Source: Sphingobacterium sp. (GTDB lineage Bacteria > Bacteroidota > Bacteroidia > Sphingobacteriales > Sphingobacteriaceae). From it: 37,859 nucleotides of DNA. The stretch spans positions 1 through 37,859 of the forward strand of contig JASLCA010000287.1 in NCBI GenBank assembly GCA_030146225.1, in the 5' to 3' direction. The notes beneath the pieces are model-generated. The model ran no database searches, was not told where the DNA came from, and was given only the letters and a program-made list of their open reading frames with translations. The position numbers and the translations under genes were made by a program. How positions within the stretch are numbered: the stretch's first letter is position 1; every line of letters starts with the position of its first letter. This document shows positions 1 through 37,859 of the stretch, piece after piece.

Positions 1-164
1 AAGACGAGTTAATCGACTATGCTATACGTTCAGGTGCACCAGTTGAGGTAATCGAAAATCTACAAGCTTTGGAGGACGATGGCGAACCATATGAGAACAT
101 CGAAGAAATTTGGCCGGACTATCCTACCAAGGATGATTTCTTTTTCAACGAAGACGAGTACTAA
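1..164 (+). CDS. DUF2795-like small acidic protein, 3' part (partial)
   Basis: Frame from nt 3 reads DELIDYAIRSGAPVEVIENLQALEDDGEPYENIEEIWPDYPTKDDFFFNEDEY*, TAA at 162-164; recalled as the conserved Bacteroidota DUF2795 protein. Confidence 0.85.
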   Translation, partial: DELIDYAIRSGAPVEVIENLQALEDDGEPYENIEEIWPDYPTKDDFFFNEDEY

Positions 165-170
165 AACAAC

Positions 171-200
171 ATAAAAAACGCCTAAAAAGGCGTTTTTTAT
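171..200. terminator. Intrinsic terminator, symmetric
   Basis: ATAAAAAACGCCT-aaaa-AGGCGTTTTTTAT inverted repeat just after the stop codon. Confidence 0.85.
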
Positions 201-221
201 GTTTTAAACAATGGTTTCACT

Positions 222-677
222 ATGAGAACAGTCGTATTTACACTGATTTTTTGGGGCTTGGCTTTCGCTGCTAAAGCCCAAAGTCCGAGCGCAGAACAAT
301 TGGACATCACCTTAATGCAAGCCTTTATACAGGATATATCCAACGAGGAACTACGTGCTGATGTGATCCTAAGTAAACATGTACTATTGGCCAAGGAGCT
401 TGACAATGACAGCTATGATTACTTAGAGGCTAGTATTGATGAAATCAGACTCAATTTAGCCGATAAAGACTTAAAAACGCTAGAATTTATTCCATTTAAC
501 AAGCTTCCTCGGAAGGAGACTCGGGATATTGATCCCGAAGGAAAGCCTACAGATAAAATGTACTTTATACGCTATAAGGGGCGACAGCTTTTTGCCCTCT
601 ACCTAGCGCAGGATAAAATAGCCTCATTTACACTGGTTTCCAAGGGCAACAATCTCGCTCACTTTGTAACTTATTAA
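222..677 (+). CDS. Hypothetical exported protein
   Basis: 151-aa ORF with a signal peptide (MRTVVFTLIFWGLAFAAKA-Q); no family recognised. Confidence 0.75.
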   Translation: MRTVVFTLIFWGLAFAAKAQSPSAEQLDITLMQAFIQDISNEELRADVILSKHVLLAKELDNDSYDYLEASIDEIRLNLADKDLKTLEFIPFNKLPRKETRDIDPEGKPTDKMYFIRYKGRQLFALYLAQDKIASFTLVSKGNNLAHFVTY

Positions 678-741
678 TTTCTAGAAAAATTTGCACTTCC
701 CTAATTATTTATTGATATTTGCTTAAAGCGATTTTATAAAG

Positions 742-789
742 ATGATTTTTTCAATGGTAAATAAAGCATGGTGGTGGCACAACAGTTAA
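742..789 (+). CDS. trpL: trp operon leader peptide MIFSMVNKAWWWHNS
   Basis: ATG 742 (alternative ATG 754), three tandem TGG at 769-777, TAA 787-789, upstream of an attenuator hairpin and trpD. Confidence 0.9.
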   Translation: MIFSMVNKAWWWHNS

Positions 790-837
790 TGTTGTGGCGA
801 AAACCTATTGCTTGAATTGTTTACCTCAAAAGATAGT

Positions 838-867
838 GGGCTTGCCTTAATGGCAAGCCCTTTTTTT
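838..867 (+). terminator. trp attenuator terminator
   Basis: GGGCTTGCC-ttaat-GGCAAGCCC then T7, 20 nt before the trpD ATG; upstream hairpin CACAACA-gttaa-TGTTGTG overlaps the leader stop. Confidence 0.9.
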
Positions 868-887
868 GTTTATTCCCTAAACTAACT

Positions 888-1880
888 ATGAAAAAGATAC
901 TAGCTCATTTACTTGAGTACAAATCCTTTAGCAAGGAAGAAGCCTATTCAATATTGACAAATATTGCGCTAGGAAAATATGATGCACATCAGATAGCGGC
1001 CTTTATGACCATCTATGGCATGCGCAGCATACGTGTAGAAGAGCTGAGTGGCTTTCGGGATGCAATGTACGATCTATGCCTAAAGGTAGACTTTCCAGGC
1101 TATGAACTTATAGACCTATGTGGAACTGGAGGGGATGGTAAAAACACCTTTAATATTTCAACCTTAGCCTCCTTTATAGTGGCTGCAGCAGGCTATCCAG
1201 TTGCTAAACATGGAAACGTAGGGGTATCCTCGGGCTGCGGCTCCTCAAATCTTATGGAGTTCTTGGGCTATAAATTTACCAATGATAAGGAGCAACTGAC
1301 GCGTCAATTAGAAACGGCGAATATATGTTTCTTACATGCGCCCCTTTTCCACCCTGCGATGAAGACAGTGGCCCCTATCCGTAGGGCGCTAGGCGTTAAG
1401 ACCTTCTTTAATATGCTAGGCCCGCTTACCAACCCAGCCAATCCAAAATATCAAGCTGTAGGTGTTTTTAGCTTGGAGCTCGCACGTCTTTATAGCTACT
1501 TGTACCAACAGACAGATAAACAGTATAGCATTATCCACAGCTTAGATGGCTATGACGAAATCTCTTTAACTGGGGATTTCAAGGTGATCAACAACCTTGG
1601 CGAAAATGCCTTTGATGTCATGTCCTTGGGCTTTGAGAAGAATCTATTGGCCAGCAGCATTAGTGGCGGAGAAACAGTGGAAGAGGCTGCGGCAATCTTT
1701 ACCAGCATTCTAAAAGGGAAGGGTACGGAAGCCCAAAATGCGGTGGTACTCAGCAACGCAGCATTTGCTATCAATACCATAAGCCCGCAAAAAAGCTTTG
1801 GAGACTGCTACTACGAAGCAGAAGCAGCATTGATGAATGCTAAGGCACAGCAGGCCTTCGCTAAGCTTATCGCCAACTAA
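888..1880 (+). CDS. trpD: Anthranilate phosphoribosyltransferase
   Basis: DLCGTGGDGKNTFNIST, KHGN and DGYDE motifs. Confidence 0.97.
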   Translation: MKKILAHLLEYKSFSKEEAYSILTNIALGKYDAHQIAAFMTIYGMRSIRVEELSGFRDAMYDLCLKVDFPGYELIDLCGTGGDGKNTFNISTLASFIVAAAGYPVAKHGNVGVSSGCGSSNLMEFLGYKFTNDKEQLTRQLETANICFLHAPLFHPAMKTVAPIRRALGVKTFFNMLGPLTNPANPKYQAVGVFSLELARLYSYLYQQTDKQYSIIHSLDGYDEISLTGDFKVINNLGENAFDVMSLGFEKNLLASSISGGETVEEAAAIFTSILKGKGTEAQNAVVLSNAAFAINTISPQKSFGDCYYEAEAALMNAKAQQAFAKLIAN

Positions 1881-1881
1881 G

Positions 1882-2502
1882 ATGGCTGCCCTACGCGTCA
1901 AGGTCTGCGGCATGAGCCAGAGCGACAATATACAGGCATTAGCCAAGTTGGAGATCGATTACATGGGCTTTATTTTTTACAAAGGCTCGAAGCGCTATGT
2001 AGCAGCCCCCAAAATAGCGGATATTCCAGCCAGCATCAATAAGGTGGCCGTATTTGTCAATCCCAGCTTCGCCGAAGTGCAGGCCCGCATTCAGGAGGGA
2101 TTTAACAGCATTCAGCTGCATGGAGATGAGTCGGTGGAGTTTTGTCGTCAAGTAAAGGCAGAAGGCATTAGCCTGATAAAGGCCTTTGGCATACAGGATG
2201 CCGTGGATTGGCAGCAGCTAGCCGATTACTTGGAGGTAGTAGACTACTTCTTATTTGATACCAGCAGTGCCGCATATGGAGGCACAGGCAAGGTCTTTAA
2301 CTGGAGCCTGCTGCAAGCCTACCCCTACGAAAAAGCATACTTTTTGAGTGGAGGCCTAGACTTGCTCAATATCCCGGATGCCCTAGCCTTGGAGTCATCA
2401 AAATTGGTAGGCTTGGATTTAAACTCGAAGTTTGAGATTAGCCCAGGCCTGAAAAATATAGAAAAAATTAAACAAGCTTTGAAAATCATAAAAGATGAGT
2501 AA
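1882..2502 (+). CDS. trpF: Phosphoribosylanthranilate isomerase
   Basis: [33 protein letters not shown] motifs; start moved to the ATG at 1882, right after the trpD stop. Confidence 0.95.
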
Positions 2503-3679
2503 GTATCAAGTAAACGAAAAAGGATATTACGGTCCTTTTGGAGGAGCGTATATACCAGAAATGCTATTCCCTAATGTGGAAGAGCTACAGCAGAAATACC
2601 GAGCTATTATGGAGGAACCGAGCTTTATAGCGGAGTTCAATGCACTCTTAAAGGACTATGTAGGCCGCCCCTCGCCCTTGTATTATGCAAAGCGCTTGTC
2701 GGAACGCTACAAAACCAATGTCTTCTTAAAGCGTGAAGACCTGAACCATACAGGAGCACATAAGATAAACAATACCATTGGCCAGATCTTATTGGCTGAG
2801 CGCCTGGGAAAAACGCGTATTATCGCCGAAACAGGAGCCGGACAACATGGGGTTGCAACAGCCACAGTCTGCGCCTTAAAGGGTATAGAATGTGTGGTTT
2901 ATATGGGCGAAGTCGACATTCAAAGACAGGCCCCAAATGTAGCCCGCATGAAGATGATGGGCGCGAAGGTAGTAGCCGCGCAATCCGGCAGTAAGACCTT
3001 AAAGGATGCGACCAATGAAGCCTTAAGAGATTGGATAAACAATCCTGTTGACACCCATTATATTATTGGTTCAGTAGTTGGGCCACACCCCTACCCTGAT
3101 TTAGTAGCCCGCTTTCAATCCATTATTTCCGAGGAAACAAGAAAGCAGCTCAAAGAAAAAACCGACAAGGAACTGCCAGATTATGTACTTGCCTGCGTTG
3201 GCGGAGGCTCTAATGCCGCGGGCATGTTCTATCATTTTCTAGATGAACCTAGTGTACAACTGGTCGCAGTGGAAGCAGCAGGCCATGGCGTTGACAGCGG
3301 TGAGTCGGCCGCAACGACAGCCTTAGGCAAAGAAGGCGTGCTACATGGCAGTCGCTCCCTATTAATTCAGACCGAAGACGGCCAAGTGATTGAACCCTAT
3401 TCAATCTCAGCAGGCTTAGACTATCCCGGTATTGGCCCGCAGCATGCATGGTTGTTTAAAAGCGGACGCGGAAAATATGTAAGTGTTACGGATGATGAAG
3501 CGATGAATGCAGGCTTACTTTTGACGCGCTTAGAAGGTATAATCCCGGCAATTGAAAGCGCCCATGCACTTGCTCAACTTGAGAAGATGGAATTCCTAGC
3601 CACGGACAATGTGGTTGTTTGTCTTTCTGGACGGGGGGACAAGGACCTTGATAATTACATGAAACACTTTGGATTTTAG
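2495..3679 (+). CDS. trpB: Tryptophan synthase beta chain
   Basis: [15 protein letters not shown] (PLP lysine), [25 protein letters not shown]. Confidence 0.98.
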
Positions 3680-3684
3680 AAAAG

Positions 3685-4461
3685 ATGAGTACACACAATA
3701 TATTTAGCAATAAAGACAAGAAAGAGTTGATGTCCATTTACTTTACGGCCGGCTATCCCGAGCTGAACAGTACAGTAGACATTGCAGAAAGGCTTGAACA
3801 GGCTGGTGTAGACTTTTTAGAGATTGGCTTTCCCTATTCAGATCCAATAGCAGATGGTCCTGTTATCCAACAAAGTTCTGAAGTAGCTTTAAAGAATGGC
3901 ATGACATTAGAAGTGCTGTTTCAACAATTAAAAAACTTAAGGGAACGGGTTTCCATACCTATATTTCTAATGGGCTACTTCAATCCCGTGCTACAGTATG
4001 GAGTAGAACGCTTTTGTAAATCCTGCCAAGAGGTAGGCATCAATGGAGCTATTATTCCTGATCTTCCCATGTATGAATACGAAGCGCTGTATAAGGATGT
4101 ATTCGAAAGTCATGGGATCAGTAATATCTTCTTAATCACACCCCAAACCTCTACAGAAAGAATACGGAAGATCGATCAGCTCTCTACCAACTTTATCTAT
4201 GTACTGTCAGCCAATGCCACGACAGGAAAGGATTTAGCGGTAAATAATGCATCGGAGCAGTATTTCCAACGATTAAAGGATATGGAGCTAAACAATCCCT
4301 TAGTAATTGGCTTTGGCATTTCAAATGCGGAAACCTTCCACAAAGCCACAAGCTATGCTAAAGGCGCCATCCTAGGCACAGCCTTTGTGCGCACACTGGC
4401 TAATCCAGATTACCTGGAAGGCATTGCGCCCTTTATAGGCAGCATACGCCAAGAGGCCTAA
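3685..4461 (+). CDS. trpA: Tryptophan synthase alpha chain
   Basis: EIGFPYSDPIADGPVIQ, MGYFNP, GFGIS motifs. Confidence 0.97.
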   Translation: MSTHNIFSNKDKKELMSIYFTAGYPELNSTVDIAERLEQAGVDFLEIGFPYSDPIADGPVIQQSSEVALKNGMTLEVLFQQLKNLRERVSIPIFLMGYFNPVLQYGVERFCKSCQEVGINGAIIPDLPMYEYEALYKDVFESHGISNIFLITPQTSTERIRKIDQLSTNFIYVLSANATTGKDLAVNNASEQYFQRLKDMELNNPLVIGFGISNAETFHKATSYAKGAILGTAFVRTLANPDYLEGIAPFIGSIRQEA

Positions 4462-4478
4462 AACCAAAAAGCCATAGT

Positions 4479-4518
4479 GTCAGAAAGCTTTATTTCCAAA
4501 GGAATAAAGCTTTCTGAC
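4479..4518. terminator. Long hairpin between convergent trpA and the 36-aa ORF
   Basis: GTCAGAAAGCTTTATT(T)CC-aaa-GGAATAAAGCTTTCTGAC; U-tails are weak. Confidence 0.7.
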
Positions 4519-4553
4519 TAAATTGCACATCTATACTAATTTTATAAATCTGT

Positions 4554-4664
4554 TTATAGATGGTTCACATATTTAGCATAAAGTCTAAACACGGCAATAG
4601 CAGTTACTAAAAGTAATACAGCCATTGATAGTGAGATCTCGGGGGTTAATTGTAAATCTTCCAT
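4554..4664 (-). CDS. Unannotated 36-aa single-TM peptide MEDLQLTPEISLSMAVLLLVTAIAVFRLYAKYVNHL
   Basis: Translated by hand, ATG at 4664 to TAA at 4554. Acidic N-terminus, hydrophobic core, basic C-terminus; A-rich start context (ACCTAAATTA-ATG); followed by the 4479-4518 hairpin. Confidence 0.65.
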   Translation of the reverse strand: MEDLQLTPEISLSMAVLLLVTAIAVFRLYAKYVNHL

Positions 4665-4801
4665 TAATTTAGGTATAAAAGCTGGTTAGTATTATCTTAT
4701 ACCATAAATATAATTAATCATTTGGACAAATAAAAGATTTTTTAAATCTTCCTAACAGAATAATTACAATTGAATGTCTCAATTAACAATAAATTAATCA
4801 A

Positions 4802-4809
4802 TATATTTG
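4802..4809 (+). promoter_or_regulatory. Bacteroidota -7 promoter element
   Basis: TATATTTG matches TAnnTTTG, 7 nt before the ATG at 4817; no clear -33 TTG. Confidence 0.6.
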
Positions 4810-4816
4810 TCAGGTA

Positions 4817-5254
4817 ATGAAAGTACTTGTATCCTATATTCTGCTCTTTTTCTATGTGCTAACATGCACAGGGGGATCGGTATATATGCACCAATGCAAT
4901 GGAGGCTCAATACATATTACCAAGGAAGATGCAGCAGATATGCACAAAAGTTGTCCGATGTGTGCAGAGCAACACAAGAACAATAAGGTTGATGCAAATA
5001 CCTGCCCAATGGATGAAGATCGTTCTTGTTGCAAGGACATCAAGATTGACTTAAAGAAAAGCAACGACGATGCTGAGCATGCTCAACATGCGCCTGTATT
5101 TTTAGGCTTATCCCCAGCAACAATTACTTTATTCTGGATTATAAGTTTTCAGATCAGTTCAGAAAACAATCTTAATCCGCCAACCATCGAAGCCCCGCAT
5201 CTGCTCGCCTCGACCAATCCCACCTATCTCATTCTGTGTAATTTCCGAATCTGA
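4817..5254 (+). CDS. Cys/His-rich HYC_CC_PP-like protein upstream of a TonB-dependent receptor
   Basis: N-terminal hydrophobic segment, HQC, CPMC, SCCKD, second hydrophobic segment, NPP and C-terminal CNFRI. Confidence 0.75.
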   Translation: MKVLVSYILLFFYVLTCTGGSVYMHQCNGGSIHITKEDAADMHKSCPMCAEQHKNNKVDANTCPMDEDRSCCKDIKIDLKKSNDDAEHAQHAPVFLGLSPATITLFWIISFQISSENNLNPPTIEAPHLLASTNPTYLILCNFRI

Positions 5255-5445
5255 TCCACTTCTTTTTATTTTTTTTGAATTAAGGGTTGTATTTATACAA
5301 CAAGTATGCGTTAAAGCTGAAGCTGGCTGCTTGTAAAAGCAGGCTTGTCAGCCAGAAGCAGGGTGCCGCAGTAAGCATTACTTATGGACCTCTGGCTTCT
5401 TGATAAAGGCTTTTTCAATTAATAACATTTAAGTAAAGATCTGAA

Positions 5446-8100
5446 ATGAAATCATTTTTTAAGGGGATAATAACCATCCTATTTATAAGCCTATACAGCG
5501 TATCTTTTGCGCAGAAGGCAAGCAGCATTAGCTTTGAAGTTGCAGGAAGCTGTGGCATGTGTAAACAAAGAATCGAAAAGGCAGCCAAAATCAAAGGTGT
5601 ATCCGAGGCAAGCTGGGATGTTGCCAGCCATAAGGCTACCGTAAAGTTTGACAGCAAAACAACCAATGCACAAGCTATTAAGCAGGCAATTGCAGATGCT
5701 GGTCATGATACTGATGAAATAAAAGCTAAGGATGAAGTCTATGAAAAACTGCATGAATGCTGTTTATATGATCGCCTAGATGGCGCTAAGGCTGATGCCC
5801 ATGCGGGACATAATCATAAAGCCGGTGAAGGCCATGACGATCATGCCGGACATAACCATAAAGCAGGCGAAGGCCATGACGATCACGATGATCATGAAGA
5901 CCATGGACACGAGCATATTATTCGTGGAGTCGTTGTAGAGGAAAATGCAAAAGGTGAATTAACGCCGATCCCAGGGGTCAATGTATACTGGTTAGAAAAC
6001 CCAAAAAATCAATTGCAGACAAATGCCAATGGCGTCTTTGATATCAAACATGAAAAAGGCAACAAGAAGCTAATCGTGAGCTTTGTGGGTATGAAATCCG
6101 ACACCGTAACCGTAAAAAACTTGCATGAAGTATTGGTAATCCAAGCCAAGAACAATGTTTTGGAATCTATTGTCGTATCTAGAAAACAACGTTCAAATTA
6201 TATCTCAAGCCTTACGCCTAACCGCGTAGAGACAATTACGGCTAAGGAACTTTTCAAAGCAGCTTGTTGTGATTTAAGTGAGAGTTTTGAGACCAATGCA
6301 TCTGTAGATGTGGTCAGCAGTGATGCCGTTACGGGATCAAAACAGGTACAACTATTAGGTCTAAGTGGTATTTACACCCAGCTAACGGTGGAAAACCTAC
6401 CTGGTCCAAGAGGATTTGCATCCCCACTAGGCTTAAACAGCATGGCTGGTCCATGGATTGAGTCCATTCAGATTTCAAAGGGTATGGGCTCTGTAGCCAA
6501 TGGCTTTGAGAGTATGTCAGGACAGATCAACGTGGAATTGAAAAAGCCACATAATACCGATAGACTACACTTTAATGCCTATGCAAATAATATGGGCAGA
6601 ACAGACATTAACCTAAGCGCTGCACAGAAAATCAATGACAAATGGTCGGTGGGCTTATTGCTACATGATAATTTTATGTACAATAAAACCATGAACTTCA
6701 GTGACAACGGATTTAGAGATATGCCTGTAGGTAATATTTTCTCAGGTATTAATAGATGGCATTATGAAGATGGCAAGGGATTAATCGCACAATTTGGGGT
6801 TAAATACCTTAATGATGATCGTACAGGAGGCCAGATTGACTTCAATGAAAAGACCGATAAGCTTACGACAAATAAATATGGATTAGGCTTTGACATTGAG
6901 CGCATTGAAGGCTTTGCAAAGATTGGCTATGTATTCCCGAATCATAAATTGCGTAGCATAGGCTTACAGCTATCTGCTTCCCACTACAAACAAGACAGTT
7001 ACTTTGGTCTAACCACCTACAACAACAAGCAAAATAGTGCTTATGCAAACTTTTTATACCAAGACGTATTAGGAAGTGTGAAACATAAGTACCGTGCGGG
7101 CTTATCGATCTCGCATGATAATATGAATGAGTCTATACTTCTTAACCAATTTGATAGAAAAGAGACTGTTTCAGGAGCATTTGTGGAATACACCTATGCC
7201 CCTACTGAAAACCTTGATGCAGTCTTAGGCTTACGTCAGGATTACAATAGTATCTATGGCTGGTTCACTACACCTAGAGCAGTAATCAGGTATGCACCTA
7301 CTGCTACCACAACCTTACGCCTAAGCTCTGGCCGTGGTCAACGTACCGCAAACATCTTTGCCGAAAACTTGGGTATTTTTGCATCCAGCAGACAAATTGA
7401 TTACACGAAATTAAGCAATACAAATGGTACAGCCTATGGCTTAGCGCCAGAGGTATCGTGGAATACCGGCTTTACCGTTGACCAAAACTTCCAATTATTC
7501 GGAAGAGAGTCGGGGATTTCATTAGAATTATTCCACAACAGCTTCTCCAACCAAGTTGTTGTAGACTTTGAAAATCCAAGAGAGGTTTCCTTCTACAACC
7601 TAGATGGCAAGTCCTTTTCCAACAGTATGCAGGCGGAGTTTCGCTTTATGCCAATACAGCATTTCGAAGCACGTATGGCATACCGTTATTTAGATGTGCA
7701 GACCGATTATCAAGCAGGTAGATTGGAGAAGCCATTAACAGCAAAACACAGAGGTTTTGTCAACTTAGCATACAACCTACATAGCGGCTGGAGCTTTGAT
7801 TACACCTTTAACGTAGTCGGCAAGAAACGTCTTCCATCTACAGCAAGCAACCCAGTTGAATACCAATTAGGCGAGTACTCAGACTCCTATGTTACAATGA
7901 ATGCACAGGTTACCAAAAGCTTTGGAGCGGACAAGAATTTCAGTGTATATATAGGTGGTGAGAACTTAACAAACTTCTACCAGAAGAACCCTATCCTAGC
8001 ATTTGAGGAGCCTTTTGGCAACCATTTTGACACCAACTTATTATGGGGTCCAGTTGCAGGTCGCTTATTCTACACAGGGGTACGCTATACCATTAAATAA
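5446..8100 (+). CDS. TonB-dependent receptor with N-terminal heavy-metal-associated domain and His-rich linker
   Basis: Signal peptide, GSCGMC HMA motif, HECC, His/Asp linker, plug with AACCDLSESFETN, barrel ending YTGVRYTIK. Confidence 0.9.
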   Translation: MKSFFKGIITILFISLYSVSFAQKASSISFEVAGSCGMCKQRIEKAAKIKGVSEASWDVASHKATVKFDSKTTNAQAIKQAIADAGHDTDEIKAKDEVYEKLHECCLYDRLDGAKADAHAGHNHKAGEGHDDHAGHNHKAGEGHDDHDDHEDHGHEHIIRGVVVEENAKGELTPIPGVNVYWLENPKNQLQTNANGVFDIKHEKGNKKLIVSFVGMKSDTVTVKNLHEVLVIQAKNNVLESIVVSRKQRSNYISSLTPNRVETITAKELFKAACCDLSESFETNASVDVVSSDAVTGSKQVQLLGLSGIYTQLTVENLPGPRGFASPLGLNSMAGPWIESIQISKGMGSVANGFESMSGQINVELKKPHNTDRLHFNAYANNMGRTDINLSAAQKINDKWSVGLLLHDNFMYNKTMNFSDNGFRDMPVGNIFSGINRWHYEDGKGLIAQFGVKYLNDDRTGGQIDFNEKTDKLTTNKYGLGFDIERIEGFAKIGYVFPNHKLRSIGLQLSASHYKQDSYFGLTTYNNKQNSAYANFLYQDVLGSVKHKYRAGLSISHDNMNESILLNQFDRKETVSGAFVEYTYAPTENLDAVLGLRQDYNSIYGWFTTPRAVIRYAPTATTTLRLSSGRGQRTANIFAENLGIFASSRQIDYTKLSNTNGTAYGLAPEVSWNTGFTVDQNFQLFGRESGISLELFHNSFSNQVVVDFENPREVSFYNLDGKSFSNSMQAEFRFMPIQHFEARMAYRYLDVQTDYQAGRLEKPLTAKHRGFVNLAYNLHSGWSFDYTFNVVGKKRLPSTASNPVEYQLGEYSDSYVTMNAQVTKSFGADKNFSVYIGGENLTNFYQKNPILAFEEPFGNHFDTNLLWGPVAGRLFYTGVRYTIK
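5800..5883 (+). repeat. 2 x 42-bp in-frame tandem repeat (HAGHNHKAGEGHDD)
   Basis: 5800-5841 and 5842-5883 encode identical peptides with synonymous differences only. Confidence 0.9.
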
Positions 8101-8116
8101 AGATAGTATTTTCTAT

Positions 8117-8155
8117 AAAAAAGACGCTTCCAAACCCTGGAAGCGTCTTTTTTTT
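8117..8155 (+). terminator. Intrinsic terminator after the receptor gene
   Basis: AAAAAAGACGCTTCCA-aaccc-TGGAAGCGTCTTTTTTTT. Confidence 0.9.
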
Positions 8156-8215
8156 GTCATAAAAGCCTATTTATCCCAGTTATCCAGATTCCTACAGCAT
8201 TTTTACAAATAGTAC

Positions 8216-8246
8216 TTGTCAACACAACTTCCACTTAGTAGTTTTG
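8216..8246 (+). promoter_or_regulatory. Bacteroidota sigma70 promoter (-33/-7)
   Basis: TTG at 8216-8218, 20-nt spacer, TAGTTTTG at 8239-8246; ATG 6 nt downstream. Confidence 0.75.
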
Positions 8247-8252
8247 CGGCAG

Positions 8253-8627
8253 ATGGCATTTAAACTGGTTCACTTTTTTGTATTGCTTTGTTACATTAAT
8301 ATCCTCGCTTATGAAGTGGGGGGCAACAGCTATGTGGAAAATCGGACAAGCATATTAAATGGGGAATCCATCTTGGAATTTGTACTCGATGATGTCTTAG
8401 ACCTTCCTATTAGTAAATCTGCTTCTGATGTGGAGATTCTCTATGAAGAGTATAGAACCACGCAACAACAGGCCTACCTACTGCCTGCTATCTTAGTGGT
8501 ACTTTTCAGCTTTGGTCTTGCCATTGCTCCTATTGTAGAGCGCATAAAACACCCCCTGTATACCGGTAAAAAAAGACAGATAATACCAGGGTATTATGCA
8601 TTCCTCTACCGTTACAAACCCTTCTAA
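8253..8627 (+). CDS. Small two-hydrophobic-segment protein upstream of the RND operon
   Basis: Start moved to ATG 8253 (the TTG at 8244 lies in the promoter). Hydrophobic N-terminus, acidic middle, second TM, C-terminal PGYYAFLYRYKPF. Confidence 0.7.
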   Translation: MAFKLVHFFVLLCYINILAYEVGGNSYVENRTSILNGESILEFVLDDVLDLPISKSASDVEILYEEYRTTQQQAYLLPAILVVLFSFGLAIAPIVERIKHPLYTGKKRQIIPGYYAFLYRYKPF

Positions 8628-8884
8628 TTTAATTCTTCCTAATATTTTCCTAATTCATAGGATTCCTTTGCTGCAGAAGTAATTTCTAGGCTATGGCCCT
8701 TTGCTGTTCGGACTTTGGTTATCCAGGCAATACTGCCTGCTGTCGCTTTAATTAAAAGCCAGCGGGATAATAGTTTCCTCATTAACCTTTCAAGCAACAG
8801 CGACTAAGCCAGCGGGTGACAAATGCCTTGTCTAGAAAATCTTCCAGTGGTTTATTATTCAATCATTTTTTTAAATTTCATCAC

Positions 8885-9991
8885 ATGAAATCTATTTCAT
8901 TTGCATCCTCCCTATTGGGAGTCCTGCTTCTTGCGGGCGCTTGCGTAAGTAAAAGCTCGGAAAACAATCGTGAGCCTGCCAAGCAAGTTCCGGTAGGCAC
9001 CCTTACACGTATGGACACCATTATTTACAAGGAATATATCGCTGACATTCAGGCTACAAAAAATGTAGAATTAAGGTCCAGACTCAGCGGATTTTTAGAA
9101 AAAATATATGTAGATGAGGGCGCACTCGTCAGCAATGGGCAAGTCCTTTTCAAGCTTAATGACAGTGAGTACAAGGCTGATTTCGCCCAAGCGGAAGCCG
9201 TTCTAAATACCGCAATTGCCGAAGCAAAGAAGGTGGAGCTGGAGAAAGAAAGAACCAAAAGACTGGTTAGCAAAAATATTGTCTCAGAAACCGAAAGCGA
9301 ATTAATAAGTGTTCAGCATAAGGCCGCCTTGTCCAAGGTAGAGGAAGCTAGGGCAGCATTAAACCTAGCCCGTACAAAGCTCTCACAGACTTTAATTCGC
9401 GCTCCCTTTAGTGGACGTATAGACCGCATCTTGCTTAAAGAAGGTTCTCTACTAGCTGAGGGCTCACTTTTAACCAATATCTCGGATCTAAAAAGCCTGC
9501 ATGTATACTTTGATATTTCCGAATCTGAATACTTAGAAATGTCCAAAGATGCCAGCTTCAACGGAACCACAATTAAGGATCCTGTAAATTTAATCTTAGC
9601 CAATGGGCAAGCCTACCCGCATCAAGGGCAGGCACAGATTGTAGAAAGTGAATTTGAACCCAACACGGGCTCAATTTCCCTAAGAGCGAAATTTCCTAAT
9701 GCCGAAGGCTTGCTAAAACATGGTGCTTCAGGTCGTATTGGGGTCCCAATGTCTAGTGGCGAAAACTTGTTTATTCACCAAAAATCCGTATTGGAAATAC
9801 AAGACAAGACCTATGCCTACCTGCTTTTGGACAATGGCACGGTAAAGATGCATCCTTTTAAGGCTGGCGCTCGCGTAGGACATTTCTACATTGTAGAGGA
9901 TGGCTTAGACGAAAATCAAAAGATCGTATTTGAGGGTGTTCAAGCATTACGCGACGGCATGCAGGTGCAGGCAATAACGCAAAAGAAATAA
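8885..9991 (+). CDS. RND efflux periplasmic adaptor (MFP), lipoprotein
   Basis: Start moved to ATG 8885; LAGAC lipobox; VELRSRLSGFLEKIYVDEGALV and IRAPFSGRI lipoyl/hairpin motifs. Confidence 0.93.
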   Translation: MKSISFASSLLGVLLLAGACVSKSSENNREPAKQVPVGTLTRMDTIIYKEYIADIQATKNVELRSRLSGFLEKIYVDEGALVSNGQVLFKLNDSEYKADFAQAEAVLNTAIAEAKKVELEKERTKRLVSKNIVSETESELISVQHKAALSKVEEARAALNLARTKLSQTLIRAPFSGRIDRILLKEGSLLAEGSLLTNISDLKSLHVYFDISESEYLEMSKDASFNGTTIKDPVNLILANGQAYPHQGQAQIVESEFEPNTGSISLRAKFPNAEGLLKHGASGRIGVPMSSGENLFIHQKSVLEIQDKTYAYLLLDNGTVKMHPFKAGARVGHFYIVEDGLDENQKIVFEGVQALRDGMQVQAITQKK

Positions 9992-10013
9992 TGTCCTATC
10001 CAAATTAAAGAAC

Positions 10014-13000
10014 ATGTTTGAAACATTTATAAAACGACCGATATTATCCTTGGTCATATCGATTTTCATTACCCTCTTGGGACTGTTGGCCTTGTTTACC
10101 TTGCCCATCACGCAGTTCCCAGACATTGTCCCGCCATCGGTGGTCGTTACGGCCAACTATACGGGAGCCAATGCAGAGGTAAGTACCAATGCCGTAGCCA
10201 TCCCGCTTGAAAAGGCGATTAATGGCGTGGCCGGCATGACCGCTATGAATACGGTTACCACCAACAATGGCACCACCCTAATCCAAGTCTCTTTTAAGGT
10301 AGGTGTTGACCCCGATATTGCCGCAGTGAATGTGCAAAACAGGGTTACCACGGTCTTGGACGAATTGCCTGAGGAGGTAATTAGAGCTGGAGTAACCACT
10401 GAAAAAGAGGTTAACAGCATGCTGATGTACCTGAATATATACACCGATGATCAGACAGCCGACGAACGCTTTATCTACAACTTTACGGACATTAATATCC
10501 TAAAAGAGCTGAAGCGAATTGAAGGTGTGGGCTTTGCCCAAATTATGGGGATGCGGGATTATGCGATGCGGGTATGGTTAAAGCCAGACCGTTTAGCGGC
10601 CTATCAGATTTCCACTGATGAGGTTATTGAATCCCTACGCAGACAAAATATTGAAGCTGCCCCCGGGCAAACGGGAATAAGCTCGGATAAAATGGTCAAT
10701 ATGCAGCAGTACGTACTGCGCTATCCAGGTAAATTCTCAGAGCCAGAAGAATATGAAAATGTACCCATACGGGCTAATGTAGATGGATCCATCATTCGAA
10801 TTAAGGATATTGCCGAGGTAGAATTTGGTTCCTTAGATTACGAGATGGTATCCAAGACTGATGGTCGTCCATCGGCTTCCATTATGCTGAAACAATTGCC
10901 AGGATCCAATGCCCAAGAGGTTATTCAGCGGGTTAAAGACCGCATGGACGAACTCAAAGGCAGTAGCTTCCCAGCCGGCATGACCTATACCATGGGCTAT
11001 GATGTTTCTAGATTTTTAGATGCTTCAATCTCCAGCGTATTAATCACGCTTATCGAAGCCTTTATCCTAGTATTCTTGGTGGTCTTTATCTTCCTACAAG
11101 ATTTCCGAGCCACCTTAATTCCGATTTTGGCCGTACCGGTATCCCTAATTGGAGCACTCTTCTTTATGCAGATGATGGGCTTTTCCATCAACCTGCTTAC
11201 ATTATTTGCACTCGTGCTAGCGATAGGGATTGTGGTCGACAACGGAATTGTCGTCGTCGAGGCCGTCTATGCCAAGATGGAGGATGAACACCTCCCGCCT
11301 ATGGAAGCTACCTTAGCCGCAATTAAAGAAGTAGGAGGTGCGGTTGTGGCCATTACCTTAGTGATGTCCGCCGTATTTATTCCCGTCGCCTTTCTCTCGG
11401 GACCTGTGGGCATATTCTATAGACAGTTCTCCTTGACACTGGCCTCAGCAATTGTGATTTCAGGCATTAATGCCTTGACCTTAACGCCTGCATTATGTGC
11501 CTTAATCTTAAGATCACCACATGATCGCAAGCCTTCAAACAACTGGTTAGACCGCTTCTTTAAGGGCTTTAACAGGCGTTATGACAAGCTGGCAAACAAT
11601 TACAAGTCCCTCCTATCCCGAATAGCTGGACGTCGCGTTCTAACGCTACTCTTATTAGCTATTTTCTTTGTGGCAACCTGGGGAACAAGTGCCATCCTCC
11701 CTTCAGGCTTTATTCCTACAGAAGATCAAGGGATGGTATACTTAAGTGTAACCACGCCTCCAGGCGCAACTGTGGATCGTACCGAACGTATACTCGATGA
11801 AGTGGATGTGATCGCTAGAGATTTAAAAGCCGTAGAAACGGTATCCACCCTAGCAGGTTACAGCATCTTAACGGAGGTTTCAGGGGCCTCCTATGGTATG
11901 GGAATGATTAACTTAAAGACATGGAAAGATCGCTCCCAGTCTGTTGATGACATAATCAATGAACTTCGTGCCAAGACTGCACATATTGCCGATGCGGACA
12001 TTGAGTTTTTCCCTCCACCTACCGTTCCTGGATTTGGAAATGCGGCCGGCTTTGAGCTCCGTCTACTAGACCGCAGTGGTAGTGAAGATCTAAACCAGAC
12101 CGCCGCTGTGCTAGACAAATTTATAGAGGATCTAGCAGCTTCCGAGTCCATTGAGTCCGCAAGCTCCAGCTTTGATGTTAGTTTCCCACAGTATATGTTG
12201 GAGGTTGACTATGATTTGGCGGCTAAGAAAGGCATATCGGTAGAGAATGCCATGAATACCCTACAGACCTTAATGGGGAGCTTTTATGCGACCAACTTTA
12301 TCCGGTATGGACAGATGTACAAGGTTATGGTGCAGGCGGATCCGCAGTACCGTAAAAAGCCTGAGGATGTACTAAACCTTTTTGTGAAAACAAAAACTGG
12401 AGAGATGGTGCCTTACTCTGCATTTGTTAAGATGAATAGAATCTACGGTCCTGAACAGATTACCCGTTACAATATGTTTACCTCAGCGATGATCAATGGT
12501 CAGCCTGCGCCAGGTTACAGTACAGGGCAAGCCATTGAAGCCGTGCAAGCCTTGGCCGCAAAACTCCCACAAGGCTATAGCATTGAATGGGCCGGGATGA
12601 CCCGCGAGCAGGTAATTTCAGGCGATCAAGCCTTGTATATCTTTGCGCTCTGTCTGGTCTTTGTGTACCTCTTGCTATCAGCACAGTACGAAAGCTTCCT
12701 CCTCCCCTTGCCGGTAATCCTATGTTTGCCAGCAGGTATCTTTGGAGCCTTCTTATTCCTCAAACTCTTTGGCTTGGAGAATAATATATATGCACAAGTC
12801 GCACTGGTCATGTTGATAGGCTTATTAGGAAAGAACGCCATCCTTATTGTGGAATATGCTGTCCTCAAACAAAAGCAAGGTATGGATATCGTACAAGCGG
12901 CGATAGAAGGTGCTTATGCCCGTTTACGACCTATATTAATGACATCCTTTGCCTTTATTGCGGGTCTAATCCCCTTGATGATGGCTAGCGGTGCGGGAGC

Positions 13001-14567
13001 TATTGGCAACCGTACTATTGGTACCGCCTCAGTGGGTGGGATGTTAATTGGGACGATCTTAGGTGTTATTATTATTCCAGGATTGTACGTGCTCTTCTCT
13101 AAAAGAAAGAAACGCGTACCTAAAATACCATTAGCGATACTGGCGCTCTTTTTCTTTGCCATGTCCTGTACAGTGCCAAAACATATGCAGACTACAGCTC
13201 CTCAGGAGCTACCTGCTGAATTTGGCATGAATATCCCTAACGGTACAGACAGCTTAAGCCTCGCTAGCGAAAAGTGGCAGGAGGTCTTTAAAGATGCCCA
13301 GCTGAAACAACTTATTGATACTGCTTTGGCCTACAATTATGACCTCAAGCAAGCCATACAGCGTATAGAGCTTGCGCAGGCAAGCTTTAAACAACGCAAG
13401 GCGGCCCTGCTCCCGAGCTTGGATTTAGCTGCTGAAGCAGGCCTTCAGAAATATGGCTTTTATACAGAATCGGGCATTGGGAATTACGACTCCAACTTCT
13501 CGGAAAACCTGCAAGCGGATGAAAAGATTCCAGGACCTGCTATACCAGACTATTTTGTAGGCCTTAGAGCATCCTGGGAAATAGATATTTGGGGTAAAAT
13601 TAAAGCCCAAAAGCATGCAGCATTTAATAACCTATTGGCTAGCAATGAAGCAAGGCGCTTAATAGAGACGGAGCTAATTTCAAATATTGCCACCGCTTAC
13701 TATGAATTGATTAGTCTGGATGGCAAAATCCAAGTCTTTAACAGCAATATAGCGCTTAACGAAAGAGCTTTGGAAATTATCGAGTTGCAAAAGGAGGCTG
13801 GTCGCTCCTCCTTATTAGCCGTTGAGCAGTTTAAAGCGTTTTTAGCACATGCAAAGGCGCAACGCGCACATACGAAACAGGAGATTAGCCTATTGGAGAA
13901 TCATATCAACTACTTGTCTGGTCGATTTAACAAGCCTATTCTGCGTGCTACGCAACAGCTAACACAACTCAACCTCTTTGACAGCCTGCAAGTTGGCACG
14001 CCTATTCAATTGCTTGGCCAACGCCCAGATATTCGGGAGGCAACCTTTCAATTGATTGCTGCCGAACAGGAGATAAAGTCTGCAAGAGCAGCCTTCTTGC
14101 CAGCAATTGTCTTGTCGCCCTATATAGGGCTGCAATCCTTTAGCTTAAATAAGCTGGTTAATGTAGAAAAATCCCTCAGCTATGGCTTGATGGGCGGATT
14201 GTCAGCTCCACTCCTAAATCAGCAGGTGCTGAAAGCACAGTATGCAAGCTACAAAGCCAATTATGGCATCAACTTCTTGGAATATGAAAAACGCGTCTTA
14301 AATGCCTACAATGAGGTCTCTAGTGCAGTACAGATGCAAAGCCATATCCAAGAAAGACAGCAGTATATTCAGGAGCAGGTACTTGCCTTAAAGGCAGCAG
14401 TAGATGCGGCAGGGGAGCTATTTATAGCAGGACGCGTCTCCTACCTAGATATTATTACAGCTCAAAAGGATGCATTGGAAGCCCAAATTGATGAAGTGGA
14501 CATACAAAAAGAAAGAATTATAAATCAAATCCTTATCTACAAAGCCTTAGGCGGTGGATGGAATTAA
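10014..14567 (+). CDS. HAE1-family RND permease fused to a TolC/NodT-type outer membrane factor
   Basis: Residues ~1-1030 are AcrB/MexB-like (FIKRP, LPITQFPDIVPP, GIVVDNGIVVVE, KNAILIVE, RLRPILMTS); residues ~1052-1517 are OMF-like (SWEIDIWGK, QRPDIREA, YKALGGGW); no stop between them. Confidence 0.92.
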   Translation: MFETFIKRPILSLVISIFITLLGLLALFTLPITQFPDIVPPSVVVTANYTGANAEVSTNAVAIPLEKAINGVAGMTAMNTVTTNNGTTLIQVSFKVGVDPDIAAVNVQNRVTTVLDELPEEVIRAGVTTEKEVNSMLMYLNIYTDDQTADERFIYNFTDINILKELKRIEGVGFAQIMGMRDYAMRVWLKPDRLAAYQISTDEVIESLRRQNIEAAPGQTGISSDKMVNMQQYVLRYPGKFSEPEEYENVPIRANVDGSIIRIKDIAEVEFGSLDYEMVSKTDGRPSASIMLKQLPGSNAQEVIQRVKDRMDELKGSSFPAGMTYTMGYDVSRFLDASISSVLITLIEAFILVFLVVFIFLQDFRATLIPILAVPVSLIGALFFMQMMGFSINLLTLFALVLAIGIVVDNGIVVVEAVYAKMEDEHLPPMEATLAAIKEVGGAVVAITLVMSAVFIPVAFLSGPVGIFYRQFSLTLASAIVISGINALTLTPALCALILRSPHDRKPSNNWLDRFFKGFNRRYDKLANNYKSLLSRIAGRRVLTLLLLAIFFVATWGTSAILPSGFIPTEDQGMVYLSVTTPPGATVDRTERILDEVDVIARDLKAVETVSTLAGYSILTEVSGASYGMGMINLKTWKDRSQSVDDIINELRAKTAHIADADIEFFPPPTVPGFGNAAGFELRLLDRSGSEDLNQTAAVLDKFIEDLAASESIESASSSFDVSFPQYMLEVDYDLAAKKGISVENAMNTLQTLMGSFYATNFIRYGQMYKVMVQADPQYRKKPEDVLNLFVKTKTGEMVPYSAFVKMNRIYGPEQITRYNMFTSAMINGQPAPGYSTGQAIEAVQALAAKLPQGYSIEWAGMTREQVISGDQALYIFALCLVFVYLLLSAQYESFLLPLPVILCLPAGIFGAFLFLKLFGLENNIYAQVALVMLIGLLGKNAILIVEYAVLKQKQGMDIVQAAIEGAYARLRPILMTSFAFIAGLIPLMMASGAGAIGNRTIGTASVGGMLIGTILGVIIIPGLYVLFSKRKKRVPKIPLAILALFFFAMSCTVPKHMQTTAPQELPAEFGMNIPNGTDSLSLASEKWQEVFKDAQLKQLIDTALAYNYDLKQAIQRIELAQASFKQRKAALLPSLDLAAEAGLQKYGFYTESGIGNYDSNFSENLQADEKIPGPAIPDYFVGLRASWEIDIWGKIKAQKHAAFNNLLASNEARRLIETELISNIATAYYELISLDGKIQVFNSNIALNERALEIIELQKEAGRSSLLAVEQFKAFLAHAKAQRAHTKQEISLLENHINYLSGRFNKPILRATQQLTQLNLFDSLQVGTPIQLLGQRPDIREATFQLIAAEQEIKSARAAFLPAIVLSPYIGLQSFSLNKLVNVEKSLSYGLMGGLSAPLLNQQVLKAQYASYKANYGINFLEYEKRVLNAYNEVSSAVQMQSHIQERQQYIQEQVLALKAAVDAAGELFIAGRVSYLDIITAQKDALEAQIDEVDIQKERIINQILIYKALGGGWN

Positions 14568-14570
14568 CGC

Positions 14571-14598
14571 AAAAGGGGAGTTTAAAACTCCCCTTTTT
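14571..14598. terminator. Bidirectional terminator
   Basis: AAAAGGGGAGTTT-a-AAACTCCCCTTTT between the convergent RND and maf genes. Confidence 0.9.
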
Positions 14599-15186
14599 TT
14601 ATACGAATATTGCTTTTAATTCTTGATACAAGCGAGCTGTAGGCAAGCCTATAACATTTTCATATGAGCCATTAATTGACGAAACCCCGATCCATCCTAT
14701 CCATTCTTGAATGCCATAGGAGCCTGCCTTATCCAAAGGCATAAACTTGTCCACATAATACCTTAGCTCGGCATCAGACAATGCCGCAAAATGTACCTCT
14801 GTAACCTCCACAAAACTGTATTGCTTTTCTTTATACTGCAAGGCCACAGCAGTCAGCACCTGATGTGAGCGGCCTTGAAGCGTCCGAAGGGTCGCTAGCG
14901 CTTCCTCCTTATTCTGAGGCTTGCCCAAGATATTTCCTGCATGCAGCACGATGGTGTCCGCAGTAATAACCAAGCTGTCCGCAAAGGCTACAGGATCAAA
15001 AGCTTTCAACTTCTGGAAGGCAATATGAGCCACAATAGCCGCAGGAGCTAAGTGCGCATCAAAGGATTCATCCGTCTCTTTAACGATTACCTTACTTTGA
15101 ATGCCCATCTTATCCAACAAGTCCTTCCGACGCGGGGACTGAGATCCCAGCACAACCGGAATATCCTTTAACAAATCCAATAACAT
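14599..15186 (-). CDS. maf: Maf-family nucleoside triphosphate pyrophosphatase
   Basis: LGSQSPRR, ADTIV, LGKP, DKAGSYGIQ, GSYENVIGLP. Confidence 0.93.
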   Translation of the reverse strand: MLLDLLKDIPVVLGSQSPRRKDLLDKMGIQSKVIVKETDESFDAHLAPAAIVAHIAFQKLKAFDPVAFADSLVITADTIVLHAGNILGKPQNKEEALATLRTLQGRSHQVLTAVALQYKEKQYSFVEVTEVHFAALSDAELRYYVDKFMPLDKAGSYGIQEWIGWIGVSSINGSYENVIGLPTARLYQELKAIFV

Positions 15187-15187
15187 A

Positions 15188-15706
15188 CTATATACTTTTA
15201 AGGCCAGTGTCTACAGACCACTTGCCCTGTAATTTCAATATTTTCTCGAGCACATCCCGTACGCAGCCCGCGCCGCCTTTAAAAGGGGAAATATAGCTGG
15301 ATACCTGCTTAATCTCTTCTACAGCATCCTTTGGGCAAGCCGCAATGCCTACCGCTTGCATACAAGAAAGATCTGGAATATCATCCCCCATAAAAAGTAC
15401 TTCAGAAGCTGTAAAATGATGTTTCTCTAGTAAGTCTTGGAGCAGCTCCAGCTTGTTGGACACCCCCATATAGACCGCATGTATGCCTAAGCCTTCCAGT
15501 CTTTTGCGTACACCAAGGGAATTTCCGCCTGTAATAATGGCGACAAACAGTCCTTGCTTAACGGCCAATTGAAGCGCATACCCATCCTTAATGGAGAAAG
15601 TACGCAACTGCTCGCCCAGCTCGTTGACCTGTACCGTCCCATCTGTTAACACCCCGTCAACATCTAAGAAGACAGCTTTGATGCCAGCTAAATCTTTTAA
15701 TATCAT
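15188..15706 (-). CDS. kdsC: KdsC-family HAD phosphatase (KDO-8-P phosphatase)
   Basis: LDVDGVLTDG, KDGY, IITG, MGDDIPD, GGAGCVRD; ATG 15706 chosen because TTG 15712 lies within TACATTTG (15717-15710). Confidence 0.9.
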   Translation of the reverse strand: MILKDLAGIKAVFLDVDGVLTDGTVQVNELGEQLRTFSIKDGYALQLAVKQGLFVAIITGGNSLGVRKRLEGLGIHAVYMGVSNKLELLQDLLEKHHFTASEVLFMGDDIPDLSCMQAVGIAACPKDAVEEIKQVSSYISPFKGGAGCVRDVLEKILKLQGKWSVDTGLKSI

Positions 15707-15985
15707 TTTCAAATGTAATAAATCTCAATTTGATTCGCCCGCTTTTACTAGAATTATACCGGTGGCAGATGTCGCCACAAGTAAATCTGCGTATTTGACA
15801 TTGGGGAAGGTTAAAATTGCTGTTGAAATGTTAAATTTAGTCCCTAAAAAAAACAACAAATAGCATTAAAACACTTGCAAAAACGATTAAACTAATTCAT
15901 TTCTGCCAGTGAATTATCTAAAGCAGACAGTCTATCAAAAGAATGTCAGAAACTAGTTGTTTTCACAACTAAACTGTTAAAACTA

Positions 15986-16016
15986 TTGTCAGGTATTATT
16001 ATTTGCCTTATCTTTG
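15986..16016 (+). promoter_or_regulatory. Bacteroidota sigma70 promoter driving a non-coding transcript
   Basis: TTG 15986-15988, 20-nt spacer, TATCTTTG 16009-16016; no + strand ORF follows. Confidence 0.8.
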
Positions 16017-16020
16017 TGGT

Positions 16021-16146
16021 GTAATAAGAGCGGTACTTTTAACAGAAAGTAAATCTCAATATTACTGATAAAAATTGTCTTTTCATAATTTAGGTTTATA
16101 ATTGGTTAGTAGCAAACCCTGGCGCCCATCGTCAGGGTTTTGTTTT
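16021..16146 (+). ncRNA. Candidate ~125-nt small regulatory RNA
   Basis: Bounded by a consensus promoter and the terminator AAACCCTGGCG-cccat-CGTCAGGGTTT-TGTTTT; no ATG on the + strand; carries an anti-start-codon tract TCTTTTCATAATTTAGGTTTATAATTGGTTAGTA. The 5' end is estimated. Confidence 0.7.
16113..16146 (+). terminator. Intrinsic terminator of the candidate sRNA (may also serve the convergent gene)
   Basis: AAACCCTGGCG/CGTCAGGGTTT stem with one G-U pair; the T-tract is stronger on +. Confidence 0.8.
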
Positions 16147-16157
16147 ATACACGATTT

Positions 16158-17462
16158 TTATTCCATTGGTAAGCCTGCTAATGAGATTAGGGGCTTCTGC
16201 CCTTTTGACTTAAGCTTAAACTGGCTATTTATAGCGGTATAATCACTAAAAAAACCCGCATTTCTTAAGTAAAATGCATCCTTATTAATCCCGCCTCCAT
16301 AATCCATGCGGTATTGCTTGCGGGCAGTAGCATCCGCTGTAAATTTAGCCTCCTCACATGCATGCCAGTTTCCATTTACATCACAAACCCACTGATTGCT
16401 AAAGTTAACTTGACGCTCAAGGTCACCTTGACTGGGGATAAAATTCTCTAAGAAGGAGTGAAAACGCTTTAAGTACGTCTGGGTATTGGGGCGCAGAAAC
16501 TGAGCCACAAACTTCCATGCCCCCTCTTCAGGAGCGAAAAACCAGGCTGTATACTCGGTATAATTGTCCGCTACTGGACGTCCCCGCAAGAGGAACTTAT
16601 AGGTCTGGCCTGCCTGCCAATTGTAGCGCATATAGGACTGCCCTCCGGATCCTTCATTCCCAAATTCACCGGCATGTACCCCAGCCCCCTTCTTTACCAA
16701 GATGATCCGCTGTGCTTCAGGTATCTCCTTGGGATCGTCAGTGGTAAATGGGCTCCAAACGGAAAAGAGTATGCGACGCTCCTGGGCACTATTAACTTGC
16801 ATCCCGAAGTAGCCTTCTGCAAAACCATTGGCCATAAAGTAGGATCCGATAACATCTGAAGCCTGTGGAACGGTGACTTCATTGTAGAAGTATTCAATAT
16901 CATCTGCTACAGGGACCGCATAGCCCAGGTGCACCGAAGGACCTCTGCGCCCCCAGTAATAGAAATTATCCGTATTGTCGACTACATACCTAGCCGACTT
17001 AATCAGACTCGACTGCCCTGCTATCTGATAGGCCTTTACGCCTGGAAGCTCTCCTGATACACTGCTGAGTACAATAGCAAGATAGCCTGTGTCCTGCAAT
17101 CCTACTAGGCCTAGGTCTAACAGCCTATGACTATCTGAAGGCTTAACTGCAAGTTGAAACTTCTGCTGCAATACCGTTACGGACAGCTGAGCCGGCTTCT
17201 GAACCGCTCCCAAGGCTATTTGCAAGCGAAAGCTCCCTACCGCTGCGAAGCGAACAAAGGTCTTTAGTTCGCCCTGGGTAAGCCCAGGAAGCAAGCCTTC
17301 GCTTGCATGCAGCAACTTGCTTTCTACGGGCTTCTGCCAACTATTGCCCGCTATTGGAATCTGCACGCTAAGGGAGTCAATCGTCTTTGTTTGGGCTTTT
17401 AGCATACCGCTCAGCGGCAGCAAGAGGGCTGCTATAAAGAGCAGTCGTAATCTTTGTTTCAT
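16158..17462 (-). CDS. Secreted DUF5077/DUF3472-like protein
   Basis: Signal peptide from MKQRL; YWGRRGPSVHLGY, YFMANGFAEGYFGMQVNS, FGNEGSGGQSY, HSFLENF motifs recalled for this family. Confidence 0.8.
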   Translation of the reverse strand: MKQRLRLLFIAALLLPLSGMLKAQTKTIDSLSVQIPIAGNSWQKPVESKLLHASEGLLPGLTQGELKTFVRFAAVGSFRLQIALGAVQKPAQLSVTVLQQKFQLAVKPSDSHRLLDLGLVGLQDTGYLAIVLSSVSGELPGVKAYQIAGQSSLIKSARYVVDNTDNFYYWGRRGPSVHLGYAVPVADDIEYFYNEVTVPQASDVIGSYFMANGFAEGYFGMQVNSAQERRILFSVWSPFTTDDPKEIPEAQRIILVKKGAGVHAGEFGNEGSGGQSYMRYNWQAGQTYKFLLRGRPVADNYTEYTAWFFAPEEGAWKFVAQFLRPNTQTYLKRFHSFLENFIPSQGDLERQVNFSNQWVCDVNGNWHACEEAKFTADATARKQYRMDYGGGINKDAFYLRNAGFFSDYTAINSQFKLKSKGQKPLISLAGLPME

Positions 17463-17523
17463 ATTTAATAGCATGACTAGAATAAGGTAAGCCTAATTTT
17501 AGGCATAAAATTAGAGTAAAAAC

Positions 17524-17558
17524 AAAAAACCGATTGACTCTTTCAGAATCAATCGGTT
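17524..17558 (-). terminator. Terminator after floA
   Basis: AACCGATTGA...TCAATCGGTT stem with an A-run on + (U-tail on -). Confidence 0.8.
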
Positions 17559-17582
17559 GTGTATTTTAAATATTACTTAAAT

Positions 17583-18566
17583 CTACGACTTCCCTTTACC
17601 TGAATCGGTAGGCTTAATAATAGATGTTCTCATATCCGTATCGGCTTGGATATTTTGCATTTTATAGTAATCCATAATACCCAAGTTTCCTGACCTAAAG
17701 GCTTCAGCCATGGCTAATGGTAGCTGGGCTTCAGCCTCAATAACTTTGGCTTTCGCTTCTTGCGCTTTGGCCTTCATCTCTTGCTCACTGGCCACAGCCA
17801 TTGCACGACGTTCTTCTGCACGCGCATTAGCCACTTTTAAATCAGCCTCTGCCTGATCAATCTGCAATTTCGCACCTATGTTTTCACCAATATCAATATC
17901 TGCAATATCAATCGATAGAATTTCAAAGGCAGTACCCGAATCTAATCCTTTAGATAATACCGTTTTTGAAATCTTATCTGGATTTTCTAACACCTCTTTA
18001 TGGTTCACAGATGATCCTATCGTTGTGACAATACCTTCCCCAACACGCGCTAAGATAGTTTCCTCACCTGCACCCCCAACCAATTGGTTAATGTTTGCAC
18101 GAACGGTAACCCTAGCCTTAGCAATCAGCTGAATCCCATCCTTTGCGACTGCAGCAACGGGAGGCGTATTAATAACCTGTGGATTTACAGAAAGTTGTAC
18201 CGCATCAAACACGTCACGTCCCGCTAAATCAATTGCAGTAGCTAATTTAAAATCCAAAGGGATATTTGCTTTATCAGCAGATATTAAAGCCTTTATTACA
18301 CGATTTACATTGCCACCAGCCAGATAATGTGTTTCAATATCGTTAGCTGTCAAACGTAAACCGGCCTTGGAGGATATAATCATGGCATTGGTCACCAAAG
18401 AAGGCGGTACTTTCCGTAAACGCATCAATACCAGATTCAACAAACTGATTTTTACATTCGATAATTGTGCTGTAAACCATAAATTAACTGGTAATAAATA
18501 CAGCAATACAAAAAAAGCAATAATGCTTCCAATAATAATTAGAATTAAGCTAATTCCTGGTTCCAT
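17583..18566 (-). CDS. floA: Flotillin-like protein FloA (YqfA family)
   Basis: N-terminal [53 protein letters not shown]. Confidence 0.93.
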
Positions 18567-18734
18567 AAAATTAAATTTTACTAGTTTCTCTAAAGATATT
18601 GATTTATTTCAAAAAAACGGGCACAAATCGCATAAAATAAAGCGCAAAAGCATTATTTTTTTTCGTTAACAGCCTGAATATTGCTATCTTAAGATAATCA
18701 TCATAAAACCCAAAGAAATCCTATACCATCAACT

Positions 18735-19292
18735 ATGAGAAGCAATAGACTAGTCGACGATTTAACTACAGCATTACGTCGAGCTGATCAAAGCGCGTAT
18801 AAAATGCTGCATGCGGAATTAATTAAGAGCAATTGGCAGCTCGGGAAAATACTGACCGAAGCCGATGCTGTGGATTCCCTAAGTAGTGCTGACTTACAGC
18901 AGTTAAGCCTAGAACTTTCGGAGCTATATGGGATTGATATAAAGGCTACAGATCTACAGCTCTACATGCAGTTTTACAGACAGCACCCTATCCTCGACAA
19001 GCTTTCTATGGAGCTCTTATGGACTCACTATCTCCTGCTGCTACCAGTTAAAGATGACTTAGCAAGGGCATTTTATCAATGGCAGGCAGCCAAGGAACAA
19101 TGGACCATTGCCCAGCTGCAAGAGTATATAAGTCTCAATCTATTTGAAAAGTTTAAGCAAGAGCGAAGAGAAAATAGAGAATTTACAAAGCCCAGAAGCG
19201 CTGCCCCTGCTCGAGCAGATGGCCTACATACCTCGGACATTCACCTGCATAACTTTCTGATGCGCTTCCAAAAGCAATCCTCAACAACTTAA
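18735..19292 (+). CDS. YhcG/DUF1016 N-terminal-domain protein, nuclease domain absent
   Basis: WQLGKIL, LLWTHYLLLL, ARAFY...EQWTIAQL...LFEK resemble the YhcG N-domain; ends at 185 aa. Confidence 0.7.
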   Translation: MRSNRLVDDLTTALRRADQSAYKMLHAELIKSNWQLGKILTEADAVDSLSSADLQQLSLELSELYGIDIKATDLQLYMQFYRQHPILDKLSMELLWTHYLLLLPVKDDLARAFYQWQAAKEQWTIAQLQEYISLNLFEKFKQERRENREFTKPRSAAPARADGLHTSDIHLHNFLMRFQKQSSTT

Positions 19293-19695
19293 GCTACATC
19301 CCGTACGAAGGCCTGTACCTATTATGCTTAAAATACCAGAATTTTATCGCTAAACAATAAATATTATTTTAATCCATATTAAATCCACTTAAATAGATTA
19401 AATACTTATTTTTGCGACGATAAGAAAATTCTTTTACATCGCATCCTATGGCATTGATAAGGGAATTCTATGAAAGCATTATTCCGCAGGAATAACGGAC
19501 TTAAGGTTTGAAGATTTTTAAGCTAAGAAATTGTATCTTGAGTTTTAATTGAAACAGTTCCAAGCACAGCGAGAAGAATTGTTAGCTGCTACAACGAGTA
19601 CAGCTAGCCTAATTCTTAGCGCTAGATTGTATTCAGGTTAAAAGCTACAGTAGGGAGTTTGAGAATTTTTTTATTGAAAGCGAATAAAAACACTT

Positions 19696-22600
19696 ATGAA
19701 GAAGGAATCTATCCAAAGGTGGAAAATTTTCACAGGCATTATAGCCGCTTATATTATTGTACTCAGCATTGTTGTCTTTTTCTTCAGCACCTTGTCGCGC
19801 AAGGTGGATGACATCAAAGTGCTGACCGATCGCATGCAAGATCGAATTGATCTTCTCGATGAAATTGATCAACTATTTATTGCTGCTGTACAGCAGAAAG
19901 GCATGTATTTCTTTGCCAACGATCCCCAAGCCCTTATCCGATTAGCCACTATAAATAGTGAAATCCAACGCCCTTTAAAGAAGCTAAAAGGCCTCACGGC
20001 AAACAATAAGGATGCGGCTTCACACCTAGAGGTTTTATCGCGTAGGTTTCAACAGTTTTTCAGCCGAGAGGAGCTGCGTGCACAGGAGAGTAATTCTAGC
20101 AAATTAAAGGCTGACTTTCTGGCTAGTGAGCAATCTATCTCGCACAAGGAAATTATTATCCTACGGCAAGAGCTTGTCGAAAGCAAGCAAAGAGAAACTA
20201 CGGATATTTACAATGAAATTAAAAGCATTAAGCGTACCAGCTATATCCTAACGGCCTTGCCTTTTCTTTTTGTAATCTTCCTATTTAGTCGCATAATACG
20301 CATTTTCAAAGAGCTGGGCCTTCGCTCTAAACAGACCCACCTACTAAACAAGGAGCTACAAGGGGTACGTACGGACATTGAAGATGCCAACTGGGTGCTT
20401 CAGGAATCTAGCGTGCTCAATGAGGCCATTAGCGGGCTGGATCATGAGGAGGAGATTGCGCAAGTGAGCTTTGATACAGTCCTAGGATCCCTTGGATTTT
20501 ATGCAGGAACCATGTATATCAAAAAGATGGATTCTCAGGAATATCGCCTCAAACGCAAAACTGGAATAAACAAAGACAGCTTAGTCCTCAGCAGTTTTAT
20601 TGAAGGGGAAGGACTTCTCGGACAAGTTACCGAAGCCAAGGGGATCCGAGTTATTGAAGCAGTAGAGGAGCGCTTGATACAATCTGCTTCCTCCTTGACT
20701 ACTGACGTTATCAAGCAGGTTATACTCATCCCTTTGGTCTATGAAAATCAAACCCTAGGCATCCTGGAGATTGGTGGAGAATTTGATGCGGACACAATTC
20801 GGCCTCGAATATTAAGGTATCTGCAACGCATCTCCAGAACGATCGCAATGACGATCAAATTTGGTCAAAGCCGTACACAAGTAGAGCATCTTTTAGAAGA
20901 GACGCAACAGCAGGCAGAAGAACTGGAAGCGCAACAGGAAGAGCTCCGTATCACTAACGAAGAGCTAATCTATAAGACCAATCTATTGGAAGCATCCGAG
21001 GAAGAGTTAAGGGTGCAACAAGAAGAGCTTCAACAGTCCAACACGGAGCTGGAAGAGAAGGCTAAACAGCTGGAAGTCCGCAACGAAGAGCTTAACACGG
21101 CACAAATCGTGGTAGAGGAAAAGATTCAGGAGGTTGAACTTGCGAGTAAATACAAGTCCGAATTTATGGCCAACATGAGTCATGAACTGCGCACTCCACT
21201 CAACAGCATACTGATCCTTGCGAAATTGCTGCAAGGCAATGCCAACCTAACTCCTGAACAGGTAAAATTTGCTTCAGTAATTCATGGAGCAGGTAGCGAC
21301 TTGCTGGAATTAATTAATCAACTGCTTGACCTCGCTAAGATAGAGTCTGGCAAAGTGGAGTTAAACTACGAACGCATAAACCTGATTGAATTTACGGATA
21401 ATATGGAAGGCCTATTTGCCGTAAATGCCAAGGAGAAAGAAATCCAATTTAATATCCTGATCGACAAAGATGTACCCACAGACTTTGTCTCGGATGAATA
21501 CCGGCTAGAGCAGGTGCTGAAAAACTTCCTGTCCAATGCCTTTAAGTTTACAGATAAGAAAGGTGAAATCCAGCTTAAGATCAATGCCGATGAAGAGCAT
21601 TTGCGCTTTGTAGTGAGCGACAACGGCAAAGGGATTACGCCCGAGAAACAGCAGCTAATCTTTGAGGCTTTCCGCCAAGAAGATGGCTCTACTAGCCGTA
21701 AATACGGAGGTACTGGACTCGGCCTATCCATTAGCAAGGAGATTGCTAGCCTCTTAGGGGGCCGCATAACCTTAGAAAGCACCTTGGGCGCAGGAAGTAT
21801 ATTTACCTTAATTATCCCGCTTCAAAAGCCCGAGGCCATAGCCATCCCGGATACTGCCCCAGCAATAGCTCCAGAAAGACCGCAAGTAATACTACCAAAA
21901 AGCAATCCTGTAGTGGTTAGTAAGGCCAGTAAGTTTGGGAGTGGCAATGAGGTAAATGAGAAAAACCTACTTATTATTGAAGATGATGGAAACTTCGCAG
22001 ATATTCTGAAAAACTTTGCTGAAGATTATGGCTTTACAGTGATGCTGGCACATGATGGTGCTGATGGCATTCAAAAAGCCATGCAATACAAGCCCCATGC
22101 GGTTATTGTTGATGTCATGTTGCCGATATCAGATGGCTGGGAGGTTTTACGCACCTTAAAGGCTTCTCCCGAGACCAAGCATATCCCAATACATATGATG
22201 TCCGCGGCCAGCTTTAATCAGCGTGCCTTTATAGAGTCTGGGGCTATTGGCTTCTTGGCAAAGCCCATCTCCGAGGAGTCCTTAAAAAAGGCCTTTGAGA
22301 ATATTCACCTTAATATTCGGGAAGGCATTAAGAAGATCTTGTTGATTGAAGATCAAGAATTTCAAAGCCAGATTATTAAATCTGCCTTTGCCGAGAAAGA
22401 TATTAATGTCATTCAAGCATTTTCGGCGCAATCAGCATTAATTAAGCTCGAAGAGGAAGACAATATTGACTGTATAATACTGGATATTAAACTCCCAGAT
22501 GCAGATGGCCTGCACTTATTGGATCAGATAAAAGCGCTACCTAAATATCTGGAAACGCCGATAATTATCAATACGGCCTATGACTTAAATAAAGAGCAGA

Positions 22601-23142
22601 TAAATCATATCCGCCAACATACCAAGGCCATGATTATTAAGTCTAGTAAAAGCAATAATCGCCTGATAGATGAGGTCAATCTTTTCCTGAATAAGATTAG
22701 CTCGGAGGATTATTCGCCCTTGAAAAACATTGCGAGACTCGATACGGTCAACAAGCATACCGATAGCCTAACGGGCAAGAAGGTCTTGATTGCGGATGAT
22801 GATATGCGGAATATCTTTGCATTAACCACCGTCCTTCAGGAGTATAATATGGAGGTTGAGATTGCCAATAATGGGATTGAGGCCGTGGATATCGTTAAAA
22901 ACAACCCCGGCAAGATTGATATTGTACTGATGGATATTATGATGCCTGAGATGGATGGCTATGAGGCAATTGGCAAAATCAGAGCGGACAAGGAGAATGA
23001 AAAGCTGCCCATTATTGCCGTTACGGCCAAAGCCATGAAGGGGGATCGTGAAAAGTCTATGCAGATTGGAGCCAACGACTATATTAGCAAGCCAATTGAC
23101 ATTGATAAATTAGTATCTTTAATGCGTGTATGGCTAAGTTAA
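19696..23142 (+). CDS. Hybrid sensor kinase (2 TM with CHASE3-like sensor, GAF, coiled coil, HisKA, HATPase, 3 receivers)
   Basis: FMANMSHELRTPLN, NFLSNAFKFT, DNGKGI, GGTGLGL; three receiver domains with conserved Asp (VDVMLP, LDIKLP, MDIMMP). Confidence 0.93.
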   Translation: MKKESIQRWKIFTGIIAAYIIVLSIVVFFFSTLSRKVDDIKVLTDRMQDRIDLLDEIDQLFIAAVQQKGMYFFANDPQALIRLATINSEIQRPLKKLKGLTANNKDAASHLEVLSRRFQQFFSREELRAQESNSSKLKADFLASEQSISHKEIIILRQELVESKQRETTDIYNEIKSIKRTSYILTALPFLFVIFLFSRIIRIFKELGLRSKQTHLLNKELQGVRTDIEDANWVLQESSVLNEAISGLDHEEEIAQVSFDTVLGSLGFYAGTMYIKKMDSQEYRLKRKTGINKDSLVLSSFIEGEGLLGQVTEAKGIRVIEAVEERLIQSASSLTTDVIKQVILIPLVYENQTLGILEIGGEFDADTIRPRILRYLQRISRTIAMTIKFGQSRTQVEHLLEETQQQAEELEAQQEELRITNEELIYKTNLLEASEEELRVQQEELQQSNTELEEKAKQLEVRNEELNTAQIVVEEKIQEVELASKYKSEFMANMSHELRTPLNSILILAKLLQGNANLTPEQVKFASVIHGAGSDLLELINQLLDLAKIESGKVELNYERINLIEFTDNMEGLFAVNAKEKEIQFNILIDKDVPTDFVSDEYRLEQVLKNFLSNAFKFTDKKGEIQLKINADEEHLRFVVSDNGKGITPEKQQLIFEAFRQEDGSTSRKYGGTGLGLSISKEIASLLGGRITLESTLGAGSIFTLIIPLQKPEAIAIPDTAPAIAPERPQVILPKSNPVVVSKASKFGSGNEVNEKNLLIIEDDGNFADILKNFAEDYGFTVMLAHDGADGIQKAMQYKPHAVIVDVMLPISDGWEVLRTLKASPETKHIPIHMMSAASFNQRAFIESGAIGFLAKPISEESLKKAFENIHLNIREGIKKILLIEDQEFQSQIIKSAFAEKDINVIQAFSAQSALIKLEEEDNIDCIILDIKLPDADGLHLLDQIKALPKYLETPIIINTAYDLNKEQINHIRQHTKAMIIKSSKSNNRLIDEVNLFLNKISSEDYSPLKNIARLDTVNKHTDSLTGKKVLIADDDMRNIFALTTVLQEYNMEVEIANNGIEAVDIVKNNPGKIDIVLMDIMMPEMDGYEAIGKIRADKENEKLPIIAVTAKAMKGDREKSMQIGANDYISKPIDIDKLVSLMRVWLS

Positions 23143-23960
23143 CAACATCTGTGATATCCTTTTCAGAACTGGATGACCTTATTCTTCTGATGCAGAATAC
23201 CTCTGGCTTTGATTTTGCTGGCTACAGCAAATCTTCATTAAAACGAAGGATCCAGCGGATTATGGACTTGGAAAGGATGGATCTTGTGGACTTAAAGAAT
23301 GCCCTAGTTAATATTGAATCCTTTCAAGCCTTTCTCATAAATGAAGTCACCGTAAATGTTACGGAGATGTTTCGGGATCCCCAATACTACGCAGCACTTG
23401 CCGCCGATGTACTCCCCTACTTAGAGACTTATCCCAGATTAAAGTTTTGGAGTGCGGGCTGCTCTACGGGTGAAGAGGTGTACTCCTTGGCGATCTTACT
23501 CGAAGAGCACGGCCTTTACAATAGGAGTTTTATCTATGGAACAGATATCAACAGCCAGGTCCTAGAGACTGCTAGAAAAGGCATCTATCCCCTAAAAAAG
23601 ATTAAGACCTATTCGGAGAATTACAATGCCAGTGGTGCTCAACACAGTCTTTCCGACTATTATACGGCCAAGTATGATGCCGCAATTATCAACACCAATA
23701 TCCGTAAGAACATCTTATTTTCACAACATAATCTCGCTGGAGACTATATCTTTAATGAGTTTCAATTTATCTCCTGCAGAAATGTATTAATATATTTTGA
23801 TTTAGAATTGCAGCGTAAGGTCTTTGACCTTTTTTATGAATCCTTAAGTGAGTTTGGATTCCTCTGCCTAGGTTCAAAAGAAAGCTTAAGCAACCATGAG
23901 ATTATTTCTAAATTTAAGGTAATCAACAAAGAGTTTAATATATACCAAAAGATTAAATGA
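23130..23960 (+). CDS. cheR: CheR-type protein-glutamate O-methyltransferase
   Basis: TVNVTEMFRDP, WSAGCSTGEEVYS, GTDIN, CRNVLIYF, LGSKES. Confidence 0.93.
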   Translation: MAKLTTSVISFSELDDLILLMQNTSGFDFAGYSKSSLKRRIQRIMDLERMDLVDLKNALVNIESFQAFLINEVTVNVTEMFRDPQYYAALAADVLPYLETYPRLKFWSAGCSTGEEVYSLAILLEEHGLYNRSFIYGTDINSQVLETARKGIYPLKKIKTYSENYNASGAQHSLSDYYTAKYDAAIINTNIRKNILFSQHNLAGDYIFNEFQFISCRNVLIYFDLELQRKVFDLFYESLSEFGFLCLGSKESLSNHEIISKFKVINKEFNIYQKIK

Positions 23961-24526
23961 AAGATAAGGCTAGAGAATTGATCTTGATCGGAGGCAGCGC
24001 TGGCTCTTATAACCTTATCGTAGAAATCTTAGAGGCGCTCCCTGCTGTGTTTAGCCCCGCAATTGTGATCACAATTCATAGAAACCCGAAGTATAGCACC
24101 AAAATTGAAGAGACCTTAGCCCAGCGCCTACAGCGTAATATTTTTCAAGCTAAAGATAAAGACCCCATAATGGGCAATATAGTCTACTTTGCTGGCCCAG
24201 GCTATCATCTACTGGTGGAGCCAAATCTCACCTTTGCCTTGGATATCTCGGATCATATTCAGTATTCTAGGCCCTCTATCGATGTGCTTTTTGAATCTGC
24301 AGCGGATGTCTACGAAGACAATTGCACGGCCTTTTTATTGTCCGGAGCCAATAAAGATGGTGCCCAAGGCATTAAGCATGTACATGACATGGGGGGGAAA
24401 ACCTATATTCAATCTCCAGAGGAGGCGCTTATATCCACAATGCCGGAAAGTGCTATTTATTTAAGTCAAGAAACAACTATCTGCCCTAACGAGGAAATAA
24501 TATCTTATTTTAGCTCTTTAAAATAA
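23957..24526 (+). CDS. cheB: Stand-alone CheB methylesterase (no receiver domain)
   Basis: GGSAG (Ser), IHR (His), RPSIDVLFESAA, LSGANKDG (Asp), MP; ATGA overlap with cheR. Confidence 0.9.
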   Translation: MKDKARELILIGGSAGSYNLIVEILEALPAVFSPAIVITIHRNPKYSTKIEETLAQRLQRNIFQAKDKDPIMGNIVYFAGPGYHLLVEPNLTFALDISDHIQYSRPSIDVLFESAADVYEDNCTAFLLSGANKDGAQGIKHVHDMGGKTYIQSPEEALISTMPESAIYLSQETTICPNEEIISYFSSLK

Positions 24527-24533
24527 CGGTTCT

Positions 24534-26153
24534 ATGAAAAATGTTAATCTGCTTGTACTTGACGACAAAGAAGAAAACATCATTAGTCTCTCTGCTCTTC
24601 TTTCACATATCGATCATATCAATATTATTAGCTCTACGGATCCTAATGATGCGCTCAAAATATGTTGGAAAAATGATATATCCATAGCCTTGGTAGATGT
24701 GCAAATGCCTGACATCAACGGCTTTGAATTTGTATCCTTATTAAAATCCAACCCAAAGACCAGCCATATTACGGCAATTATGGTAACGGCCATCTCCAAA
24801 GAAGATAAATACCTCTTAAAGGGCCTGGAAAGTGGAGCTGTGGATTATCTTTACAAGCCCTTAAACCCAGAGATTACCATTGCTAAGGTGACCTCTTTTG
24901 TCAAGCAGATACATATTCAAGAAGAGATAAAGCAAAAAAATATTGCCTTAGAGGAATCCCGTAAAGAGCTTATTCTAGCTAAGGAGGAAGCTGAAGAGGC
25001 AAGAAAATCTAAAGAGATTTTCTTGGCCAATATGAGTCATGAGATACGCACCCCTATCAATGGAATTATGGGCATAATCCATATCCTAATGGATTCCAAC
25101 CTCTCGGATCAACAGCGGGAATGGGTGACGCGATTGAATAATGTTTCGGATTCACTGCTGCTTATTGTTAATGATATCTTGGATATCTCCAAGATTGATT
25201 CAGGCATGATGCGGATTGAGCTGGAAAGTTTTTCGATTAAACAAAAGCTTATTGACATCAGTAATATTTTTAAAATTAAGGCCCAAAACAAAAAGCTGGA
25301 TTTTGAACTGGAGATGGATGATAAGCTGCCTGAATTTATTAAGAGTGACCCGCTGCGCCTACAGCAGATTATATACAATTTTGTTTCCAACAGCTTAAAG
25401 TTTACAGAAGCAGGAAAAATCACCCTTAAGGTTGATGTCTTAGCACAAAATCAAAACAAGCACCGCATTAAGTTCACCATTATCGACAGCGGTATAGGGA
25501 TTAAGGAAGAGTCTTTAAAGAAGATATTTTTAGCCTTTGAGCAGGGGGATGATGGCATTACCAAAAAATTTGGGGGCACGGGCCTGGGGCTGGCTATTGT
25601 AAAGCGACTGGCGGATTTACTCGAAGGGGAGGTAACAGCCATAAGCCACTTTGGCGTTGGCTCGGAGTTTTCATTTGAGGCAGAATTTGAGGAAGCTGAG
25701 CAGTATCCACAAAGTACAGCTATAGTAGAAGAAAATGCCGTACAATTGGAAAATTTCAATGCGGTTAAGATCCTGGTCGCTGAGGACAATGAGCTTAACA
25801 GTATTATGCTGGTACATATCCTGGAGTCTTGGGGTTGTATTGTCGACACCGTTAAAAATGGTAGACAGGCAGTGGATCATGTAAACAATCATGATTATGA
25901 TTTAATCATGATGGATACACATATGCCTATTATGTCGGGCTTTGAAGCGATCAAGGCTATTCGCAAACATAAAGAAGCCGCTAAGTCATTGACTCCTATT
26001 ATTACCATTTCGGCTTCAGTGCTTGAGCATGAGCAGGCCTCTGCCTATGAGGCTGGCGCGGATGCAGTAATTGGAAAGCCCTTTAACCCCACAGATTTAC
26101 ATAAGAAGATAACTCAATTGACAGCAAAGCACAAAGTGACGCCCATATTATAA
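24534..26153 (+). CDS. Cytoplasmic hybrid kinase (REC-HisKA-HATPase-REC)
   Basis: VDVQMP, FLANMSHEIRTPIN, GGTGLGL, MDTHMP. Confidence 0.93.
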   Translation: MKNVNLLVLDDKEENIISLSALLSHIDHINIISSTDPNDALKICWKNDISIALVDVQMPDINGFEFVSLLKSNPKTSHITAIMVTAISKEDKYLLKGLESGAVDYLYKPLNPEITIAKVTSFVKQIHIQEEIKQKNIALEESRKELILAKEEAEEARKSKEIFLANMSHEIRTPINGIMGIIHILMDSNLSDQQREWVTRLNNVSDSLLLIVNDILDISKIDSGMMRIELESFSIKQKLIDISNIFKIKAQNKKLDFELEMDDKLPEFIKSDPLRLQQIIYNFVSNSLKFTEAGKITLKVDVLAQNQNKHRIKFTIIDSGIGIKEESLKKIFLAFEQGDDGITKKFGGTGLGLAIVKRLADLLEGEVTAISHFGVGSEFSFEAEFEEAEQYPQSTAIVEENAVQLENFNAVKILVAEDNELNSIMLVHILESWGCIVDTVKNGRQAVDHVNNHDYDLIMMDTHMPIMSGFEAIKAIRKHKEAAKSLTPIITISASVLEHEQASAYEAGADAVIGKPFNPTDLHKKITQLTAKHKVTPIL

Positions 26154-26197
26154 AAATATTGCTAGTTTTGTGTGTAGCACACATATTTAAAGTTCAT

Positions 26198-26728
26198 ATG
26201 AAAAAATTATTTGTATTGCCAGCATTAGCTATTGCATTGTCTCTAGCAGCTTGTGGCGGAGGTGAGAATAAGTCAGCAACAACCGTAGCAGAAGAAACGC
26301 CAACGGAGGAGACAACTTCGACTGAAACTGTTCCAGGTGTAGAAAATCTTGAGGTGTCCAATACCATCGTTATTGAAGGTAATGACCAAATGAAATTCAA
26401 CAAAGAATTGTTTCGTGTAAAGGCTGGAGAAGATATTGAATTAACATTGACAAATGTAGGTTCACTTCCGAAGGAACAAATGGGTCACAACCTTGTGGTA
26501 TTAAACCCAGGTGTTGATGTTATGACTTTCGGTGGCGAGGCAACTAGCGCAGCAGATAGTGATTACATTCCAAAAACATCCCTATCCTCTATCGCAGCTC
26601 ATACTAAATTATTAGGCCCAGGAGAATCTGATAAAATCAGCTTCAAACTTGACAAAGGTGTTTACACTTTTATCTGTAGCTTCCCAGGTCACTTTGGCAT
26701 GATGCAAGGTAAGATCGTAGCTGAGTAA
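26198..26728 (+). CDS. Lipid-anchored azurin-family blue copper protein
   Basis: LAAC lipobox, T/E-rich linker, GNDQMKFN, MGHN and CSFPGHFGMM type-1 Cu ligands; TAGTTTTG at 26163-26170 supports ATG 26198. Confidence 0.9.
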   Translation: MKKLFVLPALAIALSLAACGGGENKSATTVAEETPTEETTSTETVPGVENLEVSNTIVIEGNDQMKFNKELFRVKAGEDIELTLTNVGSLPKEQMGHNLVVLNPGVDVMTFGGEATSAADSDYIPKTSLSSIAAHTKLLGPGESDKISFKLDKGVYTFICSFPGHFGMMQGKIVAE

Positions 26729-26745
26729 GCTGCCTTTAAATATTT

Positions 26746-26774
26746 AAAAAGCACTCTTAAAGAGTGCTTTTTTT
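26746..26774 (+). terminator. Intrinsic terminator
   Basis: AAAAAGCACTCT-taa-AGAGTGCTTTTTTT. Confidence 0.88.
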
Positions 26775-26866
26775 ATGCCTAGAAGCTTGATTTTTTACAT
26801 CTTAAATACAATTAAGTATAATTTAATTAAGTAACTTTGAAACAGGAAACAATAAAGAAAATTTTT

Positions 26867-28273
26867 ATGCAATACGACGTAATCGTAATAGGAAGCGGCC
26901 CAGGTGGCTACGTAGGAGCCATCCGTTGTGCACAATTAGGATTAAAGACCGCTATAATTGAGAAGTATAGCACTTTTGGTGGTACCTGTCTAAATGTAGG
27001 CTGTATCCCTTCAAAAGCTTTGTTAGATACTTCTGAGCATTTTCATAATGCGGCGCACAGCTTTGGTACCCATGGTATCAGCCTGAGCAATCTTAAGATT
27101 GATGTAAAGAAGATGATTGAACGTAAGGACGATGTTATTGCTCAAAACACAGCAGGTATCACGTACTTATTCAAGAAAAACAAAATCGACTCCTTCGAAG
27201 GGGTAGGTTCTTTCGTTGATAAAAACACAATCAAACTGACAAAGAATGATGGTACAACTGAAGAGTTAAAAGCTAAGAATGTAATTATCGCGACTGGTTC
27301 TAAGCCTACGGCTTTACCTTTCTTACCTATTGATAAGAAACGCATTATTACTTCTACTGAAGCATTAAACCTGACTGAGGTTCCAAAACATCTAATCGTT
27401 ATCGGCGGTGGGGTTATTGGCTTGGAATTAGGATCCGTATATGCACGTCTAGGTGCCAAAGTATCGGTAGTAGAGTATGCAAAGTCTATTATCGGAACAA
27501 TGGATGCAGGCTTAGGAAAAGAATTACAACGTGTCTTAAAGAAATCTTTAGGCATGGAGTTCTTTATGGGCCACAAGGTGACTGGTGCTACAGCTAAGGG
27601 TAAGGTAGTTACCGTTACAGCTGAAGATGCTAAAGGTCAACTTGTATCTTTAGAAGGCGATTACTGTATTGTAGCTGTAGGAAGAACAGCATATTCGGAA
27701 GGCTTAGGCTTAGAGAATATTGGCATTAAAACTGAAGAAAGAGGCAATAAAATCCCAGTTAACGATCACTTAGAAACTACTGTTGAAGGTGTTTATGCTA
27801 TCGGAGACGTTATTAAAGGGGCTATGTTAGCACATAAAGCGGAAGACGAAGGTACTTATGTTGCGGAACGTATTGCGGGTCAAAAGCCACATATCGATTA
27901 CAACTTAATTCCAGGTGTAGTTTACACATGGCCAGAGGTTGCTTCTGTAGGTCAAACCGAAGAGCAATTAAAAGAGGCTGGTGTTAAATATAAATCGGGA
28001 TCATTCTCCTTTAAGGCATCCGGTCGTGCGAAAGCATCCGGGGATACAGATGGCTTCGTTAAGGTATTAGCAAATGCGGATACGGATGAGGTCTTAGGTG
28101 TTCACATGATTGGACCAAGAGCGGCAGATATGATTGCTGAGGCTGTGGTTGCCATGGAGTACCGCGCATCTGCTGAAGATATAGGTCGTATATGCCATGC
28201 GCACCCTACCTATACGGAAGCCTTTAAAGAAGCGGCTTTAGCTGCTACTGCAAATAGATCAATTCACGCATAA
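26867..28273 (+). CDS. lpdA: Dihydrolipoyl dehydrogenase (paralog 1)
   Basis: GSGPGG, GGTCLNVGCIPSK, GGGVIG, HAHPTYTE; TAACTTTG at 26832-26839 supports ATG 26867. Confidence 0.95.
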   Translation: MQYDVIVIGSGPGGYVGAIRCAQLGLKTAIIEKYSTFGGTCLNVGCIPSKALLDTSEHFHNAAHSFGTHGISLSNLKIDVKKMIERKDDVIAQNTAGITYLFKKNKIDSFEGVGSFVDKNTIKLTKNDGTTEELKAKNVIIATGSKPTALPFLPIDKKRIITSTEALNLTEVPKHLIVIGGGVIGLELGSVYARLGAKVSVVEYAKSIIGTMDAGLGKELQRVLKKSLGMEFFMGHKVTGATAKGKVVTVTAEDAKGQLVSLEGDYCIVAVGRTAYSEGLGLENIGIKTEERGNKIPVNDHLETTVEGVYAIGDVIKGAMLAHKAEDEGTYVAERIAGQKPHIDYNLIPGVVYTWPEVASVGQTEEQLKEAGVKYKSGSFSFKASGRAKASGDTDGFVKVLANADTDEVLGVHMIGPRAADMIAEAVVAMEYRASAEDIGRICHAHPTYTEAFKEAALAATANRSIHA

Positions 28274-28276
28274 TAT

Positions 28277-28306
28277 AAAAAAGGCAAGAGTTTCTCTTGC
28301 CTTTTT
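28277..28306 (+). terminator. Intrinsic terminator
   Basis: AAAAAGGCAAGAG-ttt-CTCTTGCCTTTTT. Confidence 0.85.
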
Positions 28307-28323
28307 CATTGAACTCCCCTATT

Positions 28324-28722
28324 ATGAATTTTTATACTAGAAAATGGATTAAGCCAGAAGATCTAAACCCTAATGGCTCATTGTTTGGAGGGACCTTGTT
28401 ACGTTGGATTGATGAAGAAGCTGTTATTTACGCCATCGTTCAACTTGGCAATCCACATGTTGTTACCAAGTATATCTCCGAAATAAACTTTGTGAGCTCA
28501 GCTAAACAAGGCGATATTATTGAGATGGGTATAGAGGCCCTAGCTTTTGGCCGCACTTCCTTGTCTATGCGCTGTGAGGTACGCAACAAGATAACGCGAA
28601 AGACCATTCTCTCTATTGAAAAGATGGTTTTTGTGAATCTAGACCCAGCCGGCAATCCTACGCCGCACAATAAAACTGAAATAACCTATGCCTATATGGG
28701 CATTGAAAAGACTAACAGGTAA
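28324..28722 (+). CDS. Hotdog-fold acyl-CoA thioesterase
   Basis: DLNPNGSLFGGTLLRWIDE, FGRTS, MVFVNLD; start moved to ATG 28324. Confidence 0.88.
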   Translation: MNFYTRKWIKPEDLNPNGSLFGGTLLRWIDEEAVIYAIVQLGNPHVVTKYISEINFVSSAKQGDIIEMGIEALAFGRTSLSMRCEVRNKITRKTILSIEKMVFVNLDPAGNPTPHNKTEITYAYMGIEKTNR

Positions 28723-28724
28723 GC

Positions 28725-29015
28725 CTACTTACCTGTTACTAATTGTCTTTTAACATCTTTCTCTACCCAAAACGATACAATAGGTATTAGGGACAAAACC
28801 ATGTATTTGGCTACCCTACCGAAAGACCACTTGTATTCATTCCAACACATAATAAGCAGTATAACGAATATAACGACTAGGAAGCCATGAATAGATCCAG
28901 CTACCTTTACTGCTTCAGGGACGTTTGCAAAGTATTTCAAGGGCATTGCCACAAAAAACAAAACAACCGTTGAAATCGCCTCCCAAAGGGCTACTTGTTG
29001 GAATATTCTTAACAT
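28725..29015 (-). CDS. DUF3817-like small membrane protein
   Basis: EAIS, VAMPLKY, GSIHG, SLIP motifs; TATGTTTG at 29045-29038. Confidence 0.8.
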   Translation of the reverse strand: MLRIFQQVALWEAISTVVLFFVAMPLKYFANVPEAVKVAGSIHGFLVVIFVILLIMCWNEYKWSFGRVAKYMVLSLIPIVSFWVEKDVKRQLVTGK

Positions 29016-29342
29016 AAGATCTTAATTTTTATTTACACAAACATACATTCTTAAAATTTATTTAGGGAAACAAAATAATCAATTGACTGGCCATTGACAG
29101 TTGATCGGTTTATTTGGTCATATTCTTATCAATACAAGTCAATAAAGCGAAAATTCGATTGCCATATACCTAAAAAAATACGTATTTTTGGGCGTTCGTA
29201 GTTGAATAATAAGCTTAGCTGCAAACAATTTATACAAAAAATCTGCGGGGTGTTAATTCCGAAACAATGAGTGAGTGTAACAAGGTGTCCTAGCTGCATA
29301 AAAATGGCAAAGAATACCATTAAAAAAACAAATTAAATACAT

Positions 29343-30731
29343 ATGAATTACGACATCATAGTAATCGGTAGTGGTCCAGGAGGATATGTAGCAGCAATAC
29401 GTGCAGCTCAATTGGGCTTTAAAACAGCTGTTATCGAGCGTGAAGCTTTAGGTGGTATCTGCCTAAACTGGGGTTGTATCCCTACAAAAGCGCTATTAAA
29501 AAGTGCACAAGTCTTCGAATACTTAAATCATGCTGAAGAGTATGGAATTAAAGTACAAGGTGGTGAAGCCGATTTCTCCGCTATCGTAAAAAGAAGTCGT
29601 GGTGTAGCCGATGGCATGAGCAAAGGCATACAGTTCTTATTAAAGAAAAATAAGATTGACGTAATTATGGGAACGGCAAAGATTAAAACTGCCGGTAAGA
29701 TTGAAGTAAAAGCAGCCGATGGCTCTACAAAAGAGTACAGCGCTAAACATACCATTCTGGCTACAGGAGCACGCTCCCGTGAATTGCCAAACCTTCCACA
29801 AGATGGAAAGAAGATTATTGGCTACCGTCAAGCAATGAACCTACCGCAGCAGCCTAAATCTATGATTGTTGTGGGATCAGGCGCTATTGGCGTTGAGTTC
29901 GCTTACTTCTACAATGCCTTAGGCACGCAGGTGACTATCGTAGAGTTTATGGATAGAATTGTTCCAGTTGAAGACGAAGAGGTTTCTAAACAATTAGAAA
30001 AATCATTGAAGAAAGCAGGCATCAACATCCTTACAAAATCAGAAGTACAGTCTGTAGATACCAAAGGTGCTTTAAGCAAGGTATCTATTAAAACAGTGAA
30101 AGGCATCGAGACCTTAGAAGCTGAAATCGTACTTTCAGCAGTAGGTATCGCCGCAAATATTGAAAACATAGGCCTGGAAGAAGTTGGTGTAAAAACCGAT
30201 AAAGGACGTGTTGTTGTGGATGAGTTCTACAAAACGAATATCGCAGGTGTATATGCTATTGGAGATATCGTATCTGGACAAGCATTAGCACATGTTGCTT
30301 CGGCTGAAGGTATCACTTGTGTGGAAAAGATTAAAGGTCTACCAGTGGAACCAATCAACTACAACAATATCCCAGGATGTACTTACTGCTCGCCAGAGGT
30401 TGCTTCTGTAGGCTATACTGAAAAAGCAGCGAAGGATGCAGGCTACGAAGTAAAGGTTGGTAAATTCCCATTTTCTGCTTCTGGTAAAGCTTCTGCAGCA
30501 GGTGCTAAAGATGGCTTTGTAAAGTTGGTTTTTGATGCTAAGTATGGGGAGCTATTAGGCGCACATATGATTGGTGCCAATGTTACCGAGCTGATTGCTG
30601 AAATCGTAGTTGCTAGAAAACTTGAGACTACAGGTCATGAGATGATTAAATCCATCCATCCTCACCCTACCATGAGCGAAGCTATTATGGAAGCGGCAGC
30701 GGATGCCTATGATGAAGTAATACACTTATAA
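29343..30731 (+). CDS. lpdA: Dihydrolipoyl dehydrogenase (paralog 2)
   Basis: GGICLNWGCIPTK, GSGAIG, HPHPTMSE. Confidence 0.95.
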   Translation: MNYDIIVIGSGPGGYVAAIRAAQLGFKTAVIEREALGGICLNWGCIPTKALLKSAQVFEYLNHAEEYGIKVQGGEADFSAIVKRSRGVADGMSKGIQFLLKKNKIDVIMGTAKIKTAGKIEVKAADGSTKEYSAKHTILATGARSRELPNLPQDGKKIIGYRQAMNLPQQPKSMIVVGSGAIGVEFAYFYNALGTQVTIVEFMDRIVPVEDEEVSKQLEKSLKKAGINILTKSEVQSVDTKGALSKVSIKTVKGIETLEAEIVLSAVGIAANIENIGLEEVGVKTDKGRVVVDEFYKTNIAGVYAIGDIVSGQALAHVASAEGITCVEKIKGLPVEPINYNNIPGCTYCSPEVASVGYTEKAAKDAGYEVKVGKFPFSASGKASAAGAKDGFVKLVFDAKYGELLGAHMIGANVTELIAEIVVARKLETTGHEMIKSIHPHPTMSEAIMEAAADAYDEVIHL

Positions 30732-30739
30732 TAAAATAT

Positions 30740-30766
30740 AAAAGGCCTCAAATGAGGCCTTTTTTT
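30740..30766. terminator. Bidirectional terminator
   Basis: AAAAGGCCTCA-aa-TGAGGCCTTTTTTT between convergent genes. Confidence 0.88.
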
Positions 30767-30795
30767 ATTTTATAAGCTAACATCCTAACAGGATC

Positions 30796-31800
30796 TTACT
30801 TTAGCACCAACTTGGATTCGAAGACTACATTTTCAGCAGCGGTCTCTTCCTTGTTGTTTATCTTCGCAAAGAGAATCTCCGCAGCACGTCTAGCCTGCTT
30901 ATCGGGATATTGCTCAATACTTCCCATAGGGGGATTTTCCATATACTTCCACAAGGGATAGTTGGCATAGCTAATAAAGTAAATATCTACTTTTTGAACT
31001 AAGCCTTTTTGTCGCGAGTATTTCATCACATCCAAGGTTACGAAATCATTGAAGGACACCACGGCTGAAGGTCGTTCTGACAAGACCAACAACTTCTCCA
31101 TCGCATCAATATTACCCTCTTCAGTCAGATCCGTGCTCACCACATACTTGTCGTCATAAACCAAGTCATTGGCTTGCAAGGCCTTTTTATAAGCCTCTAC
31201 CCTTTCTGTAGAAGAAAGCAAGTTCTCAGGGCCATTGATTAGTGCAATATTTTGATGGCCAATAGAAGCAAAGGCTTCAATAGCTTCCCGCATGCCCGAG
31301 GACAAATCACTGTAGACCTTGTTTACATTGTCCACATTGGGAACACAATCAAAAAACACAAGGGGTATTTCTGCCTCGGCCAACAATTCTATAAAAGAAA
31401 GGTCTTCAGTATTCTTCCCAAGGGAAATTAAAATTCCATCCACCCGATGTTTCTTAAAGGTTTGGATAATTTGTAATTCACGTTGGGCATCATCATGGGA
31501 CTGTCCCATAAGCACCGTATAATTCTGCGAGCCAGCGACATTCTCTATCTCGCTGATTGCGGACGAGAAAAAGGGCTCGGAAAGACTAGGTAAGATGACG
31601 CCGATAGTGAATGTCTTCCGCTGTTTAAAAAATATTGCAGTTTGATTGGGCTCATAATTTAGCTCCTCTGCCACTTTTTTCACACGCATGGTGGTAACTA
31701 AGCCGATGCTTGGATGATCATTCAAAGCACGCGACACAGTGGATGGGGAAATTTTGAGTTTTTTAGCAATTTCTTTTATTGTAGCTGGTTTTTTCTTCAT
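30796..31800 (-). CDS. LacI-family transcriptional regulator
   Basis: TIKEIAKKLKISPSTVSRALN HTH, LNYEPN, sugar-binding domain; start moved to ATG 31800, with TATCTTTG at 31831-31824. Confidence 0.92.
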   Translation of the reverse strand: MKKKPATIKEIAKKLKISPSTVSRALNDHPSIGLVTTMRVKKVAEELNYEPNQTAIFFKQRKTFTIGVILPSLSEPFFSSAISEIENVAGSQNYTVLMGQSHDDAQRELQIIQTFKKHRVDGILISLGKNTEDLSFIELLAEAEIPLVFFDCVPNVDNVNKVYSDLSSGMREAIEAFASIGHQNIALINGPENLLSSTERVEAYKKALQANDLVYDDKYVVSTDLTEEGNIDAMEKLLVLSERPSAVVSFNDFVTLDVMKYSRQKGLVQKVDIYFISYANYPLWKYMENPPMGSIEQYPDKQARRAAEILFAKINNKEETAAENVVFESKLVLK

Positions 31801-31834
31801 AATAACGATTTCAACCTCTTTACCAAAGATACAT

Positions 31835-33352
31835 TTATTTTGCTGATTTATTTTTCGGGTACTTAAACATACCGTTCGTATTTCTATTGTCAGACAGTTC
31901 TGCTGCATTTGCAGTAGGAGTCTGTGTACTTCCAAAACGAGAAGCTACAGCCTTACGCTCTGCCAGCGGCGCATATTTCCCATTCTTAATATGTGATAGT
32001 GCCGCAGCTGTCATCGTCTCTTGTGGGTCTCCAAAGTCCTTGAAGGTACTAAACTCCCAGACATGATACGCAGGCACCATCCCATTGTAGTATTCTCCTT
32101 CCTTGTTCGCATTAAAGGTTTTAAAGGAAGATACGTAAAGCTCTATATTCTTGTCTACAATCTGAATTCCAAAGAAGCCTACAGGCTTGCCATAGGTATT
32201 TTCTGCTAGCGGAGCGGCTGGGGTTCCGGCATAGGTACCAATCATATGTACCGCCATATAAGGCTTCAAAGCATTGATCAGTAGCTCACTTGCTGAAGCC
32301 GTAGACTTGCTGACCAAGAAGTACACCTTCGAGAGGTTTAAGCTTCCCTTTTTAGCAAAGTACACGGGGCCAAAGTCATCTCCCTCTGCAGTCCACTCCC
32401 AATCATTTGTAAGCACCTTATTCATCTCATAATAGTACATCTGACTCTTGTCAGCAGAAGCAGGAGCAATGCGATCAGCTAAATACTCGGCCGTAAGCAC
32501 GGCTCCACCTCCATTATAACGCATATCCACAATTAATTCCTGTATGCCTTCAGTTTCAAAGCTGGAGAAAATCCGCTCAAAGGTTTGAAACATGCGGGTA
32601 GGTAAGCCTTTATCTTCTAAACTTACAAAGGAACTAAATGCTAAATAGCCTACCTTTTTGGCATCTACATTTAAAACCCTGGAATCCATTACGGGATCTA
32701 AATCGTACGCTACATTAGCCATCTGCTTCTCTAGGATAGCCCCAGTAGGCTTTGCAAATCGGATCTCCATGCTATTCATAAGCAAGTAACTATTAATCGT
32801 CTTAAAGTTCTCGCCTTTATTAGCATCATAGCCCAAGTTGCTATTGCCATTAATACTTAATATTTTATCTCCCCTACGAATGCCTGCATGATATGCCGGA
32901 GAATTAAGATCTACCATCTTAACATGCAACTCCTTGTCTAGGTAGAAGATATACATCCCAAAGCTTTTGGCTACAGCTCCTTGAATCTCGCCGCTAATAA
33001 CCCCTGCTCTATCCAAAAAGCTATAGCGATCTATAGGCTTTCGGGTATTGGGATCGATAGGTGTTAAGCTGAGCATCCAATCCAATACATTTTCAGCAGT
33101 CTTATAATTTTTGGTATAGGAGCGCACCGTCCCATCACGGGTGATATCATTTACATTTCGGGGTGGCATAAAATCCTGCCACAACGAAAGTAGCTTGGTA
33201 TAGTAAAATACCGAGTCCTTAATGGTATCTTCCTTTACATAGACTACCTCTGGCTTATCAGGATCTTTTTCCGTATTCGGAAGCTCCTTTTTACATGCCG
33301 AAAGGCCAATAAGAAGTCCAAAGAAAATTAGAACGGGGAATATTCTTCTCAT
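31835..33352 (-). CDS. S41-family peptidase lipoprotein with PDZ domain
   Basis: LSAC lipobox, SPAYHAGIRRGD (PDZ), DMRYNGGG, TASASELLIN, TYGKPVG. Confidence 0.9.
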   Translation of the reverse strand: MRRIFPVLIFFGLLIGLSACKKELPNTEKDPDKPEVVYVKEDTIKDSVFYYTKLLSLWQDFMPPRNVNDITRDGTVRSYTKNYKTAENVLDWMLSLTPIDPNTRKPIDRYSFLDRAGVISGEIQGAVAKSFGMYIFYLDKELHVKMVDLNSPAYHAGIRRGDKILSINGNSNLGYDANKGENFKTINSYLLMNSMEIRFAKPTGAILEKQMANVAYDLDPVMDSRVLNVDAKKVGYLAFSSFVSLEDKGLPTRMFQTFERIFSSFETEGIQELIVDMRYNGGGAVLTAEYLADRIAPASADKSQMYYYEMNKVLTNDWEWTAEGDDFGPVYFAKKGSLNLSKVYFLVSKSTASASELLINALKPYMAVHMIGTYAGTPAAPLAENTYGKPVGFFGIQIVDKNIELYVSSFKTFNANKEGEYYNGMVPAYHVWEFSTFKDFGDPQETMTAAALSHIKNGKYAPLAERKAVASRFGSTQTPTANAAELSDNRNTNGMFKYPKNKSAK

Positions 33353-33354
33353 AA

Positions 33355-33903
33355 TTAATCATAATTAACGAACTGTATTTCTGCTGATTCTACCGCAAAA
33401 GATTCTGCAATAAACGCAATAGCATCAATACCTCTAAAGTCTAGTTCTTTGGTAAAAAACACCTTTAATTGGTTTTTAATAGCTGTCAAATCCTCCCAAT
33501 CAATATGCTTCAACTTGTTCAGCTCTTCTACAGGGTTACCATCTGTCAATATAGCAAATTTCTTTTCGGCAGCAAAGAGCGCTTTCAATAAATCTTTCGT
33601 TTTGTCGATTAAAATTAACTTTAACGGCAATTGGGCATTTGCCTCTAGGCGCTCATAATTAGCTAGATAAGCCTCCGGCAACTCAAAAGCGGCCAAGGTC
33701 TTTGCTAAAAGCCCTGCCTCGCCTTCCCGCTCATAGGTATACTTCATATAGGCTAAGAGCTCCTTGGCTACTGGCTTGCCTTCCGTAAATTCAACAAAGT
33801 TGGCAAAGAGATAATACACCTGCAAGAGGTAATCTCGCTTAGGGTAAAGTACATCATCTATAGCAAATACATAGACAGACTTATCTAAAGGTACTACTGG
33901 CAT
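33355..33903 (-). CDS. HAD-like protein with degenerate motif I
   Basis: FAIDDVLYP in place of FDxDxTLY; ILTDG motif II; no clear motif IV. Confidence 0.7.
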   Translation of the reverse strand: MPVVPLDKSVYVFAIDDVLYPKRDYLLQVYYLFANFVEFTEGKPVAKELLAYMKYTYEREGEAGLLAKTLAAFELPEAYLANYERLEANAQLPLKLILIDKTKDLLKALFAAEKKFAILTDGNPVEELNKLKHIDWEDLTAIKNQLKVFFTKELDFRGIDAIAFIAESFAVESAEIQFVNYD

Positions 33904-33916
33904 CTGATAGACTTAA

Positions 33917-34384
33917 TTAGATTAAACATAAAACCACTTCCGCGCCTGAATCCGAAACCACAGCAGCTCCTGAAAAGTCTGATTCTGTTAGCTGAGCTTG
34001 CGTCAACAGGTCTGCACCTGCTGAGATCAAGCGAATAGGCATATGCTTATCGGGATGCTGCAAGATCAGGGTGTTGTCCAAGTCTAAAGGCATCAACAGA
34101 CTTTGTCCATACTCTTCAAACAAGATACGTGCCTCCTGTAGTGCAGGCAGCTCCTCCTTGCCCAAGGGCAGGATATAGTCAATCGACTCATCCAAAGCCA
34201 ACTTCAAAACCTCATGTACAAAAGTAGGATTAGCTGCTGTAGGCAGCTTTCGGTATTGCTGCTTCAACAATACATCCGGGAATGGCTGACTTGAAGCATA
34301 TAGTACCTCAAATTGTCCAGCCAACATTTTTCCTATCCGCTGTGCCAAGGCATCGGTACCATAGGTAATAAGTATACGCTTCAT
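33917..34384 (-). CDS. Hypothetical protein resembling the N-terminal domain of ATP-grasp/PylC-like proteins
   Basis: KRILIT...LP...F..EVLKLALDESIDYILPL..EELPAL pattern; start moved to ATG 34384. Confidence 0.6.
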   Translation of the reverse strand: MKRILITYGTDALAQRIGKMLAGQFEVLYASSQPFPDVLLKQQYRKLPTAANPTFVHEVLKLALDESIDYILPLGKEELPALQEARILFEEYGQSLLMPLDLDNTLILQHPDKHMPIRLISAGADLLTQAQLTESDFSGAAVVSDSGAEVVLCLI

Positions 34385-34385
34385 A

Positions 34386-35039
34386 TTAAAAGATATTTCC
34401 GTCACGCATTTGAATGGTACGATCCGATATACGGGCCAATTCCTCATTATGCGTCACTATAATAAATGTTTGATTTAAAGATGCTCGAAGTTCAAAAAAC
34501 AATTGATGCAGGCTGGCTGCATTCTCAGAATCCAAATTTCCAGAAGGCTCATCGGCCAATATTAAAGAAGGGTTATTAATTAAAGCCCGAGCCACGGACA
34601 CCCGTTGTTGCTCGCCACCAGACATCGCTACAGGCTTGTGCTCTGCGCGATCTGCAACACCTAAACGTTCTAAAAGCTCCATCCCCCTTCGGGTAGCCTC
34701 TTTCTTAGGGACCCCATTGATAAAGGCGGGGATGCATACATTTTCTAAGGCTGTAAACTCTGGCAATAGGTGATGGAACTGGAAGATAAAGCCAATATGT
34801 TGATTTCTAAAGAGACTTAACTTACGCTCATTCAACTTGGTAATCTCCACCTGGTTGATAAACAGACTGCCTTGATCAGGACGATCCAAGGTGCCGATAA
34901 TATGAAGCAATGTACTTTTCCCTGCACCTGAAGCACCTACAATAGAGACAATTTCGCCTTTGTTAACTGTCAAATCTACCCCCTTGAGAATAGGCAGCTT
35001 ACCATAGGACTTATAAATATTAGTTGCTTTCAATATCAT
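34386..35039 (-). CDS. lolD: ABC ATPase, LolD-like (lipoprotein release)
   Basis: [43 protein letters not shown]; no permease adjacent. Confidence 0.75.
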
Positions 35040-35191
35040 ATCACGAAGGTAATGAAAATGACACAAAATCATTTAGCTAAATCATGCTGCTTATCGCAAT
35101 AAGACAAACATATATTAGTTTATACTTTTTTAAAGAACATTTACTTGACCCTTCAATTAAAAAATCTTATTTTTACATCAAATTTTTTAAG

Positions 35192-36385
35192 ATGAACATT
35201 CACGAATATCAAGCAAAAGAAATACTTAAAAGTTTTGGTGTAAGGATTCAAGAAGGAATTCTTGCAGAAACACCAGAGCAGGCTGTCGCAGCTGCAAAGA
35301 AATTAAAGGAAGATTACAACTCGGATTGGGTAGTTGTAAAAGCCCAAATTCATGCAGGTGGACGCGGTAAAGGCGGTGGTGTAAAATTAGCCAAAAACCA
35401 CGACGAGGTTTTCCAAAGAGCAACTGACATTATCGGTATGCAATTGGTAACACCACAAACTGGTCCAGAAGGTAAGAAAGTTAGCAAGGTTCTTGTAACA
35501 CAGGATGTATACTATCCAGGAGAAAGTGAAATCAAAGAATTTTACGTATCTGTATTATTAGATCGTGCTGCTGGTCGTAACATCATTATGTACTCTACCG
35601 AAGGTGGTATGGACATCGAAGAGGTTGCTGAAAAAACTCCACACCTTATCTTTAAGGAAGAAATTGACCCTAAAGTAGGCTTACAAGGTTTCCAAGCGCG
35701 TAAGATCGCTTTCAACTTAGGTTTATCAGGCCCTGCACACAAAGAGATGGTGAAATTTATCGCTGCTTTGTACAAGGCTTATGACACAATCGACGCTGCA
35801 TTATTCGAAATTAACCCAGTGTTAAAAACTTCGGATGATAAAATCCTAGCAGTTGACTCTAAAGTAAACTTTGACGAGAACGCAATGTACCGTCACCCAG
35901 ACTATTTAGCATTACGTGATGTAGCTGAGGAAGATCCTACAGAGGTAGAAGCTGGTGAATCAAACCTTAACTATGTAAAACTTGACGGAAACGTAGGTTG
36001 TATGGTAAACGGTGCTGGTTTAGCAATGGCGACTATGGACATTATCAAGATCGCTGGTGGTGAGCCTGCAAACTTCTTGGATGTGGGTGGTACAGCAAAT
36101 GCTGAAACAGTGAAAGCTGGTTTCAACATTATCTTAAAAGACCCTAACGTTAAAGCAATCTTAATCAATATCTTCGGTGGTATCGTTCGTTGTGACCGTG
36201 TTGCGCAAGGTGTTATTGATGCTTACCAAGAGATTGGCGATATCCCAGTACCTATTATCGTTCGTCTTCAAGGAACTAACGCTGTTGAGGCGAAGAAGTT
36301 AATTGATGAGTCAGGCTTAAAAGTATTCTCTGCAATTTTATTGAAAGAGGCTGCTGAATTAGTAACGAAAGTATTAAAAGGTTAA
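35192..36385 (+). CDS. sucC: Succinyl-CoA ligase beta subunit
   Basis: MNIHEYQAK, KAQIHAGGRGKGGGV, NGAGLAMATMD, NFLDVGG, NIFGGIVRCD; start moved to ATG 35192. Confidence 0.97.
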   Translation: MNIHEYQAKEILKSFGVRIQEGILAETPEQAVAAAKKLKEDYNSDWVVVKAQIHAGGRGKGGGVKLAKNHDEVFQRATDIIGMQLVTPQTGPEGKKVSKVLVTQDVYYPGESEIKEFYVSVLLDRAAGRNIIMYSTEGGMDIEEVAEKTPHLIFKEEIDPKVGLQGFQARKIAFNLGLSGPAHKEMVKFIAALYKAYDTIDAALFEINPVLKTSDDKILAVDSKVNFDENAMYRHPDYLALRDVAEEDPTEVEAGESNLNYVKLDGNVGCMVNGAGLAMATMDIIKIAGGEPANFLDVGGTANAETVKAGFNIILKDPNVKAILINIFGGIVRCDRVAQGVIDAYQEIGDIPVPIIVRLQGTNAVEAKKLIDESGLKVFSAILLKEAAELVTKVLKG

Positions 36386-36409
36386 TTTATCCTTTTAACA
36401 AATATATCG

Positions 36410-36449
36410 CGAAAGCCTGTGCATAACCTGCATGGGCTTTCGTTTTTTT
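36410..36449 (+). terminator. Intrinsic terminator after sucC
   Basis: CGAAAGCCTGTGCA-taacc-TGCATGGGCTTTCG then T7 (two G-U pairs). Confidence 0.85.
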
Positions 36450-36575
36450 AATAGCATCTATCCCCCCTTCTTCAGGCCTTTTACTTTATAAAATCGCAGC
36501 GTAATTAGGAAATAATAAGCTATTTTTGTAAAATCGTTTTAAATCAATAGCACTAGCTGCTTAGTTTATACTATA

Positions 36576-37859
36576 ATGGAACACACACGTATTAAAGAAT
36601 TATTAAAATCAGATGAATTTGGTAAGGAAGTCATCGTTAAGGGTTGGGTTAGAACATTTCGTAACAACCAATTTATAGCTATTAATGATGGTTCTACAAT
36701 AAATAATATACAGGCCGTTGTCGATTTTGAAAATACGGATGATGCTTTGTTAAAGCGCGTAACTACTGGAGCGGCAATCCGTATCAAAGGAACACTTATT
36801 GAATCTCAAGGGAAAGGTCAGCGGGTAGAAATTAAGGCGAATGATCTTACAATTATTGGGGATTCAGATCCAGAGAAATTCCCACTTCAACCCAAGAAAC
36901 ATAGCTTGGAATTCCTTCGTGAGATTGCACATTTGCGCTTTCGCACCGGAACCTTCAATGCAATCTTCAAGGTGCGTCATGCTTTATCCTTTGCTGTACA
37001 TCAGTTTTTCAATGAGAAGGACTTTGTCTACATTCACACCCCTATCGTTACGGGCTCGGATGCTGAAGGTGCGGGCGAGATGTTTCGTGTCACTACCTTA
37101 GACCTAAACAATATTCCGCGTACCGAAGCTGGGGATATTGACTTTAAAGAGGATTTCTTTGGCAAGTCGACCAACCTTACGGTATCGGGACAGTTAGAAG
37201 GTGAATTAGCAGCAATGGCTTTTGGGAATATCTACACCTTTGGGCCTACCTTCCGTGCCGAGAACTCCAATACCACACGCCACTTAGCGGAGTTTTGGAT
37301 GATTGAGCCAGAGATGGCTTTCTACGAGCTAGAAGACAATATGGATCTAGCGGAAGAGTTGTTGAAGTATGTGATTAAATATGCCCTTGACAACTGCCCA
37401 GATGAAATCGAATTCTTAAAAAACAGACTGCTGGAGGAAGAGAAATCCAAGCCACAAGCAGAGCGTTCAGAATTGAATTTGGAGGATAAATTACGCTTTG
37501 TTATGGACAATCAGTTCGAGCGCGTAACCTATACCGATGCCATTGAGATTCTAAAACGCAGCAAGCCCAACCAGAAGAAACAATTCAAATACTTGATTGA
37601 TGAATGGGGAGCAGACTTACAGTCAGAACACGAACGCTACTTGGTTGAGAAACACTTTAAAAAGCCGGTAATCCTTACAGATTATCCACGTGAGATTAAG
37701 TCTTTCTACATGAAACAAAATGCTCCAGATGCAGAGGGCCGCAACACGGTACGTGCGATGGATATATTATTCCCTGGCATTGGCGAGATGGTCGGTGGTT
37801 CACAGCGTGAAGAAAACTTGGAGAAGCTACTTGTGCGTATGGATGAAGTAGGCATTCCT
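36576..37859 (+). CDS. asnS: Asparagine--tRNA ligase (partial, runs off the window)
   Basis: Absent from the ORF track; from ATG 36576 reads MEHTRIKELL...KGWVRTFR...INDGS...HLRFRT...LTVSGQL...FRAENSNTTRHLAEFWMIEPE...GGSQRE; TATTTTTG at 36521-36528. Confidence 0.96.
   Translation, partial: MEHTRIKELLKSDEFGKEVIVKGWVRTFRNNQFIAINDGSTINNIQAVVDFENTDDALLKRVTTGAAIRIKGTLIESQGKGQRVEIKANDLTIIGDSDPEKFPLQPKKHSLEFLREIAHLRFRTGTFNAIFKVRHALSFAVHQFFNEKDFVYIHTPIVTGSDAEGAGEMFRVTTLDLNNIPRTEAGDIDFKEDFFGKSTNLTVSGQLEGELAAMAFGNIYTFGPTFRAENSNTTRHLAEFWMIEPEMAFYELEDNMDLAEELLKYVIKYALDNCPDEIEFLKNRLLEEEKSKPQAERSELNLEDKLRFVMDNQFERVTYTDAIEILKRSKPNQKKQFKYLIDEWGADLQSEHERYLVEKHFKKPVILTDYPREIKSFYMKQNAPDAEGRNTVRAMDILFPGIGEMVGGSQREENLEKLLVRMDEVGIP

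Follow-up and report, generated by a model that had tools for sequence, protein, structure and literature searches.

An RND Efflux Permease and an Outer-Membrane Factor Joined in One Reading Frame by a Predicted Internal Lipoprotein Signal in Sphingobacterium

A complete HAE1-type RND permease and a complete NodT/OprM-type outer-membrane factor (OMF) are encoded by a single open reading frame in a 37,859-nucleotide stretch of Sphingobacterium sp. DNA (hereafter the window). This gene (10014..14567, forward strand) consists of 1517 codons plus a stop codon, and codes for a protein of 1517 residues. According to both the ORF list and the translation of the window, the frame passes without a stop through the junction ...IPGLYVLFSKRKKRVPKIPLAILALFFFAMS-C-TVPK.... 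We consider it fairly probable that this gene is a selected fusion encoding an efflux polyprotein, which would be cut at an internal lipoprotein signal by Lgt and LspA. That permease and outer-membrane channel share one ORF had been noticed in a sequence-only reading of this DNA, and Pfam and NCBIfam searches, together with the ORF list and the translation, bear this out.

Results and Discussion

The permease part (residues 1-1028; 10014..13097, forward strand) is a full-length AcrB/MexB/CmeB-like protein. Pfam ACR_tran (PF00873) aligns with residues 1-1028 from position 1 to 1020 of the 1021 positions of the profile (999.7 bits). The NCBIfam profile for HAE1 permeases (TIGR00915) covers residues 1-1032 with 1051.3 bits, above its cut-off of 940.35, which assigns the protein to this family. 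Residues 4-1028 of a 1034-residue query are collinear with the solved chains of CmeB, MexB, and AcrB (1035-1069 residues, 725-800 bits). This full-length alignment identifies the protein as a 12-helix HAE1 permease and suggests that its C-terminus is cytoplasmic after TM12. The proton-relay residues of AcrB, which we take to be Asp407 and Asp408 in TM4, Lys940 in TM10, and Arg971 in TM11, are functional landmarks and not a formal requirement of the family. The permease contains the Lys of KNAIL and the Arg of RLRPILMT. TM4 reads V-V-D-N-G and thus has a single Asp followed by Asn, whereas AcrB has Asp407-Asp408 at this position, again in the numbering that we assume for AcrB. This Asp-Asn pair is shared by 109 of 113 long homologues and by all five split relatives checked.

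The mature OMF comprises residues 1052-1517 (466 residues; 13167..14564, forward strand). Residues 1075-1515 match positions 37-460 of the 460 positions of the NodT profile TIGR01845 with 260 bits (cut-off 210.05), and Pfam OEP (PF02321) is found in two stretches of this half with 119 bits. The score above cut-off and the two OEP repeats place the protein in the NodT family, as does a lipobox cysteine directly before the mature OMF, with the difference that the signal is located inside the chain and not at its N-terminus. The closest solved relatives are OprM (154 bits, residues 19-466 of the query aligned to 24-451 of the chain), SilC, and CusC, and the tail of the OMF matches that of lipidated OprM residue for residue in the alignment.

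A periplasmic adaptor (8816..9991, forward strand; Pfam HlyD_D23 and HlyD_3) is encoded in the same operon, 22 nt ahead of the fused ORF. It scores 228 bits against the NCBIfam profile TIGR01730 (RND_mfp, cut-off 94.9). The true start of this gene is probably ATG 8885, from which the protein would begin with a lipoprotein-type signal ending in ...LLAGAC. The next gene after the fused ORF encodes Maf (14599..15186) and lies on the opposite strand; hence, the operon contains no separate OMF gene. The order of adaptor, permease, and OMF is also that of MexAB-OprM from Pseudomonas aeruginosa, CmeABC, and AcrAB-TolC. In contrast to the three-polypeptide MexAB-OprM system, permease and OMF follow each other here in one frame with no intervening stop, and the lipoprotein signal of the OMF is internal, after 12 helices. 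The tail after the lipobox cysteine is as long as that after the lipidated cysteine of OprM. The host genome is a fragmented draft of 402 contigs and is 82.6% complete.

Given such a draft, the long frame could in principle reflect a stop codon lost through a sequencing or assembly error, or a recent, non-functional fusion in decay. Contigs assembled from three separate studies (runs X1, X2, and X7) speak against an error, as each covers positions 12600-13700 in one piece and differs from the window by substitutions only, with no indels at the junction. The best 120 database matches to residues 960-1260 all contain both PF00873 and PF02321, are mostly 1491-1534 residues long, and include proteins encoded on contigs of several megabases in named species of Sphingobacterium and Pedobacter, that is, in complete or near-complete genomes. 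Of 151 genomes sampled from the family of the window, to which these two genera among the named matches also belong, at least 27 contain a fusion that we verified; this count is a lower bound, since 150 of 1024 matches were listed. Both halves are of full length and score above curated family cut-offs. Decay is difficult to reconcile with a frame that is maintained while identity between the OMF parts falls to about 45% inside the fused clade. The fusion is real and not an assembly error, and the probability that we leave to an artefact or a decaying gene is close to nil. The sequence-only reading had named two findings that would speak against it, an assembly error and close relatives that all have two genes. 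Neither holds, as the junction is free of indels in the three independent contigs and open in all 24 orthologous loci, and the closest relatives are themselves fused.

We then turned to the junction. The last permease helix is followed by a basic segment, KRKKRVPK (residues 1030-1037; 13101..13124, forward strand), which also forms the short cytoplasmic loop after TM12. Next come 14 hydrophobic residues, IPLAILALFFFAMS (residues 1038-1051; 13125..13166, forward strand), and a lipobox, A-M-S-C (13158..13169, forward strand), in which Cys1052 is encoded by TGT 13167-13169. The predicted LspA cut lies between Ser1051 and Cys1052. We take the consensus of Lgt/LspA substrates to be a positive n-region, a short h-region, a small residue at position -1, and Cys at +1. 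All of these elements are present in the window as KRKKRVPK, 14 hydrophobic residues, and AMS-C. The signal begins at residue 1030 of 1517 instead of at the N-terminus. With a complete permease in front of its signal, the protein does not qualify as an ordinary prolipoprotein; its OMF part may still be processed in the manner of one despite the internal position of the signal. The genome encodes LspA (PF01252; contig C141, 108.4 bits) and Lgt (PF01790; contig C39, 221.9 bits).

These features recur among 97 distinct junction sequences collected from database homologues. All 97 contain the lipobox cysteine and Ser, Ala, or Gly at position -1; position -3 is Ile, Val, Phe, or Leu in 91. The uncharged stretch before Cys has a median length of 14 residues (range 13-21). 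Over the 15 residues that precede the hydrophobic stretch, the net charge ranges from +2 to +8 (median +6). The cysteine is also kept in each of the 24 genomic orthologues and in all five loci of a second fusion family, while the linker from a PGL motif to Cys ranges from 25 to 63 residues in the 24 orthologues with variable sequence but an intact frame. In one of the loci (L014), the lipobox reads SSGC. As judged from this pattern of conservation, the junction is more than chance. The n-region, h-region, and lipobox-like cysteine followed by a full OMF, as described in the sequence-only reading, are thus a property of the whole set and not of the window only.

A hydrophobic stretch at this position could also serve as a permanent thirteenth transmembrane helix, so that the OMF would stay covalently attached to the permease and span the periplasm. 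The inferred topology fits such a tether, since the alignments put the end of TM12 in the cytoplasm, from where a single further crossing brings the OMF into the periplasm. In addition, ABC importers provide examples of permanently tethered periplasmic domains. However, a plain anchor needs neither a cysteine nor a small residue before it, and both are present in 97 of 97 junctions and in the second clade. The stretch itself is short (median 14); about 14 hydrophobic residues are typical of signal peptides and are few for a stable membrane helix. Nor is there an added spacer: as measured in 21 of the 24 loci of fusion family A and in 13 of the 23 split loci, the distance from Cys to the first conserved OMF helix has a median of 46 residues in both groups, with a range of 44-50 in the fused and 43-50 in the split loci; of family B, one of the five loci was covered. 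The collinearity of the OMF tail with lipidated OprM points in the same direction. In a tethered protein, about 45 residues that are normally packed on the barrel would need to reach from the inner membrane, which suggests a strained geometry. Because a lipobox is needless for a plain anchor and because the OMF tail does not exceed that of split relatives in length, we disfavor the tethered single-chain pump that the sequence-only reading had listed among its options, and regard it as improbable.

A second alternative is a nested gene, in which the OMF is mainly produced from an internal start and the long protein is a by-product. The window offers two in-frame candidates near the end of TM12 on the forward strand, TTG 13083 (Leu1024) and GTG 13089-13091 (Val1026). 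They lie 28 and 26 codons ahead of Cys, respectively, and initiation at either would provide the OMF with a canonical N-terminal lipoprotein signal. At least one in-frame ATG, GTG, or TTG is present just before the n-region in 19 of 24 orthologues. Furthermore, the split ancestors probably used tightly coupled re-initiation across gaps of 0-11 nt. In contrast, five of the 24 orthologues (L009, L012, L016, L021, and L025) contain no ATG, GTG, or TTG in the interval from the PGL motif to the last charged residue, the positions of the candidates vary among loci, and ATG is found in only six of 24. In the X1 contig, which differs from the window at four of 1101 bases, one of the substitutions is 13091 G>C, which converts GTG to GTC and still encodes Val. 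The same substitution is present in a contig of run X3, which is 61 bases long with a depth of 2.4. Also, stops after TM12 would be tolerated if internal starts alone were relevant, yet 24 of 24 loci and two separate clades keep an indel-rich linker open. Searches for promoter-like signals gave nothing above chance and were uninformative: 13 sigma-70-like sites against 13.0 expected, and 30 matches to what we take to be the Bacteroidota -7 motif, TANNTTTG, against 39.5 expected. No match to this motif, TANNTTTG, occurs in the approximately 340 bases upstream of the start candidates at the junction. Since a near-identical strain carries GTC and five of 24 orthologues have no candidate start codon in this region, internal initiation is unlikely as the main route; this applies in particular to GTG 13089, the start suggested in the sequence-only reading. 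We give the nested gene quite a low probability. Some extra OMF may be initiated internally in the 19 orthologues with candidate codons, and in the window TTG 13083 remains for this purpose.

How such a gene may have arisen is suggested by relatives in which the two genes are still separate. The fused sequences form two clades, one of 24 rows (SH-aLRT 100) and one of five rows (SH-aLRT 99), with split genes between them and no split row inside either clade, in a midpoint-rooted tree obtained by a quick search with 10 split rows left out. Since the fused state occupies two separate clades, this tree indicates that the fusion has at least two origins in this bacterial family. In more distant relatives the genes are separate, and the ATG of the OMF lies 0-11 nt after the RND stop; in one of them an in-frame ATG comes immediately after TAA. 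Split operons of the same family, such as L030 and L032-L035, contain RND and NodT-type OMF genes that are orthologues or close paralogues; they differ from the fused gene by the stop between the genes and by the separate ATG of the OMF. The split OMF carries the same lipoprotein signal at its N-terminus, and the split RND protein ends in a hydrophilic tail of 20-30 residues, which is mostly lost in the fused forms. The fusion would have originated by loss of the stop between the RND gene and a tightly abutting OMF gene, and through this loss the N-terminal lipoprotein signal of the OMF would have become internal. Apparent open frames of 1550-1624 residues at other loci (L004, L044, and L050-L058) looked like a third fusion class, which we rejected because the apparent length read through a stop; these loci contain stop-bounded separate genes.

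The same genome contains a second RND-OMF fusion on another contig (C195; L070, 232..4590). This CusA/CzcA-type RND protein fused to a TolC-type OMF belongs to the heavy-metal RND family TIGR00914 (1193 bits), and fits the remark in the sequence-only reading on permease-TolC fusions of this type. It follows the same plan, with a full RND protein, a basic stretch, a hydrophobic stretch, and a full OMF in one frame. In contrast to the junction in the window, this one contains no lipobox cysteine; it resembles a signal peptide (...FGFAQRSEA/QT...) and looks like a site for signal peptidase I. A precedent for the joint synthesis of a membrane protein and an exported partner in a single precursor is FbcH, the cytochrome b/c1 polyprotein of Bradyrhizobium japonicum. 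FbcH is reported to be split at an internal signal peptide by signal peptidase I, which fixes the stoichiometry, and neither product leaves the inner membrane. The protein described here differs from FbcH in that its signal is of the Lgt/LspA type and in that the OMF, once released, would have to reach the outer membrane.

Based on these comparisons, we propose the following sequence of events. Sec would insert the permease, and the internal signal would cross the membrane as an additional segment and thereby bring the OMF part to the periplasmic side. Lgt would then lipidate Cys1052, and LspA would subsequently cut between Ser1051 and Cys1052. The released OMF would travel to the outer membrane as an ordinary lipoprotein, while the permease would retain the signal peptide as a C-terminal thirteenth membrane segment. 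Pump and channel protomers would then necessarily be synthesized 1:1 in a single place, along with the adaptor, whose gene lies immediately upstream. The sequence-only reading had also considered a polyprotein, and its main elements stand: the lipobox occurs in two clades, the frame is kept in 24 of 24 loci, and the genes for Lgt and LspA are present; the cleavage itself we infer. In the literature outside subscription journals, we found no account of a gene organized in this way and no documented case of Lgt or LspA acting on a signal after 12 helices, nor anything that speaks for or against such activity. The parts of PMC8277102, PMC12724326, PMC6316836, PMC2448597, PMC4446572, and bioRxiv 10.1101/031039 that we consulted mention no natural RND-OMF fusion and no action of LspA on an internal signal.

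Conclusions

The chances are somewhat better than even, in our view, that LspA releases a lipidated OMF from a signal that follows 12 helices, that the permease keeps the spent peptide, that both proteins are formed in a 1:1 ratio, and that this arrangement evolved at least twice. If so, the substrate range of Lgt and LspA would extend to internal, non-N-terminal signals. Release of the OMF at such a signal would also represent a route of outer-membrane protein biogenesis of which we found no description in the literature. The named database matches are annotated only as "efflux RND transporter permease subunit"; as a consequence, the OMF inside these proteins is missed when outer-membrane channels and efflux operons are counted by gene name. 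With a ratio of pump to channel that would be fixed at 1:1 at the site of synthesis, these fusions would provide a natural system for studying how the numbers and locations of a pump and its channel are coordinated.

A permease and an outer-membrane factor in one reading frame

The ORF at window 10014..14567 (plus strand, 1517 codons) encodes an HAE1-type RND permease followed by a NodT/OprM-type outer-membrane factor (OMF). In the DNA between 12900 and 13320 and in its translation, the last permease helix is not followed by a stop, and the frame runs through the junction as ...IPGLYVLFS-KRKKRVPK-IPLAILALFFFAMS-C-TVPKHMQ.... Cys1052 (TGT 13167-13169, plus strand) and an in-frame GTG (Val1026, 13089-13091, plus strand) lie exactly where a sequence-only reading had placed them. 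Pfam assigns residues 1-1028 to ACR_tran (999.7 bits) and two stretches of the C-terminal third to OEP. The ORF passes both NCBIfam profile tests, with 1051.3 bits for the HAE1 model TIGR00915 (cut-off 940.35) and 260 bits for the NodT-type model TIGR01845 (cut-off 210.05), the latter matching residues 1075-1515 to profile positions 37-460 of 460. The permease half aligns with solved CmeB, MexB, and AcrB chains from residue 4 to 1028-1034 (725-800 bits). Among solved structures, the OMF half scores highest with OprM, a lipoprotein (154 bits; residues 19-466 of the query against 24-451 of the chain), followed by SilC and CusC. Judged by these alignments, both halves are complete.

An adaptor gene (8816..9991, plus strand; TIGR01730, 228 bits) lies directly upstream, and the gene that follows the fusion, Maf, has the opposite orientation; therefore, the fused ORF holds the only OMF of this operon. 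By sequence, the locus would be functionally similar to the tripartite pump MexAB-OprM. In pumps of that type, however, the OMF has its own gene, whereas here it lies inside the permease frame; the OMF has no separate gene, and the signal at the junction is not N-terminal. Just upstream of the operon, a TonB-dependent receptor (5446..8100, plus strand) combines Plug, beta-barrel, and CarboxypepD_reg-like domains with an N-terminal heavy-metal-associated (HMA) domain. Between receptor and adaptor gene lies a 127-aa ORF (8244..8627, plus strand) with no Pfam match at E <= 0.001, which could be a small regulator or no gene at all.

An assembly error that removed a stop codon, the first ground on which the sequence-only reading would have abandoned the fusion, is contradicted by public sequencing data. 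We aligned contigs from four runs (X1, X2, X3, and X7) of four studies to window 12600-13700. This region is spanned whole by one contig each in X1, X2, and X7, with 2-7 substitutions and zero insertions or deletions, and by overlapping pieces in X3. The X2 contig is near-identical to the window and may represent its source sample; the X1 contig differs at 4 of 1101 bases. A variant in X7 (13237 C>A) replaces a Pro of the OMF tail by His, and none of the variants of the run contigs in this region creates a stop. We consider an artefact extremely improbable.

Distribution and origin of the fusion

A database search with residues 960-1260 as query returned homologues of the same architecture: the best 120 matches all contain PF00873 and PF02321. 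Most of these proteins comprise 1491-1534 residues; nine are shorter (869-1375 residues) and include fragments on 4-18 kb contigs. Those with a named source come from Sphingobacterium and Pedobacter species, some of their contigs measure 4-6 Mb, and the public annotation is plain "efflux RND transporter permease subunit".

We also surveyed 151 genomes of the same family, Sphingobacteriaceae (that of the window included), with a 300-residue junction query. Among the 150 of 1024 matches listed, 23 genomes contain a stop-free match over the whole query (53-100% identity), and one further genome (G125) carries the fusion with a long insert in the linker. Another fusion family (family B), more remote from the window's, accounts for five loci in as many genomes among these matches; its identity to the window's family (family A) is ~40% over the junction query and ~31% over the OMF part. 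Direct inspection of the DNA revealed an open frame from locus edge through the OMF stop at all 24 family-A and all 5 family-B loci. Hence, at least 27 of the 151 genomes (a lower bound, from 150 of 1024 matches) are fused, contrary to the possibility that close relatives all have two genes. In a phylum-wide sample of 401 genomes, just 8 of them from this family, stop-free junction-spanning matches at E <= 1e-40 occur solely in the window's genome and one congener. The OMF part has 20,911 matches at E <= 0.001 in a 50%-identity representative library; two of the best 150 are of the fused type (a 1521-residue protein and a 1066-residue fragment), and the remainder are nearly all stand-alone OMFs of ~480 residues. 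These two results together identify the fusion as a minority state, concentrated in few clades.

In more distant, split relatives the RND gene ends with a hydrophilic tail, the OMF ATG follows 0-11 nt past the stop, and the OMF opens with an ordinary lipoprotein signal. At locus L030 the RND TAA directly abuts an in-frame OMF ATG; another RND operon of the window's genome (L004, contig C80, ~1479-1482, minus strand) has TAG in this position, and at L044 a 9-nt gap separates the stop from the in-frame ATG. In the directly abutting layouts (L030, L004), mutation of one base of the stop codon would suffice to yield the fused layout. A quick, midpoint-rooted maximum-likelihood tree of the OMF parts, for which the careful search is unfinished, covers 42 of 52 loci; the anchor pattern failed for the ten absent split rows. 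In this tree fused genes form two clades (24 rows, SH-aLRT 100; 5 rows, SH-aLRT 99) with split genes between them and none inside either. This topology suggests at least two changes of state between split and fused. The fusion is real, conserved, and recurrent.

A lipoprotein signal at the junction

Among 97 distinct junction sequences from database homologues, all have the lipobox Cys with Ser, Ala, or Gly at position -1, and 91 have I/V/F/L at position -3. The Cys is preceded by an uncharged stretch of 13-21 residues (median 14), and the net charge over the 15 residues before this stretch ranges from +2 to +8 (median +6). Elsewhere, neither the sequence nor the length of the linker is fixed. 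At L031 of G125 the cytoplasmic linker is longer by some 30 residues, acidic and Gly-rich (…AIPEASADDDNGSGAGGSGPDIDPDHGPVAP…), and KKK, the hydrophobic stretch, and the SSC lipobox are intact; the length of this loop is evidently free to vary. Family B has its own lipobox at 5/5 loci (LYSC, AYAC, LSAC, AYSC), and the window's genome encodes both LspA and Lgt. These features characterize the junction as a conserved predicted lipoprotein signal. The residues after the Cys (1053-1056; 13170-13181) are also strongly conserved as C-S-V-P-K in the fused family (Ser 65/97, Val 68/97, Pro 85/97, Lys 79/97 at +1 to +4), a possible motif for sorting or recognition.

Three mechanisms had been proposed: internal Lgt/LspA cleavage, a tethered single-chain pump, and internal initiation at GTG 13089. 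Comparison of the junctions favors the first and disfavors the other two. A tether, by which the OMF would stay anchored to the permease, seems unlikely: a permanent anchor needs no lipobox, and ~14 hydrophobic residues are short for a membrane helix. Nor is the OMF tail longer in fused genes, as the Cys and the first conserved helix are 44-50 residues apart (median 46; 21 of 24 loci measured) versus 43-50 (median 46; 13 of 23) in split genes. Internal initiation as the main route to the OMF appears more doubtful still. At least one ATG, GTG, or TTG occurs between the PGL motif (TM12 end) and the last charged residue at 19 of 24 orthologous loci (ATG in 6, GTG in 17, TTG in 7), but their positions differ and five loci (L009, L012, L016, L021, L025) have none. 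In the window's own population GTG 13089 is replaced by the synonymous GTC (13091 G>C; X1 and a short, low-depth X3 contig). If initiation acted alone, stops past TM12 would be harmless, yet there are none in two independent clades. On balance, the protein is probably a polyprotein from which the OMF is cleaved at the internal lipoprotein signal. This cleavage would account for the lipobox, the open frame, the short hydrophobic stretch, and the unlengthened OMF tail.

A second fusion in the same genome

Polyprotein cleavage would also fit a second RND-OMF fusion in this genome (L070, contig C195, 232..4590, plus strand; 1452 aa), which joins a CusA/CzcA-family permease (TIGR00914, 1193 bits) to a TolC-type OMF (OEP, 121.6 bits). 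Its junction (...FQGGNTPRKSTPMKAITTLLVLILSFFGFAQRSEAQTV...) lacks a lipobox Cys and resembles an ordinary signal peptide of the non-lipoprotein type, with a signal-peptidase-I-like site. With a lipoprotein signal in the HAE1 fusion and none in L070, each fused OMF would therefore keep the signal type expected of the separate protein.

TM4 of the HAE1 permease (11232-11240, residues 407-409 region) reads VVDNG. We take its Asn to occupy the position of the second of the two proton-relay aspartates of AcrB; PDB AcrB chain 4u8y likewise reads VDN. Asp-Asn occurs in 109/113 long homologues and in 5/5 split relatives checked, and Asp-Asp in family B (3/3 checked) and four paralogues in the window's genome. 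By these counts, Asp-Asn is a clade trait independent of the fusion.

As a precedent, FbcH of Bradyrhizobium comes closest to the arrangement described here: in this cytochrome b/c1 precursor, an internal signal splits a membrane polyprotein. Searches of full-text literature that covers a minority of subscription journals turned up no account of a naturally occurring RND-OMF fusion, and the layout is apparently undescribed. The putative mechanism is plausible and easily testable. For this family, the present analysis adds two independent fusions, intermediates in which stop and ATG share a frame, a natural variant that lacks the candidate GTG, and two signal types together in one genome.

Follow-up and report, generated by a model that had tools for sequence, protein, structure and literature searches.

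A predicted small RNA gene of Sphingobacterium and its multicopy family, with a core that reads as the reverse complement of start regions

The stretch of DNA analysed here (the window; 37,859 nt, positions 1–37,859 of contig JASLCA010000287.1 of a Sphingobacterium sp.) carries a segment in which a promoter leads to a terminator with no reading frame between them, and part of this segment recurs over the start of a gene for a 36-aa membrane peptide. The question raised by the locus is whether the segment is an sRNA gene and, if so, whether the small membrane-peptide gene is its target. A first-pass annotation of this DNA had proposed a trans-acting translational repressor together with its target, either a regulon sRNA or one partner of a pair resembling a type I toxin–antitoxin system. 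To our knowledge, RNA regulation in the Bacteroidota beyond the gut Bacteroides is almost unmapped, and Hfq, ProQ and CsrA are, as far as we know, absent from these bacteria.

The sRNA locus and its orthologues

The promoter (TTG-N20-TATCTTTG) and terminator that the first-pass annotation had placed around an ORF-free segment of about 125 nt were both recovered (16009–16146, + strand), and the claim that there is no + strand ORF held as well, as no ORF of 60 aa or more overlaps 15864–16516 and there is no ATG in 16021–16146. The TTG at 15986 lies 20 nt upstream of TATCTTTG (16009–16016), which fits TAnnTTTG, the −7 box consensus of the primary sigma factor of Bacteroidota (as given in the accessible text of PMC7366714). 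The start of the RNA was placed at 16023 because the distance from the end of the −7 box to the first conserved base is exactly 6 nt in 49 of 181 loci of the family described below. The features of the locus are:

15954–15971, no strand assigned: inverted repeat TAGTTG-N6-CAACTA upstream of the sRNA promoter, with half-sites kept and a spacer that varies in most orthologues
15986–16016, + strand: promoter, with TTGTCA as the −33 region, a 20-nt gap after TTG and the −7 box TATCTTTG at 16009–16016
16023–16146, + strand: predicted sRNA of about 124 nt, with a putative start and an end set by the T tail of the terminator
16028–16057, + strand: 5′ hairpin of the MFE structure, specific to the long-form orthologue group
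16074–16113, + strand: conserved single-stranded stretch GUCUUUUCAUAAUUUAGGUUUAUAAUUGGUUAGUAGCA, including the family core (16081–16107) and the anti-start codon CAU (16081–16083)
16114–16146, + strand: intrinsic terminator with an 11-bp stem, the loop GCCCAUC and a U tail

The terminator stem (16114–16140) has 11 pairs, six of them G-C, followed by the T tail, and it is the sole terminator-like site in 15500–16400, where 0.7 would be expected; it lies on the + strand. The + strand RNA (16022–16146) folds at −30.1 kcal/mol (z −3.3) and the − strand of the same region at −21.4 kcal/mol (z −1.45). The −7 box is 64 nt upstream of the conserved stretch, ahead of the extra 5′ hairpin. Both neighbours are on the − strand, with genes for a HAD-type hydrolase and Maf to the left and for a DUF3472 protein to the right, so that the next gene after the sRNA (16158–17474) is convergent. 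The inverted repeat at 15954–15971 could be an operator or belong to the divergent HAD–maf promoter region.

Each of the 40 genus relatives searched gave a single best match, with 88–99% identity over 16061–16147. In an orthologue alignment of 31 sequences most keep TAnnTTTG with nn varying (TACTTTTG, TACCTTTG, TAAGTTTG, TAGATTTG, TACATTTG and others), and an upstream TTGAC is present in most; about nine rows have a one-off variant. The pairs of the 5′ hairpin are kept by differing sequences (GTAATC..GATTAC, AACAATTCC..GGGATTGTT and ATAATTC..GAATTAT; read by eye from the 31 orthologues and unscored), and the GUCUUUUCAUAAUUUAGGUUUAUAAUUGGUUAGUAGCA stretch is identical or almost so throughout. 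The terminator stem covaries (CCCTGGCG/CGTCAGGG, CCCTGGTG/CATCAGGG and CCTTGGCG/CGTCAAGG), the compensatory changes including a switch from C-G to U-A, and the stem has a G-U pair whose counterpart on the opposite strand would be an A-C mismatch. The subgroup to which the window copy belongs is marked by GUCUUYUCAU and the loop GCCCAUC; as it is also found in named Mucilaginibacter, Parapedobacter, Arcticibacter and Pedobacter records, we take it to be an old, single-copy branch of the family.

An Rfam search and a check for covariation were both proposed in the first-pass annotation: no Rfam family was identified, and covarying hairpins were found in the orthologues and covarying stems in the family. 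Rfam 15 gave no match at or above the gathering threshold in the whole window, and the sub-threshold matches (E up to 10, in two regions) to RsaH, rnk leaders and MicC are chance hits driven by terminators. Twenty-four public runs were found, all as assembled contigs and three of them recorded as RNA. Assembled contigs from relatives (four public runs) cover only 16071–16147, the part conserved in relatives, and continue beyond both ends, which makes them uninformative on transcription. The −7 box whose free positions vary, the covarying 5′ hairpin and terminator stem and the orthologue present in every one of the 40 genus genomes all support the sRNA gene itself, and we consider 16023–16146 to be, with high probability, a real sRNA gene of a conserved family.

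A multicopy family in the Sphingobacteriaceae

Elsewhere in the source genome (G000; 402 contigs, 3.27 Mb, 82.6% complete) the core CATAATTTAGGTTWATAATTGGTT is in each case followed by a differing G+C-rich hairpin and a T run and preceded by unrelated sequence. The core CAUAAUUUAGGUUWAUAAUUGGUU with a terminator hairpin carrying a CCC loop is present at at least nine loci of this genome, and a covariance model finds nine strong and two weak members. The motif at 16086–16111 to which the first-pass annotation had drawn attention is the invariant core of this multicopy family, something invisible from the window alone.

Across the genus the 24-nt core occurs 6–24 times per genome in 24 of 24 genomes. 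It was not found in 16 other families of the class, each represented by one genome, and a control with the pattern reversed had no matches. When up to three mismatches were allowed it was present in 74 of 121 genomes of the family, covering 22 of 37 genera, and the named records that contain it are from Sphingobacterium, Parapedobacter, Mucilaginibacter, Pedobacter, Olivibacter, Pelobium, Arcticibacter and Albibacterium. Two core-bearing contigs were labelled as a Janthinobacterium bin and were taken as mis-binned. The family model, run on 137 genomes of other families of the class, gave weak and mostly single matches in seven. A few of these (L203, L206 and L205) share UUUUCAUAGUUUAGGUUU and a C-rich loop, the other weak matches being heterogeneous; the few that share it are hints, at the sequence level, of a wider superfamily, with no bridge from them to the FopS RNAs of Bacteroides (discussed below) or to a multicopy family in those genomes.

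The members look like genes. A run of at least four T follows the hairpin in 177 of 182 unique loci with enough flanking sequence, and in four of the remaining five the T tract was seen by reading to be interrupted. In an alignment of 116 distinct 3′ modules compensatory changes occur at all seven consensus stem pairs and the CCC of the loop (CUCCCCG or GCCCAUC) is at least 90% conserved despite differing stems; it should be noted that the modules were selected on the core, so that its invariance in this alignment is by construction, while stems and loop were not selected. For 57 of 181 loci the distance from the end of a perfect TAnnTTTG to the C of CAUAAUUU is 5–7 nt (exactly 6 nt in the 49 mentioned above), giving predicted RNAs that start at the invariant stretch and are about 65–70 nt long. 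In 33 loci the nearest box is 31–90 nt upstream, which are long forms like that of the window, and in 63 of the 181 there is no perfect TAnnTTTG within 200 nt. The density of the box is 0.0034 per nt upstream, compared with 0.0011 in the downstream control. As to strand, the hairpin is more stable in the sense orientation in 65 of the 116 modules and in the antisense orientation in 51 (p 0.24), which alone is not decisive; G-U pairs, counted across the family, speak for the sense strand (52 versus 22).

Of 154 family loci, none falls within an ORF. Among 153 loci the next gene downstream converges on the element in 90 and shares its strand in 63; on the upstream side the gene is divergent in 95 cases and has the same orientation in 56. 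Many of the loci are orthologous to one another, and the counts are thus not independent. No partner gene is constant, and the family element is therefore as a rule neither a leader nor a 3′ UTR. A cis-regulatory leader or attenuator was rejected on these orientation counts and on the − strand position of the gene that follows the sRNA in the window. The opposite strand of the core ends in ATG, but the frames that follow it are of 2–23 aa and unconserved, so the ATG is part of the motif and not a start codon.

It could be argued that there is no RNA gene here at all, and that the element is a DNA-level repeat (terminator-associated, a mobile miniature element or a − strand protein site) or else a cis-acting leader or attenuator. 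The element is indeed multicopy, three of the copies in the source genome are at contig ends, same-strand clusters (at least seven copies within about 30 kb) occur in relatives and some copies lie about 130–180 nt ahead of a same-strand gene. However, a promoter box at a fixed 6-nt distance, single-copy orthologous conservation with covarying stems, the preponderance of convergent downstream genes (the window included) and the unconserved frames after the − strand ATG all argue for an RNA gene, as does the lack of any match in 50,697 phage and 72,556 plasmid records, and we regard a repeat or leader as very improbable.

An RNA family accounts better for these properties. Each member would have a promoter for the primary sigma factor, a single-stranded UUUCAUAAUUUAGGUUWAUAAUUGGUU and a terminator hairpin with a CCC loop. 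Short members of about 65–70 nt would begin right at the invariant stretch, and the window member would add the 5′ hairpin. The RNA from 16023–16146 (+ strand) would then be an independently transcribed, trans-acting sRNA of about 124 nt, and probably represents, as a single-copy orthologue found throughout the genus, one branch of a large multicopy Sphingobacteriaceae family. No description of this family was among the results listed by a full-text literature search, and it looks undescribed.

The 36-aa gene as a candidate target

The recurrence of two blocks within the window was confirmed: TAATTTAGGT-N6-10-TGGTTAGTA occurs exactly twice, at 4665–4691 and 16086–16111, both on the + strand, and in none of 100 dinucleotide-preserving shuffles. 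On the − strand the first of these sites precedes a small gene, with the following features:

4554–4664, − strand: small gene for a 36-aa protein with one transmembrane segment (MEDLQLTPEISLSMAVLLLVTAIAVFRLYAKYVNHL), supported by homologues and synteny
4665–4691, − strand: leader of the 36-aa gene, with blocks UACUAACCA and ACCUAAAUUA complementary to the sRNA core, then AUG
4705–4712, − strand: candidate −7 box of the small gene, TATATTTA, agreeing at 7 of 8 positions

With TATATTTA as the −7 box the leader would be about 35 nt long and hold both complementary blocks; in G355, whose orthologue is the closest by DNA match, a perfect TATATTTG lies at a similar distance from the small gene. The 36-aa ORF of the first-pass annotation (4664 to 4554, − strand, one hydrophobic segment) is real as judged by homologues in relatives. 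Seven genus genomes have homologues of the same length, 36 aa (E 1.9e-7 to 0.009), and with two weaker ones and one of 38 aa in G355 there are ten in all; five further matches (E up to 1) lie inside longer frames of 72–644 aa and were counted as chance. The homologues share ME.L....P..., a hydrophobic core and a basic tail, and the 36-aa protein has no match in Pfam or NCBIfam. The gene is predicted to add one more conserved, unannotated small membrane protein to those known. It always lies between trpA and a HYC_CC_PP-family gene, in the conserved order trpA, sORF, HYC_CC_PP, TonB receptor, maf, HAD, sRNA. The sRNA and the small gene are 4.5–6.2 kb apart in nine relatives, on opposite strands, and 11.4 kb apart here because an RND efflux cluster has been inserted into the trpA–sRNA block of the source genome. 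As the linkage of the two genes is explained by synteny, it is not evidence of a functional pair.

The first-pass annotation had predicted about 30 bp over the initiation region, and RNAduplex gives 36 pairs (with G-U pairs and bulges) between sRNA 16072–16112 and mRNA −28 to +17 (window 4692–4647). The energy of this duplex is −29.2 kcal/mol (z = −4.3), matched by one of 250 local shuffles, and the window paralogue is the best partner of the leader, seven distinct paralogues giving −18.0 to −26.5. The result is therefore better than shuffles in the source genome, but in all seven relatives that have both genes the duplex is at shuffle level (z −0.55 to +0.50, with 66–167 of 250 shuffles equalling the real duplex). 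In G355 the leader is quite different and gives −19.6 kcal/mol, a value without shuffle control. A DNA search with the 4665–4691 region (in 40, then 121 genomes) gave one real match, in G355, and this lies within the ORF; in the 121 other genus genomes nothing at the orthologous locus matched across the leader, and the matches of 24–39 nt touching it were few, at other loci and chance-like. The leader at 4665–4691 is not found by the family model.

When the 33-nt core was run against the whole source genome, the leader of the 36-aa gene came third of 176 non-family candidate sites (−29.0, −27.3 and −27.0), and the best of these sites (C25) precedes only a 12-aa frame. In a look-elsewhere control over the same 3.27 Mb, one of 12 shuffled cores reached −27.0 or better and two more reached −26.9. 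The sRNA was also paired with the start regions of the HYC_CC_PP and TonB-receptor genes of the source genome and eight relatives, and nothing was found (z −1.1 to +1.7). The match thus sits exactly over a real start codon, is lineage-specific and is within reach of chance genome-wide. It is doubtful that the 36-aa gene is a physiological target in this genome; it may be a lineage-specific one, and would not be the reason for the existence of the sRNA.

These data bear directly on the idea of a dedicated pair, perhaps a trans-encoded one resembling type I toxin–antitoxin systems, in which the sRNA blocks synthesis of a membrane-damaging peptide. The long duplex over the initiation region, the shortness and hydrophobicity of the peptide, the location of both genes in one conserved block in nine relatives and the rank of the window paralogue as best partner would all fit such a pair. 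On the other hand, the complementarity is not maintained in the seven relatives and is unremarkable in G355 (there without shuffle control), no compensatory changes keeping the duplex are seen in relatives, the linkage is accounted for by the conserved gene order from trpA to the sRNA, and the same seed is carried by 6–24 paralogues per genome. In addition, type I toxins are usually of patchy distribution, whereas the conservation of the small gene is that of an ordinary gene in synteny. A dedicated pair, proposed in the first-pass annotation, is consequently unsupported, given the shuffle-level duplexes in the relatives and a shuffled core as good as the real one among 12, and we think it improbable. 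The toxin–antitoxin version was rejected on two grounds: antitoxin complementarity is not maintained (z −0.55 to +0.50 in seven of seven relatives against −4.3 here), and the genes neither overlap nor adjoin, being 11.4 kb apart here and separated by at least four unrelated genes in relatives.

Proposed mode of action and comparison with known systems

Reverse-complemented, the invariant stretch reads as a start region (..AACCUAAAUUAUGAAAA), with a leader followed by a start codon and a lysine codon, AACCAAUUAUWAACCUAAAUU-AUG-AAA (extended ..ACUAACC…AUG-AAAA). In these genomes genes for exported proteins usually begin in this way, with such a leader, start codon and lysine codons. Many of the top matches to the core in the genome are aligned on an ATG. 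The first-pass proposal of a regulon sRNA that reads a leader and AUG motif comes close to the reading preferred here, in which the pairing itself would follow by analogy with FopS and GibS of Bacteroides. By this analogy the family may pair with translation-initiation regions and block initiation on a set of mRNAs, candidate targets being those for SusC-like transporters and other envelope mRNAs.

The start regions of SusC genes do pair better with the core than those of other genes (45 SusC among 2241 called genes, Mann–Whitney p 1.6e-5), with five SusC in the best 50 and nine in the best 100, three shuffled cores giving 0–1 in the best 100. The reversed core, however, is likewise enriched for SusC, and when the leader alone was used (−45 to −1) the real core gave p 1.1e-6 and seven SusC in the best 100, but one of 25 shuffled cores gave a lower p and three of 25 gave seven or more SusC in the best 100. 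The enrichment can therefore not be taken as specific, as any G/U-rich RNA complements these A/C-rich leaders.

At least 24 invariant bases across paralogues and genera are more than imperfect seed pairing needs, and would suit a protein-binding platform too. In one alternative the stretch is such a platform, for a protein or an abundant RNA, and the RNAs of the family serve as sponges or decoys, or else as scaffolds with their specificity in the variable 5′ parts. This would agree with so many invariant bases in hundreds of copies and 22 genera, with the two direct GGUU repeats 11 nt apart and the conserved CCC loop, with the differing 5′ parts of the paralogues and with the binding of a protein by FopS RNAs through their 5′ part (described in the accessible text of PMC11697453). 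Against it, an RbpB-type RRM_1 protein (PF00076) was found in none of 26 genus genomes, a control Bacteroides thetaiotaomicron genome being matched; with a start at the invariant stretch, the RNAs of 57 of 181 loci would lack a variable 5′ part altogether; and the stretch holds the exact anti-start-codon context UUUUCAU. We consider a platform unlikely, although less so than a dedicated pair. Action of the family by pairing at start regions, which is suggested by the architecture of the RNAs and by analogy, seems to us somewhat the better bet, and the explanation as a whole, a FopS/GibS-like family sRNA acting at start regions, is one that we hold to be reasonably probable.

An invariant stretch of at least 24 nt in every genome of the genus and in most genera of the family means that this is likely to be a major regulatory layer. 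The genus that carries it is large and includes soil and clinical organisms, and the family would offer natural seed variants, together with candidate targets in the envelope and in nutrient uptake, in cultivable Sphingobacterium.

Several known systems invite comparison. The guide RNAs of dCas12f–sigmaE systems and the hth-associated ncRNAs are also from Bacteroidota, some being near susCD and some of the systems occurring in Sphingobacterium (PMC13472631, accessible text). As described there, the guides have a structured scaffold and a variable 3′ guide, whereas the RNAs studied here have a conserved 3′ terminator and an unstructured conserved part, and identity with either class was rejected on this architecture. 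DonS-type cis-antisense RNAs of 78–128 nt lower the expression of susC homologues in polysaccharide utilisation loci (PMC7366714, accessible text). DonS is described as antisense or divergent to the susC that it controls, whereas the present family has no fixed neighbour and the window copy lies between the HAD/maf and DUF3472 genes. Like type I toxin–antitoxin systems, the locus combines a gene for a small hydrophobic peptide with a small RNA that is complementary to the start region of that gene; the differences are that the RNA belongs to a multicopy family and that the peptide gene is conserved and keeps its synteny.

GibS of Bacteroides is a conserved, single-copy RNA of 145 nt that shares the R1 seed of the FopS RNAs and pairs across the start codons of its targets (PMC7366714, accessible text); it has a non-canonical promoter and a second seed, R2 (PMC11697453, accessible text). 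Judged from these descriptions, a long single-copy RNA beside short paralogues resembles the relation between the window member and the short members here; the promoter differs, as the window RNA has a canonical −7 box.

The closest likeness in design is to FopS itself. In the accessible text of PMC11697453 the FopS RNAs of Bacteroides thetaiotaomicron are described as 65–70 nt long, present in 12–15 copies per genome and transcribed from canonical sigma-ABfr promoters; a single-stranded conserved 5′ seed is followed by a terminator, the RNAs repress susC-like mRNAs by preventing translation through pairing at the start codon and are themselves counteracted by the RRM protein RbpB, and their conservation is reported, in that text, only within the Bacteroidaceae. 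When the printed 35-nt FopS consensus was compared with window 16076–16108, 26 of 34 columns were identical, and 13 of 5000 shuffles scored as high. Both families are multicopy (12–15 there, 6–24 here), both have TAnnTTTG just upstream of the conserved 5′ stretch (57 of 181 loci here, with the box at 5–7 nt), and in both a single-stranded 5′ stretch with CAU in U-rich flanks is followed only by a Rho-independent terminator. The size of about 65–70 nt is that of the short members here, the window member being about 124 nt with its 5′ hairpin, and SusC start regions are among the better-matching sites here too, though shuffled cores can do as well. The differences are that the present family belongs to another order of Bacteroidota, has a longer core with a second GGUU block and a conserved hairpin loop, and matched no family of Rfam 15, a release that may hold no FopS model. 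Since no RbpB-type protein was found in the 26 genus genomes, the Bacteroides circuit cannot be copied over whole.

The Sphingobacteriaceae family thus resembles FopS in how it would work, common membership being left aside. A more speculative proposal, which we put forward tentatively and rate well below the mode of action itself, is that it is its own branch of a Bacteroidota-wide superfamily of anti-start-codon sRNAs that share a UUUUCAU...UUAGGUUU seed and a terminator with a C-rich loop. This branch would have expanded to 6–24 copies per genome and would work without RbpB, with the CCC loop as a second contact, targets gained by drift of the leaders and the 36-aa gene freshly captured. 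If the two families were homologous, the principle of a seed complementary to the start codon would be old, phylum-wide and independent of RbpB.

Conserved sequences in and upstream of the sRNA

Two elements of the predicted small RNA gene (sRNA) and its upstream region stand out in comparison with its relatives:

16126-16128, conserved CCC of the hairpin loop (alignment A1, family 3' modules)
15954-15971, inverted repeat (TAGTTG-N6-CAACTA) lying some 40 nt upstream of the -7 box of the sRNA

The CCC of the terminator loop (CUCCCCG or GCCCAUC) is kept in at least 90% of the 116 family members in alignment A1 and the stems differ; this loop may be a second contact site. As the half-sites of the inverted repeat are kept across the sRNA orthologues while its spacer varies, the repeat may be an operator. 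In many members of the family, the region about 60-90 nt upstream of the core contains TGTTAA-N4-5-TGTTAA (for example at loci L014, L019, L023, L025 and L032, and in the members on contigs C88 and C111 of the window's own genome, G000). This direct repeat could be either a promoter of a second type or a site for a regulator.

Family copies and core fragments elsewhere

In some relatives the family forms same-strand clusters, with 7 to 10 or more copies within 30-50 kb, in which the copies are interspersed with duplicated genes that encode, among others, a 140-200-aa secreted protein and an ECF sigma factor. These clusters lie at:

G015:C14:402-430 kb
G016:C7:537-565 kb
G043:C1:703-755 kb

In G000 one member lies at the shared, identical ends of three contigs (C7:1-70, the end of C58 and the end of C90), and therefore next to a repeat at which the assembly failed. 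The same genome contains two fragments that match the core in antisense and have an ATG at their end, at C25:3944 (-) and C94:14637 (+), with frames after the ATG of 12 aa and 8 aa respectively. The hairpin is absent at both, and the fragments may be either family members that have decayed or sites that act as decoys.

Protein-coding genes upstream of the sRNA

The genes concerned are:

4817-5254, HYC_CC_PP-family gene, -7 box within 4806-4819
5446-8100 (+), TonB-dependent receptor with an N-terminal heavy-metal-associated (HMA) domain followed by CarboxypepD_reg, Plug and barrel domains
8244-14567, a 127-aa gene, an RND adaptor and a permease-OMF gene

The -7 box of the HYC_CC_PP-family gene is TATATTTG in the window and TATCTTTG or TACCTTTG in relatives. 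Only 4-6 nt separate the end of this box from the ATG, a short spacing that is kept in relatives (loci L189, L191-L195 and L211), and the predicted mRNA would be leaderless or almost so.

The three genes at 8244-14567 lie between the TonB receptor gene and maf in G000 only. The last of them, a 1517-aa ORF (10014-14567, +), contains an RND efflux permease (residues 1-1035) followed by a NodT-type outer-membrane factor (residues 1043-1516), and is either a natural fusion or the product of loss of the stop codon between two genes. Because the receptor gene adjoins maf directly in 7 relatives, the efflux genes of G000 appear to have been inserted between the two.
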